Below, in pieces: positions 1 to 33,086 of a DNA stretch of 33,086 nt. The notes beneath the pieces were generated by a model. The model did not search any database, was not told the DNA's origin, and saw nothing but the letters and a program-made list of their open reading frames with translations. Origin of the DNA: Patescibacteria group bacterium (GTDB taxonomy: Bacteria > Patescibacteriota > Minisyncoccia > Phycocordibacterales > UBA5272); assembly GCA_030916975.1 (NCBI GenBank), contig JAUPVO010000007.1:1-33086 (forward strand), given 5' to 3'. The position numbers were made by a program, and so were the translations under genes. Position 1 is the stretch's first letter, and each line of letters opens with the position of its first letter.

Positions 1-889
1 ACTCTCTTTCCGGATCTATAATTATTACATTAGTATCCCACATCATACTTCTAAGTATCTCTAGCTTAGATAAGAAAGATTTACCACTACCTGACTTTGC
101 AAAAATAATACTATTGTAATTCTCTAAAGAAAATCTATCGAACAATATAAGCGAGCCATTGTGTCTATTAATTCCATACAAGATGCCTTTGTCACTAGTC
201 AAATCAAAAGACACAAAAGGAAAAGTTGAGGACAGGGGCGAAGTGTTAAGCTTGGTGGTAACCTTAAGCTGGTCTTGGGCTATTGGTAGATTAGATATTA
301 ATCCTTGATCTTGTTGGAAAAGTGCGGGTCTAAATTGTATCAAAGAACTTTCAAGTATGGACTTCAATTCCTTTTCAACTTTATCAAGATCATTATCATT
401 TCTAGCGTATAGCGTTATGTAAACTCCAACTTCAAACATTTTCTCTTGAGCTGTCATAAGATCATCACGAAGAGATTCGAGATCTTCATAAGCTGCTTCA
501 AGCATAGGATCTCGCACCAACCCCTTCTCTTCACGTATCATCATTTGGCTTTGTACTTCTGCCACTTTACGCTGAAACTGTTTCATTATCTCTCCAGTAT
601 TAATAGGAGATATATGCATAGAAACATCAAAAACTCTGTCCAGATTAATAAGCGGAGATAACCAATTATCATTCAGGTATCTTGGGTAAGACATTATAAA
701 ATACGTTCTACCTTTTATATCACCCATAATAAAATCCTTAGACTCTATATTCAAAGCCGATGGAGCCAGAGAGTCTTTTAATGACATAGTGGCTTGCTCA
801 TATATTTCGGATGGCAAAGTCGGCCTACTCTCTTGTGATGAGGCTTCCTGCTTTGTGTCTTTACCTAAAATTTTATCTAATATACTCAT
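1..889 (-). CDS. virB4: VirB4/TrbE-like type IV secretion ATPase, N-terminal ~296 codons (gene runs off the left edge)
   Basis: Minus-strand frame is open from ATG (889-887) to the window edge; it is absent from the ORF track because there is no stop in the window. My translation is MSILDKILGK...LSPLINLDRVFDVSMHISP...IIFAKSGSGKSFLSKLEIL. It shows a Walker A (GSGKS) after the N-domain pattern typical of Gram-positive-type VirB4 (PrgJ/TcpF-like). Confidence 0.75.
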   Translation of the reverse strand, partial: MSILDKILGKDTKQEASSQESRPTLPSEIYEQATMSLKDSLAPSALNIESKDFIMGDIKGRTYFIMSYPRYLNDNWLSPLINLDRVFDVSMHISPINTGEIMKQFQRKVAEVQSQMMIREEKGLVRDPMLEAAYEDLESLRDDLMTAQEKMFEVGVYITLYARNDNDLDKVEKELKSILESSLIQFRPALFQQDQGLISNLPIAQDQLKVTTKLNTSPLSSTFPFVSFDLTSDKGILYGINRHNGSLILFDRFSLENYNSIIFAKSGSGKSFLSKLEILRSMMWDTNVIIIDPERE

Positions 890-894
890 AATGT

Positions 895-1524
895 TTAAAT
901 TATCGCTTTGGATTCAATCCCGGGGTTGAATAATTCATAAAAAAGTTCCATTGCTTCTTCTGTATCTAGTTGTTTCAATCGAAGTCCACATCTAGAGAGT
1001 CCAGAAGAAACAACTGACACTCTTTCTTCAAGTTGCTGTCTGACTTTTAATAGATTAGTCTGATTATCAATGCTACTAAGCTTAGGAGTAGCTCCAAATA
1101 AACTGAGTGGCGATGAAGCTACAGACTTATTCCCTGTAATAGCTGGAGTATAAGGTACAACTACAAAAAATTGTTTCTCCATAATATTAACTTCCGACAC
1201 GAAGTTCTGAATATAATTAATATACTCTACCGTCTGCAGCTTCAAAAGCTCCTCATCTATATACTTGAGTCTATCTTGAAGAGATGCTATATAGCCATCT
1301 ATGTTGGCTCTTCTAGACTTTGCAAAAATCTGTATTGGAAAATCCAAAGAATTAAAAAAATTCTGAAACTGAGCTACTATAGCCGCTTGCTCATCTTGAC
1401 TTTTTAAAGCCAAATTAAGAGAGTTAGTAATTAATATCTCTACAAAACTTCCGTTATCGAGCTCAATTACCCCTTCATGTATGGTTTTGATTGGTACAAA
1501 TTTTTGTGAAGAATCACCTTTCAT
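895..1524 (-). CDS. Hypothetical T4SS-associated protein resembling a VirB4 N-terminal domain, without an ATPase domain
   Basis: 209-aa ORF whose stop (895-897) lies 5 nt from the virB4 ATG. The segment SLNLALKSQDEQAAIVAQFQNFFNSLDFPIQIF resembles by eye the N-domain of the downstream VirB4-like protein. No Walker motifs. Confidence 0.6.
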   Translation of the reverse strand: MKGDSSQKFVPIKTIHEGVIELDNGSFVEILITNSLNLALKSQDEQAAIVAQFQNFFNSLDFPIQIFAKSRRANIDGYIASLQDRLKYIDEELLKLQTVEYINYIQNFVSEVNIMEKQFFVVVPYTPAITGNKSVASSPLSLFGATPKLSSIDNQTNLLKVRQQLEERVSVVSSGLSRCGLRLKQLDTEEAMELFYELFNPGIESKAII

Positions 1525-1561
1525 ACTATATTAAAATTATAGCACGAAATATTTCTATAAC

Positions 1562-1969
1562 TTATCTATTTTCCACTTTTGTGTCGAGTCCTAACGCTAT
1601 ATCTTTTAGAGATTTCTTATTCTCTTTTGGTATAAGGTTGTTTTGGTTAGATTTCTGAACTATCGGCAAATCATTCCCTTCTTCTTTCTTAAGTTGTCTC
1701 CAAGTGTAAAGATTTATACCTGTATAATATCTAAAAGCATTTTCTAGGATTTCTACAAAAGTTCTATTATTAATTTTTACAAAAGCAAAAGCTAAGAAAA
1801 TTGCCACGAAAGGAGCTGACAATATCAAAGCCAATAATTTTGAATCTATAAACCTAAAGAAAATATAAGCTACACCAACTGCACCTAGCACATAAGCGGT
1901 CTGCCTCCACGTGAGAGGGCCTAGTATTTTATCTTCTATATCAATGAATTGTGGTACTCTAAACTGCAT
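1562..1969 (-). CDS. PrgI-family / VirB3-like small membrane protein
   Basis: N-terminus MQFRVPQFIDIEDKILGPLTWRQ followed by two hydrophobic spans is the PrgI-family pattern. It sits immediately upstream of the VirB4-like genes. Confidence 0.65.
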   Translation of the reverse strand: MQFRVPQFIDIEDKILGPLTWRQTAYVLGAVGVAYIFFRFIDSKLLALILSAPFVAIFLAFAFVKINNRTFVEILENAFRYYTGINLYTWRQLKKEEGNDLPIVQKSNQNNLIPKENKKSLKDIALGLDTKVENR

Positions 1970-1985
1970 ATAATTTTAATCAAAT

Positions 1986-2651
1986 CTACTCACTACGTAT
2001 TATATCATCTGGATCAGATTCTCCATGATCTATTTCCACTTCTCTTTTCATTATATTATCCTCTTCTGATGGTTTTTCTCTGTATACATCATAAGAGACA
2101 TCGTTCATACTAATCTTGGGTACAGCCACTTTAGAAGGACTGCTGCTTTGTTTTAAAATATTATCTTTTAAAATAGCGTCCCCTTCTACTTTATCTGACA
2201 CTTCACCTTCTAATGGTGTTTTATTTCTTTTACCATCATAATAATTCAGAACCTTAGGGCCAAGCATTTCTTTTCCATATGCATCTTGTATTATATTTCT
2301 AAGCGGCTCATTTTTAGCTTTATCTGTTTCTGTCCTTATATTTGGGGTTGGATTAATTTTATCCAAAATATAATCGTTAATATCTTTGGAAACTTGTTTT
2401 ACTTCTCCTCCAGTAACAAGTCCGGCCTGATCTTTAACCGCCTCTTCTATATTCTTGTAGTCGCTGATACCGAGCAAAAACATAATGACTTCAAGCTCAA
2501 TTGATTCCGATTGCTCTTCAGTTAATTTGTTAACTCTTTCGATAAGCTCCATAGTATCAGTAAAATACTTACTTCTGATAAAATCTTTAATCTCATCTTT
2601 GGCCTTATCTATCTCAAGATCTATTTCTTTTTGCAATTCTTGATTTAACAT
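1986..2651 (-). CDS. Hypothetical acidic soluble protein
   Basis: 221-aa ORF, tightly packed in the same-strand operon. No recognisable motifs. Confidence 0.6.
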   Translation of the reverse strand: MLNQELQKEIDLEIDKAKDEIKDFIRSKYFTDTMELIERVNKLTEEQSESIELEVIMFLLGISDYKNIEEAVKDQAGLVTGGEVKQVSKDINDYILDKINPTPNIRTETDKAKNEPLRNIIQDAYGKEMLGPKVLNYYDGKRNKTPLEGEVSDKVEGDAILKDNILKQSSSPSKVAVPKISMNDVSYDVYREKPSEEDNIMKREVEIDHGESDPDDIIRSE

Positions 2652-2667
2652 GTTTATATTATATCAT

Positions 2668-4983
2668 TTAATTTTCTAGAGCTTTTTCTACATCTCCTGG
2701 AACCTGTCCGTAAGCCAGACTAGGTTTCTTACTTTTATTACCTCTAAGCTTCTCAGCTTTGGTTTCTTTCATAGATTCCATCTCTTCTGCAATTCCAGAA
2801 ATATCATCCTTTAAGATATTTTGAAAATTACGAGAACCTTTGAGTGATGCTGCGAGAGAATCTCTATCAACTTTTGTATCCAAGTTTAACTGCTCCAAAC
2901 GACTACTGATCTCGTTTATTTTATTTTTGATTATTTCTTCATTTTTAGATCCAGGATTAGCTTTTTCAAGGTCTTTATTTAACATTATTATTTCCTCTTT
3001 TAAATTATTTCTTCTTCTGGTAAGATCTTGGGCTTTGATTCTGTATTCATCAATATCTTTTTCTAAATCTTTCATTGTATCTTCTTTTACTAATTTATCA
3101 TCATTTAGTCTTATAAAGGATTTACTATTTTCTTCAGAAATATTATTGTCTTTGATAAACTTTTCTCTGGCTTTAGTTTCTTTTTTTGCTAATTCTGCTT
3201 GCTCTATTTCTTTTTTCTCTTTTAATATTCTTTCTTCTGATACCCTCTTCTCTTTCTCCTTACCTATTACAAACTCACGAAGAGTGCCATCCTTAGCTGC
3301 TGACTTGAAGTCTCTAATGTCTTTAGCGTTATTAAATCCCGCCAACATATCTCTAGCTCCTGGAGTTTTATCAATAGCTTCTCCATAGAGATCTCTAACC
3401 TCTGATTTAAACTTATTGTTTTGTTCTTTTTTGCTTTTGTCTATGTTATCAACATTAAACAAAGTACTACCCACTTTACCCCCATTATCAGACAAAGATT
3501 TTGTCTTAACTCCAAACTTATCTAATTTTAGATTTTTACCAAATTCTCCAGATCCGTGCATAAGGCTAGCCCCAGCTCTGCGAAACATATTATGATCATT
3601 GGTTGTATTTTTAACCCAGTCAGACCCTCCTAAAGCTCTAGATCCTAATACTTTTCCGGCTGTTCTAAATCCATATCCAAGTACTCCTCCAGTCACGCCA
3701 AGCCCTATTGTCTTCATAGCACCCCCAACCAAACCTCCTGCTGTAGATCCTCCCATATTGGAAACCTTGCCCGCAGCAAACACGGCTAAAAATAAAGTTA
3801 CTGTTGCTAGTATTAGTGGCAAGAGATTCCCGCTTCCTATACCAGCTCCTGCTGCCACATTAACTCCAGAATTAGCCTGTCCAAGTATGCCTAGAGCAAT
3901 CCAAAACCCAAACATAAGTATCGGTGCGTATAGTAATTGCCCAATATAATTGGACCTCCAAACCTCATTAACTCTCTCAAAAGCTTTGAAGGATGACGTT
4001 AAGAACATAAGGGGAGAGAATATGACAGTAACAAGAAGTATCAGAGCTCTAACAACTATCATAATAGCTCCGTAGAGAAATACAAAGAGTACTGACACCA
4101 TGAATAGAATAGCTAACCATATCTGAGATGAACTAGTAAGCTTGGAACCAGAACCGCTTACATTACCGATGTCAGATATGAGTGGTGCCGCTCCAGTATT
4201 CCTCATAATAACCTCTGATATGCTTTTATTCTCAGCTCCTACTATACCTTGCCTAATAGACAAGGTAGTAAAATTAGACATATCAACCAAAAACTTAGCT
4301 ATAGGAAAAGAAAAATTTATTAAAAGTGCTGTCAAAATTAACCTAACTACAGACTTTCTAAAGTCAAAATTCTCTCCTTCTAGCCCCATAATATATCGGA
4401 CACCGGTATACAGAGCTGAGAATATAATTAATATATTAGTAAAATCTCTAACTATAGACCAAGCTAAATAAACCCAGGCCTTATCTGCCCCACCATCCTC
4501 TTTGAAGAGAGTTTTAATATTGAGTATAAAACCATCTACTGCTGAATCAAAAGCCTGCGAAGAATACTGAGCAATAGTAGCTGTGACATTAAGTACAAAC
4601 TTAGAAAACTCATACCATATTTCGCAAGCTGATGGAAACAAAATACCTTTTGACCCGTCACATACTGTAGGAGTATTCGTTGCCGTATTTCCAGTTAAAT
4701 TATTATTGATACCGCCGCTTTGAGTTGCGCTTTGCAGAGCCTGTTGATTGGCTGCATCCGTCTGAGCTTGTGTAGGTAAATTGGCTGCAGCTGCGTCTAT
4801 GGCAGCTTGCATTTCTGGACTAATAGAATTATCGTTCTGAGCAGATGCGCTTAGACCAAAAGACAAAATTAACAAAAGAGAAAACACAGAAAAAGTTATT
4901 ACTTTTTGTACAATTACTTTATTAAAAAAATTCTTTAAAAGCTCCAACATTGCTTTTGTTTTTGACTTTTCACTATCATTCAT
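2668..4983 (-). CDS. Polytopic membrane protein, TrbL/VirB6-like, with a long K/E-rich coiled-coil tail
   Basis: 771-aa ORF with an N-terminal signal/TM. It has many hydrophobic spans over roughly aa 120-450, a Gly-rich segment, and a C-terminal charged coiled-coil of about 250 aa. The family call rests on its position next to VirB3/VirB4 analogues (inference). Confidence 0.6.
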   Translation of the reverse strand: MNDSEKSKTKAMLELLKNFFNKVIVQKVITFSVFSLLLILSFGLSASAQNDNSISPEMQAAIDAAAANLPTQAQTDAANQQALQSATQSGGINNNLTGNTATNTPTVCDGSKGILFPSACEIWYEFSKFVLNVTATIAQYSSQAFDSAVDGFILNIKTLFKEDGGADKAWVYLAWSIVRDFTNILIIFSALYTGVRYIMGLEGENFDFRKSVVRLILTALLINFSFPIAKFLVDMSNFTTLSIRQGIVGAENKSISEVIMRNTGAAPLISDIGNVSGSGSKLTSSSQIWLAILFMVSVLFVFLYGAIMIVVRALILLVTVIFSPLMFLTSSFKAFERVNEVWRSNYIGQLLYAPILMFGFWIALGILGQANSGVNVAAGAGIGSGNLLPLILATVTLFLAVFAAGKVSNMGGSTAGGLVGGAMKTIGLGVTGGVLGYGFRTAGKVLGSRALGGSDWVKNTTNDHNMFRRAGASLMHGSGEFGKNLKLDKFGVKTKSLSDNGGKVGSTLFNVDNIDKSKKEQNNKFKSEVRDLYGEAIDKTPGARDMLAGFNNAKDIRDFKSAAKDGTLREFVIGKEKEKRVSEERILKEKKEIEQAELAKKETKAREKFIKDNNISEENSKSFIRLNDDKLVKEDTMKDLEKDIDEYRIKAQDLTRRRNNLKEEIIMLNKDLEKANPGSKNEEIIKNKINEISSRLEQLNLDTKVDRDSLAASLKGSRNFQNILKDDISGIAEEMESMKETKAEKLRGNKSKKPSLAYGQVPGDVEKALEN

Positions 4984-4995
4984 TATAGCATGAGA

Positions 4996-5039
4996 TAATT
5001 AAAAACATATTACATTTAAATGTAATATGTTTTTAATTA
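4996..5039. repeat. Perfect 44-bp palindrome (22-bp arms, no loop)
   Basis: TAATTAAAAACATATTACATTT / AAATGTAATATGTTTTTAATTA, base-by-base perfect. It lies in the 93-nt gap between the 605-aa gene stop (5077) and the 771-aa gene start (4983). Confidence 0.9.
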
Positions 5040-5076
5040 AAGTGTAAAACTATACAAATCTACTACACTTAATATT

Positions 5077-6894
5077 CTAAAAATTACTATAAGGAGTTCC
5101 GTTGGTAGATCCTCCTATAGCCTGACACTGCGCCAAAGTTCCTGCTAATGATTCAATTTCTTCATCTAAAACTTTATAAATACTCTTACCTCCTCCAGTA
5201 GTATACATAACGTCTCCTCCTCCAGCATTATTCTGCGCCTCCCTAACTTGCCAATAAGAAGCATTATTAACAGCAGCTCTATAAACCTCAGCAAACTTAG
5301 CCTGTAAATCCTTCATCTCTCTAAAATCTGTAGTGGCCTGTAGCTTAGTATACAAATCTCCAGCATTTTTCTGATCAGCAACAGCTTGATCATAAGCCTG
5401 ATTAAGAGCATCTATCTTACTGTTAACCTCAGCTGCTCTATCTTTTATATTTTGAGGTATGGAACCTGGATAAGATACCAAAGCTGGATATTGTGTTGCT
5501 TTATCTTTGTAACACATAGCAACTTCATCTAAAGCTACTTTAACTTTTTGATAAGCAGCTCGCTCTTTGTTGATTACGAAGAAAATCTCTACTGAATTTT
5601 TATTGATAAAATCATATTGTGGATTAATAACTGTTATAAAACTATTTTTATCATCATCAGATATTTTGTATATATTAGTATCTGACAAAGTAACAAGTCC
5701 AGTATTAACATTAGAACCTTGTCCGCTACCGCTACCACTACCTCCATTAGCTAAGTCATTAATCGCAGACTGAAGCCCGTTCGAAACACTATTGATGCCT
5801 GAATTGATAGCTCCTGTAACATAATTCAAACCTTTATTAATAAGCATATTAGAGAAGCTAAACATAGCCTGTGTTATAAAGTCTTCACCAAACTCATGAA
5901 CTCCGTTTAAAGAGTTTATTGGATCTTGTGTAACTTGTTTTAATTGAGATTGGGTTACAGAAGAAGGGGTTACTATTTTGTACCCTCCTGCTGGACAAGC
6001 TTCCTTACCATTATCAAGCTTAACAGGGTTGGCACATTCATACTTACCAAAAACCCCATCGCCTCTATTTAATTCGCTGTTAAAGAAATCTTTCTGCGCT
6101 TGTATATTCCTGTCCACTTCTTGCTGAGCTAATATTAATTTACCTGCGTCTGTATTGAGGTCTAAATTACTCGTTTTAATCATAATAGCATCCCAGCCTC
6201 CACAATTAAAATCCCCAGCACAAGCCTTTGCATTAACATCTCTAACATCTCTATTTCCATTACAAACAGAATTGATCTGGGCATTTTTCTCATTAATTAG
6301 CTGATCTCTGCTAGGACTAGGCTGCAAGGACTGATATCTTATCAAGTCTCTTTTAAGAGATGGGCACAGACCGTCTGCAATAGAATATTGCATATTCTGA
6401 CTAAACTGATTCTTCTGATTGGCTACATTCATAATAAGCTGCTGAGTAATCTGCCTATTCATTCCATTTAAATCAGATATCATTTTATTCTTAACTAAAA
6501 ACAATTGATCTGTAACTATATTACCGAAAAACTGCTCTGGGTTTTGCAAAAACATTGGTTTACCATTAAACCCAGAATTGATCCAGCTCAAAGTATCTCT
6601 TTTAATCTTTTCAACCATCAATTTGGCTTGATAATAAGCTAGTTTATCTAAAAATACTTCTTTACCCATAAACCAAGTATCACTATAAGCTGAGGTTATA
6701 CTCTGGGCTGTATTAATTGATTGCTCTATTGAAGTTTTTATAACATTAACCAGCTGGGGACCTGGTAGCTCAATTGAGAAAACTGTACTACCCGACGCCG
6801 CCCCAAAAGATTTTGGAGTTAAAGCAAAAGATATAACAACAAAAATGAAAAAGAAGTTTAGGATTGTTCTATTTTTAAAATTAAATATTTTCAT
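5077..6894 (-). CDS. Secreted hypothetical protein
   Basis: 605-aa ORF with an N-terminal signal-like hydrophobic segment (FFFIFVVISFALTPKSFGAASG) and a GGSGSGSGQGS linker. No known motifs. Confidence 0.7.
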   Translation of the reverse strand: MKIFNFKNRTILNFFFIFVVISFALTPKSFGAASGSTVFSIELPGPQLVNVIKTSIEQSINTAQSITSAYSDTWFMGKEVFLDKLAYYQAKLMVEKIKRDTLSWINSGFNGKPMFLQNPEQFFGNIVTDQLFLVKNKMISDLNGMNRQITQQLIMNVANQKNQFSQNMQYSIADGLCPSLKRDLIRYQSLQPSPSRDQLINEKNAQINSVCNGNRDVRDVNAKACAGDFNCGGWDAIMIKTSNLDLNTDAGKLILAQQEVDRNIQAQKDFFNSELNRGDGVFGKYECANPVKLDNGKEACPAGGYKIVTPSSVTQSQLKQVTQDPINSLNGVHEFGEDFITQAMFSFSNMLINKGLNYVTGAINSGINSVSNGLQSAINDLANGGSGSGSGQGSNVNTGLVTLSDTNIYKISDDDKNSFITVINPQYDFINKNSVEIFFVINKERAAYQKVKVALDEVAMCYKDKATQYPALVSYPGSIPQNIKDRAAEVNSKIDALNQAYDQAVADQKNAGDLYTKLQATTDFREMKDLQAKFAEVYRAAVNNASYWQVREAQNNAGGGDVMYTTGGGKSIYKVLDEEIESLAGTLAQCQAIGGSTNGTPYSNF

Positions 6895-6918
6895 ATATAT
6901 TACAAATATTATTATTTA

Positions 6919-7860
6919 TTATTTTATTAAATAATAAAACTTTCCATTTTTTATCTCGTCAGCCGAATAACCTTTTGCTTTTACTTTATCAGAATAAGTT
7001 TTAACTAGAGCATATATATTATTAACAACTTCTTTGTATTTGTTAGTTGCTATTTGGCTTTTAACTGGATCAACAGAGTACTCTGTAAATCCGTACAAAG
7101 TCAAAGCGTAATCTTCACACAGATATATAGCATCTTTGTGTAATTCCACTAAATCTTTTGGAACTTTTTGATTTTTGTAATCGGCACATAAATAATATAA
7201 ATTCTTTGTATAATTTGCAGTAAAGTCCCAATTGTTGGTACTGCTAGCCATATTACTCTCAGCTTCCTCAAGCTCCTTACCTTCACTACTTCTCATGTAA
7301 TACAAAAGTATTGCCATTTCTCCGTAATATTTAAGATAATCATCTTTGGTTGGGTTTGATATCGTATCAATGCTGTTAATTCTAATTGGTTTAAAAATAT
7401 CATTCAGCTTATTAATAAGCTCACCATTAATAGAATCTATATCTACCTGATTATCCTGCGTCTTGTATTGTCCTGTTACATATATATCTCTTGATATGAG
7501 CTCTGTAAAATTAGAAAAGTAATTAATTTTTTCATCTGCTGTGTTAGTAGCATTACCAAGATTATTTATCCCTACATTATTATCACTCGGATTAAGTCCC
7601 ATAGCGACTTCCTGCCAATTAGGGATACCATTATTGTTGCTGTCCATACCTCCGTTTTGCATCTCGGTATAACTATTAATATCAACCAAGCTAGAGGCTG
7701 ATGGAGTACTCTCTTTTGTACTTATTGTGTTAAAACTAATAAATTTAGACAACATAAAAAACAATAAAATTAATAGAGCGAGGAAAATAATTATTATTGT
7801 GTAAGCTTTATTCTTGGAGAAATTTTCATCCAGAGGTGACAAACTACTTTTATCTTTCAT
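6919..7860 (-). CDS. Membrane-anchored hypothetical protein
   Basis: 313-aa ORF with a single N-terminal TM (YTIIIIFLALLILLFFML). Confidence 0.7.
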   Translation of the reverse strand: MKDKSSLSPLDENFSKNKAYTIIIIFLALLILLFFMLSKFISFNTISTKESTPSASSLVDINSYTEMQNGGMDSNNNGIPNWQEVAMGLNPSDNNVGINNLGNATNTADEKINYFSNFTELISRDIYVTGQYKTQDNQVDIDSINGELINKLNDIFKPIRINSIDTISNPTKDDYLKYYGEMAILLYYMRSSEGKELEEAESNMASSTNNWDFTANYTKNLYYLCADYKNQKVPKDLVELHKDAIYLCEDYALTLYGFTEYSVDPVKSQIATNKYKEVVNNIYALVKTYSDKVKAKGYSADEIKNGKFYYLIK

Positions 7861-7893
7861 ATAACAAATTATATCACAATAAAAAATATAAAA

Positions 7894-9825
7894 TTATATA
7901 TATACGACTTTTCCACTGTTATTCTGTTTATAATATATTTCATTCCAATTATATATATCATCAACAAGATCGGAAAGGAATTGGCTTGGCAAGGCTATGT
8001 TACGCTGTCCAAATATGGTCCTCATCTCAGCATAAGAAAGATAAAGTTTCTTACGAGCGCGAGTTACAGCCACATAGAACAGTCTTCTTTCTTCCTCCTC
8101 TTCTTCCTTGCTTCTCTGTTTGCCTGAAAAGTTTTTAGAGGGGAATAAATCTTCTTCTAATCCTGATATAAAAACATGTTCAAATTCCAAACCTTTAGAA
8201 GCGTGTACAGTCATTAATCTAACTCCAACTTTTTCTTTTTTATCATCATCTTGATCGCTAGAAAGGGAAGTAACTTCTAAGAACTTTTCAAGCACATTAT
8301 CAAAACTACCATATATTTCTTTGGTGTAATTCTCTGATAAAGTTATAAGCTCACTTATATTAGCTAAACGCATGGCCCCATCTTCGCCATCGTCTAAAAA
8401 GGCTTGCTCCATTCTAGATTCTGTTAATATATAAGTTAATATCTCACTCAGCTCATACTGAGCATTCTCTTCTTGGTTTTCACTTTGACACATACTTTTT
8501 ATTCTATCTAACAGAACAAAAGTCTCTACGATTGCAGCTCCTCCCTTACCGCTTATCTCCTCGCCAGCAAATAACTTAGCTATACTGGCTTTACCTATAC
8601 CTCTTTTAGGGAATTCCAAAACTCTTTTGAGATCAACTTGTGAGCTTCTATTCAGAGCTACTCTTAAATAGCTCAGTACATCCTTAATCTCTTTCCTGTC
8701 GAAGAATCTAATACCTAGCACATTGTATGGAACATTTTCATTAATCATTTTCTCTTCTAATACGCGAGACTGGAAATTGGTTCTATATAGTATTGCTATT
8801 TCGCTTGGGTTAACTCCTTCCTCTATTAGCTCTTTACACTTTCTAGCAATTAATTCCGCTTCTGAGTCCCCATCAAAAGCTGGAAAGACTTCTATTTTTT
8901 CTCCTTCACCAAGGTTGGTAAAAAGCTTTTTGTCTTTGCGTACTGTGTTTTTCTTTATGGCATTGTTGGCAAGAGAAAGAATATTTTGAGTTGATCGATA
9001 ATTCTGCTCTAAAAGAATCACTTTGGCATTTTTGTAATCTTTTTCAAAACTCATAATATTTTTGAGATTAGCTCCGCGCCAAGAATAAATATTTTGATCA
9101 GTGTCACCAACTACACATATATTATTGTGTTTTTTATCAACTAAGAGTTGTATTAGCTCATATTGTGAATTATTAGTGTCTTGATATTCATCAACATGTA
9201 TATACTTAAAAAGGTTCTGATATTTCTCCCTGACCTCTTGATTATCTCTTAAAAGCTCTACACATCTAACTATAAGATCATCAAAATCTACAGCCCCCAT
9301 CTCTCTAAGTTTTCTATTATAATAATCCCATGAATTAGCAACAACTTCCATAGAATAATTCATAATTTTAGACCTGTAGTTTTGCACTGTTTTAAAATCC
9401 CCCTTTTCTCTACTGATAGAAGATCTAATCTTGCTCGGGTCGTAAACCTTAGTATCATAACCAGCACTTTCAAGATATTCTTTGATAAGACTTCTTGTAT
9501 CATCTGTATCAAGTATAGTAAAGTTCTTTACAAGACCAAGAGAAGCATGTTCTCTTTTTAACAAATACAACCCAAGTGAGTGAAAAGTTTTAACCATTGG
9601 AAGATCAGATTCTCCTTTAAAAAATCTATAGTCTTCTCTGTGCAAATCAAAATTGTCGATAACTTTTTCTTCAACTAGCCTTTGCGTTATCCTTTCTCTC
9701 ATCTCGCTAGCAGCCTTGTTAGTAAAAGTCACACACAAGATATTGTTAGGATTCACTCTATTCCTTATTATTTCAAGCACTCTCTCTACTATAGTTTTGG
9801 TTTTGCCTGCTCCAGCGCCAGCCAA
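7894..9825 (-). CDS. uvrD: UvrD/PcrA-family ATP-dependent DNA helicase (true start probably upstream, see findings)
   Basis: Helicase motifs present: AGAGAGKTKT, VDEYQDTN, GDTDQNIYSWRGA, LEQNYRST, VHASKGLEF, YVAVTRA. The track start at 9825 is a TTG inside motif I. In-frame codons 9826-9891 encode LRNNLNERQLEAVKTIDGPVLI, the canonical N-terminus. Confidence 0.9.
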   Translation of the reverse strand: MAGAGAGKTKTIVERVLEIIRNRVNPNNILCVTFTNKAASEMRERITQRLVEEKVIDNFDLHREDYRFFKGESDLPMVKTFHSLGLYLLKREHASLGLVKNFTILDTDDTRSLIKEYLESAGYDTKVYDPSKIRSSISREKGDFKTVQNYRSKIMNYSMEVVANSWDYYNRKLREMGAVDFDDLIVRCVELLRDNQEVREKYQNLFKYIHVDEYQDTNNSQYELIQLLVDKKHNNICVVGDTDQNIYSWRGANLKNIMSFEKDYKNAKVILLEQNYRSTQNILSLANNAIKKNTVRKDKKLFTNLGEGEKIEVFPAFDGDSEAELIARKCKELIEEGVNPSEIAILYRTNFQSRVLEEKMINENVPYNVLGIRFFDRKEIKDVLSYLRVALNRSSQVDLKRVLEFPKRGIGKASIAKLFAGEEISGKGGAAIVETFVLLDRIKSMCQSENQEENAQYELSEILTYILTESRMEQAFLDDGEDGAMRLANISELITLSENYTKEIYGSFDNVLEKFLEVTSLSSDQDDDKKEKVGVRLMTVHASKGLEFEHVFISGLEEDLFPSKNFSGKQRSKEEEEEERRLFYVAVTRARKKLYLSYAEMRTIFGQRNIALPSQFLSDLVDDIYNWNEIYYKQNNSGKVVYI

Positions 9826-9891
9826 TATAAGAACTGGTCCATCTATAGTTTTAACTGCTTCTAATTGTCTTTCATTTAAATTATTCCTTAA

Positions 9892-12876
9892 TTATCTATA
9901 CTTAATCATTTCTTCAACTTCCTCTTTTGTGATTTTCCCTTTTTCTATCATATCTTCTACCATTAATTCTAGCAGCGTTTTATCTTTGATGCTATACTTT
10001 CCTTCTTTTACAGTTCTGTCTTCAACGAGTTTGCTTAGATTAATCATGGCTTCTCTGGAGAGACCTTTTGGAGGTTCAGACATAGTATTAAACCCACTAA
10101 CTTTCATTTTGATAAATTCATTTCTAAAGATAGCATATTCGTCAACATGGAATAATCTTCTCTTTACCCCTTTACTCATAACTTCTCTAATATAGTCTTT
10201 GATAGGGTTATTCCTCGGTCCATCTGTCAGAGCCTTGTTTAGTTTTGGATAATGAATTTCTATTCCATCTCTTTCTCCTTCCATGAATCTTTTAACTTTC
10301 CCAGAAGATTCGTGATAAGTTGTTCCTAATACTCCAGAAGACTCAAGAAGGACAGACATAAGCGCAACTCCAGCTTGACGAGAAGCACTTTCCAAAGTCA
10401 GCTTCTCGAAGATAATATCATCTATTTCATTATCGGATAGACGACTAACCACTTTCCCACTTTCCCCACCAAACTTCCCTCTAACTCTTAACCACTTTTT
10501 TGGTTGATTGAATAAAATATCTGTCAAATGTTCTGTCACCCTATTTACTGCAGACTCCTCATGTAATAGGTTATAAGCCTCTGTTAAGATTGATTTATGC
10601 TCTATATAATGTTCTATATCTCTACCTTTATCCTGTCCTATACCTAGCTCTTTTATTATTTTGAGTTGTACAGTTCTATCCCAAGTTCTAAACTTTTTCT
10701 CTATTCTATTCACTTCAAATTCTGTTAGCTTATACTTATCCATAAGCTTTATCTTGTTCTCATCTTTTTTGAAAAATTCTACCGCATCTCCAACTCTATC
10801 ATCATCAATCCCTCCTCTGTTTCCGTCAATATTCAAAAAGTCTGAGAACATTGTCTTAAGATTATAAACCACACCGAGATTAGATAATTTCGCCTCGTCT
10901 TTTGTATCAGTACTCCTTAGAAGATTCTTTAACTTTTCAAATTCTTTTACTTTACTTGCTTTGAGTTTATCAGAAAATGTTTGCAGCTCACTAATCCAAA
11001 GTCCAAGATTCTTTTTCTCTTCTTCCGTTAGCTTCTCGCGATTAGAAGTTATAAATGTTCTGTCTGTTATATTCTTATCTTCAACTAGATTTTTAATAGA
11101 TAGCATAATATCTATTATTGGGAACTTCAATTGCCCTTTTACTTTGTGGGCTTGTTCATAATCTTTAAATGTAGTTCTTTCATTTGTTCCTGGACGTTTA
11201 ATGTAAGCCTCTTCATTAGTTAACTTACCTCCGAACACATCAATAAACAAGTCAAGAACATGGTCAGGCTTCATGTCTTCTATCTGCTCCTCGTGCATGC
11301 CTATAACTTTTTTATCTAAGACTTTAAACCTCTCTTCAAGTCGATCAAATATCTTCTCATAACGAACTCTAAGTATTTCATTTTTGTTTAGAGAAGCTTT
11401 GTAATCAGGTTTACTCTTTTCTTCATCAGAGGCTTTTATTTTTCTTATCTTTCCTCTAACATTTTCCATTTGATGAAGTATGCTAGCTAACTGAATATCT
11501 TTTAGAGGAATATCTTCATTATCCACCCCAAAACCAATAAGATCTTTTTGTATATCAGTCAGTTCTTTACTAATAACAACCACGAGTTCATCCACCTTCT
11601 TTTGGTGCTTTAAACCTGGTTCCTCAGGAGAAATAGGAGGTATAGTTACAGAAGAAGGTGCTGCTGCTGGAGTACTAGATGGTGAAGCGCTTGAAGGTGT
11701 TGAAGGCACAGAAAAGCTATATGAAATATTGATAGGGCTGCTAGAACCAGAAGATTTTGAAGGTGAGGATGAAGGGGCAGGTGAAGCTGTTGGAGTTCCG
11801 GTTGAAGAAGCAGCAGGAGTGGCTGGTATTGGCGAAGCGGTGCTAGATGACTTGGCGACTAGCTCAGCTTTCTTCAACTCCAACATATGAATAAGACCAT
11901 CATCTCTTCTAACTATCTGACCTCCTACCTTTTTTATGCCTGCACCTTTACTAAAAATAGGACTACCTAAAATAAAATTTTCTAAAATGTGACGTTTATT
12001 TTTATCCATCTTTTTATCACCTAACAACTCCCTTAGCTTCTCTGTAAGCTTAGCAATCTCAGATTCAAGACCTTGTATCGTATCTGCGCGCATAGCTATA
12101 GCAAAGATATCAATAAGCTGCTTTGCTTCGTCAGGATAAATTTTAACCGCTTCAGAATTATTTAACTTCGTCTGAATGTCTTTGGATAGTATAAATTGAT
12201 TCTGAAAATCTTTTAATTCATTTTGTATGCTAGCTATCTTCTTGTCAGAATCTTGTACATCCCTCTCTTTATCTTCCAGCATCTTCAAAGCTTCTGCTTT
12301 TTCGGTTAAGTTCTTCTCAACTTCTTCTCTTAATCTTTTGATTTCTTGTCTTTGTTCAGTCAGATAGGCTTCAGCCGACTGGAGATCCAGAGTCAATCTA
12401 TTTATTTTAGCTTCAGAGTTTATGTTATCAGCCTTAAGATCTTTTAAGTTATTCTCGAGCTCTGGCACTCTACTCTTAACTTCAGATCCGACTTTCCCGA
12501 TTAACCTCCTAGCACGAGCTGGTGAAGATGGCGTATTCAAATCTCCTTCCCTTTTTTTTAAAGAAGATGGTATAGCTCCCACCAAAGTGTCCCTGACATC
12601 GTCCGAAGGCTTTCCAGACTTACCTCCTAAATAATCAACAAATTCATTATAAGCTTCAACTTCTTTCTTTTCTCCAGTTATTTTTAAATGTCTACCAAAT
12701 CTGCCAAAAGCGTGATTGTCTTCTTTGGGATTAAACCCAAATGTATCATTCTCTAATCTGCTAGCCAACTCTTTCATCTGATCATGAAAATTAGGTTTTG
12801 TAGCAGCACTAGGAGCACCAGAGGGAGCTTGGGGTGCTTGGTTGGCAGAAGAAGGATTTGAAGGAAAAGGAGGCAT
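9892..12876 (-). CDS. Large orphan protein with coiled-coil N-half, Pro/Ser/Ala-rich linker and globular C-half
   Basis: 994-aa ORF. The low-complexity stretch SSTASPIPATPAASSTGTPTASPAPSSSPSKSSGSSSP is encoded near 11640-11860. No recognisable catalytic motif. Confidence 0.8.
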   Translation of the reverse strand: MPPFPSNPSSANQAPQAPSGAPSAATKPNFHDQMKELASRLENDTFGFNPKEDNHAFGRFGRHLKITGEKKEVEAYNEFVDYLGGKSGKPSDDVRDTLVGAIPSSLKKREGDLNTPSSPARARRLIGKVGSEVKSRVPELENNLKDLKADNINSEAKINRLTLDLQSAEAYLTEQRQEIKRLREEVEKNLTEKAEALKMLEDKERDVQDSDKKIASIQNELKDFQNQFILSKDIQTKLNNSEAVKIYPDEAKQLIDIFAIAMRADTIQGLESEIAKLTEKLRELLGDKKMDKNKRHILENFILGSPIFSKGAGIKKVGGQIVRRDDGLIHMLELKKAELVAKSSSTASPIPATPAASSTGTPTASPAPSSSPSKSSGSSSPINISYSFSVPSTPSSASPSSTPAAAPSSVTIPPISPEEPGLKHQKKVDELVVVISKELTDIQKDLIGFGVDNEDIPLKDIQLASILHQMENVRGKIRKIKASDEEKSKPDYKASLNKNEILRVRYEKIFDRLEERFKVLDKKVIGMHEEQIEDMKPDHVLDLFIDVFGGKLTNEEAYIKRPGTNERTTFKDYEQAHKVKGQLKFPIIDIMLSIKNLVEDKNITDRTFITSNREKLTEEEKKNLGLWISELQTFSDKLKASKVKEFEKLKNLLRSTDTKDEAKLSNLGVVYNLKTMFSDFLNIDGNRGGIDDDRVGDAVEFFKKDENKIKLMDKYKLTEFEVNRIEKKFRTWDRTVQLKIIKELGIGQDKGRDIEHYIEHKSILTEAYNLLHEESAVNRVTEHLTDILFNQPKKWLRVRGKFGGESGKVVSRLSDNEIDDIIFEKLTLESASRQAGVALMSVLLESSGVLGTTYHESSGKVKRFMEGERDGIEIHYPKLNKALTDGPRNNPIKDYIREVMSKGVKRRLFHVDEYAIFRNEFIKMKVSGFNTMSEPPKGLSREAMINLSKLVEDRTVKEGKYSIKDKTLLELMVEDMIEKGKITKEEVEEMIKYR

Positions 12877-12944
12877 AGAATAAGATGTAAACGCGATTAG
12901 TGTTTCTTAATAAATATTATACTACAATATACTCATTTTGTTTC

Positions 12945-12973
12945 TTGATTTATAGTGTCAAAACTGTTAATAT
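12945..12973 (+). promoter_or_regulatory. Putative sigma70-type promoter of the M23 peptidase gene
   Basis: TTGATT (12945-12950), 17-nt spacer, TAATAT (12968-12973). This leaves a leader of about 110 nt. Confidence 0.4.
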
Positions 12974-13082
12974 TGTGAATAGGACTGCTAGGCAATAATG
13001 ATAGGAAAGACTAATATTCTAAATAAACCTTAGTTTAAATAGAAAATTAACAAGAAAGCAAGATGATTGCTAGCAGATAATT

Positions 13083-14159
13083 ATGAAATCCACTAATCAA
13101 AATCAGGCTTTTTATAAATCTTCCAAAAGAGGTAATTTGTTTGTGATAATGATATTTGTTGTGCTTATATTTGGTTTTGGTACTAACAAGGTAGAGGCTG
13201 GTTTTTGGAATGATCTCTTTGCAAGAATAAAAAGCACTTTTACAACTAGTGCCAGCGTAACTTCTGGTGACACAACTAATTATGAAGCGTCTAGCTCTGA
13301 CGACTTTGTTATTAATCCTACCTCCAAAAATCTAGTCCAAAGGAATGCGACTGACACTCAAGTGGTAAGATTGGAAGACGAAGGGGTTCTTAGCGCAGCT
13401 GTTGGCCCAGAAAGATCTAACACCGAGGAAGAGTTAAAGAATGAATTTATCCAAGTCTATGAAGTTAAAGATAAAGACACGCTTTCTGATATAGCAAAAC
13501 TTTTTGACGTATCCAAGAACACAATTGCTTGGGCCAATGACATAAAAAATGGTGTGGTTAAGCCTGGAGAGATACTCATAATCTTACCTATAGATGGTGT
13601 TAAACATACTGTAAAAAAGGGCGATACTCTAGCCTCTATAGCCAAAAAGTATAAAGCTGACAAAGTAGATATAGAAGAATTTAATAATATAAAAGATGGC
13701 GAATTGGCACTGGGAGAAGAAATAGTTATACCTGATGGAACAATGTTCTTCGACGCTCCAGCTAAAACCAATGTCAAAACTAGTGTCAAAAAAACTCTCT
13801 ATGCCAGCGCTGGGACTGGATATTATACAAGGCCAATTGTGGGAGGAATAAAAACGCAAGGTATACACGGACATAATGCAGTTGATATAGGTATTCCCGT
13901 TGGCTCACCACTCTATGCTGCCGCTGCTGGAACTGTGCAAGCAGCTAAACTTGGCGGATATAATGGAGGTTACGGTAGTATGATTATCATCTCTCACTCC
14001 AATGGAACCCAGACAGTTTATGGACATCTGAGTGCTGTGTCTGTTTCTCCTGGACAGACAGTAAGCAAAGGTGAGCAGATAGGAGCCACAGGTAACTCTG
14101 GAAGATCTACTGGGCCACATCTACACTTTGAAGTTCGTGGAGCTTCTAACCCTTTCTAA
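13083..14159 (+). CDS. LysM-domain M23 family peptidoglycan endopeptidase
   Basis: N-terminal TM and two LysM repeats (YEVKDKDTLSDIAKLF..., HTVKKGDTLASIAKKY...). M23 motifs HNAVDI and GPHLHFEV are present. Confidence 0.9.
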   Translation: MKSTNQNQAFYKSSKRGNLFVIMIFVVLIFGFGTNKVEAGFWNDLFARIKSTFTTSASVTSGDTTNYEASSSDDFVINPTSKNLVQRNATDTQVVRLEDEGVLSAAVGPERSNTEEELKNEFIQVYEVKDKDTLSDIAKLFDVSKNTIAWANDIKNGVVKPGEILIILPIDGVKHTVKKGDTLASIAKKYKADKVDIEEFNNIKDGELALGEEIVIPDGTMFFDAPAKTNVKTSVKKTLYASAGTGYYTRPIVGGIKTQGIHGHNAVDIGIPVGSPLYAAAAGTVQAAKLGGYNGGYGSMIIISHSNGTQTVYGHLSAVSVSPGQTVSKGEQIGATGNSGRSTGPHLHFEVRGASNPF

Positions 14160-14162
14160 TGA

Positions 14163-15689
14163 TTAATTGAGCTTAGGTCTATATTGAAAAGCTTCTATAA
14201 TATGTTCATTTTTGATATCGTCACTTCCTTCTAAATCAGCTATTGTTCTAGCAACTCTTATCATTCGATGATACACTCTAGGGCTAATATCCAGAGATGT
14301 AGCCAGTCTATTCAGAGTCTGAGTCACTTCTTCTTGAAGTGGTGATACGTGCTGAAGCTCTTTGGAAGAAAGGTTTTTATTTAATTTATTCTTAATATTT
14401 TTATTTTCATTTCTGTTACGACTATTAACTCTGGCCTTTATAATACTCTCTTTCAATAGATGGGAAGCCTTTTCTTCTTTTTGTGTGCTAGATAATTCTT
14501 CATAAGATACATTCTGAACGAAAACCCAGAGATCAATCCTATCCATGATAGGGCCTGAGATTTTCTTCTTGTATCTCTCTATTTCTGATTGTTTACAGCT
14601 ACACTCTTTTACTTTGGACCCCCTATATCCGCATGGACAAGGATTCATAGCTGCTAGCAAAATAAAATCTGCTGGGAATACTTCACTTCCTTTTGCTCTA
14701 CTTATTCTAATTACACCATCCTCCAACGGCTCCCTCATTGCTTCTAAAGCTTCTCTGTCGTATTCAGGGAATTCATCCAAGAATAAAACCCCTCTATGAG
14801 CTAATGTAATATCTCCTGGTTTTGGTATTGATCCTCCTCCAATAATAGAAACGTAACTGCTTGTGTGATGAGGGCTTCGTAGTGGTGGGTGAGATATTAT
14901 CGTTTCCGATGTGGCTCCAGCCACAGAATGTATAGAAGTAACATCAAGAGACTCCTCAAAAGAAAGCTCAGGCAATATTCCTGTAAAGGCTTTGGCTAAC
15001 ATTGTTTTACCTGTTCCTGGCGGACCATATAAACAGATATTGTGTCCACCAGCTGCAGCGATAAGCAAAGCTCTCTTAGCTAATTGCTGTCCTCTTATCT
15101 CACTTATGTCTGGGTAATTTGGTTTGTTTATAATGAGATCTTGCTTTTCTGTTTCTTCGAGTGTGATGTTTCCTTTTAAAAATTCTACAACTTCTATAAC
15201 ATTCTTGACGCCATAAACCTGAATCCCTTCTACCAAAGCTGCTTCAAGTCGATTATCATATGGAACAAATACTTTTTTGAACCCATTTTCTTTGGCTGTC
15301 TTAGCAATAGCCAAAACCCCCTTAAGCTTCTGTATCTCTCCTTGTAAGCTAAGCTCTCCCACAAAAATACATTTATCGATAAACTCACAACTAATCTCTT
15401 CAACGCTTACCAGATATGAGATAGCTATGGCCAGATCAAACACAGGCCCTTCTTTTCTTATATCTGCTGGGGCTAGTGAGCAAGTCAACTTATGGTTGCG
15501 ACTTTTGGGGCTATCATAATTACTGTTCTTGAGAGCTGCATGAACTCTCTCTTTACTTTCAGCTACTGACTGATCTGGCAAACCAACTATTATAAAATTA
15601 TAAACTCCTGTTGAAACATCAGTTTCTACACTGATCGGCACACCTTTGAGACCAACAACTTGTGCAGAATATATTTTTGCCACCTTCAT
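14163..15689 (-). CDS. comM: YifB/ComM family Mg-chelatase-like ATPase
   Basis: Walker A GPPGTGKT, Walker B LFLDEF, Cys cluster NPCPCGYRGSKVKECSCK. Typical N-terminal Lon-like and C-terminal ChlI-like regions. Confidence 0.9.
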   Translation of the reverse strand: MKVAKIYSAQVVGLKGVPISVETDVSTGVYNFIIVGLPDQSVAESKERVHAALKNSNYDSPKSRNHKLTCSLAPADIRKEGPVFDLAIAISYLVSVEEISCEFIDKCIFVGELSLQGEIQKLKGVLAIAKTAKENGFKKVFVPYDNRLEAALVEGIQVYGVKNVIEVVEFLKGNITLEETEKQDLIINKPNYPDISEIRGQQLAKRALLIAAAGGHNICLYGPPGTGKTMLAKAFTGILPELSFEESLDVTSIHSVAGATSETIISHPPLRSPHHTSSYVSIIGGGSIPKPGDITLAHRGVLFLDEFPEYDREALEAMREPLEDGVIRISRAKGSEVFPADFILLAAMNPCPCGYRGSKVKECSCKQSEIERYKKKISGPIMDRIDLWVFVQNVSYEELSSTQKEEKASHLLKESIIKARVNSRNRNENKNIKNKLNKNLSSKELQHVSPLQEEVTQTLNRLATSLDISPRVYHRMIRVARTIADLEGSDDIKNEHIIEAFQYRPKLN

Positions 15690-15774
15690 ATTTTAATGAT
15701 AACACAAAAGAAAAATTATCTACCCTAAAAATTAAAAAACAAAATAAAATAATTGAGTAATTAAATAAAATAAA

Positions 15775-16554
15775 CTAATTAATTTTTAATTCTATAGTTA
15801 TCGGACAATGATCGCTACCTTGAACACTATCTAATATCTCTGCCTCCGTCACATTCTCTTGTATACTTTTAGAAACATAGAAATAATCTATTCTCCACCC
15901 AACATTTTTCTCTCTACTTCTTGTTTTCATGTCCCACCAAGTATATTGGATTTTGTTATCATTTTTGTATCTGTATACATCAACAAAATTTTCTACGAAT
16001 TTGGCCAAAGCCGTTCTCTCTGGCACTGTACAACCAAGCTTGTCTTTGTTCTCTTTCGGCCTAGCCAAATCAATATCGCTATTGGTAGCGTTCACATCAC
16101 CGCACCATATTACAGGCTTTTTCTTTTCTAATTTTTGAGCTAATTTGAGAAAATTACTATAATACTCTAGCTTGTACTGATAATGTTCTTCACTTTTACC
16201 TCCATTAGGAAAATAGCAATTAATAAGATAGAACTGATCAAACTCAACCACAATTGTTCTGCCTTCTTCATCATAAAAATCTTTTTTACCAAGTGTGGCA
16301 TGAGTTAATGTGAAAGGCAGCTTAGAATAAATCGCCACTCCTGAATAACCTTTTCTATTGGTAGCACTTTCAAATACACTTTTATAACCTTTATAATTTA
16401 GCTGCTCTTCTGTTAATTGACCGGCTTCACACTTTGTTTCTTGTATAGAAAGTATGTCAGGATTGTAAAAATCTATAAAATCTTGAAAAGCATTTTTCCT
16501 CCACACAGCGCGAAGTCCATTTACATTCCAGCTAGCGAGTTTTATCTTTTTCAT
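15775..16554 (-). CDS. xth: Exodeoxyribonuclease III (AP endonuclease)
   Basis: Motifs WNVNGLRA, SIQETK, GDVNA and SDHCPI are characteristic of the ExoIII/APE1 family. Length 259 aa. Confidence 0.9.
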   Translation of the reverse strand: MKKIKLASWNVNGLRAVWRKNAFQDFIDFYNPDILSIQETKCEAGQLTEEQLNYKGYKSVFESATNRKGYSGVAIYSKLPFTLTHATLGKKDFYDEEGRTIVVEFDQFYLINCYFPNGGKSEEHYQYKLEYYSNFLKLAQKLEKKKPVIWCGDVNATNSDIDLARPKENKDKLGCTVPERTALAKFVENFVDVYRYKNDNKIQYTWWDMKTRSREKNVGWRIDYFYVSKSIQENVTEAEILDSVQGSDHCPITIELKIN

Positions 16555-16576
16555 ATTATTCTAAATCGATTATATA

Positions 16577-16906
16577 TTAATTCTGATTAATAAGAAGTCC
16601 TTGTTCCTTACAAGCTGTAGCCATAAAAGATTTCCAGAAGGTAGGACATTGCAAGATTATGGTTTTCTCATAGCCACTACTCTTCTCTTTGACTCTATAA
16701 TCACAAGTTACATAAGTGTCATGATTGGTATCATCACCCTGACAACTATGTCCAGCCACATCATAATCTTGATACATTTTATTTATATAGTCTTCCGCCT
16801 TAACATCTGCCCGAGCAGCCCTTAACTGATTACCAAGTATAAAATAGGCATAAAACCCTGATAAAATAATAATTAAAAAGATAAAAAAGTATAGATATTT
16901 TTTCAT
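16577..16906 (-). CDS. Small membrane-anchored Cys-containing hypothetical protein
   Basis: 109-aa ORF with an N-terminal TM (YLYFFIFLIIILSGFYAYFIL) and 4 Cys in the ectodomain. Confidence 0.6.
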   Translation of the reverse strand: MKKYLYFFIFLIIILSGFYAYFILGNQLRAARADVKAEDYINKMYQDYDVAGHSCQGDDTNHDTYVTCDYRVKEKSSGYEKTIILQCPTFWKSFMATACKEQGLLINQN

Positions 16907-16942
16907 GATATCAATATTAACATAAGATGCTATTAACTCAAA

Positions 16943-18244
16943 CTATCGACCATTAACAGCGCCTAACTCAAAATTGAACCTTTTTAACAAAACGGTATCT
17001 CCAGATGATCTAGTCTTACCATAAACCTCAAATTCAAACTTATTCTTACCATTCACTAAGTTCATGCCATAAAGCTCTACAACACTTTCTTCACCTGGGT
17101 TAATTTTTTCCAGTGCTGGATTACTGATTTTATTAAAAGTATAATTATTGTTAGAGACTTTACCTATCACCACAACCTCAGATACATAATTATCGGAAAC
17201 GTTTTTAATAGTTAATAATAATGAATTCCTTCTACCAAGATCAAAAGCTACAGCATCACCTCCATCAACACCAATCTTATAATTATAACTAATGGGTGAA
17301 GCGACTAGTTTAACTTCGTAAACAGAATTGGTTATAAGTGACTTTTCTGTCTCTCCGTTATAAGTAGAAACTGCTCCGTTAAACGTCTGATTACTAGTTA
17401 AAACAGTCTTAAAATGCCCTTTAACAATATATTCTTTACTATCACCCACTTTAAGATCTTGTATAACAAACTTGGTCGGGTCTGAGGAAGAGGCTGTTTG
17501 TTCCACTAAAAATCCTGGCGGCGGACTAACGCGAAGCATAAGACCATCTGTACCATCATAGGAAACATTCTTAACTGTAAACTTATAAGAGTAATCATGA
17601 TCTTCTATGATATCTTTGTTACCATCTATACTAAGAGCGATACTTGGCGATATTATCTTCACGTCTTTGGATAAATCCTTTTTAAAAGAAGAATTAGAGC
17701 CCTGTACATTATATTCTAAAGTTAAAAAGATTTTTCTTATATCTCCTTCCTGTCCATTAAAAACATATTCTGTCGTAGTAGAAACATAGACCGTCGGATC
17801 TATATTGCCGATATTAAAATTCTTAATCTCTTGGTCCACTACTCCGTCAGCTGAAAACCCTTTTTGAACTCTGAGTGTTACTTTGGCATTGTTGATGGCT
17901 AAGCTGTTATTATTCTGAATTGAGACACTCATATTGCCTGGTTGCCCTCCTTTAACATTATCATCTATATTAATACTTAGTGATATCTTATCATTAGATA
18001 TAGTATTCTTACCAAGATAATAATTAACTCCAGCGTATACCAATGCTGCTGCAAGTATAATAAAAGACCCTATGAAGAATTTCCAAAGGAAGGATTTTTT
18101 GTTGTAATTATTATCCTGCGACACTTCCTCTGAATTATTATTTATATTGCCATCTATGTGTGACCAGTCTGTATAGTACTCATCATTGCTTGTTGCTTGA
18201 TTGAGTTTTTCTCTATTAGTATTTGAACCTTGATTATTTTCCAT
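16943..18244 (-). CDS. Membrane-anchored hypothetical protein with a beta-rich ectodomain
   Basis: The track ORF extends to a GTG at 18280 and would overlap the recO stop. The ATG at 18244 (MENNQGS...) avoids that overlap. One TM (FFIGSFIILAAALVYAGV). Confidence 0.65.
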   Translation of the reverse strand: MENNQGSNTNREKLNQATSNDEYYTDWSHIDGNINNNSEEVSQDNNYNKKSFLWKFFIGSFIILAAALVYAGVNYYLGKNTISNDKISLSINIDDNVKGGQPGNMSVSIQNNNSLAINNAKVTLRVQKGFSADGVVDQEIKNFNIGNIDPTVYVSTTTEYVFNGQEGDIRKIFLTLEYNVQGSNSSFKKDLSKDVKIISPSIALSIDGNKDIIEDHDYSYKFTVKNVSYDGTDGLMLRVSPPPGFLVEQTASSSDPTKFVIQDLKVGDSKEYIVKGHFKTVLTSNQTFNGAVSTYNGETEKSLITNSVYEVKLVASPISYNYKIGVDGGDAVAFDLGRRNSLLLTIKNVSDNYVSEVVVIGKVSNNNYTFNKISNPALEKINPGEESVVELYGMNLVNGKNKFEFEVYGKTRSSGDTVLLKRFNFELGAVNGR

Positions 18245-18251
18245 AATAAAA

Positions 18252-18803
18252 TTATAACATGCTTGCCTCAACTGCGTCACGAATATTTTTCACAGCCAAG
18301 TCTCTGAGCAGAGCTACTTTCATATACATGTCATCTATGGAGCTTATTTTATATTCCTCCAAAGTCATATCTAACTTAGATATATCGAGATAACCTCCTA
18401 CTGTTAGTATGTCTGCCATCATGCATAACCTCACAGAGTTGGTATCCAAATCATTCCTACATCCATATTCTCTGATACGGTCGTACAGTTTAATGTTTTT
18501 ATTTTCAAATCCAAGAAACCTTTTAGCCAATCCTGAAACATGTGGGATTAAATCTCTGTTAGCTTTTCTGAGACTTTCTCTGGCTCCAGCAATACGATAA
18601 ATCTCTCTACCCTTAACCAAGGTAACATCGCAATATCTTCCAACCAAAAGATGTTGTCTTAGCTTACTACTCTTTTTAAGCGAACTCTGCTTGGCATTAA
18701 TAACCCCAAAATCTCTAGTATACAAAAGCAGTATTGCATCGCTTTCCGCAATATTATACTCAGACAATACCAGCGCTTCACAAGTATACTTCTCTATAGA
18801 CAT
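18252..18803 (-). CDS. recO: DNA repair protein RecO (short form)
   Basis: N-terminal OB-fold-like sequence MSIEKYTCEALVLSEYNIAESDAILLLYTRDFGVINAKQSSLKKSSKLR. The track start at 18842 is a TTG, so the ATG at 18803 is preferred. Confidence 0.7.
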   Translation of the reverse strand: MSIEKYTCEALVLSEYNIAESDAILLLYTRDFGVINAKQSSLKKSSKLRQHLLVGRYCDVTLVKGREIYRIAGARESLRKANRDLIPHVSGLAKRFLGFENKNIKLYDRIREYGCRNDLDTNSVRLCMMADILTVGGYLDISKLDMTLEEYKISSIDDMYMKVALLRDLAVKNIRDAVEASML

Positions 18804-18880
18804 TACAATATTATAACAAAAATCTATTAACCGTAAAGCCAATAGATTTATGTATTCAAAATGTTATTAAATTAAAGATT

Positions 18881-20413
18881 TTAATACTGGTACTGACAAG
18901 TATAGCTTTCTATACTGTTATATGTAGATTGGTTATACATATTGGACTGATTATAGTTATACATTTTTGTAGTATTAAAAGGACACTCACATCTTCTGGC
19001 TGTAAAGTCATAGTTATAATATTTATTTACAACTCCTGGAGTACAATAGGCTGAGTTATTGTTATTGCTACCGTTAACACTTTTAAATAAGAAATTAAAA
19101 GGATAATCTTTGCTATTACCATAATTATCGCTTAATCTTATTGTAAAATAATAATTCATGTTATCACTCATAAAAGCAGCATCGAAGTTAACTAAAGCTG
19201 AACTATCAGGACACCACATCATAGTAGAATATCCATTTTGATACTGTGGACCAGACGGTGTATTACAATCACCTTTACTAACATAAGCAGAAGGTATGTT
19301 GGTGTTTACAATTGACAGGTTATAGTTAGTAAGAATATTTGAATTATTATAACTAGTTAGATTATTAGAAGTTGCCATAATCTTAATTCCTTTTAAATAG
19401 TCTGTTGAATAAGGAGTGTGATTATAACTCCAAGTAGAAGCCGAGCTATCGTAATTGATTACAGATGGCACGTCATTTGAATTGAAGTTAATATTATTGG
19501 TTAAGTTATTATTAGAATAGTTAGTTTCAACGATAAATTCTTTTACAATCTTTTTATTATATACATCGTCTCCGCAAGTTACTCGATAATAATCTAAACC
19601 TGTTCCATTACTGTTGTAAGTAGAAGTGAAGTATTTTTGATTGCTTAGATAATAATATGAACCATATCCAGATCTGTGTTCTACACTACAAGAAACTGCT
19701 GAGTTACTCGTGGTGACGGTAAAATTAGTATTACCATTAACTCCGGCAGCATCATAATAACCATTGCTATTCTTAGTTAAATATTTGCCAAGGTTATTAG
19801 AATAGATTTGCATATCTACACTATAATCCTGCAAATAACCTCCTGCGTTCTGACAAGTGAAAGCTCCATAATAACTGTTAACGTTGTAGCTTTTGGTAGA
19901 GCCTACTGGGCAAACACAACTGTCGCTATAATAAACTGTATTGAGAGTACAATAATTACTATAATTAGGGCAAGCTGCAAAATCACAATTAGGCCCAACT
20001 CTACCCACATAAGACCCATCAGAACACATTTTTGCGTCCATAGTACAAGCCACAGGTCCCACTGGCGGAATTCCTCCACAAGTATCTGAAGTAATAGCCG
20101 CTCTTGTAAGAGGCCCAACATAGCCAGTTGAACTTATGTTTTTGGATGATTGATAACTTCTTACAGCAGCTTCCGTTAATCTGCCATAATATCCCGTCGG
20201 ATCAGTATTCAAAAAACCTTTACCCTGCAAGAAATCTTGAAGTTTTGAAACTTCATAATTCGTATTATAATCTGTAGCGGAACGTCCAAAATTATTGGAT
20301 AAGTTAATACAAGCGCTAGTATAAGGATTTGGGTTATAATCTCCTTGATATTGAGCCATAACAAAACCAAACAACAAAGGAAGAGAAGCCACAATAGTTA
20401 TTATTCTTTTCAT
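18881..20413 (-). CDS. Secreted Asn/Tyr-rich, Cys-containing protein with an N-terminal peptidoglycan-binding domain
   Basis: Signal peptide present. PG_binding_1-like segment VSKLQDFLQGKGFLNTDPTGYYGRLTEAAVRSYQ. The remainder is an N/Y/S-rich low-complexity region. Confidence 0.8.
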   Translation of the reverse strand: MKRIITIVASLPLLFGFVMAQYQGDYNPNPYTSACINLSNNFGRSATDYNTNYEVSKLQDFLQGKGFLNTDPTGYYGRLTEAAVRSYQSSKNISSTGYVGPLTRAAITSDTCGGIPPVGPVACTMDAKMCSDGSYVGRVGPNCDFAACPNYSNYCTLNTVYYSDSCVCPVGSTKSYNVNSYYGAFTCQNAGGYLQDYSVDMQIYSNNLGKYLTKNSNGYYDAAGVNGNTNFTVTTSNSAVSCSVEHRSGYGSYYYLSNQKYFTSTYNSNGTGLDYYRVTCGDDVYNKKIVKEFIVETNYSNNNLTNNINFNSNDVPSVINYDSSASTWSYNHTPYSTDYLKGIKIMATSNNLTSYNNSNILTNYNLSIVNTNIPSAYVSKGDCNTPSGPQYQNGYSTMMWCPDSSALVNFDAAFMSDNMNYYFTIRLSDNYGNSKDYPFNFLFKSVNGSNNNNSAYCTPGVVNKYYNYDFTARRCECPFNTTKMYNYNQSNMYNQSTYNSIESYTCQYQY

Positions 20414-20421
20414 AATATAAA

Positions 20422-20450
20422 ATTATATTACTTACTGTAATACTTGTCAA
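20422..20450 (-). promoter_or_regulatory. Consensus sigma70 promoter for the 510-aa surface protein gene
   Basis: Read on the minus strand: TTGACA (20450-20445), 17-nt spacer, TATAAT (20427-20422). Confidence 0.6.
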
Positions 20451-20476
20451 TGGTCTAAAAATTAAGAAAAACTGCA

Positions 20477-21466
20477 CTAAATCTTATCTCCAAAATACTG
20501 TAACAATACTTTCTGCATATCGTCTGGCATAGGCGCCACAACCTCAATATTCTCTTTTCTCAGAATGAACTCAAGCTTGTAAGCGTGTAACATACACCTA
20601 GGTGCTAGAGAAGTAGAATCTTTTGAACCATATAACTCATCACCAATAATTGGATGTCTTATACTTCTAAGATGCACTCTGAGTTGATGTGTACGTCCGG
20701 TCAAGGGATACAATTCTACGTAAGTGAACTTTTTATCTTCGCTTCTAGCCAAAACCTTATAGCGAGTCAAAGCCTCTCTCTCTTTCCCCCTAAAATCTTT
20801 GGAGAACATATCTACTACCGCTTTCTTGCGGAAGTCACTTCTGGCCCTAGCAATAGGAGAATCTATAATTCCCATGTCTTCTCTTAGATTACCTTCTACT
20901 ATTGCTCTATAAACTTTACGGATTTTGTGATTGTAAAAAAGACCTTTCATCTCTTTAAATGCAGCTTCATTTTTACAAAGCGCAAGAACTCCACTAGTGT
21001 CTCTATCCAATCTGTGAACAATAGCAAACCTATCTCCTTCACCCACAGTTCTAAGATCTGGGTATTTGTCATATACAATATCACTTATCGTAACTTCATC
21101 ACTTCTGTCATCTGGGTGCACCATAATATTGACAGGTTTATTAATAATAATAACTCTTTCATTCTCAAACAACTTATCAAAATCTTCAAAATTATTTTCT
21201 TTGGACCATTTCTCAACATCTTTTGGAACATAGTTAATTCTTTTATTCTTGAGATAAGCTCCTTTCCCAGCTAAGTTTGAAGCTTCTTCATCCAAGTTTT
21301 CTTCATCATCAAAAACCTCTTTTATTTTGAGACCTCTTCTATTTCGAGCAAAGTCTTTATAATTCAAATTGGCCATTTTGTCGTTTTTTCTTTTCTTGGT
21401 TTTCTTGTTATCTGGTCTATTTTCTACTTGCATTTTAAGTATCTTTAGTGTATCATATATTAACAT
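20477..21466 (-). CDS. RluA-family 23S rRNA pseudouridine synthase
   Basis: Motifs HRLDRDTSGVL and GRTHQLRVH. Start is uncertain, with alternative ATGs at 21433 and 21376. Confidence 0.85.
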   Translation of the reverse strand: MLIYDTLKILKMQVENRPDNKKTKKRKNDKMANLNYKDFARNRRGLKIKEVFDDEENLDEEASNLAGKGAYLKNKRINYVPKDVEKWSKENNFEDFDKLFENERVIIINKPVNIMVHPDDRSDEVTISDIVYDKYPDLRTVGEGDRFAIVHRLDRDTSGVLALCKNEAAFKEMKGLFYNHKIRKVYRAIVEGNLREDMGIIDSPIARARSDFRKKAVVDMFSKDFRGKEREALTRYKVLARSEDKKFTYVELYPLTGRTHQLRVHLRSIRHPIIGDELYGSKDSTSLAPRCMLHAYKLEFILRKENIEVVAPMPDDMQKVLLQYFGDKI

Positions 21467-21513
21467 AAAAAGCTTGATTACTAAAGGCGGTAAGCTTTAA
21501 GAGAAAAATAAAA

Positions 21514-21589
21514 GGGAGATTAGCTCAGTTGGTAGAGCAACTCGTTTACACCGAGAAGGTCAGAGGTTCGAGTCCTCTATCTCCCACCA
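21514..21589 (+). tRNA. tRNA-Val (anticodon UAC), CCA encoded
   Basis: Hand-folded cloverleaf. Acceptor GGGAGAT/ATCTCCC, D arm GCTC-AGTTGGTA-GAGC, anticodon loop TTTACAC, T arm AGAGG-TTCGAGT-CCTCT, discriminator A plus CCA. Confidence 0.9.
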
Positions 21590-21633
21590 TTCCAGACATT
21601 ATAAGTCTTAACTCTACCCCAGTAAAACAAAAA

Positions 21634-21667
21634 CACCCCTTAACGGAATGTTTTGCCGTAAGGGGTG
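21634..21667 (-). terminator. Intrinsic terminator of the 144-aa gene (paralog 1)
   Basis: Minus-strand read is CACCCCTTACGGCAAAACATTCCGTTAAGGGGTG followed by TTTTTGTTTT. Confidence 0.7.
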
Positions 21668-21672
21668 AGTGT

Positions 21673-22107
21673 TTACATCTTGTCTATGCGGAAAAGAAGT
21701 TCACGAACACTTTCCTGCATCTTAGCAAAGCGTTCAGCAACTTTTGCTGTAATATTTTGTTCTTCTGCTGCAAGCAAAGCAGTTAAGCTAGCATGAATAC
21801 CGCCATATTCTTTAGAAAGTTTTTCAAAAGACTTCAAATTCGGTACCTCTTTTTTTGCCTCAGCAAGAATATTCATCAATGATACAGAGTCGCCAATCAC
21901 TTCCTCTGATTCTAGTTCAGTCTCAAGAATCAGTTCCTGCTCTATTTTTTCAATTAAGTTAAGCAGCGCCTGAATCAGCTGCTTAGTATGGGAAACCCTC
22001 TGCGGACGCAGATGATGTGGACCCAGAAAATGCAATGTATTTATTTGCATTTCAAGTGCCGCTAAAAGGATAGACAGAAGGGCTTCGATTTGGTAAACGG
22101 TATTCAT
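21673..22107 (-). CDS. All-helical 144-aa hypothetical protein, paralog 1
   Basis: ORF with SD AGGAG (22117-22113) and its own promoter and terminator. About 41% identical (59/144 by my ungapped hand alignment) to the ORF at 25194-25628. Confidence 0.8.
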   Translation of the reverse strand: MNTVYQIEALLSILLAALEMQINTLHFLGPHHLRPQRVSHTKQLIQALLNLIEKIEQELILETELESEEVIGDSVSLMNILAEAKKEVPNLKSFEKLSKEYGGIHASLTALLAAEEQNITAKVAERFAKMQESVRELLFRIDKM

Positions 22108-22158
22108 TTCATCTCCTGGGGAAGTGTTTGGTTCGGAAGGTGCTCCTGACTTTTAATC

Positions 22159-22186
22159 AGTTGTTAACATTATATACTATATACAA
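22159..22186 (-). promoter_or_regulatory. Consensus promoter of paralog 1
   Basis: Minus strand: TTGACA (22186-22181), 16-nt spacer, TATAAT (22164-22159). It begins TTGACATAAT, as does the paralog 2 promoter. Confidence 0.65.
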
Positions 22187-22350
22187 ATTATGTCAATAGT
22201 ATTGTATCTTTATATTTTGTATAGAAGTAGATATTTTAAACGCTATAAAAATCTAATAAAACTATCCACCAAACCTTTTAACGATAATTAAAACCTCTTT
22301 TTAAATTAAATCTTTTGAGTGATTTTGACTCATATACCAACATATACATT

Positions 22351-22358
22351 TGTATAAT
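22351..22358 (+). promoter_or_regulatory. Possible TG-extended -10 (TGTATAAT) upstream of pyrF
   Basis: TGTATAAT at 22351-22358. No well-spaced -35 (TTGACT lies 22 nt upstream). Confidence 0.35.
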
Positions 22359-22382
22359 TTTGTGTTAAACTACCACCCATCT

Positions 22383-22404
22383 TTCAAAAGAATTCTCTTT
22401 TGAA
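22383..22404 (+). promoter_or_regulatory. Perfect 9-bp hairpin in the AT-rich pyrF leader
   Basis: TTCAAAAGA-attc-TCTTTTGAA, about 35 nt upstream of the pyrF ATG. No T-run follows, so function is unknown. Confidence 0.3.
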
Positions 22405-22439
22405 GATATTGATCTTTAATCAAACCTTGGAGTATCGTC

Positions 22440-23833
<1,394 letters not shown>

Positions 23834-23842
23834 ACTAATTAC

Positions 23843-23895
23843 AAAGCCCCTAATACCGATCGTCGTGATGACGGATGGTGGGGGCTTTTTCTTTT
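23843..23895 (+). terminator. Intrinsic terminator after pyrE
   Basis: AAAGCCCC ... GGGGCTTTTTCTTTT with an inner CGTC-gtgat-GACG helix. Confidence 0.6.
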
Positions 23896-23922
23896 AATGT
23901 GAAAAATGATAAAATATAAAAA

Positions 23923-24201
23923 ATGATTACCCTAGATCAGATAAAAAAATATTTTCGCCCCAAAGACCGAATAACAAATATACTTCTCGCAAATATCCCG
24001 GCTACTATATTAGTTGCCTTTTTTGACATAAAAGATACAATAACAATCACTGTATTAACATTCACAAGTGCAGTAACCATAAGAAAAATAAGAGAGAAGA
24101 AAAAAATGGCTGGCTCTTATAAAACAATTCTCTATGCCATGCTATTCAACTTTATAATTTTTTTCATGATACCTCTATTATATAAATTTATTTTTAAGTA
24201 A
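23923..24201 (+). CDS. Small hydrophobic hypothetical protein (about 2 TM)
   Basis: 92-aa ORF, very AT-rich. Hydrophobic spans ILLANIPATILVAFF and ILYAMLFNFIIFFMIPLL. Confidence 0.5.
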   Translation: MITLDQIKKYFRPKDRITNILLANIPATILVAFFDIKDTITITVLTFTSAVTIRKIREKKKMAGSYKTILYAMLFNFIIFFMIPLLYKFIFK

Positions 24202-24240
24202 AAACCAATAATAAATTAGTAGTTTTTAGAAAATGAAAAA

Positions 24241-24412
24241 GTAAAAACGGGCAATATTTTCGATATTGCCCGTTTAAAGCTTTGCTTTTATATGCACCTC
24301 CTTTTTTAACTTCTACCTACTCCTCAAATAAACGTTAGCTATGTGGGTGGCGGCTAACTTCCTTGCGACCCATTAGCGTGGCTTTCAGAACTTACAAAGG
24401 AGAGGAGCTATA
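24241..24412 (-). ncRNA. Candidate structured small RNA (minus strand)
   Basis: ORF-free. A minus-oriented terminator (AAACGGGCAATATCGAAAATATTGCCCGTTTTT, plus coordinates 24245-24275) follows a core closed by CTCCTC/GAGGAG (24407-24402 with 24325-24320). Inner helices are TCCTT/AAGGA and GTTAGC/GCTAAC. The promoter is weak or unclear (TTCAAG-18-TATATA). Confidence 0.3.
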
Positions 24413-24476
24413 TACTTTCTGCTATTCAAAATCTTGAAGCAATTTTAGTATAAAGGTGATAGAATAAATAAATTAT

Positions 24477-24932
24477 ATGGAAAATAAGTTTAAGCAAGCT
24501 CTCGAAAAAGCAAAACAAGTATATCCTCTCCAAGGAATAATTAACTGTCCATATCTTGGTCAAGTAACACTCACTTCAGAAGGTTTCAATCACTTACAGA
24601 ATAAGAGAAACAAAGAGCCAAGGAATATCCGTGAGCAGATACTAAAACTACATCTTTTACCGAAAGCGCTTGAAGTCATTAAGAAGTCAGGTACGCTCCA
24701 AGAATACAGAGTTCAGCTTGAGAAGTTTGGTGGTAAAGGTAAAGACGGATTATCAAAAACAAAGAAAGTTGAGTACTGGGGTTTCCACTCTATCTTCGGA
24801 GAAGCAAAGGACCGTAAGATAGTTGTTGTCGTACGACGTGTCGGTGACGGTAAGATGACATTCTGGAGCGTATTACCTCACAAGAAGTTCAATAATCAAA
24901 AGCTCTACGATGATGGAATAGATGAAGATTAG
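24477..24932 (+). CDS. Hypothetical basic protein (151 aa)
   Basis: ORF in the track; no motif I can assign confidently. Confidence 0.7.
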   Translation: MENKFKQALEKAKQVYPLQGIINCPYLGQVTLTSEGFNHLQNKRNKEPRNIREQILKLHLLPKALEVIKKSGTLQEYRVQLEKFGGKGKDGLSKTKKVEYWGFHSIFGEAKDRKIVVVVRRVGDGKMTFWSVLPHKKFNNQKLYDDGIDED

Positions 24933-24934
24933 AA

Positions 24935-25030
24935 ACAAAAATACCAACCCTTAGAGGTTGGTAACTTTGTTATGCCTGCCTTCAGCTTAGGTAAACCTTA
25001 TCCGAGAAAGGGCTTGCGCCCACAGGCATA
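24935..25030 (-). ncRNA. Candidate structured small RNA, about 95 nt (minus strand)
   Basis: Minus-strand promoter TTGCAT (25064-25059), 17-nt spacer, TAGTGT (25041-25036). A 7-bp closing helix ATGCCTG/CAGGCAT (24972-24978 with 25023-25029) encloses a GGGC-GCAA-GCCC tetraloop hairpin. The terminator TACCAACC-tctaag-GGTTGGTA plus TTTTTGTTT is strong only in the minus orientation. Confidence 0.4.
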
Positions 25031-25110
25031 TGTATACACTACACTATACCCAATTTGTATGCAAGTAGATAGTAAATAAGGCTTGCAAAATAATGGCTTT
25101 GCATAGGTCA

Positions 25111-25138
25111 TTGACATAATACATATTTGTGATATTAT
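25111..25138 (+). promoter_or_regulatory. Consensus-like promoter of paralog 2
   Basis: TTGACA (25111-25116), 16-nt spacer, TATTAT (25133-25138). Confidence 0.6.
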
Positions 25139-25193
25139 ATAAACTGACTTTAGGAAATAGCACATTCAAACAAACTCTTCGCTAGGAGGCGAA

Positions 25194-25628
25194 ATGGACC
25201 CCATCCGTCAAATTGAAACTCTCGTCGCAATTCTGCTCGCATCTTTTGATACTCAGATCCAGTTAATACAGTTTCTTGGTCGGCATCAGATGCGTTCAGC
25301 TCTCGTCCACCACACCAAGACACTGATTGAAGCATTGCTTCGTTCAATTGAAAACATTGAACGTCAGTTCATGGAGGAAGTTGAAAGCGAAGCAGAGCAA
25401 GTACTCGGACAATCTGCAACTCTTGCCAAAGCCATCACTGAAGCAAAAGATGAAATGCCAGAAGTTGAAATGCTTCAAGAGCTTGCTCAGATTGCCAAGA
25501 GTGGTCACCGTTCTCTTACTTCTTCTCTTGCAGAAGGAGAAAAGGAGGTGACCGATGAACTGGTTGGTAGGTTCACGAAGATGAAGGACAAGATCAAAAC
25601 TCTTCTGTCGCGAATTGAAGACCTGTAA
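25194..25628 (+). CDS. All-helical 144-aa hypothetical protein, paralog 2
   Basis: ORF with strong SD (TAGGAGGCGAA-ATG). Same length as, and colinear with, the ORF at 21673-22107, in inverted orientation. Confidence 0.8.
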   Translation: MDPIRQIETLVAILLASFDTQIQLIQFLGRHQMRSALVHHTKTLIEALLRSIENIERQFMEEVESEAEQVLGQSATLAKAITEAKDEMPEVEMLQELAQIAKSGHRSLTSSLAEGEKEVTDELVGRFTKMKDKIKTLLSRIEDL

Positions 25629-25634
25629 AACAAC

Positions 25635-25676
25635 CACCCCTTACGGAAATTGCTCCGCTTTGGGGTGATTTCTTTT
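25635..25676 (+). terminator. Intrinsic terminator of paralog 2
   Basis: CACCCCTTACGGAAATTGCTCCGCTTTGGGGTG followed by ATTTCTTTT. It shares the CACCCCTTACGG start with the paralog 1 terminator. Confidence 0.65.
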
Positions 25677-25719
25677 ATATCTATATATTATTCACAATGT
25701 TCATACATTCACACTAAAC

Positions 25720-27705
25720 TTAAGTACTCTGTATTGCTTCTCTTAACTTATCACCTAAAACTTTTGCTAATTCTTGAACATTTATATTTGCAACACTGTT
25801 TGGGTAATAATTTTTAACGTGCTCAGTACCTCTTCCTAAACCTAATCCAATTATCTTCACTTTTCCATCCTTTGTAATGTCATCAACGACTTGCTTTAAG
25901 TTGTCAGTACCAAACCCAAAATAACCGTAACCAAAACCTCTTCTATTGTTACCATCTTTGCTATGCTTACCCGAAGGGGCTGGCTGACCGTCCGATATTA
26001 CAAAAAGTATCTTTTGAGTTTCTTCTCTTTTTTTCAACCTATCACTTGTCTGTTCAACGGCCCAGTCGTCATCATTGTGACCCGCGTTACCAGAATAAAC
26101 TTCTGATAACATTTGTTCTGATGAATGTCTTACTGTATCATCCAGCTCTCCTTCAAAATCTTTATAATCATGAATTTCGGTATTAAAACCTGTAACGGAA
26201 AACTTTATGCCGATCTGATTAAGAACTTCAGACAGTACCGCAGATGCTTTGAAAGCTTCGTGTATTTTCCCTCCTATTCGCATTGAACCAGAGAGATCTA
26301 TTAAAAGAGTGATAGCATAGTCAGCTTCTTTTGGTTGCTCTCTTCTCATAAATGCGCCAGTATCAAAAGGTGACGTTCGTGCAACCTCCTCTTGAATTGC
26401 TTTCCCGATATTTATTTTTTTGCCACTCTTATAACCGCTCTCCCATCTAGTATGTTTTCTTTTGTTGAAGATTTCTTGTAGTTCATTTGTAAGATGATCT
26501 ATAAGCGGGGCACACTCGCGAAGCACTTGGGAGTATGAAATTTCTCTTCTATCTCTTTGTTCAAGCTTTTTCTTAAGATCTCCTATCTCTTTATCGTTCA
26601 AGGTAAAAGGCTTCGGTTCATCTATATCCGGAATATCCTCAAGTTCAATTTCTCCTTCATATACATCGACACCTTCTTCTGGTTCTCCACCAGGTTCAAA
26701 CTTTGCCTGTTTAGCTTTCTTAATAGCCTCAGCTTTTGCCTTCTCACCTTCAAAATGTTCGGCAAGTTTTTCCGCAAACTCTTTTATTAGTTTTTTTGCT
26801 TCCTCTTCAGTGAGAGACTTTTTACCCCTTTCATTATTTCCTTGACCACCATTTTTTGCATCTTCAATATCTTTATCGACGAGCGTTTTGAAAAGTGGCC
26901 ACACATCCCTGTAATTTATTTGAAAAGACGCTCGTGCATATTCCGTAATTGTTTCTTCACCTGTAAGTTGTCTACCTTGATGGATCACCCCAGTATCAGC
27001 TTCTTTAAGGCTTGGATATGTATTCCAGCTACGCTTAGTTGCTTCATATGTTTTAAGTACAACATCACGAACATCGTCCGGAAGATCAGGAGACAAATCA
27101 GGTTTTTCACCCACAGAAACTTTATACCACAATTTCATATACTCAAACCCAGCTTGCATAAAACGTGGATTCTTGCCAAACTTTTTGTTTGCTTCTTCCT
27201 GCATTTCTGCTTCAAACTGTGCATCTTCACTTTCAGAGCCGTATGCAAACTTCATTTCGTCACGAAAATGAGGAATATTATCAGCAACAAAGTTATTATC
27301 TCGTGGGTCTTCAATTGCATTCATCATAAAAGAAAAAGCCGGGAGTTGCCATACCTTATCTGGTATCACTTCTTTCACCCTTGAAATTCTCCTGTGACCC
27401 GCTTCGTGACTCATAACAAAACGTAGGAACTCAATAGGTTTATTAAGCAGATCATCAGGATCAGCTCTCACCACATTCTTGTCAAAATCCCAATGCCATC
27501 CTTGACTTGGATTTACCTCAACCTTCATTCCATAATCCTTTCCAATAAAATAAGCTAAAGAAGATAATATATGAAGTCTATCTTCTATGTTTTTTTTATC
27601 ATCCTCGCTAAATCGTTCAAGAGGATTATTATGTGTTAAGGATATGGCTTCTAGACGAGTGTTCATACTAAAATAATACCACGAGAACCTTAATATATAA
27701 GTCAT
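25720..27705 (-). CDS. vWA-domain protein with N-terminal HExxH putative metallopeptidase domain (CobT/NorD/CoxE-like partner of MoxR ATPases)
   Basis: HExxH at FVMSHEAGHRR. C-terminal MIDAS motifs LIDLSGSM, TGFN and VISDGQP. The first ATG overlaps a likely -10 (TGTATAAATG), so the ATG at 27666 (MNTRLE...) may be the real start. Confidence 0.85.
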   Translation of the reverse strand: MTYILRFSWYYFSMNTRLEAISLTHNNPLERFSEDDKKNIEDRLHILSSLAYFIGKDYGMKVEVNPSQGWHWDFDKNVVRADPDDLLNKPIEFLRFVMSHEAGHRRISRVKEVIPDKVWQLPAFSFMMNAIEDPRDNNFVADNIPHFRDEMKFAYGSESEDAQFEAEMQEEANKKFGKNPRFMQAGFEYMKLWYKVSVGEKPDLSPDLPDDVRDVVLKTYEATKRSWNTYPSLKEADTGVIHQGRQLTGEETITEYARASFQINYRDVWPLFKTLVDKDIEDAKNGGQGNNERGKKSLTEEEAKKLIKEFAEKLAEHFEGEKAKAEAIKKAKQAKFEPGGEPEEGVDVYEGEIELEDIPDIDEPKPFTLNDKEIGDLKKKLEQRDRREISYSQVLRECAPLIDHLTNELQEIFNKRKHTRWESGYKSGKKINIGKAIQEEVARTSPFDTGAFMRREQPKEADYAITLLIDLSGSMRIGGKIHEAFKASAVLSEVLNQIGIKFSVTGFNTEIHDYKDFEGELDDTVRHSSEQMLSEVYSGNAGHNDDDWAVEQTSDRLKKREETQKILFVISDGQPAPSGKHSKDGNNRRGFGYGYFGFGTDNLKQVVDDITKDGKVKIIGLGLGRGTEHVKNYYPNSVANINVQELAKVLGDKLREAIQST

Positions 27706-27716
27706 TTATACAGGTA

Positions 27717-27745
27717 TTGACAAACACACATATTATTGTTAGAAT
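27717..27745 (+). promoter_or_regulatory. Promoter of sRNA unit 1
   Basis: TTGACA (27717-27722), 17-nt spacer, TAGAAT (27740-27745). Confidence 0.65.
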
Positions 27746-27751
27746 ACGTCA

Positions 27752-27947
27752 AGCCGAAAAAGGTTGAGAGTGTGTGAATCAGTTCTAGAGAATTGGTTCA
27801 TCGTCAGGCCAGAGCTTGATGTACTTTTTTAACCAAAGGCATTGTTCTTTATATATGTAAAAATAACCCTAGAGGAAAGGAGAGCTGCAATGCAGCAAAC
27901 AATCCGATCGGTCCAAGACCCCCGCCAACCAGTGCGGGGGTCTTTTC
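27752..27947 (+). ncRNA. Candidate small RNA unit 1 (about 195 nt)
   Basis: Runs from its promoter to a terminator. No track ORF; only a 25-codon sORF that reads through the terminator. Local hairpins include TGAATC/GGTTCA and GCTG-caat-CAGC. Confidence 0.5.
27916..27946 (+). terminator. Terminator of sRNA unit 1
   Basis: AGACCCCCGC-caaccagt-GCGGGGGTCT followed by TTTT (10-bp GC-rich stem). Confidence 0.75.
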
Positions 27948-28000
27948 ATATTTATAAAATAGATTAAAAAACCTTTATAAATAAGTCTTTTGTGAAGGCA

Positions 28001-28028
28001 TTGACAAACTTATATTTTCGTGTATACT
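28001..28028 (+). promoter_or_regulatory. Promoter of sRNA unit 2
   Basis: TTGACA (28001-28006), 16-nt spacer, TATACT (28023-28028). Nearly identical to the unit 3 promoter. Confidence 0.65.
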
Positions 28029-28034
28029 ATATAC

Positions 28035-28198
28035 ATACTTTTGGACTGGTCCAGAAGTTACGAGGCTAGTGCCTCGGCCTACAAGCCCAGTGGCCTGAGC
28101 CTCCGGGCGGCCCCGCAAGGCCGTCCGAGCAGGAGTTGAAAATTGAAAACTTTCTAAACTTCAAACCCAATCACTAACTAACACTTAGTGATTTTTTT
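28035..28198 (+). ncRNA. Candidate small RNA unit 2 (about 160 nt, GC-rich core)
   Basis: Consecutive hairpins at 28038-28057 (8 bp) and 28061-28076 (CGAGGC-UAGU-GCCUCG). Then a nested GC-rich helix CTCC-GGG-CGGCC-ccgcaa-GGCCG-TCC-gagca-GGAG. No ORF. Confidence 0.55.
28169..28198 (+). terminator. Terminator of sRNA unit 2
   Basis: AATCACTAA-ctaacac-TTAGTGATT followed by TTTTT. Confidence 0.7.
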
Positions 28199-28249
28199 AT
28201 GCAAAAATCAATAAAATAAGGCTTTTTATGCTAAATCAGGTATAAATAC

Positions 28250-28277
28250 TTGACAAAGTTATATATTCGTGTATACT
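28250..28277 (+). promoter_or_regulatory. Promoter of sRNA unit 3
   Basis: TTGACA (28250-28255), 16-nt spacer, TATACT (28272-28277). Confidence 0.65.
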
Positions 28278-28283
28278 TATATC

Positions 28284-28421
28284 AGATAGTTCTTTTTTTA
28301 AAGTGTTTTGTCCCCCAGAGGAGAGAAAACACTTAAGGTACGGAAAAGTTCCCGTGACGGGCTAGAGCTTCGTCACGGCGGACAACACCCCTTAATCTTA
28401 AATAAGATTAAGGGGTTTTTA
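28284..28421 (+). ncRNA. Candidate small RNA unit 3 (about 135 nt)
   Basis: Helix AAGTGTTTT...AAAACACTT with the loop GTCCCCCAGAGGAGAG. Then an 8+3-bp hairpin CCGTGACG-GGC-UAGA-GCU-CGTCACGG (28352-28378), followed by CGGACAACACCCC leading into the terminator. Confidence 0.55.
28388..28420 (+). terminator. Terminator of sRNA unit 3
   Basis: 12-bp stem CCCCTTAATCTT-aaat-AAGATTAAGGGG followed by TTTTT. Confidence 0.8.
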
Positions 28422-28438
28422 TTATCTTAAAATTGCTC

Positions 28439-28467
28439 TTGACAAAACAGTTTCTATGGTATATACT
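28439..28467 (+). promoter_or_regulatory. Promoter of sRNA unit 4
   Basis: TTGACA (28439-28444), 17-nt spacer, TATACT (28462-28467). Confidence 0.65.
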
Positions 28468-28473
28468 CTGTAG

Positions 28474-28818
28474 CAGGTTGCTAGGGTGTGTAAGATCCCC
28501 ACGATCAAACACATTCGTTGTTGGTTCTTAGAAAGAGCTAACAAATGCACTGTTCTTTAGTGGGAAATGGAGAGTTTCTGGCCTTAAAGCTCCAGAGAGT
28601 GCTAAGGCAAAAAGTTTTTGTGTTATAATCTGTTCTCGTTTCTCTTAGATTTCTGAGGTTTGCATAGTTGAAGTACCGCGACAAAGACCGCAAGGTCCAA
28701 GTCGCACAAAAAGTTCTTTTGGAAGTCAGTAGGTAGAGTAAGTAAGGAAAACCGGCGCGGTGAGGCTAGAGCCGAGCCACGACGGACACAACACCCAATT
28801 TTAAATTGGGTGTTTTTA
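28474..28818 (+). ncRNA. Candidate small RNA unit 4 (about 345 nt, possibly two units 4a/4b)
   Basis: No ORF. An internal weak terminator-like hairpin (28581-28608 plus AAAAAGTTTTT) is followed directly by an extended -10, TGTTATAAT (28621-28629). The 3' end carries the GGC-UAGA-GCC hairpin (28764-28773) and CACGACGGACACAACACCC, as in unit 3. Confidence 0.5.
28791..28817 (+). terminator. Terminator of sRNA unit 4
   Basis: ACACCCAATT-tta-AATTGGGTGT followed by TTTT. It ends 4 nt before the AAA+ gene stop codon (28821-28823). Confidence 0.75.
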
Positions 28819-28820
28819 TT

Positions 28821-30275
28821 TTAGACTATCTCCCAGGTAAAATCTGAAGTAGTGAGTAAACCTTGTTCAAGAGATTGTTTAAATCCGTCATCAGGAAGAG
28901 TTGTTTTTAAGTGGAGATGTTTACCTTCTGCTTTTATAGCTTCAAGTTCTGTATTGCTAAGTGGGATTGTTGGCAACTCAACAGTATCAAGAGTAAATGA
29001 TGAGATACCTAAACGTGTAGTTGTGTCAGATATAAACTCACGTGGACCACGCACATTACTTCCTAAAATCTTAAGAGCTTCCCTTAACTTATTACCAAAT
29101 TCCTTTTTATTCTTTGGTCCAGTTGGCTGAATTGTATCTGGGGTGGCCCCAAAAGATCCTAAGCCTTGTCTGCTTGGATTATCTACGGGCTTATAATCAA
29201 CTTTTATTATCATTTCCTCAAGCAATGCCTTGTCTCGTGGATCAAGAACTTTTCCAGCATAAAAATAGCGGAGTGCTTCACGAGTAACTTCAGCAATATC
29301 TCCTGTGTAGAACTTTGATATATAGGCGAAAATCCTTCTTGGTTCTTCTCGGTCATCAAAAGAAAACTTCTGACGTTGGTTATTAGCTATTTTCTTTTCC
29401 TCTATCATCTTTTGAGCTGCTTCGTGGAACGCAATATACTGGGTAACTATTTCTTGCATTCCAGGTATTTCACCAAGTCTTTCCTGTGGAAAGGATACAT
29501 CGTTTGAACGAGTAATTTTTTCTTTTGTAGTATCAACAGCAGTTTCATTTCCTCCAAGACCCGAAAGCGCTAGCACCCCAGCCTTGAAAGTACTCTGCGG
29601 AACTTTATCTGCTAACTTGTGATATGACCAACGGCGTATCTGTGCAGGATCAAGTGGCTCTCTATCTGCAAAACCTCCACCTGCGGGGTTAGTAAGTGCT
29701 ATGATTTTAAGTGCTTCAGATTTTACCTCCAAGACTTCATTACCATCTTCGGTAAGAGTTACTGTACCACTTCGCTTGTAAGCATCAAGAACTTCGTGAA
29801 GTCTAATAATGACCCCAGGGTGTGCTGAGTTATATTCATCCAAAATAAGGACCTTAATTTTACCTTCTTCAAAGCGGAGAGCTTTAGTAACAGAACCGTC
29901 AGCAAAAATATACTTAGGGTCGCTTTCATCTCTTTGGTTTGGGTTTGGGGTATATTTACCCATTAGGTCTGCTGGGTCAGTATGATTGTTAAGGTTTTGA
30001 TAATGAACCTCGTAACCAAGTTCGGCACACATCTTCTTTACTGCTGTTGTTTTACCAAGTGATGTACCTCCTTCAATAAGGACAGGTTCAGACAGAGCCC
30101 ACGATGTTGCTATTGTTCTTTCTACGTCTCTTGAAAAAGAGTCCTCTACATAATCTTTGAAGGTTTCAACTTTTGGGGCGGTTTCTCTACGCTCTGCAAG
30201 AGGCAACTTAACACCCATATACTCTTTATACTTAGCGTCATCAGCTTTTTCAATGTGTGATAGTTTTTCTTGCAT
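28821..30275 (-). CDS. MoxR/CobS-type (AAA_5-like) AAA+ ATPase
   Basis: Walker A LIEGGTSLGKTT, Walker B VLILDEYN, sensor ALTNP. 484 aa with a C-terminal extension of unknown fold. Confidence 0.85.
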   Translation of the reverse strand: MQEKLSHIEKADDAKYKEYMGVKLPLAERRETAPKVETFKDYVEDSFSRDVERTIATSWALSEPVLIEGGTSLGKTTAVKKMCAELGYEVHYQNLNNHTDPADLMGKYTPNPNQRDESDPKYIFADGSVTKALRFEEGKIKVLILDEYNSAHPGVIIRLHEVLDAYKRSGTVTLTEDGNEVLEVKSEALKIIALTNPAGGGFADREPLDPAQIRRWSYHKLADKVPQSTFKAGVLALSGLGGNETAVDTTKEKITRSNDVSFPQERLGEIPGMQEIVTQYIAFHEAAQKMIEEKKIANNQRQKFSFDDREEPRRIFAYISKFYTGDIAEVTREALRYFYAGKVLDPRDKALLEEMIIKVDYKPVDNPSRQGLGSFGATPDTIQPTGPKNKKEFGNKLREALKILGSNVRGPREFISDTTTRLGISSFTLDTVELPTIPLSNTELEAIKAEGKHLHLKTTLPDDGFKQSLEQGLLTTSDFTWEIV

Positions 30276-30279
30276 AGTG

Positions 30280-30663
30280 TTATTCAGATTGGATTGTTAT
30301 TCCACCTAAAGACAGCCAGTTTCTTCCTTTTGTTTCCTCAGATTGAATAAAATCTTGAGATAGTATCATTATAAAATTAAGGTTTTCATATTTAGGAGAA
30401 ATGAAGGTTTCATTTATTTGAACTGACCCTGAAGAAAAACCCGTCACGAAATCAAACACTGAAACAGGGTCACTTATTTTTTTAGAAGAGATATAAAAAT
30501 TACCTCCTAGCCAAAACTCTTGTGCAAGTTCTTGGATATTTGCGTTTGTTTTGAACTTTTTTGAAAGAAGATGTTCTTCAACTTTTAAGGTGTGAGCTTC
30601 GTCTAATGTGATGATTATTCCTGGCTCGTGAGCACACTTGTTTTTAGTTAGAAAGTCTTCCAT
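30280..30663 (-). CDS. Hypothetical 127-aa protein, translationally coupled upstream of the AAA+ gene
   Basis: The stop at 30280 is 4 nt from the AAA+ ATG (30275). No motif recognised. Confidence 0.65.
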   Translation of the reverse strand: MEDFLTKNKCAHEPGIIITLDEAHTLKVEEHLLSKKFKTNANIQELAQEFWLGGNFYISSKKISDPVSVFDFVTGFSSGSVQINETFISPKYENLNFIMILSQDFIQSEETKGRNWLSLGGITIQSE

Positions 30664-30687
30664 AAATAGAGTTTTGTTTATCTGTAA

Positions 30688-30696
30688 ATTATATCA
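30688..30696 (-). promoter_or_regulatory. Extended -10 (TGATATAAT) for the 127-aa/AAA+ operon
   Basis: The minus strand reads TGATATAAT, about 25 nt upstream of the ATG at 30663. Confidence 0.4.
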
Positions 30697-30724
30697 GAAA
30701 ATCTAAAAAATAAAGAGTAAAAAG

Positions 30725-30733
30725 TGATATAAT
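30725..30733 (+). promoter_or_regulatory. Extended -10 (TGATATAAT) for the divergent 212-aa gene
   Basis: The plus strand reads TGATATAAT at 30725-30733. The nonamer is identical to the one on the opposite strand 29 nt away. Confidence 0.4.
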
Positions 30734-30773
30734 ATACACAACGTTCACGATATTCACTCGTGTACCAATGTAA

Positions 30774-31412
30774 ATGGGAATACATATGAAGCCTCCAAAA
30801 GAAGAGTTCGTCACGTCAAATATTGAAATTACTCCTGATTTATTAGATGAGATAAAACATTTTTTTCCTATATTCCCAGAAAATAGTTTTAAGTACGGTA
30901 TCCTACAGCTTAAAGTAAAAGAGATAGATGAGAGTACTAAGGAAATTATTTTAGAGAGCAAGAAAAAGCCTGTTTCAAGAATTATAAAAATAAATGACCA
31001 GTATTCTGACGAGGAGGTTATTTTTTATACTTATGTACTTCTTCACGCAGAATATGACTGGTACTCTAATAAAAAGGATAGTAACTTAACCAGTTTTTGC
31101 TTGAGCTTCTTTGCAAAAGCTGAAAAGTTTACTCTGCATAAAGTACGAGATGTGTTTGTGAACTCAAGAGTATTTGAAATGTTTCTTTTTTGTTCTATAA
31201 AAAACAAAGTTGATTACGATTTACCACCTTATGAGGAGTTGTGGAGAGTATTCTTAGAGAAAGAAAACTTACTACCAAGTTCTTATACTTTATTGTTTAA
31301 TAATGAAAAAAATACAGTAAGAAAATTCAGAATAAGTGAGAAAGCTTTTGAGTGCTTTGAAAACCGTTTCGTTGCTGTTTGCGACCATTACAGGAATCGA
31401 ATATTTATTTAA
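30774..31412 (+). CDS. Hypothetical protein (212 aa)
   Basis: ORF track. Alternative ATG at 30786. No motif recognised. Confidence 0.65.
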   Translation: MGIHMKPPKEEFVTSNIEITPDLLDEIKHFFPIFPENSFKYGILQLKVKEIDESTKEIILESKKKPVSRIIKINDQYSDEEVIFYTYVLLHAEYDWYSNKKDSNLTSFCLSFFAKAEKFTLHKVRDVFVNSRVFEMFLFCSIKNKVDYDLPPYEELWRVFLEKENLLPSSYTLLFNNEKNTVRKFRISEKAFECFENRFVAVCDHYRNRIFI

Positions 31413-31550
31413 TTTGCATCTCGCATCCCTCAGTAGCTCCTTAGAAACTTCACTTCCCCGAGAAGAAACGAAACCTCTCTCAGCTGTGAAAAAACGAATA
31501 CAAAGATCTAGTACCTCTTTACGGAGGCGTTTATTATCACGAGTAATCAT
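31290..31550 (-). CDS. Small basic hypothetical protein (86 aa) convergently overlapping the 212-aa gene end
   Basis: Strong SD (GGAGG, 6 nt, ATG at 31550) and its own promoter. The last 123 nt overlap the 3' end of the 212-aa ORF. Confidence 0.5.
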   Translation of the reverse strand: MITRDNKRLRKEVLDLCIRFFTAERGFVSSRGSEVSKELLRDARCKLNKYSIPVMVANSNETVFKALKSFLTYSEFSYCIFFIIKQ

Positions 31551-31578
31551 GATGAACCTCCAAAAAATTAGTTAGTCT

Positions 31579-31606
31579 ATTATAGTACAAAAGCTAACAA
31601 CCTCAA
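31579..31606 (-). promoter_or_regulatory. Promoter of the 86-aa gene
   Basis: Minus strand: TTGAGG (31606-31601), 16-nt spacer, TATAAT (31584-31579). Confidence 0.45.
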
Positions 31607-31610
31607 AATC

Positions 31611-32423
31611 TTATTTTAATTTAGCCAGAACTCCTCCTAAAATTCTTTTTTCTCTCGTATATACCTTTATTATATTTTCAATATTAGTTAATTTTATAAA
31701 TTCATCACACTGAGCGATCATCATTTGTATAAAAATTTTTGCTGTAGCATCTTGTTTGAGGCGATTATAATCTCCATTAATCCAAAGCCTGCATAACTTA
31801 AAAAGTTTTTCTCTGTCTACTCCGATAACAAGATGTGGTATACTTCTTAACTCTCCAACAAATCTTTCATCTTCTGATTTAAAATATTTAACCTTTCCAA
31901 GCGACCCCCCCCTAATACGTGACATAGTATCTTCTAATTTTTTCATAAACGCAACTTCTCCCAGAGTCAAATCTATTCCAACTCCAGAATACTCAGTAGC
32001 TTCACCTGTTTTATGAGAAACTATAATATCATTACCCGAAAATAAATCATCATACACTGAGGGCAATATGGCTCCGACATTTTCACCAAGCCAAGAATGA
32101 TTATGTATCATATCATATACCAAAGCCTCTAAGATATCTGCTTGTACCGTAGCCTCAAAAACACCCTCATCTTGCTTCATAGAGTTGATAAATTCTATTT
32201 TTTGTAAAACTTTTTCCCGATCTTTATGCAAATCAAAATTAGTAAACTGATTATCCATCGTTATCCTTTTCCCTTGTGTAATTCCTTGAGCTTTTTGATA
32301 AGCCTCCTGATAAACTGGGTGCATATCTTTTAACAAAAATGGGTTAATCTTGTGTATTTGATTAAAATCCAATTCTTCAGAAGCAACTTTTCTCTGACGA
32401 GGCTTTTCATTAATATTTTCCAT
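31611..32423 (-). CDS. Hypothetical protein (270 aa)
   Basis: ORF track. Lies 19 nt downstream of the YgjP-like gene on the same strand. Confidence 0.7.
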   Translation of the reverse strand: MENINEKPRQRKVASEELDFNQIHKINPFLLKDMHPVYQEAYQKAQGITQGKRITMDNQFTNFDLHKDREKVLQKIEFINSMKQDEGVFEATVQADILEALVYDMIHNHSWLGENVGAILPSVYDDLFSGNDIIVSHKTGEATEYSGVGIDLTLGEVAFMKKLEDTMSRIRGGSLGKVKYFKSEDERFVGELRSIPHLVIGVDREKLFKLCRLWINGDYNRLKQDATAKIFIQMMIAQCDEFIKLTNIENIIKVYTREKRILGGVLAKLK

Positions 32424-32442
32424 AAAAATATTATATCACAAT

Positions 32443-32862
32443 TTAAAATCTTATAGACTTCAGTGTTGATCTTAGGATTTGGAAATCTGGGAAGGCGATA
32501 GAGACCAGCTTCCAAAAGTCTACTCCATGATTCATTTGCAAAAGGTGACAAAGCTCATGCACGATAATATAATCAAAAAGTTCATTGGGTAAATTTTTCA
32601 TTTTAAAGTTAAAATTCAAGTTTCTCTTATTAGAACAGCTACCCCATCTTGTACTCTGATTCCTAATACTAACTCTATTCCACTCCAGACTAATACCATG
32701 TTCATAATAAAGACTTTTGTAGAATTCTAATCTGTCATTAATTTTTTGACGTAAAAATTCAACTTCATCTTTACTAAAATCAGATACTTTTTTACTTTTT
32801 TTAGTTGAGACTTTTTTAAAAATTCTTTTATTGGTATCTTTTTTAAAAAATATTTTAAACAT
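32443..32862 (-). CDS. YgjP-like (DUF45 / M48-related) zinc metallohydrolase
   Basis: The motifs RWGSCS and the HExxH in IIVHELCHLLQMNH are characteristic of the YgjP/DUF45 family. Confidence 0.8.
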   Translation of the reverse strand: MFKIFFKKDTNKRIFKKVSTKKSKKVSDFSKDEVEFLRQKINDRLEFYKSLYYEHGISLEWNRVSIRNQSTRWGSCSNKRNLNFNFKMKNLPNELFDYIIVHELCHLLQMNHGVDFWKLVSIAFPDFQILRSTLKSIRF

Positions 32863-32947
32863 TATGTATTATATTTTATAACAAATACTCACAAAAGTAT
32901 CCTTTATTTTTAACAATATTTATGTTATTATATCAAAATCCAAACAA

Positions 32948-33019
32948 GACCCCGTAGTTCAATGGATAGAACGAGAGCCTTCTAAGCTCTAGATCTAGGT
33001 TCGATTCCTAGCGGGGTCA
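32948..33019 (+). tRNA. tRNA-Arg (anticodon UCU), no encoded CCA
   Basis: Hand-folded cloverleaf. Acceptor GACCCCG/CGGGGTC, D arm GTTC-AATGGATA-GAAC, anticodon arm AGAGC-CTTCTAA-GCTCT, T arm CTAGG-TTCGATT-CCTAG. Confidence 0.85.
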
Positions 33020-33086
33020 CAATAGAGAGAGCTAGTTCGAGCACTCGACAAGGGTCGAAACTAGCAAACAAAAGCAAGTCAGAAAT

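What the first reader, a model, noticed from the sequence alone, without database searches (positions are those of the whole stretch)
27706..28820. Four tandem promoter-to-terminator small-RNA units inserted antisense between a MoxR-type AAA+ gene and its vWA partner
This 1.1-kb gap has no ORF in the six-frame track. On the plus strand I read four head-to-tail units. Each has a TTGACA -35, a 16-17 nt spacer and a TAGAAT or TATACT -10. Each then has 130-345 nt of hairpin-rich sequence that is more GC-rich than its surroundings. Each ends in a strong intrinsic terminator (10-12 bp stem plus a T-run). The promoters of units 2 and 3 are almost identical (TTGACAAACTTATATTTTCGTGTATACT versus TTGACAAAGTTATATATTCGTGTATACT). 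AAA+(MoxR/CobS) and vWA genes are normally adjacent and co-transcribed. Here they are split by an RNA array transcribed head-on toward the AAA+ gene, and the last terminator ends 4 nt from its stop codon. I do not recognise any of the four RNAs as tRNA, tmRNA, SRP, 6S, RNase P or a CRISPR/tracr element. A dense array of independently and strongly transcribed structured RNAs embedded in an ATPase/vWA/metallopeptidase module could be an RNA-protein system. Possible roles include decoy or scaffold RNAs, Y-RNA-like partners of a vWA protein, and phage or anti-phage regulators.
Basis: partly seen in the sequence, partly recalled or inferred. Interest (0 to 1): 0.85.

Follow-up and report, generated by a model that had tools for sequence, protein, structure and literature searches.

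The report
Cluster of four new small-RNA genes
Four separately transcribed, folded small RNAs of unknown families sit back-to-back between two partner protein genes in an uncultured ultra-small (Patescibacteria) bacterium; the same arrangement is kept in all its close relatives, which makes it one of the first conserved regulatory-RNA loci seen in this group, but a working link to the neighbouring proteins is not shown.

Summary
On the + strand of the gap there are four near-consensus sigma-70 promoters (11/12 matches each). Each is followed by 137-344 nt of structured sequence and an intrinsic terminator. The gap is 27667-28820, because the conserved vWA start is at 27666. The contig is a cellular Patescibacteria (CPR) genome, not a phage. 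None of the units matches any Rfam 15 family, tRNA or tmRNA.

In all 10 further distinct loci of the same clade (AAA+ identity 59-88%), the AAA+-to-vWA gap holds 1-4 such units, 27 in 11 loci, always antisense to the genes. Genes outside the p127-AAA+-gap-vWA cassette differ in every locus. The RNA bodies are more conserved (81-90%) than four-fold sites of the neighbouring genes (50-69%). Indels break reading frames but keep stems, and unit 2 shows compensatory changes.

The four units are not copies of each other. They share one motif, hairpins capped by a YWGN tetraloop usually closed by C-G (10.3/kb versus 1.5/kb in controls).

In all but two of the roughly 65 other Patescibacteria loci that held both genes, the proteins lie in vWA-p127-AAA+ order, and none of the ~75 other loci held such RNAs. 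Most likely this is an island of new trans-acting, protein-binding small RNAs. An RNA-protein machine with the AAA+/vWA pair remains a minority possibility.

The parts
25720..27666 (-). vWA/MIDAS protein gene (648 aa) with an N-terminal HExxH (HEGGH) region. It is transcribed away from the RNA array.
   Evidence: Pfam CobT_C/VWA. The exact 648-aa protein P0131 is in the database. H87 E88 G90 H91 are invariant. PDB sequence and fold matches are to the Midasin MIDAS domain, NorD and CobT.
27673..27681 (-). Predicted extended -10 box (TGgTATTAT) 6 nt upstream of the vWA ATG. This implies the gene has its own promoter and a leaderless mRNA (inferred).
   Evidence: A TGnTAnnnT box at the same distance is present in the relatives (read). 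The same -10-next-to-ATG layout is seen at many other genes of the window.
27717..27745 (+). Promoter of unit 1 (TTGACA-17-TAGAAT, with TG before the -10).
   Evidence: 11/12. Conserved in L005.
27752..27947 (+). Unit 1 RNA (~195 nt), with terminator at 27915-27944. YWGN hairpins at 27774-27801 (UAGA, 12 bp) and 27802-27821 (CAGA, 8 bp).
   Evidence: Fold z -4.98. It is 90.4% identical to L005 U1. In L005, matching 1-nt deletions on both arms of the terminator stem keep the hairpin and shift the frame of the only SD-led ORF. Hairpins listed.
28001..28028 (+). Promoter of unit 2 (TTGACA-16-TATACT).
   Evidence: Conserved in L001, L002, L004, L005 and L006.
28035..28198 (+). Unit 2 RNA (~164 nt). 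It has three consecutive YWGN-capped hairpins (28037-28058 CUGG, 28061-28076 UAGU, 28092-28101 CUGA), a GC-rich hairpin, an AGGAG motif and an A+T-rich terminator at 28171-28198.
   Evidence: Fold z -4.39. It is the most widely kept family, present in 10 of 11 loci. Nine pairs change on both sides against 2.5+/-1.4 in shuffles.
28250..28277 (+). Promoter of unit 3 (TTGACA-16-TATACT), 26/28 identical to the promoter of unit 2.
28284..28421 (+). Unit 3 RNA (~137 nt). It has a 5' AGUUCUUU motif, a hairpin capped by C(UAGA)G at 28359-28370, an ACA-rich linker and a terminator at 28387-28416.
   Evidence: Fold z -7.10. Homologues in L001 and L005 are 81-82% identical. 3' module folds are.
28439..28467 (+). 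Promoter of unit 4 (TTGACA-17-TATACT).
   Evidence: Conserved in L001 and L005.
28474..28819 (+). Unit 4 RNA (~344 nt). YWGN hairpins at 28553-28566, 28589-28600 and 28764-28773. CU-rich GUUCUCGUUUCUCUU core. 3' module of GGCUAGAGCC hairpin, GGACACAAC linker and terminator at 28790-28814, ending 3-4 nt from the AAA+ stop codon.
   Evidence: Fold z -4.09. A unit in this position and with this 3' module is present in all 11 loci. The alignment with L005, L002 and L004 shows indels that are not multiples of three.
28821..30275 (-). AAA+ ATPase gene (484 aa, AAA_5/MoxR class, closest to Midasin AAA modules), convergent with the RNA array.
   Evidence: Pfam AAA_5. PDB: Midasin 7.9e-32, CobS 8.5e-7, NorQ 3.3e-4. 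238 homologues, mostly in Patescibacteria.
30280..30663 (-). 127-aa protein gene of unknown fold, always directly upstream of the AAA+ gene. It is the third member of the conserved protein cassette.
   Evidence: No Pfam, NCBIfam, PADLOC or PDB match. The AlphaFold model is poor (pLDDT 38).

Best explanation
The gap is a small-RNA gene island. It holds four different, independently and probably strongly transcribed, structured non-coding RNAs of previously undescribed families, in a Patescibacteria genome.

Each RNA is made from its own near-consensus sigma-70 promoter and ends at its own intrinsic terminator. The RNAs are built from hairpins that display one shared element, a YWGN tetraloop (C/U, A/U, G, N), usually closed by a C-G pair and often in the form GGC-YWGN-GCC. 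Most units end in a common 3' module: such a hairpin, an ACA-rich single-stranded linker, and the terminator.

The most likely mode of action is in trans. The repeated hairpins serve as binding sites that hold or titrate one RNA-binding protein. This works like CsrB/RsmZ or Y RNAs but uses a different motif and an unidentified partner.

The island lies between the AAA+ and vWA genes because this clade rearranged the ancestral vWA-p127-AAA+ operon. It has stayed there since.

Shown: the units, their conservation, their non-coding nature, the shared motif and the synteny. Inferred: expression level, protein binding, and any relation to the flanking proteins.
For: - **Promoters and terminators.**
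- **Stable folds.**
- **Conserved arrangement.** There are 27 units in 11 distinct loci, all on the strand opposite the cassette genes, with 1-4 units per locus.
- **Purifying selection.** Unit identities of 81-90% compare with 56-69% at four-fold sites of p127, AAA+ and vWA in the same genome pairs.
- **Non-coding.** Indels of 1, 2, 4 and 5 nt occur in unit 4. One-nt indels break the mini-ORFs of unit 2. In L005, matching 1-nt deletions on both arms of the unit 1 terminator stem keep the hairpin and shift the frame, and the stop codon of that ORF lies beyond the terminator U-tract.
- **Structure of unit 2.** 91% of cells are paired and 9 pairs change on both sides, against 2.5+/-1.4 in shuffles (0/500) and 1-3 in slid controls.
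- **Shared motif across relatives.** There are 57 YWGN-capped hairpins (>=4 bp) in 5,557 nt of RNA strand, or 10.3/kb. Controls give 1.5/kb over 236 kb, and the opposite strand has 9. The stems differ widely in sequence.
- **Shared motif in the window.** 16 hairpins against 4.3+/-2.1 in 1,000 dinucleotide shuffles. GGCYWGNGCC occurs 4 times against 0.22 expected.
- **Four different RNAs.** No cross-unit similarity is detected.
- **Not catalogued.** No Rfam family matches in the window or in 10 relatives.
Against: - No expression data were available, so transcripts and their ends are predictions.
- No RNA-binding protein was identified, so the protein-binding role rests on analogy with multi-hairpin decoy RNAs.
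- The alignments are shallow (2-10 sequences per family). Covariation is convincing only for helix 1 of unit 2.
- The conserved 5' AGUUCUUU and internal CU-rich stretches could instead be base-pairing seeds.
- Only about 10 kb per relative was visible, so I cannot say whether these RNA families occur elsewhere in the genomes.
Confidence: 0.6

Rival explanations
1. RNA-protein machine. The small RNAs are cofactors, scaffolds, decoys or substrates of the flanking Midasin-like AAA+ ATPase, its MIDAS/vWA-HExxH partner and the 127-aa protein. The locus would then encode one ribonucleoprotein system.
For: The order p127-AAA+-RNA array-vWA is kept in 11 of the 12 distinct loci examined at 59-100% AAA+ identity (L089 departs, see below), while the genes on both outer sides differ in every locus. 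The first RNA promoter sits back-to-back with the predicted vWA promoter, and the last terminator abuts the AAA+ stop codon. The nearest structural relatives of the proteins are Midasin AAA and MIDAS modules, which remodel an RNP, the pre-60S ribosome (the function is from established knowledge of Rea1/Mdn1).
Against: The same three-protein module is present without any such RNA within about 4 kb in the ~75 other loci examined, in vWA-p127-AAA+ order in nearly all that held both genes. Those loci have no YWGN-hairpin cluster, no unit 2 homologue by covariance model, and no array in the two loci with AAA+-before-vWA order. No RNA-binding domain was recognised. The vWA protein has an HExxH region and a MIDAS domain, and no Ro60 appears among the 50 Foldseek matches listed. 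If selection keeps AAA+ and vWA adjacent, as it does across the phylum, genes lying between them would stay linked without any functional tie. In L089 (61% identity) the vWA gene is inverted directly after AAA+ with no array between them.
Confidence: 0.15
2. Base-pairing regulators. The units are trans-acting antisense small RNAs, in the manner of LhrC, csRNA or RoxS. Their conserved CU-rich stretches (5' AGUUCUUU, GUUCUCGUUUCUCUU) would pair with purine-rich mRNA sites, and the hairpins would mainly give stability.
For: GTTCTTT occurs four times within the array (27844, 28289, 28552, 28713) and recurs at or near the 5' end of unit 3 and unit 4-type RNAs in most relatives. Clusters of separately transcribed small RNAs with CU-rich seeds are well known (established knowledge).
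Against: No preferred target was found. Duplex prediction against 28 translation-initiation regions gave no distinction, and sequence matches between the RNAs and the rest of the window (a complementarity proxy) did not exceed chance, with 13 nt the longest. AAAGAAC is not enriched. Most genes of the window lack a Shine-Dalgarno sequence and look leaderless. This reading does not explain the strictly conserved tetraloop, and unit 2 lacks the motif.
Confidence: 0.15
3. Cis-acting insulator or transcriptional interference. The function lies in the act of transcription. Four strong promoters firing against the AAA+ gene would stop read-through into vWA and uncouple or tune vWA expression, and the RNA products would be by-products.
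For: All 27 units are antisense to the cassette genes. The vWA gene appears to have its own promoter directly next to the array. The ancestral co-transcribed order has been broken in this clade.
Against: The RNA bodies, and not only the promoters and terminators, are under purifying selection. They show compensatory changes and a conserved loop motif. Interference alone does not need these, and one unit would suffice, as in L007.
Confidence: 0.07
4. Ordinary known RNAs or missed small proteins. The units would be divergent 6S, SRP, RNase P or tmRNA genes, or would encode micro-proteins.
For: Unit 1 has an SD-like GGAAAGGAG 7 nt before an ATG, and the 9-nt string GAGGAAAGG recalls RNase P CR-I. 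Unit 3 gives a weak PyrR-site hit of 32 bits.
Against: No Rfam model reaches even E<=10 for 6S, SRP, RNase P, tmRNA or Y RNA, in the window or in 10 relatives, and ARAGORN finds nothing. The PyrR hit is far below the gathering score of 54, and the nearby phosphoribosyltransferase is PyrE, not PyrR. Frames are broken by indels between close relatives. Unit number varies from 1 to 4, which does not fit essential housekeeping RNAs.
Confidence: 0.03

Closest known systems
CsrB/RsmX/RsmY/RsmZ protein-sequestering small RNAs
   Same: They are stand-alone genes with a strong promoter and an intrinsic terminator. The RNA body is a string of hairpins that present the same short motif many times. Several different or paralogous genes occur per genome, sometimes side by side.
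   Different: The repeated element here is a YWGN tetraloop closed by C-G, not GGA in a loop. No Rfam Csr/Rsm model matches. No CsrA-like partner is known, and there are only 2-4 motif hairpins per RNA.
Bacterial Y RNAs (YrlA/YrlB) encoded next to rsr (Ro60, a TROVE + vWA protein)
   Same: One to four structured small RNAs are encoded next to a vWA-domain protein gene, and their number varies between relatives.
   Different: There is no TROVE domain, and the vWA protein has an HExxH N-terminal region. There is no tRNA-like module, no Y RNA or YrlA hit, and the RNAs are antisense to the protein genes.
Clustered, separately transcribed base-pairing small RNAs (LhrC1-4, PrrF1/2, OmrA/B, AbcR1/2)
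   Same: The units lie head to tail, each with its own promoter and terminator, in one intergenic region. CU-rich conserved stretches are present.
   Different: Those clusters are paralogous copies of one RNA. Here the four units are unrelated in sequence, and no targets could be predicted.
MoxR-class AAA+/vWA pairs (Midasin/Rea1, NorQ-NorD, CobS-CobT, RavA-ViaA)
   Same: The flanking proteins belong to this class by sequence and fold.
   Different: None of these systems is known to include dedicated small RNAs. The proteins here score far below the CobS and CobT family cut-offs (31.6 against 558.55 and 51 against 759.05 bits). They also carry an extra HExxH region and a 127-aa partner.

Membership tests
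Any Rfam 15 family (6S, SRP, RNase P, tmRNA, Y RNA, riboswitches and others) | Covariance-model score at or above the family's gathering threshold | tested here: not met
   There is no hit in the gap at gathering score in the window or in 10 relatives. At E<=10 there are only chance-level hits, the best being PyrR at 32.2 against 54 bits.
Bacterial Y RNA / Ro60 (Rsr) module | Neighbouring protein has a TROVE domain (Ro60/Rsr) | tested here: not met
   Pfam finds only CobT_C/VWA. The AlphaFold model (pLDDT 75) has Midasin MIDAS and NorD as its top matches, and no Ro60 appears among the 50 matches listed. The N-terminal region has an invariant HEGGH.
Bacterial Y RNA / Ro60 (Rsr) module | RNA has a tRNA-like domain or matches the Y RNA/YrlA models | tested here: not met
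   ARAGORN finds no tRNA-like gene in the gap. No Y RNA or YrlA hit appears at E<=10.
CsrB/Rsm-type sequestering RNA | Many GGA motifs exposed in hairpin loops | tested here: not met
   The loops that recur are CAGA, UAGU, CAGU, CUGA and CAGC, that is YWGN. No Csr/Rsm model matches.
CsrB/Rsm-type sequestering RNA | A cognate CsrA/RsmA/RsmE protein in the genome | not testable with these tools
   Only 33 kb of this genome and about 10 kb of each relative were available.
Multicopy sibling small RNAs (LhrC, PrrF, Qrr type) | Units are paralogues of one another | tested here: not met
   blastn-short between units of different families gives no match at E<1e-3.
Intrinsically terminated sigma-70 small-RNA gene (generic) | Own promoter, own terminator, no conserved ORF, conserved sequence and structure in relatives | tested here: met
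   Frames are broken by indels. Identity is above neutral sites. Compensatory changes are present.
Intrinsically terminated sigma-70 small-RNA gene (generic) | Detected transcript with defined ends | not testable with these tools
   No transcriptome data are accessible.
Cobaltochelatase CobS/CobT (flanking proteins) | Score above the NCBIfam equivalog cut-off | tested here: not met
   CobS scores 31.6 bits against a cut-off of 558.55, and CobT scores 51 against 759.05.
Known anti-phage defence systems (PADLOC) | Cassette proteins match defence-system models | tested here: not met
   The only matches are weak generic P-loop hits for the AAA+ protein (mad8, E 1.9e-4; PDC-S01, E 2.5e-3). The vWA protein, p127 and the neighbours give nothing.

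The most novel reading that the evidence does not exclude
The RNAs are dedicated partners of the Midasin-like AAA+ ATPase, the MIDAS/vWA-HExxH protein and the 127-aa protein. Their C-YWGN-G hairpins would recruit or regulate this remodelling and proteolytic machine. The locus would then encode a bacterial AAA+/MIDAS ribonucleoprotein system with its own set of guide, scaffold or decoy RNAs, a combination not described for any MoxR/vWA pair.
Probability: 0.12. Interest if true: 0.85.

Novelty: new variant of a known kind. Interest (0 to 1): 0.55.

Why it matters
My literature searches found nothing on regulatory RNA in Patescibacteria (CPR) or on small RNAs associated with MoxR/vWA genes. These are bacteria with tiny genomes and an epibiotic lifestyle.

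This locus offers up to four conserved, well-delimited small-RNA families with a shared, easily mutated hairpin motif, and a ready comparative series of 1-4 units across relatives. It is a practical entry point for finding the RNA-binding protein(s) of this phylum.

It also flags a near-universal but uncharacterised Patescibacteria protein module: a Midasin-like AAA+ ATPase, a MIDAS/vWA protein with an HExxH motif, and a 127-aa protein. If the RNAs turn out to act with that module, it would be the first RNA-dependent MoxR/vWA system.

Tried and rejected
- **Divergent known RNAs.** Rfam at gathering score and at E<=10 finds nothing, and ARAGORN finds nothing.
- **PyrR attenuator** (weak hit on unit 3, pyrF/pyrE 5 kb away). 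The score is 32 against 54, the phosphoribosyltransferase is PyrE, and the neighbours differ in relatives. Rejected.
- **Small proteins.** Frames are broken by indels, and the SD-led ORF of unit 1 runs through its terminator. Rejected.
- **Tandem duplication.** There is no similarity between units. Rejected.
- **Ro60/Y RNA analogy.** No TROVE domain is found. Rejected as membership.
- **Phage origin.** There is no match in the phage collection. The unit 2 and promoter patterns in viral contigs gave only chance hits that the covariance model rejects.
- **Finding more relatives.** The exact unit 2 pattern in metagenome contigs gave 0 hits. The protein-based scan returned only the contig already held. 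The GTDB scan returned only distant relatives at <=51% identity.
- **Target prediction.** RNA duplexfold against 28 translation starts and blastn matching of the units against the whole window gave nothing above chance.
- **Structure of the 127-aa protein.** The model is too poor to use (pLDDT 38).
- **Arrays in other lineages with AAA+-before-vWA order** (L035, L071). None is present.
Full report
**What the window is.**

The contig is a cellular Patescibacteria (CPR) genome fragment. The AAA+ protein is 100% identical to 'MAG: hypothetical protein QG614_73 [Patescibacteria group bacterium]'. The window carries UvrD, a ComM-like Mg-chelatase ATPase, exonuclease III, RecO, a pseudouridine synthase, PyrF, PyrE and two tRNAs. 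Nothing points to a phage.

**The observation.**

The + strand of the gap holds four promoters that match the sigma-70 consensus at 11 of 12 positions: 27717-27745, 28001-28028, 28250-28277 and 28439-28467. Only eight sites of that quality exist in 20 kb, and four of them are here.

Each promoter is followed by structured sequence and an intrinsic terminator. The terminators are at 27915-27944, 28171-28198 (A+T-rich, found by my own scan), 28387-28416 and 28790-28814.

G+C rises to 0.48-0.61 inside the units and falls to 0.23-0.29 between them. All four predicted RNAs fold better than every shuffle, with z -4.1 to -7.1.

There is one correction. The conserved vWA start is the ATG at 27666 (648 aa, an exact database protein). 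The true gap is therefore 27667-28820.

**Not a known RNA and not coding.**

- No Rfam 15 family reaches its threshold in the window or in ten relatives. At E<=10 only chance-level hits appear.
- ARAGORN finds no tRNA or tmRNA in the gap.
- Between close relatives the units differ by indels of 1, 2, 4 and 5 nt.
- In L005, matching 1-nt deletions on both arms of the unit 1 terminator stem keep the hairpin but shift the only SD-led ORF. The stop codon of that ORF lies beyond the terminator U-tract.
- The mini-ORFs after the AGGAG motif of unit 2 change frame and length between relatives.

**Conservation.**

I fetched the loci of the AAA+ homologues with 59-88% identity. Ten further distinct loci (L001, L002, L004, L005, L006, L007, L009, L010, L088, L090) all have the order p127-AAA+-gap-vWA, with gaps of 424-1157 nt.

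In every one the gap holds 1-4 promoter-to-terminator units on the strand opposite the genes. That makes 27 units in 11 loci. The genes outside the cassette differ in every locus.

Unit identities between the window and L005/L001 are 81-90%. Identity at four-fold sites of p127, AAA+ and vWA is 56-69% in the same comparisons, so the RNA bodies are under purifying selection.

For unit 2, which is present in 10 of 11 loci, a seven-sequence alignment gives:

- 91% of cells paired;
- nine pairs changed on both sides, against 2.5+/-1.4 in shuffles (0/500) and 1-3 in slid controls;
- most of this signal in the 5' hairpin.

This is real support, but the alignment is shallow.

**Anatomy.**

The four units are not repeats of each other. 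No cross-family similarity is detectable.

What they share is a hairpin capped by a YWGN tetraloop, usually closed by C-G and often as GGC-YWGN-GCC. The counts are as follows.

| Comparison | Observed | Control |
|---|---|---|
| YWGN hairpins (>=4 bp) on the RNA strand of all units | 57 in 5,557 nt (10.3/kb) | 1.5/kb in 236 kb of control sequence; 9 on the opposite strand |
| YWGN hairpins (>=3 bp) in the window array | 16 | 4.3+/-2.1 in 1,000 dinucleotide shuffles (none reaching 16) |
| GGCYWGNGCC in the window | 4 | 0.22 expected |

The stems differ widely in sequence, so the loop rather than the stem is the conserved part.

Most unit 3 and unit 4-type RNAs end in the same 3' module: a YAGN-capped irregular hairpin, an ACA-rich linker and the terminator. 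Many start with or contain AGUUCUUU. Unit 2 carries three YWGN hairpins in a row and a conserved (A)AGGAG(G) motif.

**Relation to the proteins.**

By sequence the AAA+ protein is closest to Midasin AAA modules (E 7.9e-32). It is far from genuine CobS.

The vWA protein has a MIDAS-type vWA domain closest to MDN1/Rea1 and NorD. Its N-terminal region carries an invariant HEGGH motif. No Ro60 appears among the 50 Foldseek matches listed, and no TROVE or other recognisable RNA-binding domain was found.

The three-gene module is spread across the phylum. In all but two of the roughly 65 other loci from GTDB genomes and metagenomes that held both genes, the order is vWA-p127-AAA+. The exceptions are L035 and L071.

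Across the ~75 other loci examined:

- none has a cluster of C-YWGN-G hairpins;
- none has a unit 2 homologue by covariance model, although the model recovers the diverged copies in L090, L010 and L088;
- the two loci with AAA+-before-vWA order have no array.

In L089 (61% identity) the vWA gene is inverted directly after AAA+ with no array between them.

The RNA island is therefore an innovation of one clade. It coincides with a rearrangement of the operon.

The vWA gene seems to have its own extended -10 box 6 nt from its ATG. This fits a genome in which many genes look leaderless.

**Interpretation.**

The best-supported reading is an island of new, independently transcribed, trans-acting small RNAs. 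Their repeated tetraloop hairpins are binding determinants for a common, still unknown protein. This works like CsrB/Rsm or Y RNAs, but the RNAs are not members of those families, because the defining features were tested and not met.

The conserved linkage to the AAA+/vWA genes can be explained in two ways. One is a functional tie. The other is hitch-hiking: selection keeps the AAA+ and vWA genes adjacent throughout the phylum, so genes lying between them stay put. I cannot separate these with the sequence available. I rate the ribonucleoprotein reading at about 0.12-0.15.

The remaining readings fare as follows.

- Base-pairing regulation through the CU-rich motifs remains possible, but no targets emerged.
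- A purely cis-acting insulator does not explain selection on the RNA bodies.
- Known RNAs and small proteins are effectively excluded.

**Verdict.**

This is a real and conserved feature. The RNA families are new and share a distinctive motif, in a phylum where my literature searches found no description of small RNAs. The RNA-protein-system interpretation is unproven, and several of its specific suggestions (Y-RNA-like, phage-related) are not supported.

Noticed in passing
window 24964-25035 (+); L001 8920-9065 (-): A fifth conserved non-coding element lies just 3' of the 151-aa ORF (24477-24932) and its terminator-like hairpin (24942-24963). It is 93% identical between the window and L001, although the flanking genes are 72-82% identical. 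It folds with z -3.6 into a closing stem AUGCCUG/CAGGCAU that encloses a C(UUGC)G hairpin of the same YWGN type as in the array. No consensus promoter of its own was seen.
   Followed up: partly
window gene starts, for example 1524, 2651, 7860, 20413, 23923, 27666, 32423, 32862: Many genes have a TATAAT-like -10 box 6-11 nt upstream of the ATG and no Shine-Dalgarno sequence. Only four of 28 starts show a clear GGAG-type site. Leaderless mRNAs therefore look common in this Patescibacteria genome.
   Followed up: no
window 25720-27666 (-), residues 87-91 of the protein: The 'CobT-like' vWA protein carries an invariant HEGGH (HExxH metallopeptidase-like) motif in an otherwise unannotated 440-residue N-terminal region. 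With the Midasin-like AAA+ protein and a 127-aa protein, it forms a cassette found across Patescibacteria, usually in the order vWA-p127-AAA+.
   Followed up: partly
window 27686-27716 and 27970-28000 (+): A conserved A+T-rich element, YTTTATAAATAAGTCnTTTGTRnAGGYA, lies directly upstream of the -35 box of units 1 and 2. It is also present in L001, L002 and L005, with a related AATAAG(G)CTTTTTATGC before unit 3. It could be an UP element or a shared operator, which would suggest co-regulation of the units.
   Followed up: no
L089 815-3678: In one relative (AAA+ 61% identical) the vWA gene is inverted and convergent, 26 nt after the AAA+ stop, with no RNA array between them. The contig ends inside vWA, so it is unknown whether the array moved with the 5' side of vWA.
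   Followed up: partly
window 28821-30275 compared with homologues P0014-P0120: The AAA+ protein of the RNA-bearing clade is 484-506 aa long. Most other Patescibacteria homologues are 630-730 aa and carry an extra C-terminal region that the window protein does not match.
   Followed up: no
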